A stretch of DNA of 64,000 nt, from assembly GCA_964579445.1 (NCBI GenBank), contig CAZOGM010000004.1, forward strand, positions 15,079 to 79,078. The letters run 5' to 3'. The stretch comes from an uncultured Acinetobacter sp. (lineage in GTDB: Bacteria; Pseudomonadota; Gammaproteobacteria; Pseudomonadales; Moraxellaceae). Each line of letters begins with the position of its first letter. Positions within the stretch are counted from its first letter, which is position 1. The position numbers were made by a program, and so were the translations under genes. The notes under the pieces were generated by a model that was not told the origin of the DNA, did not search any database, and was given only the letters and a program-made list of their open reading frames with translations. Shown here one piece after another: positions 1 through 64,000 of the stretch.

Positions 1-1043
1 CCACGAGTGAACAATGCTGAACCGTGTGCACGGCCCAATACGCCCACTTGAACATCAATACCACGAACAGTTTTCGTGTCACGGCCATCAATACGTGGTT
101 TACCAGACAAAATGTTGTCACGTACTGTACGGTATTTTAAATCTTCAAATAATTCGTCAACTTCAGCAGCAATACCTGTTTCGTCATTTTCTGGAACGAA
201 CTGAGCCACAGCTTCAGCATGAAGTGCATCAAGTGCTGTATAACGATCTTGTTTCACAGCAATTGTATATGCTTCAGAGATTTTCGCTTCGAATGCTTCT
301 TTTAATTTGCCAAGAAGTTCTTCGTTTTTGCTTGGAGCAACCCAAGTTGATGCAACTGCACCTGCAGCTGCCGCAAATTCTTTGATCGCTTGGATCACGA
401 TTTGCATTTCGTCATGACCGAAAAGTACAGCGCCCAGCATTTGGTCTTCTGAAAGCTCTTTCGCTTCAGATTCAACCATGAGTACCGCAGCTTCAGTACC
501 TGCAACAACCAAATCAAGATCAGATTCTTTTAACTGTTCGTGGTTCGGGTTCAAAATATATTCGCCGTTGATCAGACCCACGCGTGCGCCTGCGATTGGG
601 CCTGCAAATGGAACACCTGCAATTGACATTGCAGCTGAGGTACCAATCATTGCAGCAATATCAGCATCCATGGTTTTGTCAGAAGAAACAACAGTCGCTG
701 TGACTTGAATTTCGTTATAGAAACCTTCTGGGAATAATGGACGAATTGGACGGTCAATTAAACGTGAAATTAAAGTTTCAGACTCAGATTGACGACCTTC
801 ACGCTTACCATAACCACCTGGGATACGACCAGCAGCATATTGTTTTTCTTGATAGTTTACAGTTAACGGGAAGAAGTCTTGACCCGCTTTTGCTTTTGGC
901 TGTGCAACGATTGCAACAAGAACAGTAACACCACCCATCGTGATGACAACCGTGTTTGCTTGACGCGCAACACGACCTGTTTCTAATACAACAGTATGTT
1001 GACCATATTGGAATTCTTTACGAATAATATTAAACATTGACAT
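1..1043 (-). CDS. pnp: Polyribonucleotide nucleotidyltransferase (PNPase), 5' part; continues beyond window start
   Basis: Not in the ORF track because it is truncated. Manual translation of the minus strand from ATG at 1043 gives [29 protein letters not shown]...[12 protein letters not shown]...GRIPGG...[13 protein letters not shown]...RIDGR, the PNPase RNase-PH domain signatures. It lies downstream of rpsO as usual. Confidence 0.97.
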
Positions 1044-1072
1044 GTTTTATTTTCCTAGTTCTTTTGAACAGT

Positions 1073-1157
1073 TATTCTAGTGGAGACCCCTAAGGTTTGG
1101 CATTCACAACATGGGTTTTAAATGACAAAGCTTAGAAGCCGACCTCACCAGACAATG
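1073..1157 (-). promoter_or_regulatory. Long imperfect stem-loop in pnp 5' leader (candidate RNase III processing site)
   Basis: Arms 1091-1104 (TAAGGTTTGGCATT) and 1121-1134 (AATGACAAAGCTTA) pair at 12 of 14 positions. An outer stem pairs TCTGGTGAG with CTCCACTAGA on the transcript. The position matches the RNase III-cleaved pnp leader known in E. coli. Confidence 0.55.
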
Positions 1158-1197
1158 AACCTACTCTTAAATGAGTAAAATACGAATTTGAGACACA

Positions 1198-1222
1198 AAG
1201 AAGGAGCGAAACATCGCCCCTT
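1198..1222 (-). terminator. Intrinsic terminator after rpsO
   Basis: Minus strand reads GAAGGGGCGA-TGTT-TCGCTCCTTC followed by TTTGT, about 90 nt after the rpsO stop. Confidence 0.7.
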
Positions 1223-1312
1223 CTCCTTTATCTAGACAAATCTAGACAGACTTTAGCTTTCAGTAATACAGCACTTAACATGCAATAATCCGAAAATAAA
1301 AGTTTAATCGAA

Positions 1313-1582
1313 TTAACGACGTAAACCTAAATCAGCAATCAATGCAGCGTAACGAGTAGCATCTTTACCTTTAAGGTAATCAAGAAGCTTACGACGTTGG
1401 TTAACCATACGGATTAGACCGCGACGGCTATGATGGTCGTGCTTGTGTGCTTTAAAGTGACTTTGCAAATCATTGATTTGTGCAGTCAAAAGAGCTACTT
1501 GTACTTCTGGTGAACCAGTGTCATTTTCTGCGCGAGCAAATTTAGCGATGATCTCTGCGCGGTCTGCATTTGTTAAAGCCAT
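1313..1582 (-). CDS. rpsO: 30S ribosomal protein S15
   Basis: 89 aa; [14 protein letters not shown] and [11 protein letters not shown] motifs, ending LGLRR. Confidence 0.99.
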
Positions 1583-1676
1583 TCGATTTCTCCGAGATGC
1601 TTATAAGATAAGTGTTTGATACAAATCAACTTCGTTCTTCAAAACCAAGCTGACTGCCGTGCATCACTACAGCAGT
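1580..1676 (-). promoter_or_regulatory. rpsO 5' leader with hairpin and possible pseudoknot (candidate S15 autoregulatory element)
   Basis: Hairpin ACTGCTGT-agtgatgc-ACGGCAGT at 1653-1676. Its loop GAUGC is complementary to GCAUC (1596-1600), directly 5' of the SD GGAG. Confidence 0.5.
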
Positions 1677-1681
1677 GGACT

Positions 1682-1710
1682 ATTTTAAAGGAACGACCCT
1701 CAAATTGCAA
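1682..1710 (-). promoter_or_regulatory. sigma70 promoter of rpsO-pnp
   Basis: Minus strand reads TTGCAA (1710-1705), N17, TAAAAT (1687-1682). Confidence 0.65.
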
Positions 1711-1834
1711 AGTTATCCCGCTTTAATTACGCTTGCATATTTAACTCAAATTTTAGGGCACATCAGACACTGACTTTAAACCGAGATCGTTGCACACTGG
1801 ATTTTAATAACAACAGATAAGAAATGGATGCCGC

Positions 1835-3148
1835 GTGAAATTATTTTCAACCAATACCCATCACGTCCCTGCTGACTTAAGCAGCATTATGGCCGCACAG
1901 CATGAAGTTGCACCTGAGCTAGGCGGTATGACCCAAACACAAATAGATAAAATTTGGCAGAGTGTCGAAAGCTTATACAGGACTGGAAATCATCCCATGA
2001 TCAGTATGTGTATACGGCGTCATGGTCAAATCGTGCTGAATCGAAGTTTGGGATATAGCCGAGTCGCTGCTCAGCATAACAAAAATCAGAAAATTCAAGA
2101 TCAGCCACATGTGATTGCGACACCTGATACGCCAGTTTGTTTATTTTCCGCATCAAAAATCGTGAATGCCATGTTGGTTCATTTGCTCAATGAACAAGGT
2201 AAAATCAACTTACTTGATCCTGTCAGTCACTATATTCCTGAATTTGCCACAAATGGCAAAAGTCGTGCCACGATCTTTCATTTATTGTCACATCGGGGTG
2301 GCATTCCAAAAATTGAAACTGAAGTCACGCCTGAGCTGTTATTCGATCGTGAACAAATTTTACAGCATCTTTATGCAGCAAAACCAATCAGTCGTGCAGG
2401 CTCACAACTGTCTTATCATGCGGTCACGGCAGGTTATATCTTAGGTGAATTGGTTGAACGTGTGACAGGGCAAGATATGCGTGTTTTTTTGCATGAGCAT
2501 ATTGAAAAACCTATGGGCATGCCCTTTTTTAATTATGGCTTAAAAGCTGAATTGCGTGATCAAGTAGCATTAAACTATCCAACAGGAATGCATCCTAAAC
2601 TGGGTACAGATCTTTATTTAAATCGAGTTTTGGGTGGTGGCTTACAATTGGCCGTGGATGTCACCAATGACTCCAGGTTTATGGATACTGTCTGCCCTGC
2701 TGGCAATATCTATACCTCTGCAGAACAAGCCAATCGTTTTTTTGAAATGCTGCTCAATGGTGGTAGCTATCAAGGTAAAAAGATTTTAAGCCCAGAAACA
2801 GTGTTCCGCGCAACGCTTCCAACCTCCAATGTCACCATTGACCGCAATCTCCTTGCGCCAATGCGTTATGCACTCGGTCCAATGTTAGGAAGCAATCCCG
2901 TTGGAATTTTTGGACCCAATACAGGTCAAGCTTTTGGTCATTTGGGTTTTTCCAATATTTTGTGCTGGGCTGACCCGGAGCGAGATATCAGTATATCGTT
3001 TTTAAACACTGGAAAATCTGTAGTGGGTACGCACTTGCCTGCGCTTGCCCATGTGCTGTATCAAATATCAAAGCAATGTCCAAAAATTTCGAAAGAAAAC
3101 AGACGCTCTCTTTTTGGTTCAGATCAGATGGAATCCAATATTGTTTAG
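1835..3148 (+). CDS. Serine hydrolase, beta-lactamase/family VIII esterase superfamily (cytoplasmic, mycobacterial LipL/LipD-like)
   Basis: SxxK motif (FSASK), LLSHRGG, YHAVT in place of YxN, FGHLGF; no signal peptide. Confidence 0.85.
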   Translation: MKLFSTNTHHVPADLSSIMAAQHEVAPELGGMTQTQIDKIWQSVESLYRTGNHPMISMCIRRHGQIVLNRSLGYSRVAAQHNKNQKIQDQPHVIATPDTPVCLFSASKIVNAMLVHLLNEQGKINLLDPVSHYIPEFATNGKSRATIFHLLSHRGGIPKIETEVTPELLFDREQILQHLYAAKPISRAGSQLSYHAVTAGYILGELVERVTGQDMRVFLHEHIEKPMGMPFFNYGLKAELRDQVALNYPTGMHPKLGTDLYLNRVLGGGLQLAVDVTNDSRFMDTVCPAGNIYTSAEQANRFFEMLLNGGSYQGKKILSPETVFRATLPTSNVTIDRNLLAPMRYALGPMLGSNPVGIFGPNTGQAFGHLGFSNILCWADPERDISISFLNTGKSVVGTHLPALAHVLYQISKQCPKISKENRRSLFGSDQMESNIV

Positions 3149-3230
3149 ATGAGGATTGTCTACATCAAAGTGAGTCAATTAGTGAATTAATTTTATTTGA
3201 GCTTCATCTATATAAAATTAAGCTTTAAAA

Positions 3231-3385
3231 TAAGAAAAGCCCCTAAGTAAACTTAGGGGCTTTTCTGCGCTGTAGATTCTTATATTTTAATTATGATTAT
3301 ATTATTTATATTTTTATTCTAAGTGATTCTTTCACTTTTATTGTGTAGACGTTCCATGTTCTCAAGAGTTTCCATTCCTTATGAG
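3231..3385 (-). ncRNA. Candidate sRNA 1 (Csr/Rsm- and/or Hfq/Crc-titrating type)
   Basis: It has its own promoter (TTGCGC-N16-CATAAT with extended TG) and an upstream GacA-type box. The transcript starts AUAAGGAAUGGAAAC...ACAUGGAAC (3 GGA motifs), then runs through a ~65-nt A-rich tract to the terminator at 3233-3266. No ORF is present. Confidence 0.6.
3233..3266. terminator. Bidirectional intrinsic terminator
   Basis: Perfect 16-bp inverted repeat AGAAAAGCCCCTAAGT-AA-ACTTAGGGGCTTTTCT, usable by the hydrolase (+) and the candidate sRNA (-). Confidence 0.9.
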
Positions 3386-3389
3386 ATCT

Positions 3390-3417
3390 ATTATGACAGA
3401 ATAAAAATGATGCGCAA
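3390..3417 (-). promoter_or_regulatory. sigma70 promoter of candidate sRNA 1
   Basis: Minus strand reads TTGCGC (3417-3412), N16, CATAAT (3395-3390), preceded by TG (TGTCATAAT). Confidence 0.6.
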
Positions 3418-3438
3418 GTCACACTTTTCGTATCTTTG

Positions 3439-3456
3439 TGTAAGTAAATTCGTACA
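3439..3456. promoter_or_regulatory. GacA/UvrY-type upstream activating box
   Basis: TGTAAG-TAAATT-CGTACA, one mismatch to the TGTAAG-N6-CTTACA consensus, centred about 65 bp upstream of the predicted sRNA 1 start. Confidence 0.6.
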
Positions 3457-3494
3457 GCATGTAATCAATGTATTAATTTGATTATTTTTTAGTC

Positions 3495-3640
3495 ATAAAA
3501 AAGCCCTGTAGTCTCTCCCAAAACTACAAGGCTTAGCGGCTGTAAGTTTCCTCTTTTATCTCTTACATCTTGTAAGGTCGCAGTCTCACGACTTTAAGTT
3601 ATTATTATTGTGCGATTTTATTCAACTTTCCATGTTGAAC
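3495..3640 (-). ncRNA. Candidate sRNA 2 (Csr/Rsm- and/or Hfq/Crc-titrating type)
   Basis: Minus strand carries UUCAAC-AUGGAAA-GUUGAA (AUGGA in a hairpin loop), AAUAAUAAUAA, AGAGGA and a terminator (AGCCUUGUAGU...ACUACAGGGCU-UUUUU). A GacA-type box lies upstream and a possible -10 TAAAGT is at 3646-3641. The 5' end is uncertain by about 7 nt. Confidence 0.6.
3497..3533 (-). terminator. Intrinsic terminator of candidate sRNA 2
   Basis: Minus strand reads AGCCTTGTAGT-TTTGGGAGAG-ACTACAGGGCT-TTTTT. Confidence 0.75.
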
Positions 3641-3704
3641 ACTTTATGTATGCAATCATCGCAAAAAAAAACAAGAAGCTCTATGCGCTAATTTCTTGAA
3701 TCTT

Positions 3705-3722
3705 TGTACGCCATTGCTTACA
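3705..3722. promoter_or_regulatory. GacA/UvrY-type upstream activating box
   Basis: TGTACG-CCATTG-CTTACA (reverse complement TGTAAG-CAATGG-CGTACA), with the same single deviation from consensus as the box at 3439-3456. Confidence 0.6.
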
Positions 3723-3738
3723 AAATACATTAACATTT

Positions 3739-5502
3739 TTAAATGTTTGATAAAACTATCTTATTCATTTTATTGACCAAACCGCTGCATCTTGTAGTTT
3801 CTATGGTCAATGCCTGTCGTAATGCATTTGGACTAACCAGCAGGCTGACCACTGATTTTGCACGGGTTATTGCGGTATAAATCAGCTCTTGGCTTAAGAG
3901 TTTGGTTGCAGAGTCATCTAGAACCACAGCAGTATGCATAAATTCAGAACCTTGAGACTTATGAATGGTCAAGGCAAAAGCAGTTTGTATTGATTTCGGC
4001 AATCGCGTTGCAGGTATCCATTTGTCTAAACTTGGAAAATAAACTTCGAACAGATCCGTTTGAGTTCTGTGCTTAAAACACAACCCAATATCGCCATTCG
4101 AGATCCCCAACTGATAATCGTTATAGCTCATCATTACGGGACGTCCTATATACCAGTCGCCCTGTTTTACAATGCGAGGCATTAGTCTGAGGCAGGCCTT
4201 TTGCATTTCATCATTTAAACGATCTAGACCCAATTCACCATAGCGAATCGCGGTTAAAATGCGGTAACGATCAAAAGCTTCAATAACCTTCAGCACATCC
4301 TCTTGAGCATAACCATTGCTCATATACCGCTCTAGCGCATGGAAGTAATCTTGATAGCCTGAACTCAGTTTTTCATAATATTGACTTAAGGCAACTGCGC
4401 TGATTTGATCTGGGATGTATTCAAGTTGCACCACATCATTCATTCCTTGTTTTAAAGCAATAGCCTGAAGCTCACCTGCTGTCACAATTTCATGTTCAAA
4501 TGCTTGGAGTATCTGTGCAGAATCAATTTTATGGTTTTGTATAAACTGAGCGGTCTGACCAATGCGTGCCCCTTCCTTAAAACGGCGCGAGGTGATCAGA
4601 TTGATTCGATTTTCTGCCAGTGCCTTAACGTGTTGTAAGTCTGCCAATACAGAGCCGACATCGACAGATGCCAACTGATTGGCATCGCCCAATAAAATCA
4701 GTCGACAATGATCGGGTACAGCTTCAAAGAGCAACGTTGCTAAATTCAGATCGAGCATCGAGGCTTCATCAATCACGATCACATCATAAGGCAAGGGCTG
4801 TTTTAGATTAAATCTAGCTTTAAACTGCGTACCTAGCCCCAAAAGTCGATGCAAAGTGAACGTATCTTGTTGTTTTAAGCGCGCGGAGACCAAACCTAAA
4901 GCATTTAGCTTTTCATCTGCAAATGAGCTTTGCATCGCTTCTTTCATGCGCTGCGCAGCTTTACCCGTTGGGGCTGCCATCGCAATACGAATATCCGGCA
5001 TGCTTTGACTTAATACTGCAATAATTCGCGCTAAGGTATAGGTTTTACCCGTGCCTGGACCACCTGTAATAATATTTAAAGCATTTTTAGCGACCATGTT
5101 CAGGGCACTTTTTTGATGAACATCTTCAAGTAAGTGCTCGAAAGACTGGACATCTACAGTGTCAATGTTTTGCTGTGTCAGGCGCTGAATTTGAAGGGCC
5201 AGACGCTGCTCTAACGTCCAGTAGCGATACAAATAAAGATACTGATCATCAAACACAAAAGGCGCAACTGTTTGATTGCTGGCTTGCTCATCCGAAATTA
5301 TCAAATGATGCAACTGTTCAAGGCTCTGTTCAGGTTTTTCTATACAACTGTCGCCTTGCGTACTGGCAAGCAAAATTTGCTCAATTAAATTAATGGATTG
5401 TTCATTTATTTTTGTATCATTTGAAGTCTGTTTTAGAATGAATTCAGCCCAAGTCCTGACCCACTGTGGCGCTTGACTCTCACGTTGCTGTTTATTTTCC
5501 AC
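3739..5502 (-). CDS. recD: Exodeoxyribonuclease V alpha subunit RecD
   Basis: ITGGPGTGKT Walker A, AAPTGKAAQR, TLHRLLG, IDEASM, LGDANQL, FALTIHKSQGSEF and YTAITRA; downstream of recB. Confidence 0.96.
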   Translation of the reverse strand: MENKQQRESQAPQWVRTWAEFILKQTSNDTKINEQSINLIEQILLASTQGDSCIEKPEQSLEQLHHLIISDEQASNQTVAPFVFDDQYLYLYRYWTLEQRLALQIQRLTQQNIDTVDVQSFEHLLEDVHQKSALNMVAKNALNIITGGPGTGKTYTLARIIAVLSQSMPDIRIAMAAPTGKAAQRMKEAMQSSFADEKLNALGLVSARLKQQDTFTLHRLLGLGTQFKARFNLKQPLPYDVIVIDEASMLDLNLATLLFEAVPDHCRLILLGDANQLASVDVGSVLADLQHVKALAENRINLITSRRFKEGARIGQTAQFIQNHKIDSAQILQAFEHEIVTAGELQAIALKQGMNDVVQLEYIPDQISAVALSQYYEKLSSGYQDYFHALERYMSNGYAQEDVLKVIEAFDRYRILTAIRYGELGLDRLNDEMQKACLRLMPRIVKQGDWYIGRPVMMSYNDYQLGISNGDIGLCFKHRTQTDLFEVYFPSLDKWIPATRLPKSIQTAFALTIHKSQGSEFMHTAVVLDDSATKLLSQELIYTAITRAKSVVSLLVSPNALRQALTIETTRCSGLVNKMNKIVLSNI

Positions 5503-5551
5503 ACAGTTATCCTCAAAGTTATCAACAGAGTTCTAAACACTGTTATCCACA
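5495..5551 (+). repeat. Array of five head-to-tail DnaA-box-like 9-mers with a 12-bp period
   Basis: TTTTCCACA (5495), TTATCCTCA (5507), TTATCAACA (5519), TTCTAAACA (5531, degenerate) and TTATCCACA (5543, perfect); GATC at 5558 and an AT-rich stretch adjacent. Confidence 0.7.
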
Positions 5552-5589
5552 GCGCAAGATCATGTTTAATATTTAATTACCACAATATT

Positions 5590-8500
5590 TCACGCTGTTT
5601 TGATGTTTTTATCATCAGTGAAATGACCCAAAATTGCATCAAGTCTCAAAATGAATTCATTTTCAGGTTTCCAGTACACATAACCTTGTTCGGCTTGCCC
5701 ATTCATACCGCGTAAATACAAATAGGTTGCACCACCCAAATCTCGTTCTATTTGATAATCTTCCAACTGAATTTTCAAATAACGATGCAGTGCCACCAAA
5801 TATAAACCTGCCTGCAACCAATAACTGGCATGGCTCATGCTGTCTTGGATGGCACTGGCTTGATAACTTGCCTGACTTAAACCTAAAAAATTACTTTTAT
5901 AATCTGCAATATGGTATCGCTGACCATCGAAGAACACCAAGTCGATCTCACCCTTAAGATAACGTGCTGAATGGGCATCGTTAAAATCAGGCATCAGGAT
6001 GCCATACTCTTGAAATAATTGGTGAATACGAGGAATGGCTAAGATGCGATCTGAGAGTGCCAAATAAAATGGAAACTCAGCCAAATGCTGATCTGGATGT
6101 AATTGATTGAGCTTAAACTGATTTAAAATTGGCGTTTTTAAAATGTCGTCCAACCAAGACACCATCAAGTCAATTAATAACGCATCAGGTTCAGATTCGT
6201 GCGGAAATGCTTTGGCGACTTTTTCCTGTAGCTCGCGCCATAAAATCACATAATCATTTTTAAAACGGCGTTTAAGCTCCAGTGACCAATGCGCTGAATC
6301 TTTAAAATCGATATGTTCAAAAATCTCATGCAAAAAATTACCTGCCAGCGTTCCCATCGGAAAATTGGCTTTGATCCATGCAATCGGCGCATGATTCAAT
6401 TCTTGACTCAGCTCCTGAGCTACTTCCACATCAATTACAGGCTGATGCAGCTCATCCTCGGCACTGCTTTGTTCAGCATCCATCACGGCCAAAGCATCTT
6501 GGATTTGTTTTCGGGTCAAATGCTGAGCCAAATAACTAAAACTGGTTTTCGCGCGTGGATAAAATCGTTGCGATGGGAAAACAGCTGCATGTAATTCAGC
6601 TTTCTCCGCTGTGGTATGCCCTTTTAATTTGGATGGTTTTTCGGTAATTAAAGGCTGAATCAGACTATACGGATGTGTAAATGCGTCTGCCCCCTGTCCT
6701 CGCCAAAAAGCCAGTCCCGTCGTTGATGTGCCCTTAGTATCGCTGAGCATGGCATACACACGGTGACTTGCCCGTGTCAATGCCACGTACCATAAGCGTC
6801 GATGTTCCGCTAAGTTGCGCTCTTCATGCTGTGCAATCGCTGTTTCATCGAGATTATTTTTATCATGAATGGCGACCACTCGATGCTCTTCCACTTTGCC
6901 CGTCTGTGGATGAATACGCGCTGCTTTAGAAAAATTCAGGGTTTTATTGATTTCGTTGACAGACTTATCTGCACCCAATAAAAACACAATTTTAAACTCT
7001 AAACCTTTAGATTGGTGAATGGTCATCAGCTGAACACCTGCATCATTGGATAGCTTCCGCTCCATTTCCCATTCACGTTGCATGGGTGCAGTGAGCTGTT
7101 TTAAATACCAATAATATAGATTCTGCGCACCTTGATAGCTTTCACTATGCTGACTTAGTGTTTCGGTTAAATGACGTAAATTTACCACTGCGCGCTCATT
7201 GTCACGGCTTTGTTTTTCAACCAACATTGTCCACACCTGAAATTGATTCAGACACAGTTGCCATGCGGTGAGAAAGCCTTGATTCAGCCATACTTCACGA
7301 ATTTGATCAAATTTTTCTATGTAGTGACTTAAGCCATCGGGCTGCATCTCCAGTTGAATCAGCTTTTGTAAATTAAAACCCAAGAGCCGACTGAGCAGCG
7401 CACGTTTAATTTTGGCTTCATCAAAAGGATGCATAATTGCGGTAAGTATTGCACCTACATCACGCGCCACTTGGCTTTCAAAAACACTTTTCTTGGAAGG
7501 TCGATTGAACGCTATCCCCAAATACTCAAGTGCAGATTGGACTTTGTCTAAGCCATCATGATTTTTAGACAACACCGCAATATCACTTTCATCTAAGCCA
7601 CGCGCAGGACTACCTGCAATACTTAACTCGCCTTGAATAGACTGATTTAACAGTTGGCGAATATTCCAAGCGACTTGTTCGGCTTCAGTCTCTTTATCTT
7701 CAAGTTGAATCCAGCGCAGTGGAGACGGATTAAGCTCTTGCTGATCAATCAATGCTGGATGGGGACGACTGCCCGCTTGGACTGGGGTGTAACTGACGTG
7801 CTCGCCAAAATCAATTTGACGTTGAAATAATGCATCGACCACTTCAACCAAGGGCTGAACCGAGCGATGGTTATGAACCAGATGATAAGCATGACCGTCT
7901 TTGCCAAACACATCCTGATGTGCTTTTAAGAAAGTCAGCATATCGCCACCACGAAAACCGTAAATTGCTTGTTTACGATCTCCAACCATGATCATACAGC
8001 CTTGATCAACCCGCTTTGAATGACGCCAAATCTGCGCCAGCATGTCGTCCTGATCCTGATTGGTGTCTTGAAATTCATCCACCAAAATTAAGGGATATCT
8101 TGCATGGACGTAACTGGCAAAGCGTTGCCCTTGCTCTCCTTGCAAAGACTCAGCAAGAGTACGAATTTGCTGTGCAAAGGTGGTTTCACCTTTTTGCTGT
8201 AACACTTGCGGTAAACGTTTTTTCACTTCACTGGCAAGATGGTATTTTAAATAGCTGTCTAGCTGATCCAAATCGAGATTCAGCTTGGCAAGCACTTCAA
8301 TAAAATGCTTTAGCGCCTTGATGACCGTATGCTGTTGAAAGTTGTTCAGTACATCTTCAGGGCATTTGTTTAAAGGCTTCTTGGTGGTGAGTTCAGTGAT
8401 TAGTTTTAACGTGTTGGCATATTGCGCAGCAAACAGCGCATACGCACCTTGTTGTTTTAAGGCTTCAAAGAAATCGGGCAGCTCTTGCAGAAAAAAATGC

Positions 8501-9315
8501 TGCATCTTGGCCTGTTCACGCCATTTTTTCGCCAATATTTTATTGTATTGACCTTCAGCCAAATAATACTCAGACAAGCTTTCCAGTTGCTTTAAATCCA
8601 CTGTTAGCAATGCATCAATTTCTTGAGTAAATGCTTCAAGATCCATGACAGGTGGCAGAACCGCTTGAAAATGCGCAGAAGCAAAGTTCAAACTATTTTC
8701 AACCACAGCAACATAAGCATCTTGTGATTTAAGTTTTTTATTAAACAGTAAGTAATCAACCGTATGCTGAGGTTGTAACTGAATCCATTCACGCAAGACA
8801 TCATGAATCAGCTGATAACTATATTGTTTGGCATCGTCGGTAATGGTCGCGTATTCAATTTTGCCACTTTCAAAGGCGAATTCACGCAGTAACTTTTGAC
8901 TAAAACTGTCCAGCGTCCCCACAAAAAGCTCATCTAACTGGTCTATGACCAATTTAATTCGCTCACAGGCATAGCCTATTCGATTTGAAAATGTCTTGAG
9001 CAAAACTTGAAACAACGGGTCTGCGGCTTGTTCAGCTTGAGCCAAAACCTGTTGTTCTGTCAGTTCTCTACAGCCCTCAAAATACTTTTGGGTTTCAACC
9101 AAGCGCGCCCGTACTCGCGTTTTTAATTCTGCGGCAGCTTTTCGGGTAAAGGTTGTCGCGATGACCTGACTGGGTAAATATTTTTCCAATAAAATTCGCA
9201 CCATCAAACTCGACAGCGTGTAGGTTTTACCCGTTCCTGCGGATGCTTCAATCCAATGCAGGCCACTAAACTGCATATCCTGTATCGGTTGAGTCGAGAC
9301 TTTTTGTGTATTCAT
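5590..9315 (-). CDS. recB: Exodeoxyribonuclease V beta subunit RecB
   Basis: IEASAGTGKT, LVDEFQDT, VGDRKQAIYGFRG, MTIHQSKGLEF, YVALTRA and the C-terminal nuclease motif GEIDLVF...IADYKS. Confidence 0.98.
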   Translation of the reverse strand: MNTQKVSTQPIQDMQFSGLHWIEASAGTGKTYTLSSLMVRILLEKYLPSQVIATTFTRKAAAELKTRVRARLVETQKYFEGCRELTEQQVLAQAEQAADPLFQVLLKTFSNRIGYACERIKLVIDQLDELFVGTLDSFSQKLLREFAFESGKIEYATITDDAKQYSYQLIHDVLREWIQLQPQHTVDYLLFNKKLKSQDAYVAVVENSLNFASAHFQAVLPPVMDLEAFTQEIDALLTVDLKQLESLSEYYLAEGQYNKILAKKWREQAKMQHFFLQELPDFFEALKQQGAYALFAAQYANTLKLITELTTKKPLNKCPEDVLNNFQQHTVIKALKHFIEVLAKLNLDLDQLDSYLKYHLASEVKKRLPQVLQQKGETTFAQQIRTLAESLQGEQGQRFASYVHARYPLILVDEFQDTNQDQDDMLAQIWRHSKRVDQGCMIMVGDRKQAIYGFRGGDMLTFLKAHQDVFGKDGHAYHLVHNHRSVQPLVEVVDALFQRQIDFGEHVSYTPVQAGSRPHPALIDQQELNPSPLRWIQLEDKETEAEQVAWNIRQLLNQSIQGELSIAGSPARGLDESDIAVLSKNHDGLDKVQSALEYLGIAFNRPSKKSVFESQVARDVGAILTAIMHPFDEAKIKRALLSRLLGFNLQKLIQLEMQPDGLSHYIEKFDQIREVWLNQGFLTAWQLCLNQFQVWTMLVEKQSRDNERAVVNLRHLTETLSQHSESYQGAQNLYYWYLKQLTAPMQREWEMERKLSNDAGVQLMTIHQSKGLEFKIVFLLGADKSVNEINKTLNFSKAARIHPQTGKVEEHRVVAIHDKNNLDETAIAQHEERNLAEHRRLWYVALTRASHRVYAMLSDTKGTSTTGLAFWRGQGADAFTHPYSLIQPLITEKPSKLKGHTTAEKAELHAAVFPSQRFYPRAKTSFSYLAQHLTRKQIQDALAVMDAEQSSAEDELHQPVIDVEVAQELSQELNHAPIAWIKANFPMGTLAGNFLHEIFEHIDFKDSAHWSLELKRRFKNDYVILWRELQEKVAKAFPHESEPDALLIDLMVSWLDDILKTPILNQFKLNQLHPDQHLAEFPFYLALSDRILAIPRIHQLFQEYGILMPDFNDAHSARYLKGEIDLVFFDGQRYHIADYKSNFLGLSQASYQASAIQDSMSHASYWLQAGLYLVALHRYLKIQLEDYQIERDLGGATYLYLRGMNGQAEQGYVYWKPENEFILRLDAILGHFTDDKNIKTA

Positions 9316-9318
9316 GTC

Positions 9319-12300
9319 TTATTTCTCAACCACAGTTTGATGGAGATAAATGGGCTCATATAAATCATAAGCGTAGGTATCACAAGCGTGTTGAAGTAAG
9401 GCTGTGGTGTCCTGCTCTTGTAAAATAAACTGCCAATCACGATGCTTCTTACTCCACTCCATATCAGCCAAAGCAAAAGGCAAAAATGAGTCACTCTTGT
9501 CCCATTCCTTTTGTAGATCTTTAAAGTTGGCAAGGGTGGATTTTCCAAATTCATCAGACTGCCATTCTAGTGCTTTGCCTTTTTCAGCCGATAACAGCAA
9601 CAGTGCCGCAGGTAAAACCAAAGGCTGTTGTTGGGCATAGTCATAAGCATGGAGCCAAACCTGCAAATAGCTTCTCGCTTGCGTGGTGGTTAAGCCACTA
9701 TTGATAAGGGTGGCATCACTAAATACAGCAATACGTTCGAGCGCGGTTGAGCGCTGATCGTCTAAATTTAAAAAGTTTAACCAGAGTAAATATTCAAGCC
9801 AGACTTTAGCACGCCGTTTGGCACGCGCACTGGATGCATCTAAGCTGACCCAAGTACTGACCGCCTGTTTAGGTAGCGTAATGTTCATGGTAAGATCAGG
9901 TCGAACGCGCCATTGACGCTGTGTGGTTTGCGTGATGTCAGATGCGTACTGATGCAATCTTTGTTTTAGGCTGTCTTGCTCTGCCAAGCTCATGTTTAAC
10001 ACACTGTGTTGTACTTTGCCGACTGGCAACTGATCTTGCAGAATCCGCAGATCAAAAGATGATTCAGTGTCACCTTGTTGCTGTAAAAAATCCCGAATCG
10101 CATAACGTCCTAAACCATCTAAAACCAAAGGCTCATGTTGTGCTGGTATATCTTGCGGTTTTAAATTTTCAACGCCCAAAGTTTTCAAATATAAGCGCGC
10201 AGGGAAAGTAATATCTTGAATCCATTGTCCGGCATCAATCACTGTGGCATTTTCATCGGGTTTGATATAGACATCATTGACCCACGGTTCACGCTTGTGG
10301 CTGGCCTGCCGCAACTGTTTCGCCACCTCAAACCATTGATCTTGATAACGGCGAGTCGATATGCCATCAAATCCCATCGGGTCAAAGGGCTGTAGAGGAT
10401 GCACCTGATACAACTGTTGAATATGGGTTGCCACTTCAATCCCACTCAAAGAAGTAGTCGGTGCTGAATCACGCTTTGCCTCATCTGTTTCGGCATCAAT
10501 TGCGCTATGTTCTGAGCGGGTAATAAAACCTAAATGGCTAATCAATTCTTGTAAAACACTAGAAGGCTCACGCACTTCACCATCACTGACATCAAAGCCA
10601 TTATAAAACAGCCATAAATTCTGCTGCGCCAGCAAAACGGCATCTAAAAATGCGCCTTGATCATCTTCTAAGCGTGAACGATCTCCTAATTGTGGTTTGA
10701 GTAAATTCATCAAATCAAAAGGCACTTGGGTATTACGGTTTGGAAATTTACCGCTGTCTAAATTCAGCACCACCATCAATTTATAAGGTAGCGGACGAAT
10801 GTGACCCATCTGACTAAAGGTAATTTGTCCTGTCGGAAGTGCCTGTTCAAGCTGACTATCTAAACTACTTTGAATTTCTTCGAGCAAATAAGGTAACGGT
10901 AATTGAATATGATACAACTCATGCTGCTGCGGTTTATCTTTGTCATAGTTGTATGACAAAGTCAGCATGGTGTACTGCTTTTTCACGATTTTATGTACGG
11001 CTTGTAAGGTTTCAACCCCTGCATTTTGAAACTCTTCAATCTCTTGTTTTAAAATATCAAGCCACTGCTCCACGGGTTTACGCAAACCTTGCTCATGCAT
11101 GATCATCCAATCACGGCGTACAGCAAAGTCTTGATAAATTTCAATGAGCTTGGAAATTAATTCAAAATCACGACTCAGTACATGCGCAAAACTTAAAGTC
11201 TCATCAAACATGGTATGTTCAGGAATCGCGATACCTAAGGCCAAACGATCCAGTGCAAATTTAAAACTGAAACGATAATCTTGATCCTCCGCGCTTAAAC
11301 TTTGCTGTAAATGTTCAGCGTCTAAACCGCGTTTAAAGCCTGCATTGACCAATAACTCAACCATACGCTCGGTACGATCAATATCAAGTTCATAACGAAT
11401 TTGTGTAGCACTGAGGCTCAGCCAATCTGCAAAATCTTCTAAGCTAAAGCGTCCAGTCACCAGCTGAATACGCCCCAGTACAGCGCGCCATGCATTGTTT
11501 ACATCAATCTGGGTCACTCCTGCAATTTTCACAGGCAAGAATACGCCGTCTTGAAAACTGCTTTGCGGAAATACGCTCCGAATAAGTGGTTCCATCTGCT
11601 TTAAATCAGGGGCCAAAACTAAAATATCACTGGGACGTCGTGGATGTTCAGGTGTACCTTGCGACAACCAGTGAATCAATTGTTCTTTTAAAACTTCGAG
11701 CTGCCTCAGCCCCGAATGGCAGACATGAATTTGAATGGAATCATCATTTTCCGCCAATACATACCCTTGCTGTTTAGGCTCAACCAAATACAGAATATCG
11801 GACTGTAATTTACCCAACAGATGGCTCGGATACTCATCCACAAAGGCATCAATCCATTGTCCTTCTTCACCTGAAGATAGATTAGAGAGTATCGAGAAAT
11901 GATCACGTGCTTGTTTGCCAAACCGAGTCAATAACGGATGGCGTGACTCACGAACTTCAGCATTAAAATTTAAAGTGAAAGCATCAAAAAATCGCTCAAT
12001 ATCTTCATCTGAGGCGTTCGGATTTTTCGCAATAAATCGTTCTTTCACACTTAAATCGTAACGCTTTTTCCAATTTGGATCGACGCTGTCCGCCCAGTAT
12101 TCTTGCGAAGGGTTGTAGTGCAAAATCAGTACATCAAGATACTGTCCCAAGCGACGTAAAAACTGCAATTGGGAGGGCGGCAAGTCTAACAGCGTAAAAA
12201 TAATCACCTGCTTTGGTAGATTTTTTAAGGCATCCATTCGGCTTATCTCATCATCCATGACCTTCCAAAATTCAAGATCAATAGTTTGCATTTCAACAAA

Positions 12301-13002
12301 ATCATCATGAAAGGTATGTTGCCATAACCAGCGCTGCCACAGCTCTAACTCTTGTGCTTGATTAAACTTAAAACTGACATCTTGATCTTTATTGTGTGGG
12401 AATAACTGTTCAATATCTAAAGCCTGATTTGCACCCCACTGGCTCAACCAGTTGGTAGGACAAGTACATAGGCCTTCACAATTTTTTTGACACTCGCCAC
12501 GGTACTGCATGTAATTAGTAAACAGCTTAGAGACTTGCTCAGACACCCAATACAACATACTTTGTTTTTTGAGCTGTTTTTCAACACTTTGTTCAAGTGT
12601 TGAAGCACTGTCATAAATCCGCTGCACAATCGCAAATAAAGGATGATCTGAGTGAAGCTGATTGTCATCGGTATCAATAAAGGTTTTTAAGGTTTGATAA
12701 ACACGCCATTTCATCATTAAGCGTGGAATATTCGCTTTACGCACATGGTCTTTATCGTCTAACACTTGTTGATAACAAAACCATTGAAAGCCACGAATAC
12801 GCTGATGAAATTGACTGTTGGCACTGATGCCTTGTTGTTCTGCAATGGTTTGGGTCAGCCACTCTTGAATAGCGGGGCTCGGCACCACAAAATGTTCAGT
12901 ACCCAGGACAGCAAAAGGATGCTTTGACGGCTGCTGAATACGTAGCAATACGCCTTGTACCAACACCTCAATTTGCTGGCTTTGAATAACATGAATCCCC
13001 AT
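9319..13002 (-). CDS. recC: Exodeoxyribonuclease V gamma subunit RecC
   Basis: 1227 aa with VVPSPAIQEWL, HVCHSGLRQLEVL, RPLPYK and LEDDQGAFLDA...YNG motifs; directly upstream of recB. Confidence 0.96.
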   Translation of the reverse strand: MGIHVIQSQQIEVLVQGVLLRIQQPSKHPFAVLGTEHFVVPSPAIQEWLTQTIAEQQGISANSQFHQRIRGFQWFCYQQVLDDKDHVRKANIPRLMMKWRVYQTLKTFIDTDDNQLHSDHPLFAIVQRIYDSASTLEQSVEKQLKKQSMLYWVSEQVSKLFTNYMQYRGECQKNCEGLCTCPTNWLSQWGANQALDIEQLFPHNKDQDVSFKFNQAQELELWQRWLWQHTFHDDFVEMQTIDLEFWKVMDDEISRMDALKNLPKQVIIFTLLDLPPSQLQFLRRLGQYLDVLILHYNPSQEYWADSVDPNWKKRYDLSVKERFIAKNPNASDEDIERFFDAFTLNFNAEVRESRHPLLTRFGKQARDHFSILSNLSSGEEGQWIDAFVDEYPSHLLGKLQSDILYLVEPKQQGYVLAENDDSIQIHVCHSGLRQLEVLKEQLIHWLSQGTPEHPRRPSDILVLAPDLKQMEPLIRSVFPQSSFQDGVFLPVKIAGVTQIDVNNAWRAVLGRIQLVTGRFSLEDFADWLSLSATQIRYELDIDRTERMVELLVNAGFKRGLDAEHLQQSLSAEDQDYRFSFKFALDRLALGIAIPEHTMFDETLSFAHVLSRDFELISKLIEIYQDFAVRRDWMIMHEQGLRKPVEQWLDILKQEIEEFQNAGVETLQAVHKIVKKQYTMLTLSYNYDKDKPQQHELYHIQLPLPYLLEEIQSSLDSQLEQALPTGQITFSQMGHIRPLPYKLMVVLNLDSGKFPNRNTQVPFDLMNLLKPQLGDRSRLEDDQGAFLDAVLLAQQNLWLFYNGFDVSDGEVREPSSVLQELISHLGFITRSEHSAIDAETDEAKRDSAPTTSLSGIEVATHIQQLYQVHPLQPFDPMGFDGISTRRYQDQWFEVAKQLRQASHKREPWVNDVYIKPDENATVIDAGQWIQDITFPARLYLKTLGVENLKPQDIPAQHEPLVLDGLGRYAIRDFLQQQGDTESSFDLRILQDQLPVGKVQHSVLNMSLAEQDSLKQRLHQYASDITQTTQRQWRVRPDLTMNITLPKQAVSTWVSLDASSARAKRRAKVWLEYLLWLNFLNLDDQRSTALERIAVFSDATLINSGLTTTQARSYLQVWLHAYDYAQQQPLVLPAALLLLSAEKGKALEWQSDEFGKSTLANFKDLQKEWDKSDSFLPFALADMEWSKKHRDWQFILQEQDTTALLQHACDTYAYDLYEPIYLHQTVVEK

Positions 13003-13189
13003 AATCCCTCTTTGTGATTGTGCTTAAACAGAACTGTTCATAAATGCACAAAATCATAAACATAAATTACTATACATCTTAAACTGAGTATGTCACTTTT
13101 GTTTCATAGACATCATAAAACTTTAGAAAAGCGTGCTAAAAATCGCGTTTTTAACACAAAAATCAAATCGATATTTTAGGTGACCTGTT

Positions 13190-13696
13190 ATGAAGATAGA
13201 CAAAATTCCAGACTCAATCGACCCGAATTTAGATCTAGAACAAATCCGCCAAGAATGCCTAGAATTGGTCAAAAAGCGCTCTTATGTATCTGCGGGCGCA
13301 GCAGTCATTCCTGTTCCCTTTTTAGATGTGGTGATTGATGTCGGTATGCTGTCCATGCTAATCCCTGACATCAATACTCGTTTTGGATTGTCCCCTGAGC
13401 AAATCACGGTCTATGATCCTGCAACGAAAAAAGTGCATTGGAATGAACTGCGTAAACGTGGCTTTGAATTTTCAGGTTTAGTGGTGGCACGTACCGCAGC
13501 AAAAAGTTCACTCAACAACATCGCGGCTAAAGTTTTAACCAAACAAGTGACCAAATTCATTCCTTTAGGCGGCTCAATTATTGCGGCAAGTTTGGGTTAT
13601 ATTGTCATGAAAAAAGTGGCTGAAGCGCATGTTGAAGAAAGCTATAAACTGGCAAAGAGCATTCAACAAAAACAGAAAGCCAATGTAGTAAGCTAA
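13190..13696 (+). CDS. Conserved hypothetical protein, DUF697-like
   Basis: AGAAVIPVPFLD motif and KFIPLGGSIIAA C-terminal helix pattern typical of DUF697-type proteins. Confidence 0.6.
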   Translation: MKIDKIPDSIDPNLDLEQIRQECLELVKKRSYVSAGAAVIPVPFLDVVIDVGMLSMLIPDINTRFGLSPEQITVYDPATKKVHWNELRKRGFEFSGLVVARTAAKSSLNNIAAKVLTKQVTKFIPLGGSIIAASLGYIVMKKVAEAHVEESYKLAKSIQQKQKANVVS

Positions 13697-13705
13697 TTTT
13701 AAAGC

Positions 13706-13735
13706 AAAAAAAGCGGATGAATCATCCGCTTTTTT
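13706..13735. terminator. Bidirectional intrinsic terminator
   Basis: AAAAAAAGCGGATG-AAT-CATCCGCTTTTTT between convergent genes. Confidence 0.9.
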
Positions 13736-13776
13736 GCTAAAAAAACTCATATAACCATTATAAATCGCTCATGTAG

Positions 13777-15204
13777 CTATTCCACTTTTAATTGCTTGAG
13801 TAAAGCTTTTAGAATTTGAATTCTGGCTGAGTATTTATCATTGGTCGCAATCACATACCACGGCGCATACTCAGTATCTGTTCTTTGCAACATGTCCGCT
13901 GCTGCAGTTAAATAATCATCCCAACGTTCACGGTTACGCCAGTCCTCGCTGGTAATTTTAAAGCGTTTATGCGGTGTTTGTTCCCGTGCTTTAAACCTTG
14001 CTTCTTGTTCTTCCTTGCTAATGGCTAACCAAAATTTTACCACCACAGTTTGCGTGTCCGACAAATCTTTTTCAAAACGATTAATTTCATCATAAGCGCG
14101 TTTCCATTGCACATCTGAAGCAAAGCCTTCGACACGTTCAACCAATACTCTGCCGTACCATGAGCGGTCAAAAATCGAAATATTTTCCTCATCTAAAAGC
14201 TTGTTCCAAAAGCGCCATAAATAGGGACGCGCCAGTTCATATTTTTCAGGGGCAGACGTGTTATAAATCCCATATTCACGAGGATCAAGTTTTTTCACAA
14301 TGCGTTTAATCGCGCCACCTTTGCCTGCTGCATCCATGCCTTCAAATACAATTACAGTTTTTCGCCCATCCATTCGAAGCGCGGCTGCAACTTTCTTAGT
14401 CAGTTTTTTCAGTTCAGCCTTATAGTCTTCCTCAATCAACACCTCAGTGCTGGGTTGTAACAGCACCTCAGGCACCGGCGCTTGTTGCCATTTGCTCCGT
14501 ACTTTCAAAGCATGATTCGGCAAAGCGGTTAAATGTTTTAATACATGTTCGGCAAAGAGATGATCACGTTGCTGTTCATCTTCACAATCAATAATCAGCC
14601 AATCATCTGTGAATTTACGACGTAAGCGTTGCAGACTGTCATATTGTTTTTTATTGCGCCAATCCAGTCCATGTAACTTATGCCATCGCTGCTCAGATGC
14701 ATCCATTTTATCAAGCCGCTTTTGCAGAGATTTCCATGACAAATCAAACCAAACTTTGACCACATCCACATGGTTGTTTTCTAAATCTTGTTCAAAGGCT
14801 TGCATTTGCTGGGTATAGGTTTCAAATAAAGTGTCATCAAAGGGTTTTGAGACATGCAATGTGGTTGCCAACAAATCACTATACCAATTGCCAAACAATA
14901 CAATCATCTGCCCTTCAGCGGGAATAAAGCGAGTATAGGGCTGCCAAAAAGGTGTGTTGATGTTCATTAAATGCGGTGGATCAGCTTTAACTCTTAAATA
15001 ACGTGGATCAAGCCACTCACGAAGCTGTTTGACCGACTCCCCTTTTCCTGCCAGCTCAATGCCACTAACCAATATCACTAGACTTTTAGCATTTTTTTTG
15101 CCTCGGGTATTTTTTAGGGCGTATTGCGCTTCAATGAGTTTAAGACTGAGATTTTCCGACTCAAGCTCTGATTTAAGTTCTACTTCTATTTCAGGATCAC
15201 GCAT
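13777..15204 (-). CDS. pap: Polyphosphate:AMP phosphotransferase (two-domain class II PPK2)
   Basis: Duplicated PPK2 fold: N-domain SGIELAGKG, C-domain FEGMDAAGKGG plus FDRSWYGRVLVERV and KITSEDWRNR. It closely resembles the Acinetobacter PAP as I recall it. Confidence 0.92.
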   Translation of the reverse strand: MRDPEIEVELKSELESENLSLKLIEAQYALKNTRGKKNAKSLVILVSGIELAGKGESVKQLREWLDPRYLRVKADPPHLMNINTPFWQPYTRFIPAEGQMIVLFGNWYSDLLATTLHVSKPFDDTLFETYTQQMQAFEQDLENNHVDVVKVWFDLSWKSLQKRLDKMDASEQRWHKLHGLDWRNKKQYDSLQRLRRKFTDDWLIIDCEDEQQRDHLFAEHVLKHLTALPNHALKVRSKWQQAPVPEVLLQPSTEVLIEEDYKAELKKLTKKVAAALRMDGRKTVIVFEGMDAAGKGGAIKRIVKKLDPREYGIYNTSAPEKYELARPYLWRFWNKLLDEENISIFDRSWYGRVLVERVEGFASDVQWKRAYDEINRFEKDLSDTQTVVVKFWLAISKEEQEARFKAREQTPHKRFKITSEDWRNRERWDDYLTAAADMLQRTDTEYAPWYVIATNDKYSARIQILKALLKQLKVE

Positions 15205-15424
15205 ACATGGCTCGAATTTATTGTATTTTCATCAGTATACTCAACTCTCCTATCTGTCATAAACACCAGAGTACAATTTATTGCAAATGTCTGCTCATGA
15301 TAGGTTTTAAAGGGCATATCCATACGGACTGACTTATTTTTAAACGCTTAGCTTTATATTTGTCATAGTAGTTTTGATTGAAGCAGATTATGCTTTTACA
15401 TGCCGAAAATCATTGAGCCTCAAC

Positions 15425-16132
15425 ATGTCCAAACTTGCTGAACTAGATCAACTTTTAGAACAATATCAACAATTAGACTACCATTCAGATCCGATTTTGA
15501 AACAACGTTTGAATGATGCTCAAGTTTGGCTCAAGAACCGCATCCAAAACACCCATCAAAGCTTGTTTAATGAACCTCAACATCAGCTGATGGCACAGTA
15601 TTTTCTCAACCGACTCTATGGTGGTGCTGAATTTGACGATCTAGCACTGCAAATAGAACGCTTACTCAAATATGCGCATAAAGCTGAAAAAATTATTCCT
15701 GAAAATGCGATTAAAACAGGTTTAAAATCGGTCGGTTTGGCGGTACTTGCAATGCAACTTGATGAGCAAGTGGCAAAGCAGCTATTAACGGATTATCCCG
15801 TAGATCAAACTATTGATGATGAAATGATGCGCCTGACCTTAATCAAGGTCGATCAAGCTAAGGCACGCAAGCAACAACTAGATATGCTCGATGAGCTAGG
15901 TGCCAGCTTAGACAAATATATGCGTTCATTTATTATGCATACTGCCTTTAAAATGTGTAAAGGTGCGGCCAGCAAATACAAATTTGACCTGATGTATGAT
16001 TTTATTGGTGAAGGCTTTCTGGCGATGAAACCGATGAAGTCTGCGGGCAGCTTCATTGCACGCTTTACTGAAAAAGAGCGTTTAATTATAGATAATGTCC
16101 ACTCAGGCAAGATGCATCCATTTAAAATTTAA
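15425..16132 (+). CDS. Conserved hypothetical protein (FFLEELY-motif-like)
   Basis: The ORF track starts at 15374; ATG 15425 is the more likely start. It contains AQYFLNRLYG, similar to the FFLEELY-motif family. Confidence 0.6.
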   Translation: MSKLAELDQLLEQYQQLDYHSDPILKQRLNDAQVWLKNRIQNTHQSLFNEPQHQLMAQYFLNRLYGGAEFDDLALQIERLLKYAHKAEKIIPENAIKTGLKSVGLAVLAMQLDEQVAKQLLTDYPVDQTIDDEMMRLTLIKVDQAKARKQQLDMLDELGASLDKYMRSFIMHTAFKMCKGAASKYKFDLMYDFIGEGFLAMKPMKSAGSFIARFTEKERLIIDNVHSGKMHPFKI

Positions 16133-16491
16133 CCGGCCAAATGCTAAATTTTATGCCGCTAAATTTTGAATGAGCACGATAGCTTTGGATTGAGTTCATA
16201 TCTTTGCACCATTATAGCTCAAGCCGATCATAGAATTTTGGCTTGAGTTTTATACACAGGATAGATCGCTTAAAATTAAATCAGGTTCAGCTCATATTCA
16301 GCTGTAGATTTCGATTGAAAGCAACTGAATATTAATTTTTTAAAACCACTCATAAAAATCTAGCACTGCTATTTTTTATTTCTGTATATTATTCATATCA
16401 ATTGCATGATCTACACTGTAAAAAATCAAAGAATCTGTCATCATGCAAGTTCAACCAGATTTACTATTATTTGTGTTCAGGAGTGACTCGA

Positions 16492-17436
16492 ATGTCTAAT
16501 GAAAACCAACAGCCAACTGCTCAAAATGAGCTGGGCAACAACACAGACACAGTCAGTCCTTTTTTAACCGAGCCATTACCAACAGGTACCGCGCAAGGTC
16601 AGCAGCAATCATTACAACAAAAACTGACTGACACCCCAGTGACAGGTTCAGTACCCAAATACAATTTGCCACGTGGTGCAAATACCGGCAATGTCGGTGA
16701 GACCACACACTTTGGTTTCCAGACGGTAAACAGCGAAGAAAAAGCGCAAAAAGTCGCAGAAGTATTCCATTCTGTTGCCAGTAAATACGACATCATGAAT
16801 GACCTCATGTCATTTGGTATTCATCGTTTATGGAAACGCTTTGCGATTAATATGTCGGGCGTGCGCCGTGGCCAGCATGTACTCGATATTGCAGGCGGGA
16901 CAGGTGACCTTGCCAAAGTATTTAGCCGTGAAGTTGGCCCAACAGGTCATGTGGTTTTATCAGACATTAACGAATCGATGCTCAATGTCGGTCGTGATCG
17001 TTTACTGGATGCGGGCTGTAGTAATGTTGATTTTGTGTTGGCCAATGCTGAAACTTTAGAGCCATTTGCAGACAACAGTTTTGATCTTTTAACTATTTCT
17101 TTTGGTCTACGTAATGTGACCGATAAAGATGCTGCCCTTGCTTCAATGTACCGAGTGCTTAAGCCAGGTGGTCGTTTACTGATTTTAGAATTTTCTAAAC
17201 CTGTATTTGAGCCATTTTCTAAGCTTTACGATTTGTATTCATTCACTGCCCTCCCAATCATGGGCAAAATCATTGCCAATGACGCAGAAAGTTATAAATA
17301 TTTAGCTGAATCCATTCGTATGCATCCAGACCAACGTACCTTAAAAGGCATGATGGAAAATGCAGGCTTTCAAAACTGTGATTACCACAATTTAACCGCA
17401 GGTATTGTGGCGGTTCATCGTGGCTTTAAACTCTAA
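16492..17436 (+). CDS. ubiE: Ubiquinone/menaquinone biosynthesis C-methyltransferase UbiE with ~65-aa N-terminal extension
   Basis: THFGF...[43 protein letters not shown] and [10 protein letters not shown] motifs; SD AGGAG before ATG 16492. Confidence 0.97.
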
Positions 17437-17457
17437 GTTTAAGCAATAGGGTTCATT

Positions 17458-18114
17458 ATGTGGTCGATTCTTGCACTGGGTGCAGCTGAACGTTTGATTC
17501 ATCAATGTATCAATTTGGATGCGATTAGTCGCATTCAACTCAATGCGCTTCAGGGCAAAATATTGCGCGTGGTGATTGATTCACCCCAGCTGTCTGTTGA
17601 TGTATTTTTTGATGCTGAAAAAGTACGTTTAGAACCTACTGTCACGGGTCAAAGTATCAAACCGTCTATTTTTGAGCAACGTCCTTTTGATGACATTAAA
17701 ACCATCACTGAGGCGACTGCGACCTTGCATGTAGAAAATGTGGTGGCACTGCTTAAATTGTTACTGGCAGATGATGTAGGCAATATTCCACTGCAAGGGG
17801 ATTACCGTCTGTTGCAGGATATTCAGCGGATTATTCAACAAGCTGAGCCAGATCTTGCTGCCAAACTCAGTGACTGGATTGGTCCAAACCTTGCTAGTCA
17901 ATTGGGTAAGATTCAAGCTGTACCCAAGCATTTATTTCGCTCATTCGACAGTCAATTATTTGTGCTTGAAGACTTTTTAAAAGAAGACAGCGGTTTGTTT
18001 GCACCGCGGTGGCAAATGGATGATTTAAATCAAAAAATGCGCCAGTTGACCCAAAATGTTGACCGTCTTGAAGCCAAGATTCAACAGCTTCAATCTCAAT
18101 TCAATTCCCATTAA
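17458..18114 (+). CDS. ubiJ: Ubiquinone biosynthesis accessory factor UbiJ (SCP2 domain)
   Basis: Lies between ubiE and ubiB; N-terminal SCP2-like region, DLAAKLSDWIG, and a C-terminal coiled coil (LTQNVDRLEAKIQQL). Confidence 0.85.
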   Translation: MWSILALGAAERLIHQCINLDAISRIQLNALQGKILRVVIDSPQLSVDVFFDAEKVRLEPTVTGQSIKPSIFEQRPFDDIKTITEATATLHVENVVALLKLLLADDVGNIPLQGDYRLLQDIQRIIQQAEPDLAAKLSDWIGPNLASQLGKIQAVPKHLFRSFDSQLFVLEDFLKEDSGLFAPRWQMDDLNQKMRQLTQNVDRLEAKIQQLQSQFNSH

Positions 18115-18134
18115 AATATTAGGTAAGTGCATTT

Positions 18135-19754
18135 ATGATTCCGCATATGAGACGTTTAATCGAACTTTGGCGCATTGCCGCGCACTATAGACTCGACACG
18201 TTGGTTGCTGCGGAAGACATACCTGCAAAGGCCCGTCCTTTACTGAAGCTGATTCACATGCACCCTGCTGCATGGTCAAGTCGAGAGCGAAAAAACCCAC
18301 TGAAGCTTAAAGAAGCTTTAGAAGAAATGGGCCCACTGGCGATCAAATTGGGACAACTGCTGTCTACACGTCGTGATTTGATTCCACCTGAATTGTTACA
18401 ACAATTGGTTCTACTGCAAGATCGAGTCAAACCTTTTGATAATGATGTTGCGAAAATGCGGATTCAGGAGTCACTCAAAGCAGACGTGAATACGTTGTTC
18501 GCGCGCTTTGACACACAGCCACTTGCCGCGGCTTCCATTGCACAAGTGCATACGGCAGCACTGCATGATGGTCGTGAAGTGGTGGTGAAAGTCACGCGTC
18601 CGAATATTCGCGCGCAGATTATTCAAGATTTTGAGATTTTAGAATGGCTCGGGACTTTTCTTGAAAAACGCCTAGAAGCTGCTCGTGCTTTGCATCTGTC
18701 TGAAATTATTCAAAACTATCGTCAAATTATTTTAAATGAACTGGATTTGACTTTAGAGGCTGAAAATACGCGTCGCATGCGTCACTATTTTACAGGTTCA
18801 AGCATGATGTATGTGCCTGAAGTCTATATGGACAGTAAAGATGTAATCGTTGAAGAACGCATTATGGGTGTGCCAATTTCAGACCTTGCTACTTTTGATA
18901 AGTTGGGTATGGATCGCAAGGACTTGGCCGAAAAAGGGTTAACCATTTTCTTTACTCAAGTCTTCCGTGATAACTTTTTCCATGCCGATATGCATCCCGG
19001 AAATGTCTTTGTAGAAACGATTAATCCAAGCAATCCACGTTTTATCGCACTCGATTGCGCGATTATGGGTGAGTTGTCCAAGCATGACCAAATGACCATT
19101 GCGCGAATGTTGCTAGCTGTCATGAACAGCGACTTCATGCAACTCATTTTGATTGTGCATCAAGCGGGTTGGATTCCACCAGGAACAGATCAAGATGCGT
19201 TGGCGCGAGAAATGCGTCGCACTGTTGGACCTATGGTATCTAAGCCCATGCATGAGCTTGATTTCGCAGGCATCTTGCTTCAAGTCATGGATATTGCCCG
19301 CCGTTTCCATTTAGAAATTCCACCCCAATTGATGCTTCTGTTAAAAACCTTAGTCCATGTGGAAGGTCTGGGAACGGACCTTTATCCAGAACTGGATATT
19401 TGGAAACTTGCGAAACCGATCTTAAGTGATTGGATCAAAGCGCAAATGAATCCTCAGAAAAATATTAAAGAACTGGGGCAAAAAATTCCTGATTTGTTAT
19501 TGGGTGCGCAGGATTTACCTACACTTCTCATCGACAGCTTAAACGGATTAAAAAATCAGTCTGCATGGCATGCCAAGCAATTGAATGAAATTCAAAGCAT
19601 ACGTTTGCAAATGGAACATCAACAAAAACGCAGTTGGATTTTCGGTAGCTTGATTGCCATTTTATTGTCTATTGCGATTATTGCGCCGTGGTATATCGCT
19701 GTAATTCTGATTATATTGGCCAGTTTTATTTCAATTTGGCGTGTAGCGAAGTAA
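18135..19754 (+). CDS. ubiB: Ubiquinone biosynthesis atypical kinase UbiB
   Basis: IKLGQLLSTRRDL, AAASIAQVH, VVVKV and FFHADMHPGN motifs; C-terminal TM helices. Confidence 0.97.
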   Translation: MIPHMRRLIELWRIAAHYRLDTLVAAEDIPAKARPLLKLIHMHPAAWSSRERKNPLKLKEALEEMGPLAIKLGQLLSTRRDLIPPELLQQLVLLQDRVKPFDNDVAKMRIQESLKADVNTLFARFDTQPLAAASIAQVHTAALHDGREVVVKVTRPNIRAQIIQDFEILEWLGTFLEKRLEAARALHLSEIIQNYRQIILNELDLTLEAENTRRMRHYFTGSSMMYVPEVYMDSKDVIVEERIMGVPISDLATFDKLGMDRKDLAEKGLTIFFTQVFRDNFFHADMHPGNVFVETINPSNPRFIALDCAIMGELSKHDQMTIARMLLAVMNSDFMQLILIVHQAGWIPPGTDQDALAREMRRTVGPMVSKPMHELDFAGILLQVMDIARRFHLEIPPQLMLLLKTLVHVEGLGTDLYPELDIWKLAKPILSDWIKAQMNPQKNIKELGQKIPDLLLGAQDLPTLLIDSLNGLKNQSAWHAKQLNEIQSIRLQMEHQQKRSWIFGSLIAILLSIAIIAPWYIAVILIILASFISIWRVAK

Positions 19755-19798
19755 TTCAAATAGCTCACTTCAGTTGATTGCTCAAAATTTCGCTATAC

Positions 19799-19830
19799 AA
19801 AAAGACCCTGATACATATCAGGGTCTTTTT
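19799..19830 (+). terminator. Intrinsic terminator after ubiB
   Basis: AAAAAGACCCTGATA-CA-TATCAGGGTCTTTTT perfect inverted repeat. Confidence 0.9.
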
Positions 19831-19899
19831 GAGTTGACGTCGATACATCTATCACCTTTAGCGCTTTTTTGTTAGATTGATGCCGAAGAATAAAGATAC

Positions 19900-21183
19900 T
19901 TGAAAATAATGAAAAACATACATGTGGCAATCATTGGTTCAGGCACTGCGGGATTAGCCTCAGCCATTGTATTGGCGCAGCAAGGTCTACGGGTGACCAT
20001 TTTTGAAAAAGTCTCGACACTTGAACCAGTGGGTGCCGGACTATTATTGCAGCCTTCAGGCTTAGCCGTTTTTGAACATCTTGGGGTGCTAAATCATGCA
20101 ATTGACCTCGGCGCCAAAGTCACAGGTTTACAAGGTCGTCTGCCCAATCAAAAACTCTTGGTGAACAGTCATTACCAACAAGCGCATCCAGATTTTTATG
20201 GCATTGGTATTCACCGTGCGAGCTTGTGTCATATCTTGGACAGTAAAGCTCGGAGTTATCCTGACTTGATTCACTGGTGTATGGATGCAGATATTACGGG
20301 TTTCCAAGAAACTCAGCATGAAGTACGTATTGACGGAGTTGTAGCAAAGCAAAATTATAGTGAACGATTTGATGCGATTTTGATTGCCAATGGCGCGCGC
20401 AGTGAACTTAGACCCAAAGCATGGGTGAAAAGCGATCAGGCTTACCCTTGGGGGGCAAAGTGGACCATTGTGCCTGAATGTCTAGATTTAGACCCAGAAA
20501 TTCTGCATCAGTTCCATGATCGCGCTCAGATTATGCTCGGAATTTTACCCACAGGTGCTACACCTCAACAACCAGAAAAACGCCTCTCTAGCGTATTTTG
20601 GAGTATGCCAACGCCGCTACTTCCTCATTTTTTAAGACGAAGCGAAGACCGCGAGGCTTGGTTAAATAAAATTCAACAGCGCTGGCCTGAAGCATCTACA
20701 TGGCTCAACACGGTGATCAATGATCCCAAGCATAATCAACAATGGCTAGCAGCGCATTATCGTGATGTGGTCATGTCAAAATTTGGGGAAGGTCGTATCG
20801 GGGTCATTGGAGATGCAGCCCATGCAATGAGTCCACAATTGGGACAAGGCGCTAACATGGCATTACTGGATGCTTGGGCTTTAGGACAAGCGGTTCAGGT
20901 CGCTCGTGATGGCAATACGCTGAACTGGTCAACACTTTGGCAGACCTATCATCAGCACCGTCAGTCCTCGACCCAGTTTTATCAGTTCCTCAGTCGGTTA
21001 CTGACACCACTTTATCAGTCTGATCACTGGTGGGCAGGTGGTTTAAGAGATTTAAGTTTTGCTTGGATGTATCAAATCCCCTATTTTCGTAAAGAGATGG
21101 CAATCACTGTGTCTGGGTTGAAATTGGGGATGTTCAATGAGATGAAATATGCTGACATAGCGAAATATCATCAAAATAAGTGA
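19900..21183 (+). CDS. FAD-dependent monooxygenase (class A flavoprotein, UbiH-like fold); possible start ATG 19909
   Basis: GSGTAG dinucleotide-binding motif, ANGARS (DG motif variant) and GDAAHAMSPQLGQGANMALLDA fingerprint. Confidence 0.85.
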   Translation: MKIMKNIHVAIIGSGTAGLASAIVLAQQGLRVTIFEKVSTLEPVGAGLLLQPSGLAVFEHLGVLNHAIDLGAKVTGLQGRLPNQKLLVNSHYQQAHPDFYGIGIHRASLCHILDSKARSYPDLIHWCMDADITGFQETQHEVRIDGVVAKQNYSERFDAILIANGARSELRPKAWVKSDQAYPWGAKWTIVPECLDLDPEILHQFHDRAQIMLGILPTGATPQQPEKRLSSVFWSMPTPLLPHFLRRSEDREAWLNKIQQRWPEASTWLNTVINDPKHNQQWLAAHYRDVVMSKFGEGRIGVIGDAAHAMSPQLGQGANMALLDAWALGQAVQVARDGNTLNWSTLWQTYHQHRQSSTQFYQFLSRLLTPLYQSDHWWAGGLRDLSFAWMYQIPYFRKEMAITVSGLKLGMFNEMKYADIAKYHQNK

Positions 21184-21364
21184 AATGCAATTAAAACTAT
21201 TTTCGAAATCCTCATGTTTAAATGCTGACTTTTACGTCGCTGTTTTAAAATCATCATATGCAAAGATTGGGAAAGTTTTCCTCAAAACAGCTCAAATCGC
21301 TTAAACTAAAGTGATACAACGATATTATCGTCCTCTTTTAACTCTCTATTTTGGTGAAACTCTC

Positions 21365-22147
21365 ATGAACAACGCGCAATGGCTCGATGAAGTAAAATTT
21401 AACGAACAAGGACTAATTCCTGCTATTGCTCAACATCATCATACTGGACGTATTTTGATGGTTGCATGGATGAACCGCGAAGCTTTGAGCATGACCGCTG
21501 AGAAAAACCAAGCGGTGTATTTCTCTCGCTCACGTCAAAAGTTATGGCATAAAGGTGAAGAATCAGGTCATTTTCAAACCGTACATGAAATCCGTTTAGA
21601 CTGTGATGCTGATGTGATTGTGCTACAAATTGAACAGCATGGCGGTATTGCCTGCCATACGGGTCGCGAATCTTGTTTCTATCGAAAATTAACACCGAAT
21701 GGTTGGGAAATTGTGGATACACAGCTCAAAGACCCAAATGTCATTTATGCTGAAAAATCATCGAATGCCCATACCCAAGTCATGAGTGCGTCTACTGCTC
21801 AAGCTGAACAAGTCGATGTGCTAAGTTATTTAGGACAAATGATGGCGGAGCGTAAAGGTGCAGATCCAGATTCATCTTATGTGGCTAAGCTTTACCATAC
21901 AGGTCTCAATAAAATTTTAGAGAAAATTGGTGAGGAAAGTTTTGAAACAGTCATTGCTGCCAAAGAGTTTCAAGCAAAAGCACATGAAGACAATAAAAAT
22001 GATTTGATTTATGAAGTGGCTGATGTTTGGTTTCATACCATTGTCATGCTGGGGTATTTCGATCTAGATATTCAACTGGTTTTAAACGAGTTGGCACGTC
22101 GCCAAGGTTTATCGGGTTTGGTTGAAAAAGCCAATCGCAATCATTAA
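21365..22147 (+). CDS. hisIE: Bifunctional phosphoribosyl-AMP cyclohydrolase / phosphoribosyl-ATP pyrophosphatase
   Basis: [22 protein letters not shown] and CHTGRESCF (HisI), followed by SYVAKL, KIGEE and EVADVWFH (HisE). ATG 21365 is preferred over 21311. Confidence 0.97.
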
Positions 22148-22353
22148 GTCTTGAAGGTTTATTTTAGAAGCCATGCCTTGCCGGGCTTTTTTATTTTGCG
22201 TCATTAAATTTTCACTCAATGATCAGACTTAATCAGATCAGTCATATCTTGTCGTATCTTGTGCTGTCCTGCAAATTGATCTGCCTCATCCGCTGACTTT
22301 CTTGCTATACTCATCGATCAATTTTAATTCATTTTTGAAGACTCGATACCACT

Positions 22354-23847
22354 GTGCCAGATATTTTAAAAGCGACATTAGAACAGCAATTTGCGATTGA
22401 GCAAGCACACAAAGGTCAGTCTTTTAAGGTGATTGCCTATGCAGGTACAGGTAAAACCACGACCTTAAAATTGATCAGTGATTCGATGCAGCAACGCCGC
22501 GGTATGTATTTGGCGTTTAACAAAGCGATTGCCAGTGAAGCGCAAAATAAATTTCATGGCAATGTCGACTGTCGTACTTTTCACTCCTTGGCTTTTCGAA
22601 GCGTTCCACGTGGAGTGACCGACAAACTACGTTTACCTCGTCTCAGTCCCAGTTTTATTGCCAAAGAATACCGTCTAGAGCCGATTACCCTTCGCCGTTT
22701 AATGGGCGGTCGTTATGAAAAATATGCACTTTTACCCAGTCGTCTGGCCAGTCTTGTCGCTAACGCGGTAAGCTATTTCTGTTCTACAAGCTCACAGTAC
22801 CCTGCCCCACGTCATATTCAAGCACCGAGCTGGTTGCATGCAGATGATATTGAATCGTTGCAAAAGCATTTGTACCCTGCGGTTGAACGGCGTTGGCTTG
22901 AATCTATCGATCAAAACCATCAAGCCGGTATTGGGCATGATATTTATTTAAAACTCTGGGCATTGTCAGATCCTTTCATTCCCGCAGATTATGTCTTATT
23001 TGATGAAGCACAAGATGCTGACCCGCTCATGCTCGGTATTTTGCTTAAACAGCGCAGTACTCAAGTGATTTATGTGGGGGATGCACACCAACAAATTTAT
23101 GCATGGCGTGGCGCAGTCAATGCCATGCAGCAAATGCCCCTGCCTGAATCTCGTTTAACCACTTCTTTTCGTTTTGGTGATGCCATCGCGGATGTGGCGA
23201 ATCGACTGTTGGGTGCGCTCAATGAAACCGTTCCTTTGGTTGGCAACCCCGATGTCAAATCATCTGTGGTCAATAAACCACACACTAAAATGCGTGATGC
23301 CATTTTGTGTCGTACCAATGCACGGGCGATGGAATTACTATTGGCAGGTTTGGTTCAAGGGGATAAAGTCAGCTTACAAGCCGATCATGTCAAATTAAAT
23401 CGTTTTGTCGATGCTGCAAGTTTACTCAAACAAGGCAAACGTGTGGTCGATGTTCCTGAACTGGCTTGGTTTAATTCATGGCACGATGTGCATGAATACT
23501 GCGAAACCAACGATGGTAGTGATATTAAACCTTTAGTCAAACTGGTGGATGATCATGGAACAGATCCACTAAAAAAAGCCTTGGCTAAAATCACCCCGAT
23601 TGAACACGCAGACTATGTGATTTCAACCGCGCATAAAGCCAAAGGACTCGAGTGGAATCGGGTTCATATTGAAGATGATTACCAATTTAAGATTAATGGT
23701 TTGGAACATAAAATCAGTGATGAAGAATTAAGACTGCTTTATGTTGCCTGTACTCGTGCTAAACTAAGCTTAAATATTCACCATATTTATGATTTGGTGC
23801 AACAGCTCAAACTAAAAACAAATACGCTAGACAAAGCAACAGCATGA
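22354..23847 (+). CDS. Compact UvrD/Rep-family (SF1A) helicase, FBH1/GajB-sized
   Basis: All SF1 motifs intact: AYAGTGKT, YLAFNK, TFHSL, FDEAQD, VGDAHQQIYAWRG, LTTSFRF, STAHKAKGLEW and LYVACTRA. Confidence 0.9.
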   Translation: MPDILKATLEQQFAIEQAHKGQSFKVIAYAGTGKTTTLKLISDSMQQRRGMYLAFNKAIASEAQNKFHGNVDCRTFHSLAFRSVPRGVTDKLRLPRLSPSFIAKEYRLEPITLRRLMGGRYEKYALLPSRLASLVANAVSYFCSTSSQYPAPRHIQAPSWLHADDIESLQKHLYPAVERRWLESIDQNHQAGIGHDIYLKLWALSDPFIPADYVLFDEAQDADPLMLGILLKQRSTQVIYVGDAHQQIYAWRGAVNAMQQMPLPESRLTTSFRFGDAIADVANRLLGALNETVPLVGNPDVKSSVVNKPHTKMRDAILCRTNARAMELLLAGLVQGDKVSLQADHVKLNRFVDAASLLKQGKRVVDVPELAWFNSWHDVHEYCETNDGSDIKPLVKLVDDHGTDPLKKALAKITPIEHADYVISTAHKAKGLEWNRVHIEDDYQFKINGLEHKISDEELRLLYVACTRAKLSLNIHHIYDLVQQLKLKTNTLDKATA

Positions 23848-23874
23848 ATCCCCAAAATAAGTTGCAGGTAAAAT

Positions 23875-25254
23875 ATGAAAATTCATTCGATCAAATTACG
23901 CCATTGCGCTCATTTTTCTGACTTAAACATCGAATTCAAATATTCAAGTCAACCAATTACCCTCATTTTAGGTGATCAGTCCACAGGTAAAACGGCCCTG
24001 ATCAAAAATATATATCAAGCGCTGACGTGGTTTCCAGCTCGGCTTAAGGATAGCCGTACTGCGGGTGTGGTCATGTTAGATTCAGACATTACTCGAAATC
24101 GCGTGCAGTCTAGAATTCAGATGAATGTCCAAATTCCAGATGAGATTGGCAGCTTATCCGAAAGCTTTTCCTCACAAGATAAAGAAGTGTCCATTTGCTC
24201 ATGGATTTTATATAAGACCTTAAATGCGCAAAGTTTAGGACACAGTAAAGTCGATACCCAACAACTTGAACAACTGGCAGATTTATATAATAAAGCGATT
24301 CTTCACGATCCTTTACAAGGCTTGCCGCTGATCGCGTATTACCCTTCGGATCGTTTTGTCAATGAAATGAATCTGATCAGTAAAAATAATCCGGCTGTTT
24401 TTCAGCATCATTCTGCGTATGAACTTGCACCATTGCCCTACACCACTTTTGCGCGTTTTTTCGAATGGTTCCGCGAAATCAATGATATTGAAAACGCACA
24501 AACGGCACAGCTTTTTCACAAAATATTGCACAGCACCCAAGGCAAAGGCAGTGAAGTTTTTGATGATGAAAGCGTGAATTTAACTCAAAAACTGTTCCAA
24601 GCACATGCCCAAATGCATGCACCAAGTATGGTTGCATTAAAAACTGCATTGCACACCGTCTTTCCAGATTTAACCGATCTTTATCTTGAGTATTTGCCTA
24701 AGCTTCAGTTGATGGTAAATTATCAAGGACAAATCATGTCCTTTAGTCAACTGTCCAACGTAATGAAAAACTGGATTGCGCTGATTGGTGACGTGGTTCG
24801 CCGCTTGTGTTTACTCAATCCTCACCAGCTTTATCCGTGTATGGAAGGTCAGGGTATCTTGCTCATTGATAATATTGACGCGCAATTAGATCAAGACACT
24901 ACACAGAATATTTTGGAAAAATTGCATCAGGCTTTTCCTCAGCTACAAATTATTGCCACCGGCTGTAGTTCAGAACTACTTGAACATGCTGAGCATTATC
25001 AATATTTGAAACTCGATCAGAAAAAAATATACGAAGTCGATTTATCGTCACATAAAAATAATCTCGATAGGCTGTATCAGAGCGTACTCCATACGCTTGA
25101 ACCAAATAAAGATGAACCTTTGCTCAGTGCCGAAATCAATTCGAATGCACCGCAATATATGTTTGAAAAATTCCAAAATTTAAGTCCTGAACAGCAGCTT
25201 GAATTTTTACAATTAATTCAGGACGGCGATGCTTACACACCCGAGACGATTTAA
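23875..25254 (+). CDS. PtuA/COG3950-like ABC (AAA_21) ATPase homolog with degenerate catalytic motifs
   Basis: Family scaffold MKIHSIKL...LILGDQSTGKT...LPLIAYY...FFEWF...ALIGDVVRRL..LNP...GILLID..FPQLQIIAT. Signature, Walker B, D-loop and H-switch are altered. Confidence 0.75.
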   Translation: MKIHSIKLRHCAHFSDLNIEFKYSSQPITLILGDQSTGKTALIKNIYQALTWFPARLKDSRTAGVVMLDSDITRNRVQSRIQMNVQIPDEIGSLSESFSSQDKEVSICSWILYKTLNAQSLGHSKVDTQQLEQLADLYNKAILHDPLQGLPLIAYYPSDRFVNEMNLISKNNPAVFQHHSAYELAPLPYTTFARFFEWFREINDIENAQTAQLFHKILHSTQGKGSEVFDDESVNLTQKLFQAHAQMHAPSMVALKTALHTVFPDLTDLYLEYLPKLQLMVNYQGQIMSFSQLSNVMKNWIALIGDVVRRLCLLNPHQLYPCMEGQGILLIDNIDAQLDQDTTQNILEKLHQAFPQLQIIATGCSSELLEHAEHYQYLKLDQKKIYEVDLSSHKNNLDRLYQSVLHTLEPNKDEPLLSAEINSNAPQYMFEKFQNLSPEQQLEFLQLIQDGDAYTPETI

Positions 25255-25547
25255 ATCGGAAAATCTGTTTTCCCGCGTAAATTAAATGCGGTCTGAAACG
25301 AATTTAACACGATAATATTTAGACGATTTCGCTATAATCTTTAATCGTATAGGCAAAAAGTTTGATGTTATTTTGCTCATGCAATAAAATCATCATATTC
25401 ATTTTTATGAAAATGTTTATTTTTGCATATGCTTTTTCAGGTTGCGCAACACAACTTGTCTCTGATTTTTTTAAATTCGTTCGGCTTTCAAAATTTAAGC
25501 AGTTGGATGGTTCTTTGCTGTCCTCAAATATTTGAAAGATAAGACTC

Positions 25548-28415
25548 ATGATAGGTCACTCAGACCTACCCAACACTATGGATACGAGTGTGCTACCGAT
25601 TATTATATTGTTACCGTTAATACTTGGCACCTTCCTTGTCCTTTGGCTGAAAAAATTCTCTCGCGGGGCTACAGCTTTAGGGGCGATTGGCGTAAGTCTA
25701 ACCAGCTTTATTTTACTTCTGACTCAAGCTAAAAGTGTCTTGAATGGTCATGCTGTGGTTGAACAATGGTCATGGTTACCTCAATTGGGCATTGATTTAA
25801 GTTTTCGCTTAGATGCACTTTCCTTGATTTTTGCTTTGCTCATTTCTGGCATTGGCACCCTCATTTATATTTACGCTTATTATTATTTAAATCCTAAAAA
25901 TTCTTTAAGCAAGCTTTATGCTTTACTGATGTTGTTTATGGCAGCCATGCTCGGCATTTCACTGTCAAACAACTTAATTATTTTACTGGTTTTTTGGGAA
26001 ATGACCAGTATTTCATCTTTTTTATTGGTGGGGTATTGGAGCAATTACGACGCTGCTCAGCGTGGTTCACGTATGGCGTTGACCATTACGGGACTAGGTG
26101 GTTTGGCTATGCTCGGTGGCTTTGTTTTACTAGGACAAATCACGGGTACCTATCAAATCGATCAGATCGTGACAATGACTAGCACCATTCAAGCCAGTCC
26201 CCTGTTCGTTCCCGTACTGCTCTTGATTTTATTGGGTGCGTTTACCAAAAGTGCGCAGTTCCCCTTTCATTTTTGGCTCCCGAATGCCATGGCAGCACCG
26301 ACTCCGGTCTCGGCGTATTTACATTCGGCAACCATGGTAAAAGCCGGCATATTTTTGTTAGCCCGTTTAATGCCTATTTTTGTTGGCTCGGCGGTTTACC
26401 ACAATTTAGTCACCACAGTCGGTTTATTCACTTTATGCATGGCGGCTTTTTTCGCCATATTTAAAGAAGATTTAAAAGGCTTACTGGCGTATTCAACGAT
26501 TAGTCATTTGGGCTTAATTGTCTGTTTGCTGGGAATTGGTTCACCTTTGGCTGTCGCGGCAGCTGTGTTCCATATTATTAACCATGCGACTTTTAAAGCT
26601 GCGTTGTTCATGATCGCAGGCATTATTGATCATGAAACTGGAACCCGTGATATTCGTAAACTCAGTGGTCTCTGGCAACTCCTTCCATTTACAGCAACGC
26701 TGACCATGATTACTGCCGCAGCCATGGCGGGTGTTCCTCTGACCAATGGTTTCTTGTCTAAAGAGATGTTCTTCACTGAACTTTTGGCGAATTTATCGGG
26801 TAGTTTTGCTGTGCTGGCAGCCATAGTTGCGACATTTGCTGGTTTATTCGCGGTGGCGTATTCAGCACGCTTGGTTCACGGCGTATTTTTTGATGGCGAT
26901 ATTGGTAAAGACGTACCCAACAAAGATGCGCATGAACCACACATCGGTATGCGTGCTCCCGCTATGATTTTAGCAACACTGTGTATTGCAGTTGGGATTT
27001 TACCTGCACTATTGCTTGAAGATGTGGTGAATGCAGGTGCGCGTGCCAGCATCAATCAACCCACATTTGAAGGGGTTCATCTCGCGATTTGGCATGGCTT
27101 TAATCTGCCCCTTTTAATGAGTGCTATTGCTTTGGTGGGTGGTCTCATTTTCTACTTTGCTTTAGCCAAAAAAAGCCGTATTCGTGAAATTGACCTCGAT
27201 CCTTATTTGGGTAAGCTACAAGGCAAAGTTTTATTTGACAGTTTTCTCAAACACCTTTTACTAAATTCTCGAAAATTAAAACGCGCAACCGAAACAGGTT
27301 CGCTACAACATTATTTATTGTGGATTGTGGTATTTGCAATTGCGATTGTAGCCATGCCCTTACTGGGTCAAGGCATTACCACAGGTACGCGAGAACTGAC
27401 CCATGCACCTATCCTTGGGGTTGTGCTGTGGCTACTCCTCTTCTCAGCTTGCTGGATGATGCTGTGGTTCCACCATGAACGCATTAAAGCCGTGCTGATT
27501 AGTGGTGCTGTGGGTTTAGTGGTGACTTTGGTTTTTGTGATTTTTTCTGCACCAGATTTAGCACTGACTCAAATTACGGTCGATGTGGTCACCACGGTGC
27601 TTCTGCTTATGAGTTTGTCATTACTTCCACAGTTGACACCGTATGAATCATCACGTTCAAGGCGTTGGCGAGATGCAGCTATTGCAATCATTGGTGGACT
27701 CGGGATTGGCTGGATTGCATGGCTGATTTTAACCCGTGATCACAATTCTATTTCATGGTTCTTCTTACAGCAGTCATTGCCTTTGGGCGGCGGATCAAAT
27801 GTCGTCAATGTCATCTTGGTCGATTTCCGTGGTTTTGATACCTTCGGTGAAATTACGGTACTGGGCATCGCGGCCATTGGTGCGTTATGTATGATGGATG
27901 GTATGCGTGCCCATGGGACAACGATTACCCAAGGTTTGACCTATCGTTTTAACCCCTCCCCGCTGATGTTCCGAATGACCGCATCGTGGGTTTTACCCAT
28001 TGCACTGGTCGTGAGCTTGTATATTTTCTTACGGGGGCACAATTTACCCGGCGGTGGATTCATTGCAGGTTTGATTACCTCTATGGCACTGGTGATTCAG
28101 TACATCGCACTGGGTCAAGAGCAAGCGGAAAAGATGCTGAGAGCCAAATCTGGACGCCTATACGAAATCTGGATTGGTATCGGTTTAATAATTGCAGGTT
28201 TAACCGGTATCGCCGCATGGCTCTGGGGACGTCCATTTTTAACCAGTGCCCATATTTATGTTGAGCCCGTTCTGCTTGGAAAAATGCATCTGGCTTCTGC
28301 TGCAGCCTTTGACGTAGGCGTATATGTTACGGTCGTGGGTGCAACTATGCTGATGATTTCTGTTCTGAGTGACTCGCGTAATACCAGTATCACTGGTCCA
28401 GTTCCTAAGGGGTAA
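25548..28415 (+). CDS. phaA: Mrp/Pha cation:H+ antiporter subunit A (MrpA-MrpB fusion); start may be ATG 25578
   Basis: NuoL-like FTKSAQFPFHFWLPNAMAAPTPVSAYLHSATMVKAG; C-terminal NVILVDFRGFDT and GHNLPGGGF MrpB part. Confidence 0.95.
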   Translation: MIGHSDLPNTMDTSVLPIIILLPLILGTFLVLWLKKFSRGATALGAIGVSLTSFILLLTQAKSVLNGHAVVEQWSWLPQLGIDLSFRLDALSLIFALLISGIGTLIYIYAYYYLNPKNSLSKLYALLMLFMAAMLGISLSNNLIILLVFWEMTSISSFLLVGYWSNYDAAQRGSRMALTITGLGGLAMLGGFVLLGQITGTYQIDQIVTMTSTIQASPLFVPVLLLILLGAFTKSAQFPFHFWLPNAMAAPTPVSAYLHSATMVKAGIFLLARLMPIFVGSAVYHNLVTTVGLFTLCMAAFFAIFKEDLKGLLAYSTISHLGLIVCLLGIGSPLAVAAAVFHIINHATFKAALFMIAGIIDHETGTRDIRKLSGLWQLLPFTATLTMITAAAMAGVPLTNGFLSKEMFFTELLANLSGSFAVLAAIVATFAGLFAVAYSARLVHGVFFDGDIGKDVPNKDAHEPHIGMRAPAMILATLCIAVGILPALLLEDVVNAGARASINQPTFEGVHLAIWHGFNLPLLMSAIALVGGLIFYFALAKKSRIREIDLDPYLGKLQGKVLFDSFLKHLLLNSRKLKRATETGSLQHYLLWIVVFAIAIVAMPLLGQGITTGTRELTHAPILGVVLWLLLFSACWMMLWFHHERIKAVLISGAVGLVVTLVFVIFSAPDLALTQITVDVVTTVLLLMSLSLLPQLTPYESSRSRRWRDAAIAIIGGLGIGWIAWLILTRDHNSISWFFLQQSLPLGGGSNVVNVILVDFRGFDTFGEITVLGIAAIGALCMMDGMRAHGTTITQGLTYRFNPSPLMFRMTASWVLPIALVVSLYIFLRGHNLPGGGFIAGLITSMALVIQYIALGQEQAEKMLRAKSGRLYEIWIGIGLIIAGLTGIAAWLWGRPFLTSAHIYVEPVLLGKMHLASAAAFDVGVYVTVVGATMLMISVLSDSRNTSITGPVPKG

Positions 28416-28418
28416 TGC

Positions 28419-28784
28419 ATGATTAGTTTAGAATTTTTACTTGCTTCTGCCATTGGTCTATTGGTTGCTACCGGTATCTATTTGATTTTGCGTGCACGTA
28501 CATTTCCAATGGTGCTTGGACTGGCCATGATTGGTTATGCAGTCAATCTGTTTTTATTTGCCATGGGCCGCTTGCAACTCAGCGCTCCTGCAATTTTAAC
28601 CGATGCCAATCAAGTCACAGACCCTTTGCCTCAAGCTTTGGTCTTAACCGCGATTGTGATTGGCTTTGCAACGACTGCTTTTATTGTGCAATTGGCGCTA
28701 CGCAGTCGCTATGAGTCTGGTACAGACCATGTTGACTCCAAAGAGGAACCTATCAATACAGACCTACGCGAGGATGAGCCTTAA
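28419..28784 (+). CDS. phaC: Mrp/Pha antiporter subunit C
   Basis: DPLPQALVLTAIVIG motif. Confidence 0.95.
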   Translation: MISLEFLLASAIGLLVATGIYLILRARTFPMVLGLAMIGYAVNLFLFAMGRLQLSAPAILTDANQVTDPLPQALVLTAIVIGFATTAFIVQLALRSRYESGTDHVDSKEEPINTDLREDEP

Positions 28785-28786
28785 TC

Positions 28787-30592
28787 ATGAACTTTTTTGA
28801 ATTTTGGCTTTATCATTCTCCAATCCTGAGTATTTTGATTCCAGGCTTTACCGCTTTTATATTGTTATTACTGGGCAATCCAGGTTCAGGTGCTTTGTCT
28901 CAAGACTGGCGTCAACCTTGGCGACGGGGCATTAGTCTAGTTTCGGTTGTTTTAGGTTTAGCCACTGCCATTAGTTACCTGATTCAAGCCAATAGTGGTC
29001 AGATTTTTGTCTACCAACTCAGTGAGTGGGCTGCACCCTTTGGTATCGTTTTAATATTAGACCGACTTGCAGCATTTATGTTGGTACTCACTTATGCACT
29101 GGTCGTACCGGTGATTTGGTTTGCCAGCAAAGAATGGGATGAGCGTGGCCGTTACTTCCATGCTATGTGTCATTTTTTACTGATGGGACTGTGCGGTGCG
29201 TTTCTTACAGGTGACTTATTTAACCTGTTTGTGTTCTTTGAAATTCTACTGATGGCGTCCTATGTTCTACTCTTGCATGGACAAGGCAAAGCCCGTTTTC
29301 AGCTTGGGATTCATTACGTCACCATTAACCTGCTCGCATCTGCGCTCTTCCTCATTGGCTTGGGCATGATTTATGGCAGTGTCGGCAGTTTAAATATGGC
29401 AGATGTCAGCCGTATTTTGCCATTGCTCGAAGGCGATCAGCATAAACTTGCTGTCGCTGGTGGTTTGCTGTTGTTTGTGGTGTTTGGCATTAAAGCTGCA
29501 ATTTTACCCGTCGGTTTTTGGCTACCCAAAACCTATGCGGTTGCGACCACCCCGATTGCCGCGATTTTTACCATCATGACCAAGGTGGGAATCTATGCCA
29601 TTTTGCGTGTGAACAGTACTGTTTTTAATGATGAATTAACCCGTGAAATATTATCTCACTGGTTATTGCCCATTGGTCTCATCACCTCTATCTATGGTGT
29701 GATTGGTGCAATTGGTGCAGAACGCTTACGCCGTTTTGTCGGTTTCATGATTTTATCGTCTATTGGTACCATCATCATCGCGTTGTCTTTAATGACGACT
29801 AATGCATGGGCAGCAGCACTGTATTATTTGGTGCACAGTACCATTATTGCAGCCATGTTCTATTTATTGTGTGGCTGGATTACCTCTCAGCGCGGCGCAT
29901 TTAAAGACCATTTTAAAATTGCACCTAAAATGAAACAGCAGACTTTAGTGTCGATTTGCTTCTTTATAGTGGCTTTAATGATGGCTGGTTTACCGCCATT
30001 TAGTGGTTTTTTTGGCAAGGTATTTATCTTGCAGGCGACCTCTACATCACCGTATCAATTGCTGATTATAATCACGGTTCTATTGGTCAGTTTACTCAGT
30101 ATTATGGCCTTCACTCGAGCGGGTTTTGTGCTGTTCTGGCGAGCAACCACACCTGAAGACAATCCAAATGAACCCGCTTTTGATGAATACCAAAAGCTCC
30201 CGACTACTGCCCCTGCGCGAAATGACAAAACCGTTTATGTCTTTATGCTTGGACTGACAGCTTATGTGGTTTTTGCCAATCCGATTATGCAATATTTTGA
30301 AAAAACGGCATTACAATTAAATGATGCGGCTCTATATTCACAAACGATTCTTAAAGCAGATGAGCTGGGCAATGTCATTAGCATCCAGCCTTTTGATTCA
30401 AAGTATTTACCAGAAACTAAATATGGCGGTGAATCTGTTGATCCACATGCACATTATATTCCGCATGTGATTAGTCCCAAAACCTTAGAGGGCGAACATA
30501 TTTCTGAATATAAAAACCGTCAAATCGAACAACAAGAGCAAAGCGAACAACCTACGAGTGACCATGCTAAGCTTAAGCCAATGGAGCCATAA
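28787..30592 (+). CDS. phaD: Mrp/Pha antiporter subunit D
   Basis: TGDLFNLFVFFEILL, IKAA..P..FWLP..Y, TKVGIYA and AGLPPFSGF; hydrophilic C-terminal tail. Confidence 0.95.
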   Translation: MNFFEFWLYHSPILSILIPGFTAFILLLLGNPGSGALSQDWRQPWRRGISLVSVVLGLATAISYLIQANSGQIFVYQLSEWAAPFGIVLILDRLAAFMLVLTYALVVPVIWFASKEWDERGRYFHAMCHFLLMGLCGAFLTGDLFNLFVFFEILLMASYVLLLHGQGKARFQLGIHYVTINLLASALFLIGLGMIYGSVGSLNMADVSRILPLLEGDQHKLAVAGGLLLFVVFGIKAAILPVGFWLPKTYAVATTPIAAIFTIMTKVGIYAILRVNSTVFNDELTREILSHWLLPIGLITSIYGVIGAIGAERLRRFVGFMILSSIGTIIIALSLMTTNAWAAALYYLVHSTIIAAMFYLLCGWITSQRGAFKDHFKIAPKMKQQTLVSICFFIVALMMAGLPPFSGFFGKVFILQATSTSPYQLLIIITVLLVSLLSIMAFTRAGFVLFWRATTPEDNPNEPAFDEYQKLPTTAPARNDKTVYVFMLGLTAYVVFANPIMQYFEKTALQLNDAALYSQTILKADELGNVISIQPFDSKYLPETKYGGESVDPHAHYIPHVISPKTLEGEHISEYKNRQIEQQEQSEQPTSDHAKLKPMEP

Positions 30593-31117
30593 ATGACTCA
30601 GAAAAGCGCTTTCATTGATCGTATCTTGCCACATCCGTTTGTTTCGGTAATTGTGGCGGTGAGTTGGCTCATGTTGGGTCATCAAGCCGAATTATTTGAT
30701 TTGATTGTGGCCGTTATTTTAGGGCTGATCATTCCAAAACTCATTCAGCCCTTTATTGTGCGTACGCCCAACATTCATTGGGATTTAGCGATAAAACTCA
30801 CCTTGACCGTCCTTTGGGACATTATCGTGTGTAATATTAAAGTGGCAAAACAAGTGTTAGGTCCAACAAAAAACTTACATCCCAAATGGTTTCGTGTTCC
30901 TTTAGATACCAATCATGAGCATGTCAACACTTTGCTTGCGATGATCATCACGACAACGCCGGGAACAGTCAGTGCCGGAATCGATCAAGAACGCGGTGAT
31001 ATCTTGGTACATTCTCTTAGCTCGGATGACACTGACGCAGATATATTGGATATCAAAAATCGCTACGAAGCACCGCTCATGGCGATATTTGATGTGAAAC
31101 AAGGAGAACATGCATGA
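30593..31117 (+). CDS. phaE: Mrp/Pha antiporter subunit E
   Basis: ITTTPGT motif and IKNRYEAPL; operon position. Confidence 0.93.
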   Translation: MTQKSAFIDRILPHPFVSVIVAVSWLMLGHQAELFDLIVAVILGLIIPKLIQPFIVRTPNIHWDLAIKLTLTVLWDIIVCNIKVAKQVLGPTKNLHPKWFRVPLDTNHEHVNTLLAMIITTTPGTVSAGIDQERGDILVHSLSSDDTDADILDIKNRYEAPLMAIFDVKQGEHA

Positions 31118-31389
31118 TCATTTTACCGTATGCATTGGGCATCTGTTTAATCGCAATTACGCTGTCCATGTTTCTGTGCTTGTTTCGTTTGGTTTTAGGC
31201 CCTTCTATTGTGGATCGACTTTTGGCACTGGACACGTTGTTCTTAAACGCCACCTGTCTAGTCGTTATTTTAGGTATTTACTGGGCCAGTACATCTTTAT
31301 TTGAAGGCGCACTTTTGGTGGCGATGCTCGGTTTTGTTTCAACAGCAGCGCTGGCACGTTACTTCACCACAGGTCACGTGATCGACTAG
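31114..31389 (+). CDS. phaF: Mrp/Pha antiporter subunit F
   Basis: GPSIVDRLLALD and GFVSTAALARY motifs. Confidence 0.93.
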   Translation: MIILPYALGICLIAITLSMFLCLFRLVLGPSIVDRLLALDTLFLNATCLVVILGIYWASTSLFEGALLVAMLGFVSTAALARYFTTGHVID

Positions 31390-31399
31390 GAGCTGTTTA

Positions 31400-31786
31400 A
31401 TGCAAATTTTGATGGAAATCCTCGTCTCGATGTTTTTAATCATTGGTGCTTTTTTTACTGTAGTCGGTGGTATTGGCATGGTGAAGCTACCCGATCTATT
31501 TATGCGTCTTCACGCACCCACCAAATCGAGTACGCTTGGATTAGGAAGTTTCTTAATCGCTGCAATGATCTACGCAGCTTTTCACAGTCGTTTAGGTTTT
31601 GCTGAGTTACTGATTACTTTACTTGCATTTATTACAGCGCCTGTATCTGCAAATTTGATTGCACAAGCCGCGATTCATTTGCGTTTACGCTCAACCTCGG
31701 GTGAAGTGCCTGAGACTTTAGATCGCCCTTTACCGTGGCAAAGACAGCGTCGTACCAAATCACTCGATCAAGATCGAAACCGTTAA
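31400..31786 (+). CDS. phaG: Mrp/Pha antiporter subunit G
   Basis: LPDLFMRLHAPTKSSTLG and TAPVSA motifs. Confidence 0.93.
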   Translation: MQILMEILVSMFLIIGAFFTVVGGIGMVKLPDLFMRLHAPTKSSTLGLGSFLIAAMIYAAFHSRLGFAELLITLLAFITAPVSANLIAQAAIHLRLRSTSGEVPETLDRPLPWQRQRRTKSLDQDRNR

Positions 31787-31824
31787 CATCATGCTTGCAT
31801 TTAAGTTACTTAACAGCAGACCAT

Positions 31825-31855
31825 AAAAAACCTAGCAAATTCGCTAGGTTTTTTT
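31825..31855. terminator. Bidirectional intrinsic terminator
   Basis: AAAAAACCTAGC-AAATTC-GCTAGGTTTTTTT between convergent genes. Confidence 0.88.
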
Positions 31856-31864
31856 AAATCTGAA

Positions 31865-32752
31865 TTAGCTATACAAAACAGGTTGGTCTTCTTGGAAACT
31901 TTCCATCTGGTACTCACTGGCCAGTTTATTTTTCCAGTGATCAATAAGATCGCTATAGTCAATTTCGGAGGGGTGAAAATCTTTTTTATAATAAGATAAA
32001 TATTCAGGAATCAGCTCAATCAGCATTTTTGAAACGAGGTATATGCCGTATAAATTGCCAGAAACTTTCGGTAAGCTCTTTTTATAATCTTGCATAAACA
32101 AACGGCTGGCAGAATAAAAAGTCAGACTTGCAAAACCCGTCGTCACACTGCGCATGACCGTACGGCGAACTTTGTCGTCTTTATACACCGCCTGATAAAC
32201 ATCAAAAGCAACTGCACGATGCTCAATTTCTTCAATCGCATGCCAGACCCAAAGCTTCGTCGCATCCTCATCTAAAGTACTTAAAATTTCAGGATGTCTT
32301 AAAATATAACCACCTAACAGCGCAGTGAAATGTTCAAACGCACAGGTAATGGCAAGCTGAAGCTTGGGATGTACTGTGCGAATAAATTCGTCACGGCGCG
32401 CCAACCATGCTTGGAAACTGTCCAAATGATAATCATCTCTGCGCCATGCGTCATTAAACTCAGCATGGGCTTTTGAGTGCATTGCCTCCTGCCCAATAAA
32501 GGCAGCAATTTGCGCTTGCAGATGCTCATTTTTCACTTTGTCGCGCACATTTCGGACGCTATGCACGAAGAATTGTTCACCAATAGGAAAGGTCGATGAA
32601 AGTGCCGTGAGTAAATGTGACATTACAGGAGAGTTAGCAAAAAAATGTCTGCGAATGGCTTTGGGGTTATAGCTCAGTCGACGCACCTTGATACCCAATG
32701 CTTTAGGACGATTTAAATATGATTTTTCTGTCGCCACATTTGTTGTCGTCAT
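31865..32752 (-). CDS. Predicted metal-dependent hydrolase (ferritin-like helical fold, PF10118-type)
   Basis: FPIGEQFF, FIGQEAMHSKAH, EHFTA and WHAIEEIEHRAVAFD (two ExxH motifs). Confidence 0.8.
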   Translation of the reverse strand: MTTTNVATEKSYLNRPKALGIKVRRLSYNPKAIRRHFFANSPVMSHLLTALSSTFPIGEQFFVHSVRNVRDKVKNEHLQAQIAAFIGQEAMHSKAHAEFNDAWRRDDYHLDSFQAWLARRDEFIRTVHPKLQLAITCAFEHFTALLGGYILRHPEILSTLDEDATKLWVWHAIEEIEHRAVAFDVYQAVYKDDKVRRTVMRSVTTGFASLTFYSASRLFMQDYKKSLPKVSGNLYGIYLVSKMLIELIPEYLSYYKKDFHPSEIDYSDLIDHWKNKLASEYQMESFQEDQPVLYS

Positions 32753-32987
32753 GGTCTATATCCTACATTTGTTGGAATTTATCTTTATCTTCTCAGATGC
32801 TTTATTTTTGTATATTGCAAAAATTGACAGGATAAACGGTAGATTAGATATTTTGCCAATTCAAACACATTATCTCAGGCTTGTTTTGTCATTTTATTGA
32901 TCATATTCAATGGTTTTTAAAATGATTCAGCTATTTTTTGTTTTTAACCCTTGTTAGACAACATTTGATAAATATAGTCAACCGACA

Positions 32988-33015
32988 AAAAAAACCCACC
33001 GAAGTGGGTTTGATT
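32988..33015 (-). terminator. Intrinsic terminator after gltD
   Basis: Minus strand reads AAACCCAC-TTCG-GTGGGTTT-TTTTT. Confidence 0.88.
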
Positions 33016-33031
33016 CGATATTTTCGAAAGA

Positions 33032-34477
<1,446 letters not shown>

Positions 34478-34523
34478 TCAGTTTTGCCCTGCTACATCTG
34501 CCTATATATCTACAGTCGTGGAA

Positions 34524-37500
34524 TTATTGTGGATCAGCTTGAGTGGTTTTTAACAAAGTCTGCAAGTTTGCAGCTTTGGGTTTCACCAGCCAAAATTTAC
34601 GGCTATAGAAATCAAACTCGTTGCGGATCTTATAAGCCCAAGCACTTCCTGTCTCAGCAATGTGTTCATCCAAAATTCGAAGTAAGAATCCTTGATGTTC
34701 TTCCATCGCTTCGGTTGAAATTCGATTCAGTTCAATCAGCTCATGATTGTAATGATCGACAAAGTCATTTTCTAAATCCAGTACATAAGCAAAACCGCCG
34801 GTCATACCTGCACCGAAGTTGTGTCCAACTTTGCCGAGTACAGTCACAATACCACCGGTCATATATTCACAGCAGTGATCGCCTGCACCCTCAATCACGG
34901 CAAACGCACCTGAGTTACGTACTGCAAAACGCTCACCCGCCGTACCTGCTGCAAAGACTTTACCGCCTGTTGCGCCGTACAAACATGTGTTACCAATGAT
35001 CGCAGTTTCTTGGGTCTGAAATGGTGAACCTTTAGGTGGGAAAATCGAAATACGCCCACCTGCCATCCCTTTACCGACATAGTCATTGGCATCGCCTTCA
35101 AGTTTAATATGAAGACCGCCTGCATTCCATACACCTAAAGATTGACCCGCAGTACCGGTTAAGTTCATTTTAACTGGATGTGCTTCCATACTCAGGTTGC
35201 CATAGCGACGTGCAATTTCACCTGAGATACGGGCACCAATTGAACGGTCACAGTTACCAATGGTGAAATGGTATTCACCACCTGTCCCTGACTCAATTGC
35301 AGGCAGCATCTCAAGCACCATCTTCTCAGCCAACACACCTTTATCGAACGGGGCATTGCCTTCAACTTGACAGTACTGCGCCTTACCTTCAGCAGAAGGA
35401 TGTGACTCAAGCAGTGCACTTAAATCCAAATGGCCTTGTTTCTCAGTTTCACCGGGAAGCATTTCTAACAAATCTGTACGACCAATCAAATCTTTTAAAC
35501 GTGATACACCCAGTGCTGCCAACCATTCACGCGTTTCTTCCGCCATAAAATGGAAGAAGTTAATCAGCATTTCAGGTTCACCAATATAGTGTTCCTGACG
35601 CAAATGATCTTGTTGAGTCGCAACACCTGTCGCACAGTTATTGAGGTGACAAATACGGAGGTACTTACAACCCAGTGCAATCATTGGCGTTGAACCAAAA
35701 CCAAAGCTTTCTGCGCCTAAAATTGCTGCTTTTACAACGTCTAAACCAGTTTTTAAGCCACCATCGGTTTGTACACGTACTTTGCCACGTAAGTCATTTA
35801 CGCGAAGCGCTTGATGTGCTTCCGAAAGACCCAATTCCCACGGTGAACCCGCATGATGAATTGAAGAAAGTGGTGACGCTGCTGTACCACCGTCATAACC
35901 TGAAATGGTGATGAAATCGGCATAGGCTTTTGCTACACCCGCTGCAATCGTACCGACACCCGGTTCAGACACCAGTTTTACAGAAACCATCGCTTGCGGA
36001 TTGACTTGCTTTAAGTCAAAGATCAGTTGTGATAAATCTTCAATTGAATAAATATCATGATGTGGCGGCGGAGAAATTAAAGTTACACCCGGTACAGAGT
36101 AACGCAAACGTGCAATTAAGCCATTTACTTTACCACCTGGTAACTGACCACCTTCACCCGGTTTAGCGCCTTGTGCAACTTTAATTTGCAGTACTTCAGC
36201 AGACGTTAAGTAAGCGGGTGTTACACCAAAACGACCTGATGCAATTTGTTTGATTTTTGAATTACGAATGGTGCCATAACGCGCTGGATCTTCACCGCCC
36301 TCACCCGAGTTTGAACGACCGCCAATGGTGTTCATAGCAATCGCAATCGCTTCATGTGCCTCAGGTGACAATGCCCCAAGCGACATGCCTGCTGAGTCAA
36401 AGCGCGGTAAAATATCAGCAACCGCTTCAACTTGATCAAGCGGGATTGAATTATCTGTTTTTAGTTTCAGTAAATCGCGAATGGTGGCTACAGGACGGCT
36501 ATTGACCAGTTCTGCATATTCCTTGAAGTCAGCATATTGACCTGAACGCACTGATTTATGTAAAGCATTGATCACGTCTGGATTAAAGGCGTGGTATTCC
36601 TTGTCATATACAAACTTAAGCAGGCCACCTGGTTCAATCGGCTTACGTGCTTTCCATGCCAAATCTGCCAATTTTTTCAAATCATTTTCAAGGTCAACAA
36701 AGCTTGCACCTTTGATACGGCTTGGCACGCCAATGAAGCATTTATTCACAACTTCTTCAGAAAGTCCTACGGCTTCAAAGAGTTGTCCGCCACGGTATGA
36801 AGCAACCGTTGAAATACCCATTTTTGATAAAACTTTAAGCAAGCCTTTTTCAATACCTTTACGGAAATTCGATTGAGCATGAATTGGATCACCCAATAAC
36901 TCGCCTTTTGCAATTAAATCATTGATCACATCATAAGCAAGATAAGGATAAATCGCAGTTGCACCAAAGCCTAAAATCACTGCAAACTGATGTGCATCAC
37001 GTGCCAGTGCAGTTTCAACAATAATATTGGCATCGGTACGTAAACCAACTTGAATCAAGTAATGATGAATTGCACCTGTCACCATTGCAGCATTAGCAGG
37101 TAAAAATCCGCGGCGAATTTTACGATCTGAAATGACCAACAACGTTTTACCTTGACGAATCGCTTGTGCAGCCTCTTCACAAATACGTGAAATAGCCGCT
37201 TCAGAACCTTCCGCTTCCGGATAGTTCAAATCGATATCGGCAATTTCATAGCCTTTACGACCCAGTGTGCGAATTTGGTGCATTTTTGAATTTGAAAGCA
37301 CAGGACTTGAAATAATCAAGCGGTCTGCATGCTCTGGGCTTTGTTCAAATACGTTTTGCTCACGGCCCAGACAGGTTTCAAGCGACATAACAATCGATTC
37401 ACGTAATGGATCAATTGGCGGGTTGGTCACTTGTGCAAACTGTTGGCGGAAGTAATCTGAGACATGACGCACTTGACGTGATAACACCGCCATTGGCGTA

Positions 37501-39005
37501 TCATCGCCCATTGAACCGACAGCTTCTTGACCGCTTTCAGCGATTGGGCGAAGCAATTGATCACGCTCTTCAAACGTTACCATAAACATTTTCTGTGCAG
37601 CTTTTAGGTCATCGCCTTTTAAGCCTTGATCACATAAATACTCTTCAAGCTCTGGGCTACCATGTATACGAACAGAATTTTCACGTAACCATTCACGGTA
37701 TGGACGCATTTTTTTCAAATGATTGCTGACATCTTTGGTGTCAAGCATTTTGCCCGTAAAGGTATCAATCACTAAGATCTGACCCGGACCGACACGACCT
37801 TTAGAGACGACATCTTCAGGCTGGTAACCCCACACACCAATTTCAGATGCTAACGTGATGTAACCATTTTTGGTAATGACCCAACGTGCAGGACGTAACC
37901 CATTACGATCCAGCATACAAATAGCATGTCGACCGTCTTGAATCACCAGACCCGCAGGCCCATCCCATGCTTCCATGTGCTTGGAGTTAAACTCGTAAAA
38001 TGCACGTAAGTCAGCATCTAAAGTTTCAACGTTTTGCCATGCAGGTGGAACCAACATACGCAGTGCACGGAACAAGTCCATACCACCACCCACCAAGATT
38101 TCAAGCATATTATCAAGGCTTGAAGAATCCGAACCTGTACGGTTTACAATCGGATTTAGCTCAGTAAGACCCGGTAACAGTGGGTTTTCAAACTTAGGGA
38201 CACGTGCCATGGCCCAGTTACGGTTCGCGGTAATCGTGTTGATTTCACCATTGTGTGCCAAATAACGAAACGGCTGCGCCAAAGGCCAGCGCGGTAAGGT
38301 ATTGGTTGAGAAACGCTGATGGAACACCACAATGTGAGATTCAAGCTCAGGGTTAGCAAGATCTGTATAGAAATCCGCAATCGCCTCAGGCATCATTAAG
38401 CCTTTATAGGTAATCACAGTTGAACACAGTGTAGTCACATAAAATGAGCTGTCATTGACCAAAAGCTGCTCTGCACGGCGACGTGCCAAGAACAATTTAC
38501 GGTTAAATTCAACCTCAGTCACACCCATTGGGCAGTTGACAATAATTTGCTCAAAAGCTGGCATCGAACGTAATGCAATTTCACCTAAAGCATTCACATT
38601 GGTCGGCACTACACGCCATGCCAAAACTTTCAAACCTTCAGATTCGATTTCTTTAGCCAAAACTTGTTTAGAATGTGCCGCAATAGCAGGGTCTAAGTTT
38701 AAAAAAACCGTCCCAACTGCAAAAATTTCACTTAGGGTGATATCGCTGAGTTTCTTAGCCTCATTACGAAAGAATTGCTTTGGCATAGCCAAAAGTAGAC
38801 CACAACCATCACCCGTTTTACCATCAGCTGCAATACCACCCCGGTGCGTCATACAACTTAAACTATGAATCGCGGTCTTGACCAAGTCATGACTGGCATC
38901 GCCTTGCATATGGGCGATTAATCCGAAACCACAGTTATCTTTAAACTCATCCGGTTGGTATAAACCTTTAGCGGGAGCTACAGTATTAGGCGATGGCATG
39001 TGCAT
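34524..39005 (-). CDS. gltB: Glutamate synthase large subunit
   Basis: DNCGFG N-terminal nucleophile, [34 protein letters not shown]-type motif ([15 protein letters not shown]), [13 protein letters not shown] and [14 protein letters not shown] 39005 is preferred over the ORF-track start 39074. Confidence 0.98.
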
Positions 39006-39253
39006 AGCGTACCCTTCTTTCGACATGGCCCTGATGGGGCAAAACGTATTCAAAATTCTAGTTAACGATTTCATTATTTAAAACAAAGAGATAATTTTTC
39101 TACTTTGCTTTATGGAGTTTACTCTGATTTATCATTACAAATATTTGACTGTATTTGCACTTATTTAAAGCAGATTAACCACTCTCAATCGCATACCAAT
39201 CCAAGCTCTTCGCGCCAAAATAGGGAGAATTTACTTGACTGATGCACCATTAA

Positions 39254-39270
39254 AGCAATAAACATGCCAA
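39254..39270 (-). promoter_or_regulatory. sigma54 (-24/-12) promoter upstream of gltBD
   Basis: Minus strand reads TTGGCATGTTTATTGCT, with GG and GC separated by exactly 10 nt. Confidence 0.7.
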
Positions 39271-39330
39271 ATCATTATTCTTATCTCTATTTGATCTAAT
39301 CAACCGAGTGCACAGCGCGCGCACTGCTTA

Positions 39331-39371
39331 AGCACCAAATTGGAACGCTAATATCGCACTATTAATGTGCA
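39331..39371. promoter_or_regulatory. NtrC-like enhancer boxes
   Basis: CGCAC-TATTAAT-GTGCA (39355-39371) and AGCACCA-AAT-TGGAACG (39331-39347), compared with consensus TGCACC-N5-GGTGCA, about 65-100 bp upstream of the sigma54 site. Confidence 0.5.
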
Positions 39372-39415
39372 TTTAACAACCTTATTTCATGGAACTGCGC
39401 CATTTTGATTCTATT

Positions 39416-40273
39416 TTAATTAAAAGGATCACTAATTTGTGTATCTGCTGGCTTAGGTATAGCTGCTGATTTTGGCGACTCTCTTTGGGCAGGTTGTTCC
39501 ACTACGGATTGAGAGCGCTTCACATCAACAACATTACCTGCCTGATCTTTACGGGTAATGGTGGTATTGGTTGTGGTTTTGGCCGGATCAATCGGAGTAT
39601 TCGTAACTGGTGTAGGTTTCACAATCAGAGATTCATCAATTAAAGGCAGCGGTACAGACTTTAATTTCACTTGATAAAGCTTATTGGTTCCGACAAGTTC
39701 TTCAGAACCCAGATCATTCACTGAAGTCTTATAATGTTCAAATTTTTGCACCATAGGTTTAACAGATGCAGGAAGTTGAAAAGGTAATTTTGCCACTTGA
39801 TCTTTGGCTTGATTTTCATTTTTAAAATTGCCAAAACCCAATACATACTGTTCAATCTGGTCTTCACCACTTAAACGGAAATAAATGAAATTTTTCCGAT
39901 CCGTTTGCTTTAACAAAAAGCTCTTAATTACATCCTCATTAGTGACACGAAACAGCTCAACAAACCAATTTTTCTGATTGTCTTGAATATATTTAGTGCC
40001 TCGAAATTCAGCCAAATGGTTGCCAGATGCAACTTTTCGTGCAGTTAAAGCCAAGGGTCTCACTTCTTCCGTTAACCCCCCCAAATGCGTGGTTGCAGCT
40101 ACTTTTTCAGGCTGAATGAGTACTTGGGTTTGTTCGATATGCTTAGACTGTGTCAGCAGTGCTTTGGTATCTGTCATCATCCAGAACACCACCGCAAAAA
40201 TTAAAAACAGTAACCCACCCATCAACCAAATATAATGTTGAATATTTTGCCAATTTGAATGTTTTACTGTCAT
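39416..40273 (-). CDS. DamX-like SPOR-domain membrane protein
   Basis: Single N-terminal TM helix; WFVELF...YVLGFGNFKNENQAKDQVAKLP resembles the DamX SPOR domain; sits in the damX position after aroK-aroB. Confidence 0.65.
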   Translation of the reverse strand: MTVKHSNWQNIQHYIWLMGGLLFLIFAVVFWMMTDTKALLTQSKHIEQTQVLIQPEKVAATTHLGGLTEEVRPLALTARKVASGNHLAEFRGTKYIQDNQKNWFVELFRVTNEDVIKSFLLKQTDRKNFIYFRLSGEDQIEQYVLGFGNFKNENQAKDQVAKLPFQLPASVKPMVQKFEHYKTSVNDLGSEELVGTNKLYQVKLKSVPLPLIDESLIVKPTPVTNTPIDPAKTTTNTTITRKDQAGNVVDVKRSQSVVEQPAQRESPKSAAIPKPADTQISDPFN

Positions 40274-40283
40274 GCTTTTTCTC

Positions 40284-41363
40284 TTATTGCTGATTACGCA
40301 AAATCGCTTGTTTCATTAGTTCAACATCAAAATCTTGACTAATGATGGCTTGCCCCAGATGTTTCATGAGAACTAAACGCAACTGACCATTTAAAACTTT
40401 TTTGTCATGCGACATATAAGCCAAAAATTCATCTAATGGAATTTGTGGACATTTTATCGGTAATTTGGCAGCGACAATAATGTTTTTTGTACGCTCGAGA
40501 TCCGCTTCTGAAATCCATCCCATCAAATATGACAAGTCTGCCGACATGACCATACCTGTGGCAACAGCTTCACCATGAAGCCATTCGCCATAACCCAAAT
40601 ACGATTCGATTGCATGACCAAAAGTATGACCTAGATTCAATAGAGCACGTTCACCCTGCTCTTTCTCATCATTGGCCACAATCCGCGCTTTATGAGCACA
40701 TGAGCGATAGACTGCTTCTGCAAGTAAAGCTGCATCACCTGAAATTAAGCCCACCATATTTTGTTCAAGCCATGCTAGAAAATCGACATCGCCAAGCAGC
40801 GCGTATTTAATGACTTCGGATAATCCTGCCGAAAGTTCTCGTTCAGGTAAGGTGCTGAGCTGTGCCATATCGGCAAGCACCACTTGAGGCTGTTGAAATG
40901 CGCCCAACATATTTTTACCCAAAGGATGATTAATCCCGGTTTTCCCCCCCACACTTGAGTCGACCTGAGATAAAAGCGTTGTCGGGATTTGAATGAAATA
41001 CACACCGCGCTGGAAACATGCAGAAGCAAAGCCTGCCATATCACCAATGACACCGCCACCTAACGCCAGCACCGTACAATCGCGGTTAAAACCCTGTTCA
41101 AGTAGGGCATCGAAAATCAAATTGAGATGTTCAATATTTTTATATTGCTCACCATCAGGCAATACACAAGTTTTGACCGTTTTACCTAAAGCTTCAATGG
41201 CTGAAATATAGTGTTCAAGATATAAAGGTTTAACGGTGGTATTGGTGACAATCATGACCTGTTTGCCATGGATATATGGCGCGAGTAATTCTTTTGGATT
41301 TAAATGACTGCCAATAAAAATGGGATAACGACGATCGCCTAATTCTACGTGTAAGGTTTGCAT
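40284..41363 (-). CDS. aroB: 3-dehydroquinate synthase
   Basis: [25 protein letters not shown] and [12 protein letters not shown]. Confidence 0.98.
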
Positions 41364-41388
41364 GATTTTAAAGCCAATTTAAATAAGA

Positions 41389-41931
41389 TTAGTTCAATTC
41401 TTTTGCCACAATCAGCTGCAATATTTTTTGCGCAAGATCACGCGCTGCACCCTGATTGGTTTCAATAATATGATGAGCAACATCACGATACAGTGGATCT
41501 CGAGCTTGAAGTAGATCTCTTAATTTTTTTTCAGGATTTTCGACCTGCAACAAAGGTCTGTTTTTATCGCGGTAAGTCCGTTGCAGCTGAATTTCGACAG
41601 GTGTATATAAATAAATCACAATGCCACGTGCTTTTAAATAATCACGATTCACGACTTGCGTGACTGCTCCACCACCTGTGGCAATCACTAAATTATTTTT
41701 AGACGTTAAGTCATCAATCACCAAGGACTCACGGTGTCGAAATCCTTGCTCACCCTCTTTTTCAAAAATCCATGGGATGGTCGCCCCAGTTTTTCTTTCT
41801 ATTTCGTGATCACTGTCGAGAAATTCCCGATGGAGTAATTCCGCTAGATGTCGACCAACTGTTGTTTTCCCTGCTCCCATGGGCCCTACCAAATAAATAT
41901 TCGGTAGAGATTCAAACTCTTTGCTTGGCAA
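41389..41931 (-). CDS. aroK: Shikimate kinase
   Basis: GPMGAGKTTVG, DSDHEIE, ATGGG and RPLL motifs. Confidence 0.98.
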   Translation of the reverse strand: MPSKEFESLPNIYLVGPMGAGKTTVGRHLAELLHREFLDSDHEIERKTGATIPWIFEKEGEQGFRHRESLVIDDLTSKNNLVIATGGGAVTQVVNRDYLKARGIVIYLYTPVEIQLQRTYRDKNRPLLQVENPEKKLRDLLQARDPLYRDVAHHIIETNQGAARDLAQKILQLIVAKELN

Positions 41932-41967
41932 GGAGTCACCTATTGAATTGCTTTCATTGAAAGTATA

Positions 41968-44145
41968 TTAATGATTTCTAGATTGACTGTCATTAACAAT
42001 TCTTGGTGTCACAAAGATTAATAACTCACGCTTACTTTCAGATTTTGAATCACGGCGGAATAACCGTCCAATTGCAGGCAAATCCCCCAAGAAAGGTACT
42101 TTGGTCTGCTGGTTACGGGTTTCCTGTTCAAAAATACCACCCAACACCACAGTTTCACCGTTATCCACCAAGACATTGGTGTCAATTTCATTCTTGTTCA
42201 GAATGATCTCACCATTCGGTGCAGCACCCGCTGGTGAGTCACTGGTAATGTTCAATTTCATTTGAACTTTACCATCTGGCGTAATACTCGGGGTTACGTC
42301 CAAACTCAAAAGGGCATCTTTAAAAGATGTGGTCGCAGTGGCTGTACCACCTGCGGTTTCCGTGGTTTGATACGGAATTTGTTGACCCGAAGCCACTCTG
42401 GCTTGTTGTTTGTCGGCGGTCAGTACTTTTGGCGTTGAAATCACCTCACCATAACCATCGGCTTGTAGCGCAGAGAGTTCTAAATCGAGCATAAAGTCAG
42501 ACATATTGATCAAACCAAAAGCGATTTTCCCTGCTGCTCCTTGCACCCCTAAATCGACGTTAAGATTATCTGGACGCTGAATATCATATTTACCATCATC
42601 ATCTGGGGTTTTTAAATCCCATAGGGTTTGATCGCTACCACCGACCAACAAATCATTATTGCGGGTAATGCCTTGCGATAAAATACCCCACTTAACCCCC
42701 ATATCTTTGGTGAAATCAGTGGTTGCACGGACAATACGTGCTTCAATCATGACTTGTTTAACAGACACATCCAGTAAATCAATCATTTTACGGATTTGAT
42801 CAATTTTTTGTGCCGTGTCATTCACAATTAACGTATTGGTTCGTGGGTCAAATGAAACCGTGCCACGCGGACTTAAGAGTGAACCTACACTGTCGCCAAG
42901 CGGATCAGTACCACCACCTGTATTGTTCGTATTTCCCGAATTTGAGCTGTTTTTACCTTGGGTAATCAACTTTTCAATATCGGCAACCTTGGCATAGTTC
43001 AACTGTATGTATTCAGTTTGCAATGGAGCCAATTTCACACTTTGTGCAATTGCTTTGGCTTCATCTTCTTCCGCTTTGATGAGCTCAGTCACAGGCGCAA
43101 TCCAGATCACGCTGCCATTACGACGCTTGTCTAAATTTTTGGTCTTTAAAATAATATCTAATGCTTGATCCCAAGGCACATCTTTTAAACGTAAAGTAAT
43201 ATTGCCTTGCACAGTGTCCGATGCCACCATATTAATGCCCGTGAAATCTGCCAAAAGCTGCAAAACACGTCGAACTTCAATGTCTTGGAAATCTAAAGAT
43301 ATTTTATTTCCGACATAATGATTCGTTGATTGACTGCTCTTGATGCCTTTTTTCTCTTCAGGACGCTTTAAGCTAATCGTCAATTTATCTTCTGCTTGGA
43401 ATGCCATGTACTCATAGCTACCTGAAGATTGAATGGTAATGACACCATTTGCACCATCATTGTAGGCATCGACATTGGATACAGGGGTTGCAAAATCATT
43501 TACATTTAAACGGCGAATTAAACGTGCTGGAATTTTATTGCCCAAGAAGCGAACCACCACTTTACTGCCTTGCTGTTGCACATCGACAGGCGTATTTGCA
43601 CCTTGCAGATTTAAAATCACTTGCCCTTCACCCGCACTGCCGCGCTGGAAACCGATATCGGCTAGACCTTGACTTTGTTTTATTTCTGGCGCTACAAAGT
43701 TCGCTAAAGTATTGGTAGCCTGATTATTAATTTTCAGGATAAAAGTATTGCCTTCAACTCGCGTGGTGTAATCACCTTTTTGTTTTAAATTAATGGTCAA
43801 ACGCGAGCGCTGATCATCCGATGCCACTTCAACCGAAGTCGCTTCAGAAGTTGAGACAGGAATATTGCTTTGACTCAATGCCTGACGAGTCTGATTAAAA
43901 TCTAATACTAAGCGTGCAGGATTTTCCAATTGATAAGCTTGGGGCTGTGGAGGTAGGCCATTAAACATGACACGAACTTCTGTGCCTTGCCCCGGAATTT
44001 GCATGGGTACGACATTGGTCATGGTCATTTGTGCAGATGCAGCCTGCATTACTGCGAGTGACACAGTTGCTAAAGCAAATCGACGTAACATACTGTTCAT
44101 AGACTGATCATCCCCACCCCAAAAATTTTGTACACTATTTTTCAT
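41968..44145 (-). CDS. pilQ: Type IV pilus/competence secretin PilQ (ComQ)
   Basis: AMIN domains, ISLDFQD, LDVSVKQVMIEARIV and KVPFLGDLPAIGRLF...ELLIFVTPRIV; SD AAGGA before ATG 44145. Confidence 0.97.
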   Translation of the reverse strand: MKNSVQNFWGGDDQSMNSMLRRFALATVSLAVMQAASAQMTMTNVVPMQIPGQGTEVRVMFNGLPPQPQAYQLENPARLVLDFNQTRQALSQSNIPVSTSEATSVEVASDDQRSRLTINLKQKGDYTTRVEGNTFILKINNQATNTLANFVAPEIKQSQGLADIGFQRGSAGEGQVILNLQGANTPVDVQQQGSKVVVRFLGNKIPARLIRRLNVNDFATPVSNVDAYNDGANGVITIQSSGSYEYMAFQAEDKLTISLKRPEEKKGIKSSQSTNHYVGNKISLDFQDIEVRRVLQLLADFTGINMVASDTVQGNITLRLKDVPWDQALDIILKTKNLDKRRNGSVIWIAPVTELIKAEEDEAKAIAQSVKLAPLQTEYIQLNYAKVADIEKLITQGKNSSNSGNTNNTGGGTDPLGDSVGSLLSPRGTVSFDPRTNTLIVNDTAQKIDQIRKMIDLLDVSVKQVMIEARIVRATTDFTKDMGVKWGILSQGITRNNDLLVGGSDQTLWDLKTPDDDGKYDIQRPDNLNVDLGVQGAAGKIAFGLINMSDFMLDLELSALQADGYGEVISTPKVLTADKQQARVASGQQIPYQTTETAGGTATATTSFKDALLSLDVTPSITPDGKVQMKLNITSDSPAGAAPNGEIILNKNEIDTNVLVDNGETVVLGGIFEQETRNQQTKVPFLGDLPAIGRLFRRDSKSESKRELLIFVTPRIVNDSQSRNH

Positions 44146-44164
44146 TGTTATTCCTTATTTTGCC

Positions 44165-44695
44165 TTAATCCACTGGACCAATCAAAACCAAACTTCGCGG
44201 TCTTTCGATATAACCATCTCTACCGTCTGGCACGATTTCCAACAGGTCGATACGTGTTGGTGTAATATTCACAATACGCCCTTGATTGACACCCATATAA
44301 CTGCCGCGTTGAACTTTCTCAATTTCACCATCCGGTGTTTGGATCAGTGCCAAAATTTGACCCCTTGCACCTTTCATACTGCCTTTGAGATTTAAACTTT
44401 CAAGTGCGTAACTTTCTAAAGGCTGGGGTGGTCGGGCAAGGTTTGGATAGACGCGTTTACCAGACATCACCTTTAATTCATTGGCCAGTGAGTTGGGTAG
44501 CACTGGACTACGTAGTTGATGCGCTGAATAGTTAAAGGTAGGCACTGGATTAAATACAGGCGCAGGCTCAATTGGCAAAGGAGCTTGACTCCGAATATTC
44601 GCCATTTCCTGATTGACTGCATCAATACGTGACTCACAGCCCGTTAACAACACCAAAGCGAGCAAACCAGATGAAATTTTCCAATTTTTTATCAT
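44165..44695 (-). CDS. pilP: Type IV pilus lipoprotein PilP
   Basis: Lipobox LLTGC and PLESYALESL motif. Confidence 0.95.
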   Translation of the reverse strand: MIKNWKISSGLLALVLLTGCESRIDAVNQEMANIRSQAPLPIEPAPVFNPVPTFNYSAHQLRSPVLPNSLANELKVMSGKRVYPNLARPPQPLESYALESLNLKGSMKGARGQILALIQTPDGEIEKVQRGSYMGVNQGRIVNITPTRIDLLEIVPDGRDGYIERPRSLVLIGPVD

Positions 44696-45423
44696 GGTGT
44701 CTCCCCTGTCGTTGCTTGAGTCGGTGCAGCTGTGGTCATTGAAGGCATATCATTGGTTGTCGCGATATAACGATAAGTCTTGGCTTTTAATGAATAGTCC
44801 ACTGTCGGAATGTCAGACTTTTTATCTGAGCTTTGCGTCGCCGTGATCACAAAGTCATGCAAAGTCACGATTCGTGGCAAAGCCGCAATTCCACTGACGA
44901 AACTCCCAAAGGAGTGATAATCACCCGTAGCCTCAATTGAAATAGGCTGTTCAATAAAAAACTCTTGCGTCACTTCAGGTTCAAGACGAATATTCTTAAA
45001 CTTCAAACCTGAATTCACACCAGTCAAGTTAATGTCTTCAACCAAACTTGGAATTTCAGTTTCTTTGGGCAATTGTTGTAATTGCTGGTTGAAGTTCATT
45101 TCCATTTGCTGAAGCTGAGCTTGATATTGCTGCAAATTACGCAGTTTTGAATCTTTATCTTTAAAGGCATTCAGCAGGTTTTGTTCTTCAGCACGTGCTA
45201 GATCAATCGCATCAAGTTTCGGTTTGAGCGCCAAAAAGTAGCCAATTGCACATACTACAAAAAACAAAAAGATCCAACAGGTAATTTTAACCGAAAGCGG
45301 CCAACTGCCAAAATTACTCGAATCTAAAGTATTGAACTGTTGAAAAAACTTATCCACACTCATACTTTTCTTTTTGGGCGTGTCTAACTCATCATCAAAT
45401 TCATCTAAATCTTCACGACTCAT
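44692..45423 (-). CDS. pilO: Type IV pilus assembly protein PilO
   Basis: LPKETEIPSLVEDI and GDYHSFGSFVSGIAALPRIVTL motifs. Confidence 0.95.
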   Translation of the reverse strand: MSREDLDEFDDELDTPKKKSMSVDKFFQQFNTLDSSNFGSWPLSVKITCWIFLFFVVCAIGYFLALKPKLDAIDLARAEEQNLLNAFKDKDSKLRNLQQYQAQLQQMEMNFNQQLQQLPKETEIPSLVEDINLTGVNSGLKFKNIRLEPEVTQEFFIEQPISIEATGDYHSFGSFVSGIAALPRIVTLHDFVITATQSSDKKSDIPTVDYSLKAKTYRYIATTNDMPSMTTAAPTQATTGETP

Positions 45424-46046
45424 TGCGCAGCCCCCTGTGTATTGGTCTGATCTTGCGCAGGTAATGCAATTGCACCCAAATCTGCGGTCACCACAAATGT
45501 ACCGTACGACTCTTCGACCCTTGGGATCACAGACGATGGCGCTTTTTCTTTATTTTCAGTTGCTGCGAGGAATGAGTTCATAAAGGCATTGCGATACCAC
45601 TCAGATGCCTCCAAACCACGCAATAACTCAGCAACCGAATTCGGGCTTTCTGCGTTACCCTCAATGGTGAATTTATCGCCTTGACGAGAAAACTTAGTGA
45701 TATACATGCTGGCTGGAACAACTCGAACCAATTCATCTACTAGACGCACAGTTACAGGACGCTGACCTTCAAGCCCTTGAATCAATTTCATTCGATCAAT
45801 CACCGCTTTACGGCGTTCTTGCAAACCCTCCAATGTCTTTAATTGGGTGTCCAAGTTTTGATTGGTACTGACCACCAACTGATTGGCTTGCTCTTGATCA
45901 TTCAGCTTTTGATTGAGAAAAAACCAACTGGCCAATACGGCCGCAATGGCCAGTAAAGCAACTGCAATACAGATCGTAATAAATTCTTTTTTTCGCTGTT
46001 CTCTTCGCTCTTCACGCCAAGGGAGTAAATTAATCTTTGCCATCAA
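45420..46046 (-). CDS. pilN: Type IV pilus assembly protein PilN
   Basis: INLLPWRE PilM-binding motif followed by a TM helix. Confidence 0.96.
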   Translation of the reverse strand: MMAKINLLPWREERREQRKKEFITICIAVALLAIAAVLASWFFLNQKLNDQEQANQLVVSTNQNLDTQLKTLEGLQERRKAVIDRMKLIQGLEGQRPVTVRLVDELVRVVPASMYITKFSRQGDKFTIEGNAESPNSVAELLRGLEASEWYRNAFMNSFLAATENKEKAPSSVIPRVEESYGTFVVTADLGAIALPAQDQTNTQGAAQ

Positions 46047-47101
46047 TCAAAACTCCTCAATGCTAATCCACAAGCGACCAATAAAGACGGTGCATCATTT
46101 TCTATTTTTCGAAGATCAATTTGAGGAGAAAACCCCATTTGTAAAAATGGATTGGCAATGGTCACACGATAACCGAGTTTTTGCTGCATGAGTTTTGATA
46201 AACCAGGGATATTGGCATTACCACCTGCTAACAAAATATGATCAATTTCATTAAATTGCGATGAGGAGAAAAAGAATTGTAGTGAGCGCGCCGCTTGTTG
46301 AACGACCGCATCTAAGAACGGCAACAATACTTCGGTTTCATAATCATCGGGCAATGTACGGTCTTTTTTTGCACGCCCCGCTTCTTCATAGGACAAGCCA
46401 TAACGCGTTTGAACATCTTGAGTTAATTGCTTACCCCCAAAGACCTGTTCACGGGTATAAATGATTTTGCCGTTTTGCATCACTGATAAAGTGGTCATGG
46501 TATGACCAATATCAAGCACACCGACCAAACTTACCCCAATCGGTAAAGTGTCTGAAAACACATCAAAACTACGTTCTAGGGCGTAACTTTCTACATCTGC
46601 AACTTTAGGATGTAAACCCACCAGTTCTAAAACTTCAATACGCGAATCGACATTTTCAGTTCGTGTTGCGACCAATAGAACATTAACACGGTTAGGGTTG
46701 GTTAATTTTTCAGGTAGCACTTCAAAATCAAGACTGACTTCATCGAGCGGGAAAGGAATATATTGTTCAGCATCCATGCGAATTTGAACTTCACGTTCTT
46801 CATCAGACATGTCAGCATCCATCTCAATGGTTTTATGAATGACCATTGAGGTAGGGACTGCAATTGCAACATTGGAGGATTGTGGATTGGCAATGTTCAT
46901 TGCACGTTCTAGCGCATCTGCAACATTGTCCACATTTAAAATATTCTTTTCAACCACACTTCCGTCCACCAACGGGCTCAAGCCGTAGCTTTCTACCCAG
47001 TAGCGTCCATTTTTTACAGAGAGTTCCAACAACTTTACAGAAGTAGAACTAATGTCTACTCCTATTAACCCCTTATTTGGCTTACGATATAGTCTAAGCA
47101 C
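46043..47101 (-). CDS. pilM: Type IV pilus assembly protein PilM
   Basis: IGVDISSTSVKLLEL, VLDIGHT and ILLAGG actin-like motifs; GTG 47101 with SD AGGA is preferred. Confidence 0.96.
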   Translation of the reverse strand: MLRLYRKPNKGLIGVDISSTSVKLLELSVKNGRYWVESYGLSPLVDGSVVEKNILNVDNVADALERAMNIANPQSSNVAIAVPTSMVIHKTIEMDADMSDEEREVQIRMDAEQYIPFPLDEVSLDFEVLPEKLTNPNRVNVLLVATRTENVDSRIEVLELVGLHPKVADVESYALERSFDVFSDTLPIGVSLVGVLDIGHTMTTLSVMQNGKIIYTREQVFGGKQLTQDVQTRYGLSYEEAGRAKKDRTLPDDYETEVLLPFLDAVVQQAARSLQFFFSSSQFNEIDHILLAGGNANIPGLSKLMQQKLGYRVTIANPFLQMGFSPQIDLRKIENDAPSLLVACGLALRSFD

Positions 47102-47263
47102 AGTGCAATTCCTATTATTTTTTTCTATCCCCAACAACAATACAAACTAATCTAAATTTGGTCTATTTTTTGCGGATATAATAACTCAACTAACAATCCG
47201 TTAAATGAGAAGCTATACTGACCATCTTAGTTTGCCTTTAGCACCTATTAAAACTTACTTGTT

Positions 47264-49813
47264 ATGAAAAAGCTATCTCGTTGTGGACACATTCATCCTT
47301 TTTTTCTACTGATAATTATCATTTTAGTTACGGTTCCGATGGGTTTTTACGGCATGTACTTGTACATTGCACCATCACTTCCAGAAATGAGTTCTCTAAA
47401 AAAGGCACCTTTATTAAAGCCTTTGCAGGTTTACACCTCAGATAATCAACTCATTGCTGAGTATGGTGGCAAACTTTCTGTGCCTGTAGATTATGCACAA
47501 ATTCCTGAAAGTTTTATTCATGCGTTTTTAGCTGCTGAAGATTCGTCATTTTTCGACCATAGTGGCGTCAGCTTTAAAGGCTTAGGTCGTGCGGTCAGCG
47601 AGACAGTGACTGGCTCTGATGTGCAAACAGGTGGTTCAACTATTACCATGCAAGTGGCAAAGAACTACTATTTGTCTCCAGAACGAACCTTAAAGCGTAA
47701 ATTGACTGAAATTTTCCTTGCACGAAAAATAGAACAAAACTTAAGTAAAGAAGATATTTTGACCTTGTATGTCAACAAAATTTTCTTGGGCAAAAATGCC
47801 TATGGAATTGCAGCTGCCGCAAAAATTTATTATGACAAAAGTCTAGATCAACTCTCGATTGCCCAAATGGCGATGATTGCTGGTTTACCCAAAGCGCCTT
47901 CTAAATATAATCCTGTCGCCAATCCAGAACGTGCGTTAGAACGTCGTAACTGGATTTTGGGTCGCATGTTACAACTTGGATATATCACGCAAGCGCAGTA
48001 TCAAAGTGCGGTGGCTGAACCTGTGGTCCTCAATATGCCTGATCGTGGTGTGGGCAACAAATTTCCCTATGTAGGTGAAATGGTGCGCTCAGAACTGGTG
48101 AATAAATTTGGGGAACTTGCGATTGATTCTGGGTATAAAGTCTATACCACCATTGATTATAAGCGCCAAGAATATGCAGAAGATTCTGTACGTCGTGGTT
48201 TAGAGGATTATGATCGTCGTCATGGCTGGCGTGGTGCAGAAGCGCATGATCAACCGCTGAAAAATTTTATGGCCTATGCCAACACCTATCCAGTTGAAGT
48301 TACCAAGGTGAATAGCAATTCTTTTGAAGCCACCATGCAAGATGGCTCAAGTGTAACCGTACCATGGTCAGGCATGTCATGGGCACGCCCTTATCGCAAT
48401 GCCAACAGTGTGGGTGGAGCACCAAGCCGTGCATCTCAGATTGTTAAAGTGAAAGATATTGTTCGCCTAAGACCCAATGAAAATAAAAGCTCATGGGCAT
48501 TGGTGCAAGTACCGAAAGTTCAAGGGCAACTGATTGCCTTAAATCCCAATGATGGCTCAATCGTGGCCATTGTCGGTGGATATAATTTTTATCAATCTAA
48601 ATTTAACCGCGCAATTCAAGGTTGGCGTCAACCCGGTTCGATTATTAAACCCTTTGTCTATTCATTGGCTTTAGAGCGCGGCATGACACCGCATACCATG
48701 GTTAATGACAATCCAATCACGATTGGTAAATGGTCACCTCGAAATTCTGATGGTCGTTATTTGGGTATGATTCCTTTACGCCGTGCGTTGTATTTATCAC
48801 GCAATACTGTATCGGTACGTTTATTACAAACCGTGGGGATAGAACGTACTCGTCAATTGTTTATGGATTTTGGTTTACAAGAAGACCAAATCCCTCGTAA
48901 CTACACGATTGCTTTAGGAACACCTCAAGTTCTACCCGTGCAAATGGCGACAGGTTATTCCGCCATTGCCAATGGTGGCTTCCGTGTTCAACCGCATTTT
49001 ATTAGTAAAATTGAAGATGCTTACGGAAAAGTGATTTATAAAGCCAATCCTGAGTATGCTTGTATTAGCTGTATTGCGAGTGAAAATAAATCAGTTAAAG
49101 CTGAAACCAGCACCCCTGATGATGAAGTGATTGAAGTCACCAATAAAACTCTTGAAGCTGAAACACCACCAAAAGCATTAACCAAAGAAGAAAAAAGTCA
49201 ATTTCGTCAAGCACAGCGTATCTTGAAATCAAGTTCTGCGTTTGATATGTCCAATATTTTGAAAGATGTGATTGCTCACGGTACGGGACGTGCAGCCCTA
49301 AAAATTGGTCGTAATGACTTGGGTGGTAAAACAGGTACAACCAATGATGCCAAAGATGCTTGGTTTGCTGGATTTAACGGCAAATTAGTAGCCGTTACTT
49401 GGGTTGGTTTTGATCAGCCTTCAACACTGGGGCGTCGTGAGTATGGTGGTATAGCTGCCCTGCCGATTTGGAGCAATTTCATGGCTAAATCTTTGGCGGG
49501 TACACCGCATGCGTGGGTAAATTTGGACAAAAATGCCAAAGCGCCCCTGACTCGCGATCAGCGTGGAAAAACCGTTGAAGTCGATGATACGCCTTCAGAA
49601 AATGCAGGTAGCCCACCTCTGGCACGTCCGATTTATCGTCCAACGTTAGTTCGTCCAAGCAATAATCAAACAACAGATTTTGAAGATTTACCGGGCGATG
49701 AACAGGCACTAAAACCGGCAAACACTGCACCACCAGCATTGAATCAAGCTCCTGCGAAGCGTGAAGCACCGAAGCAGGATGCTTTGGAAAATCTGATCAA
49801 TGAGGTGCAATAA
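47264..49813 (+). CDS. ponA: Penicillin-binding protein 1A
   Basis: Transglycosylase EDSSFFDHSG and GGSTITMQVAKN; transpeptidase SIIK, SRN and KTGT; divergent from pilM. Confidence 0.97.
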   Translation: MKKLSRCGHIHPFFLLIIIILVTVPMGFYGMYLYIAPSLPEMSSLKKAPLLKPLQVYTSDNQLIAEYGGKLSVPVDYAQIPESFIHAFLAAEDSSFFDHSGVSFKGLGRAVSETVTGSDVQTGGSTITMQVAKNYYLSPERTLKRKLTEIFLARKIEQNLSKEDILTLYVNKIFLGKNAYGIAAAAKIYYDKSLDQLSIAQMAMIAGLPKAPSKYNPVANPERALERRNWILGRMLQLGYITQAQYQSAVAEPVVLNMPDRGVGNKFPYVGEMVRSELVNKFGELAIDSGYKVYTTIDYKRQEYAEDSVRRGLEDYDRRHGWRGAEAHDQPLKNFMAYANTYPVEVTKVNSNSFEATMQDGSSVTVPWSGMSWARPYRNANSVGGAPSRASQIVKVKDIVRLRPNENKSSWALVQVPKVQGQLIALNPNDGSIVAIVGGYNFYQSKFNRAIQGWRQPGSIIKPFVYSLALERGMTPHTMVNDNPITIGKWSPRNSDGRYLGMIPLRRALYLSRNTVSVRLLQTVGIERTRQLFMDFGLQEDQIPRNYTIALGTPQVLPVQMATGYSAIANGGFRVQPHFISKIEDAYGKVIYKANPEYACISCIASENKSVKAETSTPDDEVIEVTNKTLEAETPPKALTKEEKSQFRQAQRILKSSSAFDMSNILKDVIAHGTGRAALKIGRNDLGGKTGTTNDAKDAWFAGFNGKLVAVTWVGFDQPSTLGRREYGGIAALPIWSNFMAKSLAGTPHAWVNLDKNAKAPLTRDQRGKTVEVDDTPSENAGSPPLARPIYRPTLVRPSNNQTTDFEDLPGDEQALKPANTAPPALNQAPAKREAPKQDALENLINEVQ

Positions 49814-49838
49814 GCACGCTTGATTATTTAAGCATTAG

Positions 49839-49884
49839 ATGCAACATAAAAAAGCCCTCTGTCGAGGGCTTTTTTATGTTGCAT
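49839..49884. terminator. Bidirectional intrinsic terminator (21-bp perfect inverted repeat)
   Basis: ATGCAACATAAAAAAGCCCTC-TGTC-GAGGGCTTTTTTATGTTGCAT between ponA and rlmA. Confidence 0.92.
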
Positions 49885-50693
49885 TAGGATTTTTTCTTAA
49901 ATAAATAGAGTTGGAACTGGGCTTTAAGTTCGAAATTTCCCTTTGCCTCTAAAGCGGCTCTCAGTTCCGCTTTGGCTTTGTAAGCATAAGGCGTCATGGC
50001 AATCAGATTTTTTAAATCTTGCTGCTTTAAGCACATAGGTGCATCAACCACAAGATCCCGTATCAATTCAAAATTTGCAGTTAATTGCTCCACAAATTTA
50101 TTTGGCTCATGCGGATTTACTTCTTCAAATAAGGCTTCTCGCATGGCATATAAATGTTCTGTAGCTGGGGTTACGACCAGCAAATAACCCTCATTCTTTA
50201 AAACGCGTAAAATTTCTTGTTCTGGAATCGGGCTAAATAAACTGCTACATAAGTCAACAGACTGATCAAGTACTGGCAGTATTGCCCCCGTCCCGACGAC
50301 CCAAGTCACGTCTTTATTGAGTTTTGCCGCAACTTGTACTGCATTTTTGGCAATATCCACACCCACGCAGTTTAGAACTTCTGCCTGCATTGCATCTGTG
50401 TAATAGCCTTCTCCGCAGCCAATATCAATTAGGTTTTCTACACCTAAGTCACGAATCAATTTCACAACGGCATGTTGTAATGGTGCATAAAAGCCTGCAC
50501 TTAAAAATGCACGGCGTGCTTGCACCGACTCTGGTGTATCGCCGGGATTTTTACTGTGTTTATGCTGTACCACATGCAAATTGACATAGCCTTGCTTTGC
50601 GACATCATAACTATGATTGCTGGCACAGCGCCACGTTCGTTCTGCAAGCACCAATGCCTTGCGACAAACAGGACACATCAACAGATTCATCAT
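49884..50693 (-). CDS. rlmA: 23S rRNA (guanine-745-N1) methyltransferase
   Basis: Zn-finger CPVC...C..NH, YDVAKQGYVNL, DIGCGEGYY and MTPY motifs; SD GGAGA before ATG 50693. Confidence 0.92.
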   Translation of the reverse strand: MMNLLMCPVCRKALVLAERTWRCASNHSYDVAKQGYVNLHVVQHKHSKNPGDTPESVQARRAFLSAGFYAPLQHAVVKLIRDLGVENLIDIGCGEGYYTDAMQAEVLNCVGVDIAKNAVQVAAKLNKDVTWVVGTGAILPVLDQSVDLCSSLFSPIPEQEILRVLKNEGYLLVVTPATEHLYAMREALFEEVNPHEPNKFVEQLTANFELIRDLVVDAPMCLKQQDLKNLIAMTPYAYKAKAELRAALEAKGNFELKAQFQLYLFKKKS

Positions 50694-50716
50694 TTTCTCC
50701 AAAGCTTACAGCCATT

Positions 50717-50742
50717 AAAAAAGCCGGCAAATGCCGACTTTT
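50717..50742 (-). terminator. Intrinsic terminator after mraY
   Basis: Minus strand reads AAGTCGGCA-TT-TGCCGGCTT-TTTT. Confidence 0.6.
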
Positions 50743-50757
50743 CAGATTCATTTTTGC

Positions 50758-51876
50758 TTAACGCAATTTTAAAGTCATTAGACCCAAAACTACCAGCATA
50801 ATTGTGATAATCCAAAAACGAATCACCACCTGTGTTTCACGCCAACCTTTTTTCTCATAATGATGATGTAAAGGCGCCATAAGGAACACACGTTTATTAC
50901 GCATACGCAGTGAACCAATTTGTAAAAATACCGATACGGCTTCAACCACAAATACACCCGCCATAATCGCAAATACGATTTCTTGACGTACCATGACAGC
51001 AATTGTACCCAGCATCGCACCCAGTGATAACGCACCGACATCACCCATGAAAATTTGCGCAGGATGAGCGTTGTACCAAAGAAAGGCCAAGCCTGCACCA
51101 ATCATTGCGGCACAGATGACCACCAATTCAGAAGAATATTTCACGTATGGAATATGCAAATAGTTAGCGAAACGTACATCTCCCGCCAAATAAGCAAATA
51201 CACCCAAACCTGTAGCCACCAGTACAACCGGCATAATGGCTAGACCATCTAGACCATCGGTTAAGTTTACGGCGTTTGATGCACCATTAATCACCAAGTA
51301 AGTAAAGATAATAAAGCCAATACCCAGCGGAATCGCAGACAACGGCACTGATAAATCTTTAAAGAATGGAATCAGTAAATCCAGCATATTTGCCGTATGG
51401 ATCGGATTGGTTTGTTGTGTTGCAATCACATACAACGCAATACCCGCACCAAGTGATGCAACAGACGTCCAAAAGAACTTCTTACGCGCAGGTAAACCTG
51501 CGTTGTCTTTATAACGGATTTTAATCCAGTCATCCGCCCAACCCACAGCACCAAACACCACCATCACACCCAGTACAATCCAAACATAAGGGTTAGATAA
51601 ATCTGCCCAAAGTAAGGTAGAAATACCAATGGAAAGCAAAATGAGTAAGCCCCCCATGGTTGGTGTACCCATTTTTTTGGCATGGTTTTCAGGCGCAAAA
51701 GAACTCACAGCTTGGCCATATTTGAGCGCTTGTAACTTTCGAATCATCACTGGGCCAAGAACCAAACCAATGGTCAATGCCGTTAAGACACTAAGCAAAG
51801 CGCGCAATGTTAAATAACGAACAACATTAAACGAGCTGTTATAGCCCGCCAATTGTTCAAATAACCATAACAGCAT
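50758..51876 (-). CDS. mraY: Phospho-N-acetylmuramoyl-pentapeptide transferase
   Basis: [30 protein letters not shown] and MAPLHHHYE. Confidence 0.98.
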
Positions 51877-53286
51877 TTAGAGTTTCTCCATCAAATCTGC
51901 CATCAACGTTTCCATATGGGTATAACGTGAGCCTTTAAACAAAAAACTCATTGTCTGAGGTTGATGTGTTTCGACTAGACTAATTAAAAAAGGAAGTGCT
52001 TGTTCTTGCGTCAGAAAAGCCTGTAATTTTTTGCCATATTGGGTACTGCGAGCACCCTCTTGAGTTGCCGGTGCAAACTCACCAATGGCCACAATAAAGT
52101 TTAAACCTTTAATCGAAACCAAATCGCGCCCCAGCATATAATGTTGCTGTGCAGCCGTTGTGCCTAACTCACCAATATCACCAATGACCATAACCCGTAC
52201 ACCGTCTTGCTGTGCAAGGACTTCACCTGCTGCACGCATCGAGGTTGGATTGGCATTGTAAGTATCATCAATAAACAAATACTGATCATGCTGAATAAAG
52301 TTTAAACGACCTTTAGCGCCTTCGGCATGTTCCAAACCTTGTACGATATCATCTAAATCTACACCCAATGCCAAAGCAAATGCACAAGCTGCGGTCGCAT
52401 TTGAGACATTATGCGCCCCCGCAAAGGGTAAATTGACCTGACGAGTTCCTTTTGGCGTATTCAGTATAAATTGCGCAGATTGTGCTAACAGCTTAACTTC
52501 AGTTGCAAAGATATCACCACCCTGACCAAAACTTAAGCGCCGCTCACTTTTGACAGCTTGCCCAATGGCATCCACAAAATCATCTTCAGCAGGAATAATC
52601 GCGGTACCTGATGGAGCGATATGCGCGTAAATTTCAGATTTCGCACGGCAAATACCATCACGCCCACCAAATTCGCCCAAGTGTGCTGTACCAATATTAA
52701 TAATGCCTGCGACATGCGGCTGAACCAGCTGAGAGGTGTAATCGATTTCACCCTGATGACTTGCACCGAGTTCCATGACCGCATATTGATGCTCGCCACG
52801 TAGCTCGAGCAGCATCATGGGTACACCCAAATCATTGTTTAAATTACCACGCGTAATGAGCGTTGGTGCTAAGCGCGATAAAATACTACCGAGCATTTCT
52901 TTGGTGGTGGTCTTGCCACTACTACCCGTTAACGCAATCACTTTTAATTGTGAGTTTTCAGCACGGCGATAAGCCCCTAAATGACCTAATGCCAAACGCG
53001 TATCAGCAACCACCAGTTGGTAAATATCAGCATCCATAGCTTGGCTCACAATCGCGATTTCACAGCCATTTTTCGCAACGTGTGTAATGAAATCATGTGC
53101 ATCAAAACGCTCGCCTTTCAACGCCAGAAAGGCATCGCCTGCTTCAGCATGACGTGAATCTGTCAAAATACGTTTAATCGCTGTATTCGGTGCTTTGTCT
53201 TGGTACCAATACCCTTGAGTAGCTTGCTGCAACTGTTCAGCTGTCCAAGGTTCTAAAACAGAAGTACTTGTAGTTGAGGTATGCAT
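51877..53286 (-). CDS. murF: UDP-N-acetylmuramoyl-tripeptide--D-Ala-D-Ala ligase
   Basis: ALTGSSGKTTTKEM, NLNNDLGVP and DDTYNANP. Confidence 0.97.
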   Translation of the reverse strand: MHTSTTSTSVLEPWTAEQLQQATQGYWYQDKAPNTAIKRILTDSRHAEAGDAFLALKGERFDAHDFITHVAKNGCEIAIVSQAMDADIYQLVVADTRLALGHLGAYRRAENSQLKVIALTGSSGKTTTKEMLGSILSRLAPTLITRGNLNNDLGVPMMLLELRGEHQYAVMELGASHQGEIDYTSQLVQPHVAGIINIGTAHLGEFGGRDGICRAKSEIYAHIAPSGTAIIPAEDDFVDAIGQAVKSERRLSFGQGGDIFATEVKLLAQSAQFILNTPKGTRQVNLPFAGAHNVSNATAACAFALALGVDLDDIVQGLEHAEGAKGRLNFIQHDQYLFIDDTYNANPTSMRAAGEVLAQQDGVRVMVIGDIGELGTTAAQQHYMLGRDLVSIKGLNFIVAIGEFAPATQEGARSTQYGKKLQAFLTQEQALPFLISLVETHQPQTMSFLFKGSRYTHMETLMADLMEKL

Positions 53287-53295
53287 AACGATTCC

Positions 53296-54792
53296 TTATG
53301 ACGCTGGGTAAGCGGATTCAACTGAACTGTGCATCGCATCAATCGCAGATTGCACTTCGACCACATCATCAAACCAGTGACGGACGCCATCAATCTCTTG
53401 ATAATTTTCATGCCCCTTGCCTGCAATGACCACGATATCTCCATCTTGAGCATGTTTTACAGCAAATTTAATCGCTTCACGGCGGTCATGAATTTCATGC
53501 ACGGTTTGCGTACCAAAATCCAAACCTGCTTTCATATCTGCAAAAATTTGCGCTGGATTTTCTGTGCGTGGGTTATCCGATGTCAGCAAAACAATATCCG
53601 AACCCTCCAATGCCGCTTGCGTCATTAAAGGACGCTTACCGCGATCGCGGTCACCGCCACAGCCAAATACCGCCCATAAATTTTGCGATACATGGCGTTT
53701 TAAGGTTTGCAAAACTTGAATCAATGCATCGGGTGTATGCGCATAATCAACCACGAATAAACGCGCATCATCTCGAATCACTTGCATACGACCCGGTGCA
53801 CCTTTTAACTGCGGTACGACTTCAATCAAATTTCTTAAATCAAAACCCACTTGCTCAGCAGCAATGAGGCTGGCAACGATATTTTCAATATTAAAATGAC
53901 CCAGTAATGGACTTTGAACCTTGAATTCGCCTTGGGCACTAACCAAAGTAAATTCAGCACCACTCAAACTATAAACAATATTCCGTACTTGATAATCTGC
54001 TGCATGCTGGGTTGAATAGCCCAGTATTTTTGGCTGAGATGGGTTCGCTTGAGCCGCCGCCAACATGACTGGAGCAAACTCATCATCCATATTAATAATC
54101 GCCACTTTTAAAGACTCAAATTGGAATAAGCGTGATTTCGCTTCCGCATAAGCCTCTAAAGTCCCATGATAATCCAAATGATCACGACTTAAATTTGAAT
54201 ACGCTGCAATTTCAATTGCAGAGCCATTTAAACGCCCCTGTTCTAAACCATGCGAGCTTGCTTCCAAAGCCACAAATTCAGCACCTTGGTTGGCATACTC
54301 ATGTAGTGCTGTTTGTAAATGTAGTGCATCCAGTGTGGTGTGTGATGACGCTTCGAGGTTTGGTAAAATACCGTTACCTGTGGTGCCCATCACTGCACAT
54401 TTTTTACCTTGCAGGGTCAAAAGTTCTGCAATCAAGCGTGAAATTGTGGTTTTACCATTGGTTCCCGTGACCGCCAGTATACGTGCGGGTCTATTCGGCT
54501 GAGTGGCTTGCAAATAGCGCTTTTGCCACTGACCCATTAAGTGTCTAACATTCGGTACAACCAGATTATTTTCCAGATGAAGATCCTGCTCTGAAATCAC
54601 AGCAATTGCGCCATTACTTAAAGCTCTTTGAGCAAATTCTAGAGTTTTTTCAGGCTGTGAAAAACTATTCAGGGCAATAAATATTTGCCCTGAACTGACT
54701 TTACGACTATCCAGATGAAAGCCCTGAAAGGATGTCTTCATCCAATCAGCAGCAGTTTGGGCGGTGTAGAGATCTTCAAATGTAATGGACAT
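53296..54792 (-). CDS. murE: UDP-N-acetylmuramoyl-L-alanyl-D-glutamate--2,6-diaminopimelate ligase
   Basis: VTGTNGKTT, VDYAHTPDA, GCGGDRDRGKR, DNPR and AGKGHE. Confidence 0.97.
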   Translation of the reverse strand: MSITFEDLYTAQTAADWMKTSFQGFHLDSRKVSSGQIFIALNSFSQPEKTLEFAQRALSNGAIAVISEQDLHLENNLVVPNVRHLMGQWQKRYLQATQPNRPARILAVTGTNGKTTISRLIAELLTLQGKKCAVMGTTGNGILPNLEASSHTTLDALHLQTALHEYANQGAEFVALEASSHGLEQGRLNGSAIEIAAYSNLSRDHLDYHGTLEAYAEAKSRLFQFESLKVAIINMDDEFAPVMLAAAQANPSQPKILGYSTQHAADYQVRNIVYSLSGAEFTLVSAQGEFKVQSPLLGHFNIENIVASLIAAEQVGFDLRNLIEVVPQLKGAPGRMQVIRDDARLFVVDYAHTPDALIQVLQTLKRHVSQNLWAVFGCGGDRDRGKRPLMTQAALEGSDIVLLTSDNPRTENPAQIFADMKAGLDFGTQTVHEIHDRREAIKFAVKHAQDGDIVVIAGKGHENYQEIDGVRHWFDDVVEVQSAIDAMHSSVESAYPAS

Positions 54793-54803
54793 TTATCACC
54801 TAT

Positions 54804-56630
54804 TTACTGGATTTTAGGGGTATCTAAGGGCTTGTCTAAAGGCACGTTCATTAGACGTAACGATTCTTGAATAACACGTGAGAATACAGGTGCAGATACT
54901 GTACCACCGTAATACGTTCCTTTTGGATTTTCCACAACAACGACCATCGCCAAACGTGGATCACTGACGGGTGCTACACCTGCAAATAATGCACGATATT
55001 CGTTGGTGGAATAGCCTTTTCGGTCTGCACGCAATTTATGTGCTGTCCCTGTTTTACCAGCAACGCGATAACCTGGAATGGTGGCGCGGGTTGCTGTACC
55101 TCCAGGTAAAGTGGCGGTTTCCATCATTAACATCACTTGATCCGCAATTTTGGGATCAATCATTTGTTCACCTTTCGGCTCTCCTTCGAGCTTATATAAA
55201 CTTAAGGGAACTTTAACGCCTTTATTGGCCAGCATTGCATATGCATCTGCCATTTGAAGTACCGTCGCATTCAAACCATAACCATATGCCATGGTCGCAA
55301 CTTCAGAGACATTCCATTTGCTGGGTGGCAAAATCAAACCTGGACTTTCGCCCGGAAATTTCACAGCAGAACGCTGCCCAAAACCTAAACGCTTGTAAAA
55401 TGTCGGTAAGGTTGGATAAGGCAGAGACAAGGCAATTTTCGCTACACCCACGTTGGATGATTTTTGAATAATACCGCCCAGCGTTAATGCGCCATAGTTA
55501 TGTGTATCACGAATGGTATGATTACCCACGCGCATAGAACCTGGTGTGGTGTTGACGACTGAATTTGCCGTATATTTACCACTTTCTAAGGCCATCGCAA
55601 CCGTTAAAGGCTTCATGGTCGAACCTGGCTCGAATGAATCAATAGCACCACGGTTACGCATAGCATCCTTATTAGATAAGCTATTTTTATCATTGGGGTT
55701 ATAAGACGGCCAACTGGTCATCGCCAAGATTTCACCGGTCTTTACATCTACCGCAATAGCCGTGGCAGATCGTGCATTATTGGCAACGCCTACCGCAGTT
55801 AATTCGCGGTACATAATATATTGCAAACGCGAGTCGATACTTAAGGTAATGTTTTCACCCGCTTCGACTTCTTTAATCACTTCAGGCGTTTGAACACGAT
55901 TACCATGTTTATCACGCACAATCTTTTGTTCGCCATCCACACCCGCCAAGCGCTTATTGAGCTGCATTTCTAGGCCTTCAATACCTGTACCTTCGGTATT
56001 GGTTAAACCAATAATTTGTGAATTGGCTTGGGGCTGTGGGTAGTAGCGTTTATAAGATTTTTCAGCATATACGCCCGCAAAGTTACGTTTCACCAAAAGG
56101 TCTGCTTGTGGTGGTGGCACTTCCTTTTTCAGCACGACATAACGCGAACGTGCGCGCTCCTTCACTCGGCGTTTTAATTCTTCACGCTCAATGCCGACAG
56201 CATCTGCCAATTCATCTAAATTCAAATTTTCTTTTGGCAGTTGGTTTTTCAATTTGGTGCTGTTTGGACTGTCTTTTAATTTGGCCTTTACTTCATCAAA
56301 AGTTTGTTTGGTTTCATAATAATTTTGCGGGTCAATCACCACTTTCATAATCGGGGTGCTGATGGCCAAAGGGACACCATTGCGATCACTGATCACACCG
56401 CGCATCGCCTTCATTTTTTCTGTTCTTAAAATTTTGGCATTGGCTTTATTTTGCAAAAAGTCTTTATTGACCACTTGCACATAAAAGGCACGAAAAACCA
56501 ATAAGATGAAGCAAAGAATAATCACGCCCCACATCAAATAAAAGCGCCACATATCGACAGCAATACTGGGTTTTTCTGAGATTGACCGTTGTTTTCTACG
56601 AGGTTGCTTGGTTTTACTTTTATCTACCAT
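54804..56630 (-). CDS. ftsI: Peptidoglycan D,D-transpeptidase PBP3
   Basis: STMK, SSN and KTGT active-site motifs; N-terminal TM helix; RG.I.DRNG..LA motif. Confidence 0.97.
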   Translation of the reverse strand: MVDKSKTKQPRRKQRSISEKPSIAVDMWRFYLMWGVIILCFILLVFRAFYVQVVNKDFLQNKANAKILRTEKMKAMRGVISDRNGVPLAISTPIMKVVIDPQNYYETKQTFDEVKAKLKDSPNSTKLKNQLPKENLNLDELADAVGIEREELKRRVKERARSRYVVLKKEVPPPQADLLVKRNFAGVYAEKSYKRYYPQPQANSQIIGLTNTEGTGIEGLEMQLNKRLAGVDGEQKIVRDKHGNRVQTPEVIKEVEAGENITLSIDSRLQYIMYRELTAVGVANNARSATAIAVDVKTGEILAMTSWPSYNPNDKNSLSNKDAMRNRGAIDSFEPGSTMKPLTVAMALESGKYTANSVVNTTPGSMRVGNHTIRDTHNYGALTLGGIIQKSSNVGVAKIALSLPYPTLPTFYKRLGFGQRSAVKFPGESPGLILPPSKWNVSEVATMAYGYGLNATVLQMADAYAMLANKGVKVPLSLYKLEGEPKGEQMIDPKIADQVMLMMETATLPGGTATRATIPGYRVAGKTGTAHKLRADRKGYSTNEYRALFAGVAPVSDPRLAMVVVVENPKGTYYGGTVSAPVFSRVIQESLRLMNVPLDKPLDTPKIQ

Positions 56631-56639
56631 TCAGCGTGC

Positions 56640-56975
56640 CTATTTTTTTTGCTCAGGTTCTGTGGGTAAAGAAATCACGACGGTTTGTGCAGTCGGCGGT
56701 GAATACATTCTTAACTGTGTTACAGCACGTGTTCCAATCTGCGCAGTTGCGCCAAAGGTTTGCTGTTCAATCAGCAAACGCCCCCACTCTGCATTAATAT
56801 CTTCTCGGTCACGCATATGTGTATTAAATTCACGAAAATCATGACGATACAAATACACCTGATACACCACCATAAAAGCGCTGATTAACACCAGCGCCGT
56901 TAAAATGGTATAGACCAATAGTTTCTTTCGCCCCAAGTGCTGAGGTGTTTTTTGTTCTACAGTTTCCGACTTCAT
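56640..56975 (-). CDS. ftsL: Cell division protein FtsL
   Basis: Single TM helix plus coiled coil (EWGRLLIEQQTF); between rsmH and ftsI. Confidence 0.9.
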   Translation of the reverse strand: MKSETVEQKTPQHLGRKKLLVYTILTALVLISAFMVVYQVYLYRHDFREFNTHMRDREDINAEWGRLLIEQQTFGATAQIGTRAVTQLRMYSPPTAQTVVISLPTEPEQKK

Positions 56976-57898
56976 TCTTCGCCTTTTTTATTGAAGCGCT
57001 CTGCTACACGTAACCAAGCACTACGTGAGCGCGGGTTTTGTTTCACCTCGGCTTCACTTGCACGCACACGGTCAATTTTTTTAAGTCTACGCTTATCTTC
57101 TATTTTCTGTGGCATTCCCCAACCTGTATCTTCAGGGAATGTCGCTTCTTTTTGAATAAACTGTTTAATAATACGATCTTCCAAAGAATGGAAGCTAATG
57201 ACTGCTAAACGACCATCCGATTTTAACAGCTCAAGCGCTTGCGGTAAAAACGCATGAACATCATCTAATTCTTTATTAATTTCAATACGTATTGCTTGAA
57301 AAGTACGTGTTGCTGCATGTTTGTTTTTTTCCCATTTCGGATGCGCCACTTTCACAATTTCAGCCAATTGCGCGGTGGTGTCAATTTGACCCGCAGCCTT
57401 AATCGCTTTAGCAATACGACGGCTATAACGCTCTTCGCCATACTGGTAAATAACGTTAGCGAGATGTTCTTCATCCACACTGAGAAGCCACTCTGCTGCG
57501 GTTGGTCCTTGCGAATTATCCATACGCATATCCAAAGGACCATCTTTCATAAAGCTAAAACCACGCTCAGCTTGATCAAGCTGAGGAGATGACACGCCTA
57601 AATCCGCCATAATACCATCAACTTCTTCAATACCACGTTGATTTAATTCTTGTTTAATATCTGCAAAACTGGCATGAATAATTTTAAAGCGTGGATCTTC
57701 TTGCTCTAACTCAGCCGCAACAGCCAAAGCTTGTGGATCTTTATCAAAGCCATAAACACGTGCATTTTCATCTAATTTCGATAACAACAAACGAGTGTGC
57801 CCACCTCGTCCAAATGTGCCATCGACATAAATTCCTGTATTGCGATCCGCCACTAGAGCATCAACAGTTTCATGAAGTAATACAGAAATATGCGACAT
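56972..57898 (-). CDS. rsmH: 16S rRNA m4C1402 methyltransferase
   Basis: HISVLL, DGTFGRGGH, DLGVSSPQLD, ISFHSLEDR and NPRSRSA. Confidence 0.98.
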   Translation of the reverse strand: MSHISVLLHETVDALVADRNTGIYVDGTFGRGGHTRLLLSKLDENARVYGFDKDPQALAVAAELEQEDPRFKIIHASFADIKQELNQRGIEEVDGIMADLGVSSPQLDQAERGFSFMKDGPLDMRMDNSQGPTAAEWLLSVDEEHLANVIYQYGEERYSRRIAKAIKAAGQIDTTAQLAEIVKVAHPKWEKNKHAATRTFQAIRIEINKELDDVHAFLPQALELLKSDGRLAVISFHSLEDRIIKQFIQKEATFPEDTGWGMPQKIEDKRRLKKIDRVRASEAEVKQNPRSRSAWLRVAERFNKKGEE

Positions 57899-58029
57899 AA
57901 TTATTTAATCAAAATCAGGGAAAATTTAACTGCACATTATTACCTTGTTTTAGCAAAGCTCCAAACGACTTTTTGTACGGAAATATTACTTTTCATAGGC
58001 AAAACCGTTCCTAATGCATCGTTTATGTA

Positions 58030-58060
58030 ATAAAAAAGCCTCAAAATGAGGCTTTTTTAT
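58030..58060 (-). terminator. Intrinsic terminator after sulfate-binding protein gene
   Basis: ATAAAAAAGCCTCA-AAA-TGAGGCTTTTTTAT perfect inverted repeat. Confidence 0.9.
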
Positions 58061-58083
58061 ATAAATTCAATAACTTATATTAA

Positions 58084-59103
58084 TTAACGACGATTGTTAT
58101 AGATCTGATCAAAGATTGCACCATTCACAAAATGTGTCTGCTGTGCCTTAGACCAACCCCCAAAAACCTCATCAATAGTAAACGTTTTAAGTTTTGGAAA
58201 TTGTGCAGCATATTTTTTCAATACTTGCGCATTGCGTGGACGGTAGAAATGCTTTGCTGCCATTTCCTGACCCAGCGGCGAGTAAAGATAATTGATATAG
58301 CCTGTTGCCAACCATTTGTTGCCATTCTTTTCAACAGTCTTATCGACAATTGCTACCGACGGCTCAGTCAAAATCGACATCGAAGGATAAACGATTTCAA
58401 AGTCTTTTTTGCCCAAAACTTTTTGTGTCACTAGCGCTTCGTTTTCCCAAGTCAATAGCACATCACCAATTCCACGTTCAGCAAATGTGGTCATCGATGC
58501 ACGCGCAGCCGAGTCCATTACTTTAACATTTCGGTACATCTTACCGACGAAATCTTTGGCTTTGGCTTCATTCCCAGTAGGCTGTTTCAGCGCATAACCC
58601 CAAGCAGACAAATATACCCAGCGTGGTAAACCACCTGTTTTTGGGTTAGGCGTGATAATTTCAACACCAGGCTTAGTCAAATCCGACCAATCTTTAATTT
58701 TTTTCGGGTTACCTTTACGCACCATAAATACAATGGTTGATGTATAAGGTGCTGAGTTATTTGGAAACTCTTTTTGCCATCCCGCATTAATCTGACCCGA
58801 CTTTACAATTTCTTCAATATCATTGGCCAATGCTAAAGTGACAACATCCCCTTTTAGGCCATCGACCACGGATCGTGCTTGCTTGCCCGAGCCACCATGT
58901 GATTGTTTAAAATGTACCGATTTACCCGTACGACTTGTCCAATATTGACCAAAAGATTTATTAAATTCGTCATAAAATTCACGTGTTGCATCATATGAGA
59001 CATTTAAAAATTCTTTGTCTGCGGCTTGGGCTACAGGAACAACTGCGGTTAGACCCACCACCAAAGACATAGTGGTGATGAGGGTTTTTATATGGGATTT
59101 CAT
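58084..59103 (-). CDS. Sulfate/thiosulfate ABC transporter substrate-binding protein (Sbp/CysP family), copy 1
   Basis: Signal peptide; LNVSYDATRE, QSHGGSGKQAR, PNPKTGG and GDVLLTWENEA. Confidence 0.93.
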   Translation of the reverse strand: MKSHIKTLITTMSLVVGLTAVVPVAQAADKEFLNVSYDATREFYDEFNKSFGQYWTSRTGKSVHFKQSHGGSGKQARSVVDGLKGDVVTLALANDIEEIVKSGQINAGWQKEFPNNSAPYTSTIVFMVRKGNPKKIKDWSDLTKPGVEIITPNPKTGGLPRWVYLSAWGYALKQPTGNEAKAKDFVGKMYRNVKVMDSAARASMTTFAERGIGDVLLTWENEALVTQKVLGKKDFEIVYPSMSILTEPSVAIVDKTVEKNGNKWLATGYINYLYSPLGQEMAAKHFYRPRNAQVLKKYAAQFPKLKTFTIDEVFGGWSKAQQTHFVNGAIFDQIYNNRR

Positions 59104-59239
59104 AGCTGCTCAATTTTAGTTTGATCTATATTGTATTCAATATATGAAATTCCCCTATAAACCGCAATTCTAATAATTAAGTCCATTCAATACACAACAC
59201 CGACCTAGATTCGTGTCTCTTCCTAATTTCTAAGCATAA

Positions 59240-59275
59240 AAAAAGGATCTCATACACTTATGAAATCCTTTTAGA
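59240..59275 (-). terminator. Probable intrinsic terminator after Sbp copy 2
   Basis: Imperfect stem AAAAGGAT-(C)TCAT...ATGA-(A)ATCCTTTT with a U-run on the minus strand. Confidence 0.5.
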
Positions 59276-59302
59276 TTCAGCTTAAGTGATCACACCTATG
59301 CT

Positions 59303-60301
59303 TTATTTTTCAGCTGAAATTTGGTCATAGATCGCACCATTGGCAAAATGTGTTTTCTGGGCTTTGGCCCAACCGCCAAAGACTTTATCAATGGTAAATG
59401 TATTTTGCTTTGGAAATTTATGACTATATTTTGCCGCCACTTGTGCATTACGTGGACGGAAATTATATTTGGCCGCAAGCTCCTGCCCTTGTGGTGAATA
59501 TAGATAATTCAAATAGCCTTTTGCCAAATTACGGTTGCCATTTTTATCGACGGTTTTATCAACTATCGCAACAGATGGTTCAGCCAAAATTGAAATAGAC
59601 GGATAAACAATGTCATATTTGTCCTTACCTAAACCTTGGGTCGCAAGTAATGCCTCATTCTCCCAAGACAACAGTACATCGCCTATGCCACGCTCAGCAA
59701 ACGTTGTCAGTGAGCCACGCGCACCTGAATCGAGCACTTTGACATTTTTATACAGCTTTTTCACCAGCTCTCTTGCTTTGGCATCGTTGCCACCAGGCTG
59801 TTTCAGCGCATATCCCCATGCAGATAAATAAATCCAGCGCGGCGCACCCCCTGTTTTTGGATTTGGCGTAATAATTTCGACACCTGATTTGGTTAAATCA
59901 TTCCAATCTTTAATATTTTTGGGATTGCCCTTTTTGACCAGAAAAACAATGGTCGAAGTATAAGGTGCCGAATTATTCGGAAATTCTTTTTGCCAATTTT
60001 TATCAATTAAGCCCGCATTCACAATTTCATCAATATCATTGGCCAAAGCCAATGTCACCACATCTGCCTCTAAGCCTGTTGCCACTGCCCGCGCTTGTTT
60101 ACCTGATCCCCCATGAGACTGTTTAAAATCAATCTCTTGACCCGTACCTTTCTTCCAAAATTCACCAAATTTGGTGTTGTATTCTTGATAAAATTCACGC
60201 GTAGGGTCATAAGATACGTTTAAAAATGACTTGTCTGCATAAGTGTGTACACTGCTTAAAGTCGCCAATGCGATTAAACTGCTCAATATCATTTTTTTCA
60301 T
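59303..60301 (-). CDS. sbp: Sulfate ABC transporter substrate-binding protein (Sbp family), copy 2
   Basis: Signal peptide; LNVSYDPTRE, QSHGGSGKQAR, DSGARGS and GDVLLSWENEA. Confidence 0.93.
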   Translation of the reverse strand: MKKMILSSLIALATLSSVHTYADKSFLNVSYDPTREFYQEYNTKFGEFWKKGTGQEIDFKQSHGGSGKQARAVATGLEADVVTLALANDIDEIVNAGLIDKNWQKEFPNNSAPYTSTIVFLVKKGNPKNIKDWNDLTKSGVEIITPNPKTGGAPRWIYLSAWGYALKQPGGNDAKARELVKKLYKNVKVLDSGARGSLTTFAERGIGDVLLSWENEALLATQGLGKDKYDIVYPSISILAEPSVAIVDKTVDKNGNRNLAKGYLNYLYSPQGQELAAKYNFRPRNAQVAAKYSHKFPKQNTFTIDKVFGGWAKAQKTHFANGAIYDQISAEK

Positions 60302-60678
60302 GTGATGCTCTTATTTTTGGTAATGAATGGCTGTACTTTATTTTTATTTTTTTGATTAAACAATCATCAGGTTATAACCATTTTGCATGATTTAATCTCT
60401 TTATTGCATATGCTTAAATATGAAAAATTTAGCTCTAATTTTGCTAAACTATTCACCACTTGGCTTCAGGTAGTAGAAATCTTCATATTGTCTTCATCAT
60501 TATTTGGTAAAAATACAAAAGTTTGACCAAAATCAGCCAAATCAAAACATTTTTTTGATTTAAATCACATTATTTTGTAAATAAGTGTGATGTATTTGTG
60601 TTTTTTGTGAAAATTACGGTTAAAATGTAAACCAAGATCTATATCTTTTACAAAAATACCAATGAGGGGAAAATTGGA

Positions 60679-60984
60679 ATGAAAACATCTTTATATCAAA
60701 CCATTTGTTTTAGCCTGCTTCTAGGCTTAGCTGCGCAAACAACTCAGGCAGCCGTATTACAAAAAACCAGTAAAACTGTTCAAGTCCCATTATCGATTGA
60801 GAAAAATCAGTCACCTATTGAAAAAGCACTGTCCCAACATAAACGTGAACGCAGTGACAATAAACTTTTGGCAGAAAAAGAGCAGATGAAAGTGATTACC
60901 TCTATTTCAGTTGCGCCAACTCAAAACTTTTTTGCTGCTCAAAATCAGCGTTTTTCTCGGTTTGTTCAAGCGATTTTTTTATAG
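60679..60984 (+). CDS. Small secreted hypothetical protein
   Basis: SD GAGGGG upstream; Sec-type signal peptide ending AQTTQA-A; amphipathic C-terminus FSRFVQAIFL. Confidence 0.7.
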   Translation: MKTSLYQTICFSLLLGLAAQTTQAAVLQKTSKTVQVPLSIEKNQSPIEKALSQHKRERSDNKLLAEKEQMKVITSISVAPTQNFFAAQNQRFSRFVQAIFL

Positions 60985-61119
60985 CAGAGCTCATAAAACA
61001 GATGTGAATGTTTCACATCTTTTGATGTAATTGATGTTTCAAATTTTGAAGCCATTTAAAGCTCAATAAATTGCACGATCGAGAATATGAATCCCCGCCC
61101 ATATTTGTGAAACCAGAAC

Positions 61120-61166
61120 AGCCTAGGCCTGATTTGATGAATTAATCATTAAGCGCCTAGGCTTTT
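61120..61166 (+). terminator. Inverted repeat with U-tract upstream of the gltX promoter
   Basis: AGCCTAGGC...GCCTAGGCT-TTTT with a long loop; TATAAT at about 61171-61176 immediately follows. Confidence 0.5.
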
Positions 61167-61207
61167 TCGTTATAATAGTCTTAATGTATATTTGAATTAT
61201 TTCGACT

Positions 61208-62716
61208 ATGACCGTTCGTACGCGTATTGCACCTTCTCCGACTGGATTCCCGCATGTAGGCACCGCTTATATCGCTTTATTTAACTTATGTTTTGCGAAG
61301 CAACACGGTGGTGAATTTATTCTTCGTATTGAAGATACAGATCAACTTCGCTCAACGCCTGAGTCTGAAAAAATGATCTTGGATTCATTACGTTGGTTAG
61401 GTCTAAATTGGTCTGAAGGTCCAGATGTTGGCGGTCCTCATGCACCCTATCGTCAATCTGAGCGTATGGGCATTTATAAGCAATATGCGCTTGAACTGGT
61501 TGAGAAAGGTCATGCTTTCTACTGCTTTGCCACCCCTGAAGAACTCGATCAAATGCGTGCTGAACAGCAAGCACGTGGTGAATCACCTCGCTATGATGGT
61601 CGTGGATTACTTTTATCAGAAGATGAAGTCAAAAGTCGTCTTGCTGCGGGTGAAGCACACGTGATTCGCATGAAAATTCCCACTGAAGGTATCTGTACAT
61701 TTGAAGATATGCTTCGTGGTGAAGTTGAAATTCCGTGGGCACAAGTCGACATGCAAATTCTATTAAAAACAGATGGTCTACCAACTTATCATTTGGCAAA
61801 TGTCGTCGATGATCACTTAATGGAAATCACTCACGTAATCCGTGGTGAAGAGTGGATTCCATCTGCACCGAAACATCAGTTGTTATATCAGTATTTTGGT
61901 TGGGATATGCCTGTGCTTTGTCACATGCCACTCCTACGTAACCCAGATAAATCAAAACTGTCTAAACGTAAAAACCCAACGTCTATCAATTACTATAAAG
62001 ATATCGGTGTACTTCCAGAGGCTTTGTTGAACTACCTTGGACGTATGGGATGGTCTATGCCAGACGAAAGTGAAAAATTCACTTTAGCTGCGATGATTGA
62101 AAACTTTGACATCAAACGCGTTTCACTTGGTGGTCCAATTTTTGATGTTGAAAAACTCAACTGGCTCAATGGTCAATGGATTAAAGCACTCTCTCCAAGT
62201 GATTTGCTTGATACACTGCTCAATTGGAAAGCTGATCGTAAAATGCTTGAAGAGATTGCCGCAGCAATTCAACCGCGTATTAACTTATTGTCTGAAGCGG
62301 TCAACTGGGCAGGTTTTTACTTCAACCAATTTCCACAACTGTCTAAAGAACAATTTGAAAGTAAGAAATTGACCGAAGAGCAAGTTCGTCAAAGTCTTCA
62401 ATTTGCGATTTGGCGTTTAGAAAGCTTGTTTACGTGGAATCAAGACACGGTTAGCCAAACTCTCATGGATTTGGCAAATCAAATGGAAATTAAACTCCGC
62501 GACTTCATGCCTGCGTTCTTTATTGCCATTGCAGGTTCTACCTCATCGACGCCTGTTATGCAGTCCATGGTAACAATTGGTCCGGATTTGACTTTCGCTC
62601 GTTTACGTCATGCACTTGAAATTGTCGGTGGTCCGAGCAAAAAAGAAGCGAAAGTTTGGGAAAAACTCAATGAAAGTTTAAAACTGCCGAAAAATGAGTC
62701 AGTTGATAACGCATAA
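61208..62716 (+). CDS. gltX: Glutamate--tRNA ligase
   Basis: [12 protein letters not shown] (HIGH variant), LRIEDTD and KLSKR. Confidence 0.98.
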
Positions 62717-62728
62717 TTGAATTTAGTG

Positions 62729-62757
62729 TTGACGTATGGTCGCTATGCCCCTAATAT
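62729..62757 (+). promoter_or_regulatory. sigma70 promoter of tRNA-Glu
   Basis: TTGACG-N17-TAATAT followed by a GC-containing discriminator. Confidence 0.75.
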
Positions 62758-62829
62758 AGCGACCACACAGACTGAGTGAATAACTTGGTTGGTTGAGCTT
62801 TCAAAGCCTACCTGTGTTGCCTCGATATT

Positions 62830-62905
62830 GTCCCTATCGTCTAGAGGCCTAGGACATCGCCCTTTCACGGCGGTAACCGGGGTTCGAATCCCCGTAGGGA
62901 CGCCA
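62830..62905 (+). tRNA. tRNA-Glu (anticodon UUC)
   Basis: 76-nt cloverleaf GTCCCTA...TAGGGAC-GCCA, anticodon loop CT-TTC-AC, T-arm GGTTCGAATCC, encoded CCA. Confidence 0.98.
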
Positions 62906-62911
62906 AATTCT

Positions 62912-62944
62912 AAAAAAGCCACTGACCTTTCAGTGGCTTTTTTT
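62912..62944 (+). terminator. Intrinsic terminator after tRNA-Glu
   Basis: AAAAAAGCCACTGA-CCTT-TCAGTGGCTTTTTTT. Confidence 0.9.
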
Positions 62945-63009
62945 TATCTCTAAATTTTAGATTTCGTCAGCAATGTTATAGAATCAATCAAAAGAATTGT
63001 GGAGTGAAC

Positions 63010-63351
63010 ATGCAATACCAATGCCCCAAATGTCAAAGTCGTAAAATCATGCCACTCGCAAGTGCAAATGCGCCTGCTGTACGACCAAATGTACCGAAAA
63101 GCCTTATTTTTCTCATTCCAAGCATTTTTTTATTATTGCTTCTGATTGTCAGTAGTTTGGTCATGATGATCTTTGGAGACGGTGCAGGACAAACCTTACA
63201 AATTGCAACGGTGGTGGTTTTTATTGCGTCTTTAATTGCGGGTGTTTTGTTTTGGCGTGATCTTCCAGATTTCAAAATTTCAATGCAAGCTTTTATGCAG
63301 TCACAAAAGAAATGGAAATGTCGCGACTGTAACAATGAGTGGGAAAATTAA
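63010..63351 (+). CDS. Membrane protein with split zinc ribbon (CxxC - hydrophobic hairpin - CxxC)
   Basis: N-terminal CPKC, two hydrophobic helices, C-terminal WKCRDC; SD GGAG favours ATG 63010. Confidence 0.7.
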   Translation: MQYQCPKCQSRKIMPLASANAPAVRPNVPKSLIFLIPSIFLLLLLIVSSLVMMIFGDGAGQTLQIATVVVFIASLIAGVLFWRDLPDFKISMQAFMQSQKKWKCRDCNNEWEN

Positions 63352-63617
63352 TTTTTATCACCGAATGCATATCAATATTTACTAAACACAGCGCTCCCGC
63401 TATCGCTGTGTTTTTCTTTTTTAAACCCTGAGTTTATCTTCCAAACAAAGCAAGCCATACCTCACAATAATATCTACAATATTTTATATTTATTGAATTG
63501 TTTCATATACATAATAAAAGCCTTTAGTTACAAAAAATTGTTTGCAAAATATACATCAAAGCATATAGATTTAAATGATAAGTCTCACTTAATGCACGGA
63601 TTTGCGAGGAGGTCTAT

Positions 63618-63956
63618 ATGTTTACTCATATGCTTAAAAGCTTGAAAAGTAATTCACACGAGTACACCCAAAATAGTGATTATTGTCTAAATACAGACAA
63701 AGCTACTTTGAAAGATGATGGAACATCGGTTCAAGATCATGCGTCACGAAACGTCATGTGGCATCATTTACGTGCGGCTCTACGTGGCGATAAACAGGCT
63801 CAATATGAAATGGGGCTTAGTTATCTCAATGGTGAATGGGGACTCGATCGAAATTATACCCATGCAGAAAAATGGCTCGACCAAGCTGCACTCCAAGGTC
63901 ACAGAGAAGCCAAGATTGAACTTCAAAAAGCGTTGAATAAATTGGCATTTTCCTAG
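63618..63956 (+). CDS. Small Sel1-repeat (SLR) protein
   Basis: GDKQAQYEMGLSYLNGEWGLDRNYTHAEKWLDQAALQGH; strong SD GAGGAGG. Confidence 0.85.
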   Translation: MFTHMLKSLKSNSHEYTQNSDYCLNTDKATLKDDGTSVQDHASRNVMWHHLRAALRGDKQAQYEMGLSYLNGEWGLDRNYTHAEKWLDQAALQGHREAKIELQKALNKLAFS

Positions 63957-64000
63957 TTTTTTTTACAGCGACCAAAGCAAATAAACGCTTTATATCAAAT

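What the first reader, a model, noticed from the sequence alone, without database searches (positions are those of the whole stretch)
3231..3722. Tandem pair of GacA-box-driven sRNA genes hidden between the serine hydrolase and recD
The 590-bp intergenic region contains two complete minus-strand non-coding units, each built as palindromic box, promoter, GGA-containing and A-rich body, then intrinsic terminator. Both boxes read TGTAAG-N6-CGTACA (3439-3456; 3705-3722 reversed), with the same single deviation from the Pseudomonas GacA box TGTAAG-N6-CTTACA that drives rsmY/rsmZ (established). Two 18-bp near-palindromes sharing that deviation are unlikely by chance. This suggests a duplicated GacS/GacA-Csr/Rsm output locus (inference). 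Rsm-type RNAs have been proposed in Acinetobacter, so these may already be catalogued.
Basis: partly seen in the sequence, partly recalled or inferred. Interest (0 to 1): 0.65.

Follow-up and report, generated by a model that had tools for sequence, protein, structure and literature searches.

The report
Known Acinetobacter sRNA pair behind GacA boxes
The spacer after recD holds two real small-RNA genes, the counterparts of the already catalogued, Hfq-bound Acinetobacter baumannii RNAs sRNA100 and sRNA99; the possibly new point is that both sit behind a conserved GacA-type activator site.

Summary
Window 3231-3722 holds two minus-strand units, each with an 18-bp GacA-type palindrome, an extended -10 promoter, a ~150-nt non-coding body and an intrinsic terminator.

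They are not a duplication. They share no sequence beyond the box, and each is an old family of its own.

By synteny (rpsO, EstA-type hydrolase, RNA, RNA, recD) and by the published Northern-probe sequences, unit A (~3648-3497) is the ortholog of A. baumannii sRNA100/ABUWs077. Unit B (~3382-3231) is the ortholog of sRNA99/ABUWs076. Both are Northern-validated, highly expressed and Hfq-associated in the literature, so the genes are already catalogued.

GacA control is strongly supported by comparison:
- The genome has only four such palindromes, all 54-56 bp upstream of the -10 of a small-RNA gene. The other two drive classic GGA-rich Csr/Rsm RNAs.
- 98 of 109 Acinetobacter species keep box A and 77 keep a second box.
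- Two other Moraxellaceae genera have a boxed RNA after recD.

No paper I could read reports this GacA link. Neither RNA is a typical CsrA sponge: each has three GGAs, which is not more than composition predicts. Unit A shows conserved GGAs in hairpin loops. Unit B is an unstructured, A-rich, CrcZ-like RNA.

The parts
3705..3722 (-). Box A: GacA-type palindrome TGTAAGCAATGGCGTACA, centre about -65 from the predicted start of unit A
   Evidence: Conserved as TGTA[A/C/G]G-N6-CTTACA in 98 of 109 species loci. In another genus it reads TGTGAG-N6-CTCACA, changed symmetrically in both halves.
3655..3663 (-). Unit A promoter: extended -10, TGcGATGAT. Box centre to -10 centre is 56 bp.
   Evidence: TTTTTGAGAWGAT is conserved across the genus, and the same TGcGATGAT is found in outgroup genera.
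3497..3648 (-). Unit A RNA (~150 nt), ortholog of A. baumannii sRNA100/ABUWs077. The start is predicted, not measured.
   Evidence: Synteny. The ABUWs077 Northern probe matches the A. nosocomialis homolog 24/25. 92-93% identity to ACB-complex homologs over 125 nt. Scores 168 bits with model R1. Fold z = -4.0.
3619..3641 (-). Unit A 5' hairpin with A-N-GGA-A in its loop (GGA at 3631-3629)
   Evidence: All six consensus stem pairs show compensatory double changes across 71 species. GGA is present in 70/71.
3549..3551 (-). Unit A second GGA (AGAGGAAAC), lying between UGUAAG and CUUACA, which can pair in alternative ways
   Evidence: GGA present in 64/71.
3497..3543 (-). Unit A genus-invariant 3' end: ACAGCCGCUAAGCC, then a 15-bp terminator stem with a GGGA loop (3519-3516) and a U-run
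   Evidence: Invariant in 71/71. A 28-mer from it is exact in more than 119 Acinetobacter species genomes.
3439..3456 (-). Box B: reads TGTACGAATTTACTTACA in the direction of transcription
   Evidence: A second box lies within 450 nt of unit A in 77 of 109 species; consensus TGTACG-N6-CTTACA.
3390..3398 (-). Unit B promoter: extended -10, TGtCATAAT. Box centre to -10 centre is 55 bp.
   Evidence: Genus consensus TGnCAnAAT.
3231..3382 (-). Unit B RNA (~150 nt), ortholog of A. baumannii sRNA99/ABUWs076. The start is predicted by homology.
   Evidence: Synteny. Shared 5' CAUAAGGAA and pre-terminator CUACAGCGC; the latter is part of the ABUWs076 probe target. The published 149-nt length projects onto the predicted start in A. 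nosocomialis.
3353..3378 (-). Unit B single-stranded 5' segment with three GGAs (3378-3376, 3373-3371, 3355-3353)
   Evidence: The first AAGGA is conserved in the genus consensus.
3276..3344 (-). Unit B A-rich, largely unstructured body (ARN/AAN-type tract)
   Evidence: open in both the MFE and centroid folds. Across 67 species the body averages 52% A, and runs of 4 or more ARN triplets occur in 56. Intorcia 2025 notes AAN motifs in sRNA99.
3233..3275 (-). Unit B conserved CUACAGCGC motif (3275-3267) plus an intrinsic terminator. The same hairpin serves as the plus-strand terminator of the hydrolase gene.
3739..5502 (-). recD, the conserved upstream neighbour
   Evidence: TIGR01447, 405.7 bits. 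recD lies directly upstream of unit A in all 28 genus loci with enough flank and in outgroup genera.
1835..3148 (+). EstA/LipE-like serine hydrolase, the convergent downstream neighbour
   Evidence: Corresponds to ABUW_RS17125 in AB5075.

Best explanation
Two separate, anciently linked small-RNA genes lie downstream of recD: the orthologs of A. baumannii sRNA100 (unit A) and sRNA99 (unit B). Inferred: phosphorylated GacA binds as a dimer to each 18-bp palindrome centred about 65 bp upstream of the start. It activates a sigma-70 promoter with a weak -35 and a TGn-extended -10, giving ~150-nt transcripts that end at intrinsic terminators. Unit A is a structured RNA that presents conserved GGAs in the loops of its 5' hairpin and its terminator. 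It looks like a GGA-reduced descendant of an Rsm-type RNA that can hold roughly one CsrA dimer and, as published for A. baumannii, also works with Hfq. Unit B is a mostly unstructured, A-rich RNA that chiefly occupies Hfq (CrcZ-like) and keeps a few 5' GGA sites. Together with the genome's classic GGA-rich Csr RNAs, they would form the direct output of GacS/GacA and connect that system to both CsrA and Hfq. Shown here: gene anatomy, orthology, and conservation of box, promoter and structure. Taken from the literature: expression and Hfq association in A. baumannii. Inferred only: GacA dependence, CsrA binding and Hfq titration.
For: Anatomy.
Orthology: the gene order matches AB5075 (rpsO, EstA hydrolase, sRNA99, sRNA100), and the Northern-probe sequences match.
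GacA site:
- Only 4 palindromes occur in the genome, against 0 controls, and all four precede sRNA-like units.
- In A. nosocomialis 8 of 9 do, including sRNA97/CsrB.
- Box-to--10 spacing is 54-56 bp in all 7 units measured.
- Box A is kept in 98 of 109 species and a second box in 77 of 109.
- Another genus has a symmetric double change, TGTGAG...CTCACA.
- A GacA/UvrY-family regulator and CsrA are present.
RNA features:
- The unit A hairpin covaries, and its GGAs are present in 70/71, 64/71 and 71/71 sequences.
- Outgroup homologs carry four loop GGAs.
- Unit B is A-rich and unstructured.
Literature: both RNAs are Northern-validated, very abundant and hubs in Hfq RIL-seq; sRNA99 is described as CrcZ-like.
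Against:
- No experiment that I could read shows GacA dependence of sRNA99 or sRNA100.
- The GacA candidate scores 266 bits, just under the 280-bit curated cut-off.
- GGA counts in A and B are not above composition (P = 0.51 and 0.19), so CsrA binding is unproven.
- Some unit B homologs have 0-1 GGA.
- Singh et al. 2025, which named CsrB, CsrC and CsrD, could not be read, so overlap with their RNAs is excluded only indirectly.
Confidence: 0.72

Rival explanations
1. Both RNAs are ordinary CsrA-titrating Csr/Rsm sponges, that is, a duplicated rsmY/rsmZ-like locus, and CsrA is their main partner.
For: GacA-type boxes lie at the same spacing as the classic Csr RNAs. Unit A has GGAs in the loops of its 5' hairpin and terminator, as Rsm RNAs do. 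Outgroup and deep-branching homologs have four loop GGAs. CsrA is present.
Against: No A-B similarity, so not a duplication. There are three GGAs each, about 2 per 100 nt against 3.7-4.9 in units C, D and CsrB, and no enrichment over composition. Some unit B homologs have 0-1 GGA. The literature places both on Hfq, with sRNA99 behaving like CrcZ, and gives the csrB alias only to sRNA97.
Confidence: 0.15
2. The palindromes are bound by a regulator other than GacA (another NarL/LuxR-type dimer), or they act as something other than an activator site.
For: No direct binding data. The GacA candidate is just under the curated family cut-off. BfmR was proposed as the activator of another Acinetobacter sRNA, Arp. 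One A. nosocomialis box (L154) has no obvious sRNA beside it.
Against: The sequence matches the GacA/UvrY consensus, including the E. coli-like TGTGAG variant in another genus. The same box precedes every classic GGA-rich Csr RNA examined, which is the hallmark of Gac regulons. The candidate regulator scores over 100 bits higher for UvrY/SirA/GacA than for any other family.
Confidence: 0.1
3. Unit A is mainly a recD 3'-UTR product made by read-through and processing, not an independently transcribed gene, and the box is incidental.
For: The recD stop codon is only 17 nt from the box and no terminator lies between them. RIL-seq fragment ranges span the sRNA100-sRNA99 spacer, suggesting some read-through at this locus.
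Against: The box and extended -10 are conserved at fixed spacing. The RNA is far more abundant than expected for a recD message: about 4,700 TPM, while recD does not appear in the stored part of a table that runs down to about 28 TPM. Weiss 2016 reports a discrete Northern band of the expected size.
Confidence: 0.03

Closest known systems
A. baumannii sRNA100 (= ABUWs077 / art71; AB5075 3,570,861-3,570,996, minus strand)
   Same: Same position, directly after recD and upstream of sRNA99. The 3' half is near-identical. The probe target GATGTAGGTGAATAAAGAGGAAACT matches the A. nosocomialis homolog 24/25. Size 136-154 nt. Hfq RIL-seq partner of sRNA5 and several mRNAs.
   Different: The window's copy is from another Acinetobacter species. 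Its box has CGTACA rather than CTTACA in the proximal half. No paper I could read mentions a GacA site or the GGA-loop hairpin.
A. baumannii sRNA99 (= ABUWs076 / art70; AB5075 3,570,401-3,570,549, minus strand)
   Same: Same position between sRNA100 and the EstA hydrolase. Same promoter consensus, 5' CAUAAGGAA, CUACAGCGC before the terminator, about 150 nt and about 50% A. Published as the most prevalent sRNA in Hfq RIL-seq chimeras and as CrcZ-like.
   Different: The middle of the RNA is too diverged for BLAST. Weiss 2016 called it confined to A. baumannii, whereas the family defined by position, promoter and ends is present in 77 of 109 species. In the window, the gap between the unit A terminator and box B is about 40 nt, against 140-220 nt elsewhere.
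Pseudomonas rsmX/rsmY/rsmZ and Acinetobacter CsrB (sRNA97) with the GacA upstream activating sequence
   Same: An 18-bp TGTAAG-N6-CTTACA palindrome upstream of the -35 region, a ~120-170-nt terminator-ended RNA, and a GGA in the terminator loop (unit A). The same box and spacing are found at the genome's classic units C and D and at A. nosocomialis CsrB.
   Different: Only three GGAs, not enriched. No Rfam match, although the classic Acinetobacter units also fail Rfam. The documented partner is Hfq.
Pseudomonas CrcZ (Hfq/Crc-titrating sRNA)
   Same: Unit B/sRNA99 is an abundant, A-rich, largely single-stranded RNA found mainly as RNA1 in Hfq chimeras.
   Different: CrcZ is driven by CbrB and sigma-54. 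Here the promoter is sigma-70-type with a GacA box. CrcZ is longer (about 400 nt, from my own knowledge), and there is no sequence similarity.

Membership tests
GacA/UvrY-activated sRNA promoters | 18-bp palindrome matching TGTAAG-N6-CTTACA upstream of the promoter | tested here: met
   Both boxes match at 11 of 12 specified positions. Four sites in the genome against 0 controls.
GacA/UvrY-activated sRNA promoters | Box at a fixed position upstream of the -35 region, shared with bona fide Csr/Rsm genes of the same genome | tested here: met
   Box centre to -10 centre is 54-56 bp in units A, B, C and D and in A. nosocomialis A, B and CsrB. Transcription starts are predicted, not measured.
GacA/UvrY-activated sRNA promoters | Box conserved in orthologous promoters while the spacer and flanks vary | tested here: met
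   98 of 109 species for box A and 77 of 109 for a second box. Symmetric TGTGAG...CTCACA variant in another genus.
GacA/UvrY-activated sRNA promoters | A GacA/UvrY ortholog encoded in the genome | tested here: inconclusive
   One 213-aa regulator matches NF007018 over its full length at 266 bits (cut-off 280). The next family scores 160 bits and the next genomic hit 79 bits.
GacA/UvrY-activated sRNA promoters | Expression depends on GacS/GacA, and GacA binds the box | not testable with these tools
No held paper reports it.
Csr/Rsm CsrA-titrating sRNAs | Many GGA motifs (typically 5 or more), enriched over composition | tested here: not met
   Three each; P = 0.51 for A and 0.19 for B. About 2 per 100 nt against 3.7-4.9 in units C, D and CsrB.
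Csr/Rsm CsrA-titrating sRNAs | GGAs presented in hairpin loops, including the terminator loop | tested here: met
   Met for unit A only: a covarying 5' hairpin loop and an invariant GGGA terminator loop. For unit B the GGAs are single-stranded and none is in the terminator loop.
Csr/Rsm CsrA-titrating sRNAs | CsrA encoded in the genome | tested here: met
   PF02599, 91.8 bits, at G000:C38:16236-16391.
Csr/Rsm CsrA-titrating sRNAs | Match to a curated Csr/Rsm covariance model | tested here: inconclusive
   No hit for A or B. The classic Acinetobacter units also reach only 19-21 bits against RsmY, whose gathering score is 57.
Csr/Rsm CsrA-titrating sRNAs | Binds and antagonises CsrA | not testable with these tools
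   No data could be read. Singh et al. 2025 is not held.
sRNA100 / ABUWs077 family | Sequence and structure homology plus a position directly after recD | tested here: met
   (168 bits with R1).
sRNA99 / ABUWs076 family | Position between sRNA100 and the hydrolase, with shared promoter, 5' end, pre-terminator motif, size and composition | tested here: met
   The middle of the RNA cannot be aligned by BLAST.
CrcZ-type Hfq-titrating sRNAs | Repeated A-rich (ARN/AAN) motifs in single-stranded RNA | tested here: met
   Unit B: 46% A over the RNA, a ~55-nt open tract, and genus-wide runs of 4 or more ARN triplets in 56 of 67 species.
CrcZ-type Hfq-titrating sRNAs | CbrB/sigma-54-dependent promoter | tested here: not met
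   The promoter is of sigma-70 extended -10 type with a GacA box.

The most novel reading that the evidence does not exclude
In Acinetobacter, a genus outside the family to which a review restricts the CbrAB-CrcZ system, GacS/GacA directly drives both the CsrA sponges and the dominant Hfq-occupying RNA sRNA99, as well as sRNA100. One two-component system would then set the free pools of both global RNA-binding proteins. That would merge what are two separate circuits in Pseudomonas (Gac/Rsm and Cbr/Crc), and it could explain why gacA/gacS mutants lose aromatic-compound (phenylacetate) catabolism.
Probability: 0.3. Interest if true: 0.7.

Novelty: new member of a known kind. Interest (0 to 1): 0.42.

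Why it matters
The RNAs themselves are not new. sRNA99 is the most connected Hfq-bound sRNA in A. baumannii and sRNA100 is also abundant, yet no paper I could read names their transcriptional regulator. A conserved GacA-type site in front of both, at the same spacing as in front of the classic Csr RNAs, gives a concrete and cheap-to-test hypothesis. If it holds, it ties the GacS/GacA virulence and metabolism regulator to the Hfq network as well as to CsrA. The comparison also shows that sRNA99, reported as restricted to A. baumannii, belongs to a fast-evolving genus-wide family. It further shows that the recD-linked RNA predates the genus.

Tried and rejected
- **Rfam**: nothing for A or B. 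This is uninformative, because the classic Acinetobacter Csr RNAs are not recognised either.
- **A and B as paralogs**: rejected; only short chance words are shared.
- **Unit A or B = AB5075 'csrB'**: rejected. csrB is sRNA97/ABUWs074 at 3.4958 Mb, next to an endonuclease gene, and corresponds to the 8-GGA RNA behind a different box.
- **Match to Kulkarni 2006 ADP1 rsmX/Y/Z by flanking genes**: could not be settled without a named ADP1 genome. Their criteria required dense AGGA motifs, which A and B lack.
- **Small-ORF reading of unit B**: rejected by inspection. The AUG directly abuts the AGGA, and the frame is not conserved in A. lwoffii.
- **Co-induction in Hamrock's TPM table**: sRNA97 is about 12-fold and sRNA100 about 5-fold higher in the non-induced samples. 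This is a single contrast, so it is weak.
- **Papers not available**: Singh et al. 2025 is not held, and no Kröger 2018 supplement is held.

Full report
**1. Observation.**
The 590-bp spacer lies between a serine hydrolase gene (1835-3148, +) and recD (3739-5502, -); both identities were confirmed.
- Two 18-bp palindromes are present: TGTAAGTAAATTCGTACA at 3439-3456 (+) and TGTAAGCAATGGCGTACA at 3705-3722 (-).
- With one mismatch allowed, a shuffled window gives 0.26 such sites.
- The whole 2.79-Mb genome has only four TGTAMG-N6-CKTACA sites, against none for the reversed control.
- Each box is followed on the minus strand by a TGn-extended -10 (TGcGATGAT at 3663-3655; TGtCATAAT at 3398-3390), a non-coding body of about 150 nt, and a strong intrinsic terminator (3534-3501; 3266-3233).

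One correction is needed. Read in the direction of transcription, the boxes are in opposite orientation, so the 'same deviation' is in the proximal half of one and the distal half of the other. TGTACG/CGTACA is simply a common Acinetobacter half-site.

**2. What the other boxes in the genome do.**
The other two sites (L031, L034) each precede a ~125-135-nt RNA. These RNAs have five GGAs, mostly as CAGGA, with one in the terminator loop, which is the classic Csr/Rsm design. The distance from box centre to -10 centre is 54-56 bp in all four units, and also in three A. nosocomialis units.

In A. nosocomialis, eight of nine boxes (control 0) precede sRNA genes:
- six GGA-rich ones, including a tandem pair;
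- the homologs of units A and B.

The genome encodes CsrA (91.8 bits). It also encodes one full-length UvrY/SirA/GacA-family regulator (266 bits; cut-off 280; next family 160 bits). So in this genus the box marks sRNA genes almost exclusively, as the Gac regulon does in other gammaproteobacteria. That comparison rests on established knowledge of Pseudomonas.

**3. The two units are not duplicates.**
A and B share nothing beyond the box and short chance words. Each is its own family.

*Unit A:*
- It was found in 35 of 36 other genus genomes searched by BLAST.
- recD lies directly upstream in all 28 loci with enough flank.
- A 28-mer from its 3' end is exact in more than 119 Acinetobacter species genomes.

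*Unit B:* BLAST found it in only a few relatives, but a second box lies 140-220 nt beyond the unit A terminator in most species. It is present in 77 of 109 species loci with enough flank. It is followed by:
- a conserved promoter (TGnCAnAAT);
- a conserved 5' CACAUAAGGAA;
- an A-rich body;
- ACAGCGC(A/C)AAAA and a terminator.

The tandem layout is therefore ancestral to the genus.

**4. Identity with catalogued RNAs.**
In A. baumannii AB5075 the published tables place these features in order:

| Feature | Coordinates | Strand |
|---|---|---|
| rpsO (ABUW_RS17120) | 3,568,597-866 | - |
| EstA-family serine hydrolase (RS17125) | next locus tag; coordinates not in the stored table | not given |
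| sRNA99 | 3,570,401-549 | - |
| sRNA100 | 3,570,861-996 | - |

The window has the same order: rpsO (1313-1582, -), hydrolase (+), unit B, unit A, recD.

Weiss et al. 2016 list the same two RNAs as ABUWs076 (160 nt) and ABUWs077 (154 nt), both confirmed by Northern blot, and give their probe sequences.
- The reverse complement of the ABUWs077 probe matches the A. nosocomialis unit A homolog at 24 of 25 bases.
- The ABUWs076 probe covers the conserved ACUACAGCGCCAA of unit B.
- The ABUWs074 probe matches the 8-GGA RNA behind another box. That RNA is sRNA97, labelled csrB in the RIL-seq tables, at 3.4958 Mb next to an endonuclease gene. It is not this locus.

Hence unit A = sRNA100 and unit B = sRNA99. 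The published 149-nt length of sRNA99 projects exactly onto my predicted start.

**5. What is published about them.**
- Both are among the most abundant transcripts in AB5075, with mean TPM of about 20,350 and 4,680.
- sRNA99 is the most prevalent sRNA in Hfq RIL-seq chimeras. It is mostly RNA1, and the authors liken it to Pseudomonas CrcZ and note AAN motifs.
- sRNA99 is also a 'keystone' in Hi-GRIL-seq.
- sRNA100 has many Hfq-dependent partners, including sRNA5 and several mRNAs.
- None of the held papers on these RNAs mentions GacA. Papers on Acinetobacter GacA do not analyse these sRNAs.
- Singh et al. 2025, which named CsrB, CsrC and CsrD, is not held. The later RIL-seq tables give the csrB alias to sRNA97 and no alias to sRNA99 or sRNA100. 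This suggests, but does not prove, that CsrC and CsrD are other RNAs.
- One 2026 preprint calls 'sRNA99' CsrB in a figure legend and 'sRNA97' in its text, which looks like a slip.

**6. RNA features.**

*Unit A* folds well (z = -4.0). Across 71 species:
- The six consensus pairs of its 5' hairpin all show compensatory double changes. One pair, for example, is GC in 28, AU in 27 and GU in 16 sequences.
- The loop is A-N-GGA-A.
- The last ~60 nt are essentially invariant, including a 15-bp terminator stem with a GGGA loop.
- The three GGAs are kept in 70, 64 and 71 of 71 sequences.

*Unit B* is mostly open: a single-stranded 5' end with three GGAs, a ~55-nt unstructured A/U-rich tract, and a terminator.

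In neither RNA is the GGA count above composition (P = 0.51 and 0.19). The density is about 2 per 100 nt, against 3.7-4.9 in the classic units. Some unit B homologs have 0-1 GGA.

**7. Depth of the lineage.**
A covariance model of unit A finds full-length hits at about 38 bits in two other genera of the family. Those hits:
- also lie directly after recD;
- have a box (TGTGAGCAAATGCTCACA, changed symmetrically in both halves, or TGTAAGCTTAAGCGCACA);
- carry the motif ACAGCCGC-AAGCC; the TGTGAG genus also keeps the same TGcGATGAT -10;
- carry four GGAs, mostly in predicted loops.

Deep-branching Acinetobacter have a unit B with a GGA in its terminator loop. So both RNAs look like descendants of Rsm-type genes that lost GGAs in mainstream Acinetobacter, with unit B also gaining an A-rich tract.

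**8. Mechanism and verdict.**
Most likely, GacA activates both promoters from a site centred near -65.
- Unit A/sRNA100 is a structured RNA able to hold about one CsrA dimer on its loop GGAs, and it works with Hfq.
- Unit B/sRNA99 mainly occupies Hfq.

Gene anatomy, orthology and conservation are shown here. Expression and Hfq association come from the literature on A. baumannii. GacA dependence and CsrA or Hfq titration are inferences.

The finding is a correct reading of a real, already catalogued sRNA pair. Its added value is the conserved GacA-type site, which I could not find reported. An earlier follow-up in this scan, on an A. lwoffii window, reached the same identification. That agrees with this report but is not independent evidence.

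Noticed in passing
G000:C49:3327-3459 (L177 328-460, + strand): A further terminator-ended small unit hit weakly by the unit A model (29.7 bits, E = 2e-4). It has a TATGAT -10, AGAGGAC and AUAGGAAC motifs and a GGGA-containing terminator loop, but no GacA-type box upstream. It may be another sRNA gene with a loosely similar 3' design.
   Followed up: partly
L157/L158 (A. nosocomialis G009:C1:2087041-2087316) and L156 (2084141): Two nearly identical classic 6-GGA Rsm-type genes sit in tandem with boxes 258 bp apart, and a third paralog lies about 2.9 kb away. This is a true recent duplication, in contrast to the recD-linked pair.
   Followed up: partly
window 3541-3576 (minus strand of unit A): The transcribed part of unit A contains CUUACA-N3-UGUAAG and a further CUUACA. 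These are GacA half-site hexamers and are conserved across the genus. They allow alternative hairpins, one of which puts AGAGGA in a loop. Whether they also act as DNA sites is unknown.
   Followed up: partly
window 3457-3496: In this species only about 40 nt separate the unit A terminator from box B, against 140-220 nt in most other species, so the locus is unusually compact.
   Followed up: no
G109:C2:18713-18867 and G109:C22:234604-234754: One Acinetobacter genome carries two copies of the unit A family (163.9 and 119.8 bits with model R1).
   Followed up: no
Literature: PMC5320573 and bioRxiv 10.64898/2026.10.08.755845: Weiss 2016 states that ABUWs076 is confined to A. baumannii, but the family defined by position, promoter and ends is genus-wide. 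The 2026 preprint calls 'sRNA99' CsrB in a figure legend while its text and other datasets assign CsrB to sRNA97.
   Followed up: partly
window 3323-3481 (+): A 52-aa plus-strand ORF listed mechanically overlaps the unit B promoter and 5' end. There is no support for coding.
   Followed up: no
L031 1852 to at least 1950: A run of N (a masked or withheld stretch) lies just downstream of the classic Rsm-type unit C in the window's own genome.
   Followed up: no

What the first reader, a model, noticed from the sequence alone, without database searches (positions are those of the whole stretch)
5495..5589. Phased DnaA-box array (exact 12-bp period) between recB and recD
Five same-orientation 9-mers start at 5495, 5507, 5519, 5531 and 5543: one perfect TTATCCACA, three single-mismatch and one degenerate. 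A GATC and an AT-rich tract (TTTAATATTTAATTA) follow. Head-to-tail phased arrays are how DnaA-ATP filaments assemble at oriC. E. coli also has non-origin DnaA-control loci (datA; DARS1/2 beside the repair genes uvrB and mutH) (established). No dnaA/dnaN/gidA is nearby, so this is probably not oriC. It could be a datA/DARS-like titration or reactivation site, or a DnaA operator that uncouples recD from recCB expression. Since RecBC without RecD is hyper-recombinogenic and nuclease-poor, that could tie recombination mode to the cell cycle in an organism carrying pil/com genes (speculative).
Basis: partly seen in the sequence, partly recalled or inferred. Interest (0 to 1): 0.65.

Follow-up and report, generated by a model that had tools for sequence, protein, structure and literature searches.

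The report
DnaA-box array over recD start
Between the repair genes recB and recD, this Acinetobacter genome has a strictly spaced row of binding sites for the replication initiator DnaA that covers recD's ribosome-binding site and start codon; it is almost unchanged across the genus and probably links RecBCD repair to replication control.

Summary
Five same-strand DnaA-box 9-mers sit at an exact 12-bp period at 5495-5551, in the recB-recD spacer. Box 2 contains recD's Shine-Dalgarno sequence and box 1 its GTG start.

This is not chance. Only two sites in the 2.79-Mb genome score as 5-box phased arrays, and both have period 12. The other lies just after rpe.

In 68 of 69 Acinetobacter species the junction carries 3, 5 or 6 boxes, always in 12-bp register. 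The 36-bp core is 87% identical, against about 42% for the flanks. Conservation within the 12-mer is the reverse of a codon pattern.

Nine bases plus a 3-bp gap, weak box then strong box, is the published in-vivo binding unit of E. coli DnaA. Similar phased triples lie upstream of dnaA across Moraxellaceae, and double or 4-box sites lie upstream of nrdA.

The recD and rpe arrays occur together in three genera and are absent from the other genera tested.

Best reading: a cooperative DnaA-oligomer site. It most likely blocks transcription from recB into recD when DnaA-ATP is high, or acts as a datA/DARS-like DnaA-control locus. Binding and function are untested, and no description was found in the literature.

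The parts
5543..5551 (+). Box 5: perfect DnaA box TTATCCACA. It is the presumed high-affinity anchor, on the recB side of the array, and is the first box met by RNA polymerase coming from recB.
   Evidence: A perfect box sits at this end in 61 of 68 Acinetobacter recD arrays.
5531..5539 (+). Box 4: weak box TTCTAAACA (6/9). In recD's reading frame it gives an in-frame TAG.
   Evidence: It resembles the weak partner TTGTAAACA of the E. coli datA double box.
5519..5527 (+). Box 3: TTATCAACA (8/9).
5507..5515 (+). Box 2: TTATCCTCA (8/9). Its complement TGAGGATAA holds recD's Shine-Dalgarno sequence GAGGA (5510-5514, minus strand).
   Evidence: It is nearly invariant across 68 species.
5495..5503 (+). 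Box 1: TTTTCCACA (8/9). Its complement TGTGGAAAA holds recD's GTG start codon (5502-5500) and codon 2.
   Evidence: GTG is at this place in 68 of 68 arrays. tblastn homology to RecD starts at residue 1 here in most of the named species.
5563..5568 (-). Conserved TAAACA/WAACA element, exactly 11 bp upstream (recB side) of the strong box. Its role is unknown; it may be a weak inverted box.
   Evidence: Seen at a fixed distance in the species listed. It does not fit a sigma-70 promoter.
5590..5592 (-). recB stop codon TGA, 38 bp before the array.
3739..5502 (-). recD (587 aa), which starts inside box 1.
   Evidence: Pfam AAA_19, AAA_30, UvrD_C_2 and the RecD-like SH3 domain.
5590..9315 (-). recB (1241 aa), upstream in the same operon.
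   Evidence: Pfam UvrD-helicase and UvrD_C. No promoter or terminator is predicted between recB and recD.

Best explanation
The array is a cooperative binding site for an oligomer of the replication initiator DnaA. It is an extended form (5 boxes here, 3 to 7 in relatives) of the 'double DnaA box', a weak 9-mer followed by 3 bp and then a strong 9-mer in head-to-tail order, which is the in-vivo binding unit of E. coli DnaA. In the inferred mechanism, DnaA holds the perfect box next to recB. When DnaA-ATP is abundant (before initiation, or when replication is stalled), further protomers fill the weaker boxes in 12-bp register until the filament covers the DNA that encodes recD's Shine-Dalgarno sequence and GTG start. 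recD appears to have no promoter of its own and is read through from recB. The filament would therefore act as a roadblock to RNA polymerase, lowering recD relative to recBC and shifting RecBCD towards the RecD-poor, recombination-proficient form. What is shown: the sequence anatomy, the strict phase, DNA-level purifying selection, sister arrays at the dnaA, nrdA and rpe loci, and a canonical DnaA DNA-binding domain. What is inferred: DnaA occupancy, its dependence on ATP, and the effect on recD. My odds are about 0.8 that DnaA binds here, about 0.45 that control of recD is the main purpose, and about 0.3 that the main purpose is control of DnaA itself (see the first rival). The two purposes can coexist.
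For: Chance is excluded: only two 5-box phased arrays exist in the genome, both at period 12. A 3-box pattern was found in 61 of 61 genus genomes, while the reversed-pattern control gave about 0. The array is conserved: 68 of 69 Acinetobacter species carry 3, 5 or 6 boxes at the junction, always in 12-bp register, with GTG in the last box in 68 of 68. The 36-bp core has 0.87 pairwise identity per column, against 0.41-0.43 in the flanks. The unit consensus TGT[G/t]GATAA[C/g][T/c]n is the DnaA box plus flanks; positions 11-12 are free and position 1 is invariant, the opposite of a codon pattern. The geometry and polarity match the E. coli ChIP-seq sites at datA, polA, purH and oriC R4/C1, where adding 1 bp to the spacer greatly reduces binding. 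Phased triples lie upstream of dnaA across Moraxellaceae, and double or 4-box sites lie upstream of nrdA, a known DnaA target. DnaA domain IV matches the solved E. coli domain IV sequence (1J1V) at E = 5e-29. The boxes lie inside a transcription unit: no promoter or terminator is predicted in the spacer. A roadblock role for DnaA is described in the literature. In 17 genomes of 13 array-less genera, recB and recD are adjacent without any phased boxes.
Against: The sister array after rpe sits between rpe's stop codon and its terminator with no conserved downstream gene, so at least one array is not a gene-specific operator. That favours a function centred on DnaA itself. Part of the conservation of boxes 1-2 is owed to the Shine-Dalgarno sequence and start codon they contain. 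In E. coli ChIP-seq the classical intragenic roadblock site in guaB was not occupied, so DnaA roadblocks may be weak in vivo. In genus g123 the array lacks a Shine-Dalgarno-type box and seems partly translated, so overlap with the recD ribosome-binding site is not universal.
Confidence: 0.5

Rival explanations
1. The array is a DnaA-control locus comparable to datA or DARS. Together with the rpe array, it binds DnaA oligomers in order to change the state of DnaA (titration, stimulated ATP hydrolysis or nucleotide exchange). Its place at recD's start is incidental: a short transcribed spacer at a fixed distance from oriC.
For: The recD and rpe arrays occur together in exactly three genera (Acinetobacter, g123, g125) and are both absent from the other genera tested. 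The rpe array has no conserved downstream gene. In four complete genomes the two loci lie at about 9-10% and 20-23% of chromosome length from the dnaA-proximal array. Both lie just downstream of a co-directional gene and are read through, as E. coli datA is from glyVXY. In 11 of 30 species the rpe locus has an exact IHF-type core (ATCAAN4TTR) 23 bp after the array.
Against: Five to ten bound protomers per chromosome copy is a negligible sink unless the site is catalytic. No IHF-type site lies near the recD array (2 of 68). No clear head-to-head box pair of the DARS-core type is present. The array is locked to recD's start codon in 68 of 68 species, which a pure DnaA-control site would not need.
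Confidence: 0.27
2. The array is the site of a different DNA-binding protein that recognises TGTGGATAAC-like 12-mers, and its likeness to DnaA boxes is a coincidence of motif.
For: Occupancy is untested. A conserved WAACA element at a fixed 11-bp distance hints at a partner site.
Against: The best box is the exact universal DnaA consensus. The same phased design sits upstream of dnaA and of nrdA. The spacing and the weak-then-strong polarity equal proven E. coli DnaA sites.
Confidence: 0.07
3. The feature works at the level of translation or protein. Either the repeat encodes an N-terminal (V/E)(D/E)N-x repeat of RecD, or it is an mRNA element that tunes recD translation.
For: The recD frame reads V-D-N-x and is open through the array in 58 of 68 species. 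In genus g123 the recD ORF runs through a 7-box array. Another first-stage note read the same stretch this way.
Against: This genome has an in-frame TAG, and 10 of 68 species have in-frame stops. That frame can hardly contain stops by construction. The 'codon' at unit positions 11, 12 and 1 is free at its first two bases and fixed at its third. The synonymous codon GAG is avoided while GAA to GAC (Glu to Asp) is accepted. The same array exists after rpe with no ORF. The RNA fold is not significant (z = -1.3) and there is no Rfam hit.
Confidence: 0.05
4. The array is a cryptic secondary DnaA-dependent unwinding site or origin, made of a box array followed by an AT-rich tract.
For: A strong box followed by a short GC stretch and then an AT-rich tract (5552-5579) resembles, from my recall of the E. 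coli oriC sequence, the order of R1 and the unwinding element there (own sequence). DnaA-dependent initiation away from oriC is reported in E. coli mutants.
Against: The AT-rich stretch is only about 25 bp and runs into the recB coding sequence. The site lies inside an operon. The true dnaA-linked box cluster is elsewhere. The spacer sequence is not conserved apart from WAACA.
Confidence: 0.03

Closest known systems
'Double DnaA boxes' of the E. coli DnaA regulon (Stringer, Fitzgerald & Wade 2024, PMC11317965)
   Same: Both have head-to-tail 9-mers separated by 3 bp, a weaker box 5' of a consensus TTATCCACA, and G/A-rich spacers (gag, aag, cag). Both are associated with replication, nucleotide-synthesis and repair genes. 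nrdA carries such a site in both organisms.
   Different: Here there are 3 to 7 boxes instead of 2. The site lies inside an operon, on top of a Shine-Dalgarno sequence and start codon, rather than upstream of a promoter. recD is not a known DnaA target.
DnaA-oligomerisation arrays of E. coli oriC (R4-C1-I3-C2-C3 and R1-R5M-tau2-I1-I2)
   Same: Both have one high-affinity anchor box followed by about four weaker same-orientation boxes at a fixed short spacing, and so predict an ATP-DnaA pentamer. The R4/C1 pair is listed with 3-bp spacing; the rest is from my knowledge of the oriC literature.
   Different: There is no second opposed array and no adequate unwinding element. The site is not linked to dnaA and lies about 300 kb from the origin region.
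datA (E. coli DnaA-ATP-hydrolysis locus)
   Same: Both are non-origin DnaA-box clusters with a weak-3 bp-strong pair (cTTGTAAACAgagTTATCCACAg). Both lie a few hundred kb from oriC, immediately downstream of a transcription unit, and are read through by it.
   Different: datA needs an IHF site and an opposed box 7. No IHF-type site is present at the recD array. There is no sequence or synteny relationship, and the activity is untested.
DARS1/DARS2 (E. coli DnaA-reactivating sequences beside uvrB and mutH)
   Same: Both are DnaA-box clusters that contain a double box and lie next to DNA-repair genes.
   Different: From my recall of the DARS literature, the DARS core has one box in the opposite orientation to the other two, and DARS2 needs IHF and Fis. 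Here all the boxes point the same way, with only a weak inverted WAACA 11 bp away.
Bacillus subtilis DnaA-box clusters (stable DnaA-binding intergenic regions; Ishikawa et al. 2007, PMC2533591)
   Same: Both are conserved multi-box DnaA sites outside the origin, some of them next to genes that DnaA regulates (abstract).
   Different: From my knowledge, the B. subtilis clusters have many boxes in mixed orientation and spacing in ordinary intergenic regions. The Acinetobacter array is short, strictly phased and fused to a translation start.
DnaA roadblock sites inside transcription units (asnC and guaB in E. coli)
   Same: In both cases DnaA is bound within transcribed DNA and is proposed to stop elongating RNA polymerase (cited).
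   Different: Those are single boxes, and the guaB site was not bound in ChIP-seq. Here a multi-box array is placed exactly at the boundary between two genes of one enzyme.

Membership tests
Cooperative DnaA-box array (multi 'double DnaA box') | 9-mers that match TTATCCACA, including at least one consensus box | tested here: met
   One perfect box, three boxes at 8/9 and one at 6/9. A perfect box is present in 61 of 68 orthologous arrays.
Cooperative DnaA-box array (multi 'double DnaA box') | Head-to-tail boxes 2-3 bp apart, with the weak box 5' of the strong box | tested here: met
   All gaps are exactly 3 bp. The polarity matches the E. coli sites.
Cooperative DnaA-box array (multi 'double DnaA box') | Selection on the DNA sequence and on the register | tested here: met
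   Copy number changes only in whole 12-bp units (3, 5, 6 or 7 boxes).
Cooperative DnaA-box array (multi 'double DnaA box') | The organism's DnaA has a canonical box-reading domain IV | tested here: met
   Match to the sequence of E. coli DnaA domain IV (1J1V) at E = 5e-29. The RPRQ and GGRDHxTVxHA motifs are visible in the alignment to B. subtilis DnaA.
Cooperative DnaA-box array (multi 'double DnaA box') | DnaA occupancy in vivo or in vitro | not testable with these tools
oriC | The chromosome's main box cluster with an unwinding element, at the dnaA/rpmH locus | tested here: not met
   The rpmH-dnaA spacer with its boxes and AT-rich repeats is on contig C41. In complete relatives the recD array lies 291-327 kb from it.
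datA | An IHF-binding site within the box cluster | tested here: not met
   The ATCAAN4TTR core occurs within 80 bp upstream in only 2 of 68 species and not in this genome.
datA | Stimulation of DnaA-ATP hydrolysis | not testable with these tools
   This needs a biochemical assay.
DARS | A core with one box opposed to two head-to-tail boxes (feature taken from my recall of the DARS literature) | tested here: inconclusive
   All five boxes point the same way. Only a weak inverted box-like WAACA lies 11 bp from the strong box.
DnaA-regulated promoter operator (nrdA type) | Boxes at or upstream of a promoter of the regulated gene | tested here: not met
   No sigma-70-like promoter is found in 5300-5900. 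The array abuts the start codon, so no promoter can lie downstream of it.
DnaA transcriptional roadblock | Boxes inside a transcription unit | tested here: met
   recB and recD are 87 bp apart on the same strand, with no promoter or terminator predicted between them. This rests on prediction only.
DnaA transcriptional roadblock | DnaA-dependent truncated transcripts | not testable with these tools
   RNA runs could not be reached.
Coding tandem repeat (RecD N-terminal VDNx) | An open frame with a codon-like conservation pattern | tested here: not met
   There is an in-frame TAG here and in-frame stops in 10 of 68 species. The conservation pattern is the reverse of a codon pattern.

The most novel reading that the evidence does not exclude
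The recD and rpe arrays are a lineage-specific pair of non-origin DnaA-control loci in Acinetobacter and two sister genera. They would be functional counterparts of datA/DARS in a group which, from general knowledge, lacks the Dam/SeqA system. The recD array would be dual-use: the same DnaA-ATP filament that is sensed or processed there also gates RecD synthesis. In that case the nuclease-versus-recombinase mode of RecBCD would follow replication status directly. From general knowledge, Acinetobacter also lacks a classical LexA SOS response.
Probability: 0.2. Interest if true: 0.8.

Novelty: new variant of a known kind. Interest (0 to 1): 0.6.

Why it matters
How DnaA activity is controlled outside the enterobacteria is largely unknown, because datA and the DARS loci are specific to E. 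coli and its relatives. This finding gives two short, sharply defined and strongly conserved candidate DnaA sites in Acinetobacter. One of them is fused to the translation start of recD, the subunit that decides whether RecBCD degrades or recombines DNA. That makes two questions directly testable in a transformable laboratory strain. Does DnaA couple double-strand-break processing and natural transformation to the replication cycle or to replication stress? Do non-enteric gamma-proteobacteria have their own DnaA-control loci? The result also extends the 'double DnaA box' rule from pairs to arrays of up to seven boxes. It shows that the 12-bp register is kept across the family Moraxellaceae.

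Tried and rejected

- **Internal recD promoter or recB terminator:** none is predicted. TAAACA-N17-TAACTT is too weak and is not conserved as a promoter.
- **Structured RNA:** the fold is not significant and there is no Rfam match.
- **Coding repeat:** rejected.
- **Variable-number or phase-variable repeat:** rejected. Two near-identical 3-box variants account for 29 A. lwoffii-group genomes, with no change in copy number.
- **Mobile element:** rejected. There are only two copies per genome, at orthologous sites.
- **GATC/Dam-SeqA link:** the GATC is not conserved.
- **IHF site at the recD array:** absent.
- **Literature:** searches for a prior description in Acinetobacter found nothing.
- **CsrA-type GGA sites:** I considered these by eye. 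They are rejected because several boxes lack GGA, while the ATAA half that matters for DnaA is invariant.
Full report
**1. The observation**

The window's + strand reads TTTTCCACA-cag-TTATCCTCA-aag-TTATCAACA-gag-TTCTAAACA-ctg-TTATCCACA at 5495-5551. That is five same-orientation DnaA-box-like 9-mers at an exact 12-bp period: one perfect, three with one mismatch and one with three mismatches. Tandem Repeats Finder reports period 12.

All the genes lie on the minus strand. They are recC (9319-13002), recB (5590-9315, stop TGA at 5590-5592) and recD (3739-5502), confirmed by Pfam.

Read on the coding strand, the array is TGTGGATAAC ag TGTTTAGAAC tc TGTTGATAAC tt TGAGGATAAC tg TGTGGAAAAT. The fourth unit contains recD's Shine-Dalgarno sequence GAGGA, and the fifth contains its GTG start.

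**2. Chance**

I scored every position of the organism's own 2.79-Mb assembly for five phased boxes at periods 9 to 15.
- Only two sites reach 33 of 45 or more, and both have period 12. One is this array (39/45). The other lies on contig C19 just after rpe (38/45).
- 3-box and 4-box scores give the same two loci and nothing at any other period.
- Across 61 genomes of the genus, a degenerate 3-box pattern hit every genome (3 to 20 hits each). The same pattern read backwards gave 0 to 4.

**3. Conservation at the recB-recD junction**

I examined the junction in 69 species of the genus; named examples confirm that the genus is Acinetobacter.
- 68 of 69 carry an array of 3, 5 or 6 boxes, always in exact 12-bp register. 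The 69th fetch probably missed the junction.
- Named species include A. lwoffii (3 boxes), A. guillouiae, A. gerneri and A. silvestris (5), and A. calcoaceticus, A. tjernbergiae and A. colistiniresistens (6).
- The three boxes nearest recD, TGTGGATAAC-TT-TGAGGATAAC-TG-TGTGGAAAAT, are almost invariant. Mean pairwise identity per column is 0.87, against 0.41-0.43 for the upstream spacer and for the first 80 nt of recD.
- In the first whole-genus DNA search, this 40-bp piece matched at 90-100% identity as a separate hit, while the coding flanks matched at about 70%.
- GTG sits in the last box in 68 of 68 arrays.
- The perfect box is at the recB end in 61 of 68.
- Copy number does not vary among about 29 A. 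lwoffii-group genomes, so this is not a slippage-prone variable repeat.

**4. DNA-level versus protein-level constraint**

In recD's frame the units read V-D-N-x, and another first-stage note had read the stretch as an N-terminal repeat cut by TAG. Four results argue against a coding reading.
- The frame is closed by TAG in this genome and by stops in 10 of 68 species.
- That frame can hardly acquire stops given the box sequence, so its openness elsewhere is uninformative.
- The unit profile is T-G-T-[G/t]-G-A-T-A-A-[C/g]-[T/c]-n. Positions 11 and 12 are free and position 1 is invariant. The 'fourth codon' is thus free at its first two bases and fixed at its third, which is the reverse of a coding pattern.
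- At recD codon 2, Glu to Asp (GAA to GAC) occurs but the synonymous GAG does not. This fits the box profile, in which G is disfavoured at that position.

As RNA the region folds no better than shuffled sequence (z = -1.3), and it matches no Rfam family.

**5. Why DnaA**

- The best box is the universal consensus, with the flanking G seen at strong E. coli boxes.
- The geometry matches published ChIP-seq. Stringer, Fitzgerald and Wade (2024) showed that E. coli DnaA binds in vivo almost only to 'double DnaA boxes': a weaker box, 2-3 bp, then a strong box, head to tail. Examples are datA (cTTGTAAACAgagTTATCCACAg), polA, purH and oriC R4/C1. Adding one base pair to the spacer greatly reduced binding. 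The array here has the same spacing, the same polarity and even similar spacers (gag, aag, cag), extended to five boxes.
- The same design lies upstream of dnaA in the rpmH-dnaA spacer. This genome has a weak phased triple there, other Acinetobacter have one too, and most other Moraxellaceae genera have triples of near-perfect boxes.
- The only other good double box at 12-bp spacing in this genome lies upstream of nrdA, a classical DnaA target. Two sister genera have 4-box arrays there.
- The organism's DnaA has a canonical DNA-binding domain.

I put the probability that DnaA binds the array at about 0.8. Binding itself is not shown.

**6. The wider system**

The second array lies 28 bp after the rpe stop codon and before rpe's bidirectional terminator.
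- It was found in all 30 genus loci examined, usually with 5 boxes and always with the perfect box next to the rpe stop. No downstream gene is conserved.
- In four complete genomes, the recD array is 291-327 kb from the dnaA-proximal array (9-10% of the chromosome). The rpe array is 628-748 kb from it (20-23%). Both host genes run in the same direction as replication, so polymerases meet the strong box first.
- Both arrays are present in Acinetobacter and in two other genera of the family (g123 and g125, with 7 boxes at recD and 3 after rpe).
- The recD array is absent from 17 genomes of 13 further genera, where recB and recD are still adjacent. The rpe array is absent from 5 further genera.

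The two arrays were therefore gained, or at least kept, together in one clade.

**7. Mechanism**

The anatomy is one anchor box, followed by weaker boxes in register, ending on recD's ribosome-binding site and start codon. It predicts a DnaA filament that grows from the anchor as DnaA-ATP rises. No promoter or terminator is predicted in the spacer, so recD is probably read through from recB.

DnaA bound inside transcription units has been described as a roadblock. My preferred explanation is therefore a DnaA-dependent roadblock. It would lower recD relative to recBC when DnaA-ATP is high, for example before initiation or during replication stress.

The main rival is that both arrays serve DnaA itself, as datA and the DARS loci do. 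The gene-less rpe array, the co-inheritance of the two arrays and their conserved distance from the origin favour this rival. So does the parallel with datA, which also lies just downstream of a transcription unit and is regulated by read-through. Against it:
- there is no IHF-type site at the recD array;
- no opposed box pair is present;
- so few boxes have a small titration capacity;
- the array is rigidly fused to recD's start.

The two roles are compatible.

**8. Comparison with known systems, and novelty**

The array meets the sequence-level criteria of a cooperative DnaA-box array. It fails the tests for oriC, for datA (IHF site) and for a promoter operator, and the test for DARS is inconclusive.

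Literature searches found no description of these arrays in Acinetobacter. An earlier report of this scan on another Acinetobacter genome reached the same reading; that is agreement, not independent evidence.

I rate it a new variant of a known kind. It is a multi-box, strictly phased, non-origin DnaA array written over a translation start inside the recBCD operon, and it is paired with a second array elsewhere.

**9. Limits**

Genera other than Acinetobacter are known only by anonymous handles. Flank identities come from ungapped anchored alignments and so somewhat understate flank conservation.

Noticed in passing
L081:785-841 (own genome, contig C19:32284-32340): A second 5-box, 12-bp-phased DnaA-box array lies 28 bp after the rpe stop and before rpe's bidirectional terminator. 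It was found in all 30 genus loci examined and in two sister genera, and no downstream gene is conserved.
   Followed up: yes
own genome, contig C22:4666-4686: A double DnaA box (GTTATCCACAgccTTATCTATA) lies about 250 bp upstream of nrdA, in the divergent spacer shared with an OmpR-type response regulator. The sister genera g123 and g125 have 4-box arrays at the same place.
   Followed up: partly
own genome, contig C41:4287-4319 and 4536-4590: The rpmH-dnaA spacer, the probable oriC, contains a weak 12-bp-phased triple (ATATCTACA, ATATCCTCA, TTATCCATA), mixed-orientation perfect boxes and repeated ATTTAAATTTA motifs.
   Followed up: partly
window 5563-5568 (minus strand): A TAAACA/WAACA element lies exactly 11 bp upstream of the strong box in the species I inspected. 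A TAAACA-like element also follows the rpe array. Its role is unknown; it may be a weak inverted box or a partner-protein site.
   Followed up: partly
L126-L147 (rpe loci of relatives), 23 bp after the array: An exact IHF-type core (ATCAAN4TTR) lies at a fixed position in 11 of 30 species, with one-mismatch versions in others, including this genome. The genome background is 0.32 hits per kb.
   Followed up: partly
L081:1292-1361 (own genome, contig C19, upstream of two SMR-family genes): Two short hairpins with ACGA loops give a sub-threshold Guanidine-II (mini-ykkC) riboswitch match (17.4 bits, gathering score 32) just upstream of small multidrug-resistance/Gdx-like genes. It is probably a real riboswitch.
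   Followed up: no
L068:2703-2783 and L070:2502-2582 (genus g123): The recB-recD array here has 7 boxes and no Shine-Dalgarno-type box, and the recD ORF is open through it (MDNSVDNPVGKFVDKPVDN...). Part of the DnaA-box array is therefore probably translated as a RecD N-terminal repeat in that genus.
   Followed up: partly
L077:2478-2510 (genus g117): Three perfect TTATCCACA boxes at 12-bp period lie between an unidentified 473-aa ORF and a GST-like gene, not at dnaA, recD, rpe or nrdA.
   Followed up: no
one search hits, e.g. G124:C37:228425, G289:C41:3033, G198:C47:218177: 12-bp-phased DnaA-box triples or quadruples also occur in other families of the order. One sequence is conserved in four genomes of one genus. 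Their loci were not identified.
   Followed up: no

What the first reader, a model, noticed from the sequence alone, without database searches (positions are those of the whole stretch)
22354..25254. Two-gene module: compact SF1 helicase plus Septu/PtuA-type ATPase with no nuclease (candidate undescribed defence or DNA-surveillance system)
A 497-aa UvrD-like helicase with all motifs intact is followed 27 bp later by a 459-aa COG3950/PtuA-family ABC ATPase homolog. The pair has its own extended -10 (TGCTATACT, ~22303-22311) and is unrelated to the flanking hisIE and pha genes. Helicase plus ABC-ATPase pairs define Gabija (GajA ATPase-TOPRIM with a ~500-aa UvrD-like GajB). PtuA ATPases normally partner an HNH nuclease in Septu and in type I-A retrons (established). 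Here there is no TOPRIM domain, HNH gene or reverse transcriptase, so the combination fits no system I know. Base composition looks host-like and there are no mobility marks, so it may be an old domesticated module acting with a partner encoded elsewhere, or in replication-fork or foreign-DNA processing (inference).
Basis: partly seen in the sequence, partly recalled or inferred. Interest (0 to 1): 0.72.

Follow-up and report, generated by a model that had tools for sequence, protein, structure and literature searches.

The report
Core helicase plus dead, orphaned PtuA
The two genes are real and adjacent, but this is not a mobile defence system: an ancient housekeeping-type FBH1-like DNA helicase is followed by a vertically inherited relic of the Septu defence ATPase PtuA that has lost its nuclease partner, the tail that docks that nuclease, and its catalytic residues, yet is still kept by selection in most Acinetobacter species.

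Summary
ORFs 22354-23847 (497 aa, SF1 helicase) and 23875-25254 (459 aa, PtuA-fold protein) exist, 27 bp apart, with no nuclease, TOPRIM or reverse transcriptase nearby.

The interpretation needs revising.
- The helicase is not GajB-like. It is an FBH1-type helicase (profile E = 2e-64 to human FBH1; about 1e-10 to GajB). It is a core Moraxellaceae gene at the hisIE locus, with dN/dS 0.017. It occurs without the ATPase in Psychrobacter, a Moraxella sp. and an Alkanindiges genome.
- The 'ATPase' keeps only its P-loop. The Walker B glutamate (N here; Q/A/H/N/D in 72 of 75 Acinetobacter sequences), the ABC signature, the H-loop and the PtuB-docking C-terminal extension are all gone.
- The ATPase is restricted to Acinetobacter and a few related lineages, always directly after the helicase. 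It changes about 6 times faster at the protein level (dN/dS 0.09). It is absent or nonsense-disrupted in 6 of 80 species-level genomes and is never on true plasmids.
- Its nearest canonical relatives are genuine PtuA-PtuB Septu systems inside type I R-M loci.

Best reading: an orphaned Septu PtuA fixed next to a core helicase, possibly kept as a non-hydrolysing accessory factor. A functional partnership with the helicase is plausible but unproven. An active two-gene defence system is unlikely.

The parts
22166..22197 (+). Terminator-like hairpin (7-bp stem) plus U-run just after the hisIE stop
   Evidence: strand folding (centroid -8.7 kcal/mol, then UUUUUUAUUUU; z-score not significant). Specific to this lineage: in 62 of 79 Acinetobacter loci the helicase starts within 60 bp of the hisIE stop.
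22303..22311 (+).
   Evidence: Present in the sequence. It has no -35 and is not listed by the consensus scan, which found no excess of sites over shuffles. Not testable by RNA data here.
22354..23847 (+). FBH1-type SF1 (UvrD-superfamily) DNA helicase, 497 aa, GTG start; core Moraxellaceae gene
   Evidence: FBH1 8e-45, profile 2e-64, Foldseek 2e-28 with TM 0.64; phrog_1967 5e-99; about 90% identical across Acinetobacter and about 60% in Psychrobacter; dN/dS 0.017.
23848..23874 (+). 27-bp junction with an AGG Shine-Dalgarno-like element and no hairpin
   Evidence: Gap is a median 29 bp (16-112) in 73 Acinetobacter loci and 8-122 bp in outgroup lineages. Compatible with co-transcription, which was not shown.
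23875..25254 (+). PtuA-fold ABC-type protein, 459 aa, degenerate (P-loop only), orphaned from PtuB
   Evidence: dN/dS 0.09.
23971..23994 (+). Walker A / P-loop GDQSTGKT (residues 33-40), intact
   Evidence: GK[ST] present in 79 of 79 clade members; G33, G38 and K39 invariant.
24748..24768 (+). Degenerate ABC signature QLSNVMK (residues 292-298) where canonical PtuA has QLSQGEK
   Evidence: Alignment A2; none of 79 clade members has SxGE.
24856..24879 (+). Walker B ILLIDNID (residues 328-335): Asp kept, catalytic Glu replaced by Asn333; the following D-loop/HLHP motif is replaced by AQLD
   Evidence: The residue after the Asp is Q34, A27, H6, N4, D1, E7 across 79 sequences; E only in 4 outgroup and 3 Acinetobacter sequences. 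The equivalent E396Q is the ATPase-dead mutant of retron Ec78 PtuA (PMC12819146).
25027..25251 (+). C-terminal about 75 residues: helical, fast-evolving tail that no longer resembles the PtuB-docking C-terminal extension of PtuA
   Evidence: Canonical CTE HMM scores at most 10 bits on 79 clade members, against 104-139 bits in leave-one-out controls. It is the least conserved segment, 0.41-0.49 majority fraction. AF2 predicts three helices: 390-407, 425-434, 438-449.
25267..25299 (+). Hairpin after the ATPase stop, without a U-run
   Evidence: strand folding (-10.2 kcal/mol, z = -1.86). Function not established.

Best explanation
Shown. The first gene is a core, vertically inherited FBH1-type SF1 helicase of Moraxellaceae, anchored to the hisIE locus. 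The second gene is a PtuA descendant. An ancestor of Acinetobacter and a few related lineages acquired a Septu-type PtuA between the helicase and the next gene. The HNH partner PtuB is gone. The PtuB-docking C-terminal extension has been replaced. The hydrolysis machinery eroded stepwise: outgroup lineages still have the Walker B D-E pair, while most Acinetobacter have D-Q/A/H/N. The P-loop stayed invariant. The gene is under purifying selection but is dispensable.

Inferred mechanism. The protein still binds ATP and dimerises head-to-head like PtuA or Rad50, but cannot turn ATP over. It would therefore act as a long-lived nucleotide-bound adaptor or sensor rather than a motor. It is probably co-transcribed with the helicase, and in most species with hisIE as well. 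It may use its novel helical tail, in place of PtuB docking, to bind or modulate the helicase on DNA ends, forks or recombination intermediates. The helicase does the enzymatic work and does not need the accessory protein.

The confidence given is for the whole statement. The descriptive part is about 0.85; a physical or functional partnership with the helicase is about 0.35.
For: Helicase identity and core status: FBH1 2e-64 versus GajB about 1e-10; dN/dS 0.017, below hisIE 0.041 and mrpA 0.033; the same hisIE-linked locus across the family.

PtuA ancestry. The nearest canonical relatives are true PtuA-PtuB pairs inside type I R-M loci.

Degeneration; the E396Q equivalence comes from PMC12819146.

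Still functional: 73 of 80 intact ORFs and dN/dS 0.09.

Adjacency: the pair stays together despite changed flanks. Downstream is mrp, dus or dinB; upstream is hisIE or phoX. Gaps are 8-122 bp on the same strand, and there is no hairpin in the junction.

Dispensability: 4 absences and 2 nonsense alleles in Acinetobacter, plus absence in the L005 and L010 lineages.
Against: There is no direct evidence for interaction or co-transcription.

The helicase works alone in sister genera and after loss of the ATPase.

A mirror-tree test gave no helicase-ATPase signal beyond that of unrelated neighbours.

The roughly 6-fold difference in amino-acid substitution rate is unusual for obligate partners.

An independent degenerate orphan PtuA-like gene in Nitrincola has no helicase nearby, so such relics can persist without one.

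All adjacency derives from a single ancestral locus, so it counts as one evolutionary observation.
Confidence: 0.5

Rival explanations
1. Independent orphan relic. A Septu system landed by chance between the helicase and dus/mrp, and PtuB was lost. The surviving PtuA-like protein has a helicase-independent role, for example an ATP-binding regulator, a decoy, or a partner of something encoded in trans. On this view the adjacency is historical accident preserved by vertical descent.
For: All occurrences trace to one locus. The helicase stands alone in Psychrobacter, a Moraxella sp. and Alkanindiges. The Nitrincola orphan has no helicase. There is no specific co-evolution signal. The rate difference is about 6-fold.
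Against: The pair has stayed contiguous, on the same strand and with short gaps, over a divergence at which the ATPase retains only 33-37% identity and both flanks have been rearranged. No case was found of the clade's ATPase away from the helicase.
Confidence: 0.3
2. One reading: an active two-gene anti-phage or anti-plasmid system in which the PtuA-like protein senses infection and the helicase is the effector. This would be a nuclease-free analogue of Septu or Gabija.
For: All characterised PtuA relatives act in defence. The ATPase evolves fast and is sporadically lost, as defence genes often are. Stand-alone Septu PtuA itself traps ATP without hydrolysing it (PMC12819146), so loss of hydrolysis does not by itself exclude a sensor role. 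Helicases of this family are common on phages and plasmids.
Against: The locus is a fixed housekeeping context with no island or mobility features. The helicase is older than the pairing, core, and under stricter constraint than hisIE or mrpA. The clade is absent from true plasmids. The effector-docking tail and the signature motif are lost. The helicase is not GajB-like. Overall dN/dS of 0.09 gives no hint of an arms race.
Confidence: 0.12
3. The second gene is a non-functional relic on its way to becoming a pseudogene.
For: Catalytic motifs are lost, and there are 4 absences and 2 nonsense alleles among 80 species-level genomes.
Against: The ORF is intact in 73 of 80 genomes across a whole genus and beyond. 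dN/dS is 0.09. The P-loop and many core residues are invariant.
Confidence: 0.04

Closest known systems
Septu PtuA (PtuAB, E. coli; PDB 8EE4/8EEA) and retron type I-A PtuA (Ec78/Eco7, Ec83)
   Same: Same fold over the whole ABC/Rad50-like core including the helical insertion (Foldseek 1e-21 to 1e-23). HMM PDLC00271 1.9e-58. Conserved P-loop. Several family-specific motifs are shared, such as FFEWFRE..D.EN and GD..RRL..NP.
   Different: No PtuB/HNH partner. The PtuB-docking C-terminal extension is not recognisable. The Walker B Glu, signature motif and H-loop are lost. It lacks the about 60-residue N-terminal extension of retron PtuA. It scores 150 bits against the 500-bit NCBIfam PtuA cut-off. 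It is chromosomal, syntenic and vertically inherited rather than island-borne.
Human F-box DNA helicase 1 (FBH1), helicase domain (PDB 9XZJ/9XZM)
   Same: The helicase aligns end to end with FBH1 residues 367-867 (E = 2e-64 with a family profile; Foldseek 2e-28, TM 0.64, 27-28% identity). All SF1 motifs are shared.
   Different: No F-box or other N-terminal region. It is bacterial, and the same family is widespread on conjugative plasmids and phages. Biochemical activity was not tested.
Gabija (GajA ATPase-TOPRIM + GajB UvrD-like helicase)
   Same: An ABC-type ATPase-fold gene next to a UvrD-superfamily helicase of about 500 aa.
   Different: Gene order is reversed and there is no TOPRIM nuclease domain. 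GajB HMMs match only short generic motifs (at most 58 bits). GajB ranks 25th structurally with TM 0.31. The ATPase matches PtuA models, not GajA.
Orphan degenerate PtuA-like gene of Nitrincola spp. (WP_112158359 family)
   Same: A PtuA-like core with degenerate Walker B and H-loop (IDDIDNSLD, VSGQALAL), no nuclease, and a housekeeping chromosomal context.
   Different: A different lineage (31% identity), no adjacent helicase, shorter (395 aa). It shows that orphaning of PtuA has happened more than once.

Membership tests
Septu (PtuA + PtuB) | PtuA: ABC/Rad50-like ATPase fold of the PtuA family | tested here: met
   PADLOC PtuA 1.9e-58; the top 50 Foldseek hits are all PtuA.
Septu (PtuA + PtuB) | Adjacent PtuB HNH nuclease | tested here: not met
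   Flanking genes are hisIE and mrpA. tblastn with a verified PtuB finds nothing in the window or in 90 loci. Canonical relatives do have PtuB.
Septu (PtuA + PtuB) | PtuA C-terminal extension that docks PtuB (PMC12819146) | tested here: not met
   CTE HMM scores at most 10 bits, against 104-139 bits in controls.
Septu (PtuA + PtuB) | Complete nucleotide-binding site (Walker A, Walker B D-E, signature, H-loop) | tested here: not met
   Only Walker A and the Walker B Asp are retained.
Septu (PtuA + PtuB) | NCBIfam PtuA equivalog score (NF041760, cut-off 500 bits) | tested here: not met
   150.4 bits.
Septu (PtuA + PtuB) | Anti-phage activity | not testable with these tools
   Needs plaque assays.
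Gabija | GajA: ABC ATPase fused to a TOPRIM nuclease | tested here: not met
   No TOPRIM in Pfam; the best PADLOC models are PtuA, not GajA.
Gabija | GajB-type helicase | tested here: not met
   GajB HMMs score at most 58 bits over partial motifs. PDB GajB is at 1.7e-4 against FBH1 at 8e-45. Foldseek rank 25, TM 0.31.
Retron type I-A (RT + ncRNA + PtuA + HNH) | Reverse transcriptase and HNH next to the ATPase; N-terminal extension on PtuA | tested here: not met
   Neighbours are housekeeping genes. The protein starts at about residue 63 of retron PtuA. The ncRNA was not searched for separately.
FBH1-type SF1A helicases (UvrD superfamily) | Full set of SF1 helicase motifs and end-to-end similarity to the FBH1 helicase domain | tested here: met
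   invariant motifs; 2e-64; TM 0.64.
FBH1-type SF1A helicases (UvrD superfamily) | F-box / SCF recruitment (eukaryotic FBH1 proper) | tested here: not met
   The alignment starts at FBH1 residue 367; the bacterial protein has no N-terminal region.
FBH1-type SF1A helicases (UvrD superfamily) | 3'-5' DNA unwinding / recombinase-filament removal | not testable with these tools
   Needs biochemistry.

The most novel reading that the evidence does not exclude
A defence ATPase has been exapted into core DNA metabolism. After losing its nuclease and its ability to hydrolyse ATP, the Septu PtuA scaffold evolved a new C-terminal docking tail. It now works as an ATP-sensing regulatory subunit of a bacterial FBH1-like helicase in Acinetobacter, including A. 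baumannii. It would tune recombination, fork processing or the handling of incoming DNA, for example during natural transformation.
Probability: 0.25. Interest if true: 0.7.

Novelty: new variant of a known kind. Interest (0 to 1): 0.42.

Why it matters
Defence-system catalogues will flag this gene as an incomplete Septu in most Acinetobacter genomes, A. baumannii included. Knowing that it is a fixed, hydrolysis-dead, partner-less PtuA avoids miscounting it as immunity.

It is also a tractable case of what happens to a defence ATPase after its effector is lost. The erosion is ordered (signature motif first, then the Walker B Glu and the H-loop) while the P-loop is preserved, which points to a retained nucleotide-binding role.

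The neighbouring helicase is a little-noticed bacterial, plasmid and phage counterpart of eukaryotic FBH1. It is under very strong constraint in a genus known for natural competence and genome plasticity. Both genes can be tested directly with existing Acinetobacter mutant collections.

Tried and rejected
1. Gabija analogy: rejected on the HMM, sequence and structure comparisons.

2. Complete or cryptic Septu: rejected. There is no PtuB anywhere in the window or in 90 loci, and the docking tail is lost.

3. Mobile-element origin of the pair: the degenerate clade is absent from true plasmids. The 'plasmid' and 'phage' hits at about 51% (ATPase) and about 90% (helicase) identity look like mislabelled A. 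baumannii chromosomal sequence.

4. Independent helicase + PtuA-like associations elsewhere: none were found. The plasmid helicase homologues inspected have other neighbours, and the Nitrincola orphan has no helicase.

5. Co-evolution (partial Mantel): helicase-ATPase r = 0.27, below ATPase-hisIE at 0.63 and helicase-mrpA at 0.55, so it is uninformative.

The wider distribution of the helicase beyond Moraxellaceae was therefore seen only through plasmids, phages and PHROGs.

8. Literature searches for the pair, for bacterial FBH1-like helicases and for orphan PtuA found nothing specific.

9. Pseudogene hypothesis: rejected by dN/dS 0.09 and 73 of 80 intact ORFs.
Full report
**What is there.** The window holds two same-strand ORFs: 22354-23847 (497 aa, GTG start) and 23875-25254 (459 aa), 27 bp apart. 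Upstream lie ubiE, ubiJ, ubiB, an FAD monooxygenase and hisIE. Downstream lies the mrp/pha antiporter operon. GC content is similar to the flanks.

**The helicase.** Pfam finds AAA_19, UvrD-helicase and UvrD_C, and all SF1 motifs are invariant in family alignments. It is not a Gabija GajB. GajB models hit only short generic motifs (at most 58 bits). Among solved structures the only strong sequence match is human F-box DNA helicase 1, at 8e-45 for the single sequence and 2e-64 for a family profile, covering residues 4-482 against FBH1 367-867. PcrA, UvrD and GajB are near 1e-10. The AF2 model (pLDDT 81) gives the same answer: FBH1 at 2e-28 with TM 0.64, PcrA/UvrD/Rep at 1e-12 to 1e-14, and GajB at rank 25 with TM 0.31. 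The family also matches phage family phrog_1967 (5e-99). It occurs on 1,924 plasmid records, 1,236 of them conjugative, and on 268 phage records at roughly 28-45% identity.

**The helicase is a core gene.** It is about 90% identical across Acinetobacter and about 60% identical in Psychrobacter and Faucicola. It always lies at the hisIE locus. In 62 of 79 Acinetobacter loci it starts within 60 bp of the hisIE stop, often 4-9 bp. The window's 206-bp spacer, with a terminator-like hairpin and the TGCTATACT string, is therefore specific to this lineage. Its closest named relatives instead have a phoX-like gene inserted there. Pairwise dN/dS for the helicase is 0.017, lower than hisIE (0.041) and mrpA (0.033) on the same genome pairs.

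**The 'ATPase' is a PtuA by ancestry.** It matches PADLOC PtuA PDLC00271 at 1.9e-58 over nearly its full length and retron I-A ATPase at 8e-46. It matches retron Ec83, retron Ec78 and Septu PtuA in the PDB by sequence. All top 50 Foldseek matches of its AF2 model (pLDDT 74, pTM 0.71) are PtuA chains. It fails the NCBIfam PtuA equivalog cut-off, with 150 bits against 500. Its nearest canonical relatives, at 26-28% identity, are genuine Septu. On an Enterobacter IncFIB plasmid the relative scores 537 bits on the same HMM, is followed by an overlapping PtuB (5.3e-96), and sits inside a type I R-M locus. Zobellella has the same layout.

**It is degenerate.** Aligned with canonical relatives and across 79 clade members:
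- Only the Walker A GK[ST] (79 of 79) and the Walker B Asp survive.
- The catalytic Glu is N in the window. Across the 79 sequences the residue is Q (34), A (27), H (6), N (4), D (1) or E (7). The E is kept only in four outgroup sequences and three Acinetobacter species.
- No member has the SxGE signature. The canonical QLSQGEK reads QLSNVMK here.
- The THSP H-loop is replaced (ATGCS here), and the D-loop HLHP reads AQLD.

The equivalent E396Q substitution is the engineered ATPase-dead mutant of Ec78 PtuA, and PtuB docks on PtuA's conserved C-terminal extension (PMC12819146). An HMM of that extension scores 104-139 bits on left-out canonical proteins but at most 10 bits on any clade member. 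A core HMM hits all 79 at 174-281 bits. No PtuB-like sequence exists in the window or in 90 related loci.

**Distribution and selection.** The clade is restricted to Acinetobacter and a few related uncultured lineages, and wherever context is available it lies directly after the helicase. Of 80 species-level Acinetobacter loci (one labelled only Moraxellaceae):

| State of the ATPase | Loci |
|---|---|
| Intact | 73 |
| Cut by a contig end | 1 |
| Absent (L029, L043, L053, L082) | 4 |
| In-frame nonsense codon (L070, L073) | 2 |

One of the intact copies, L067, is truncated at codon 441. The helicase is intact in all 80. The ATPase is also absent from Psychrobacter, from a 'Moraxella sp.' whose helicase is 78% identical, and from an Alkanindiges genome. 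That Alkanindiges helicase is 82% identical to one from a lineage that has the ATPase in the same hel-[ATPase]-dus position. This pattern indicates one acquisition and repeated loss. The ATPase has dN/dS 0.09 and about 6 times the helicase's amino-acid rate. It is a working but weakly constrained, dispensable gene. It is not on true plasmids.

**Is it a module?**

For: the adjacency has survived long divergence (ATPase down to 33-37% identity) and rearrangement of both flanks, with 8-122 bp gaps and no junction hairpin.

Against: all of this is one ancestral locus. The helicase predates and outlives the pairing. A partial-Mantel co-evolution test gives r = 0.27, below that for unrelated neighbours. 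Nitrincola has an independent degenerate orphan PtuA-like gene with no helicase. Co-transcription and interaction could not be tested.

**Verdict.** The headline reading as a Gabija-like or novel defence system is not supported. The best account is a core FBH1-type helicase followed by an orphaned, hydrolysis-dead PtuA relic that selection still maintains. It may act as a nucleotide-binding accessory factor of the helicase; that last step is inference, at a probability of about 0.35. I rate it a new variant of a known kind, of moderate interest.

Noticed in passing
L011 3752-5755 (minus strand); also L012-L018, L020, L021; compare window 22148-22353: The window's closest named relatives carry a phoX-like gene of about 667 aa, on the opposite strand, between hisIE and the helicase. 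The window has only 206 bp there. L008 has two phoX genes upstream of the helicase. This spot looks like a recurrent insertion/deletion site.
   Followed up: partly
window 25438-25458: The inverted repeat CAGGTTGCGCAACACAACTTG upstream of mrpA is conserved in other Acinetobacter loci, including those that have deleted the ATPase (L043, L053, L082). It is likely an mrp regulatory site or leader element and not part of the pair.
   Followed up: partly
L095 7001-8188 (Nitrincola alkalisediminis): An independent orphan PtuA-like gene with a degenerate Walker B and H-loop sits among amino-acid transporter and rhodanese genes, with no nuclease or helicase nearby. Orphaning of PtuA appears to be recurrent.
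   Followed up: partly
public records CAKLQF020000005.1 and CAKLQH020000005.1 ('Acinetobacter phage MD-2021a'); CP035931.1, NZ_CP077849.1, NZ_CP064203.1, NZ_CP104448.1 ('plasmids' of 1.0-4.1 Mb): The four 'plasmid' records carry both genes, and the two 'phage' records carry the helicase, at the identities seen for the A. baumannii chromosome. They look like bacterial chromosomal sequence mislabelled as phage or plasmid.
   Followed up: no
window 22100-25500: Near-identical DNA was found only in two faeces-metagenome runs (0.91 and 0.70 of sampled words). The best named species matches are 93% (helicase) and 60% or less (ATPase). The window therefore seems to come from an Acinetobacter species with no close representative genome.
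   Followed up: partly
L093 (Acinetobacter plasmid pACI-6db8) 5001-6512; L094 (pMOL28) 5007-6467: Plasmid and phage-plasmid copies of the FBH1-like helicase sit next to a lambda-exonuclease-family gene and an integrase (L093), or next to PRTRC-ParB, a DNA methylase and DUF1173 (L094). PGAP annotates them as '3'-5' exonuclease', which is probably a misnomer for a helicase.
   Followed up: no
window 16402-17436: The mechanical ubiE ORF (344 aa, TTG start) matches UbiE only from about residue 97. The A. baumannii gene is 315 aa, so the true start is probably downstream of 16402.
   Followed up: no
L029 7483-7947: In this Acinetobacter MAG the helicase is followed by 465 bp of AT-rich sequence unrelated to any other locus, and then the contig ends. 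This could be an insertion, a replacement of the ATPase, or a misassembly.
   Followed up: partly
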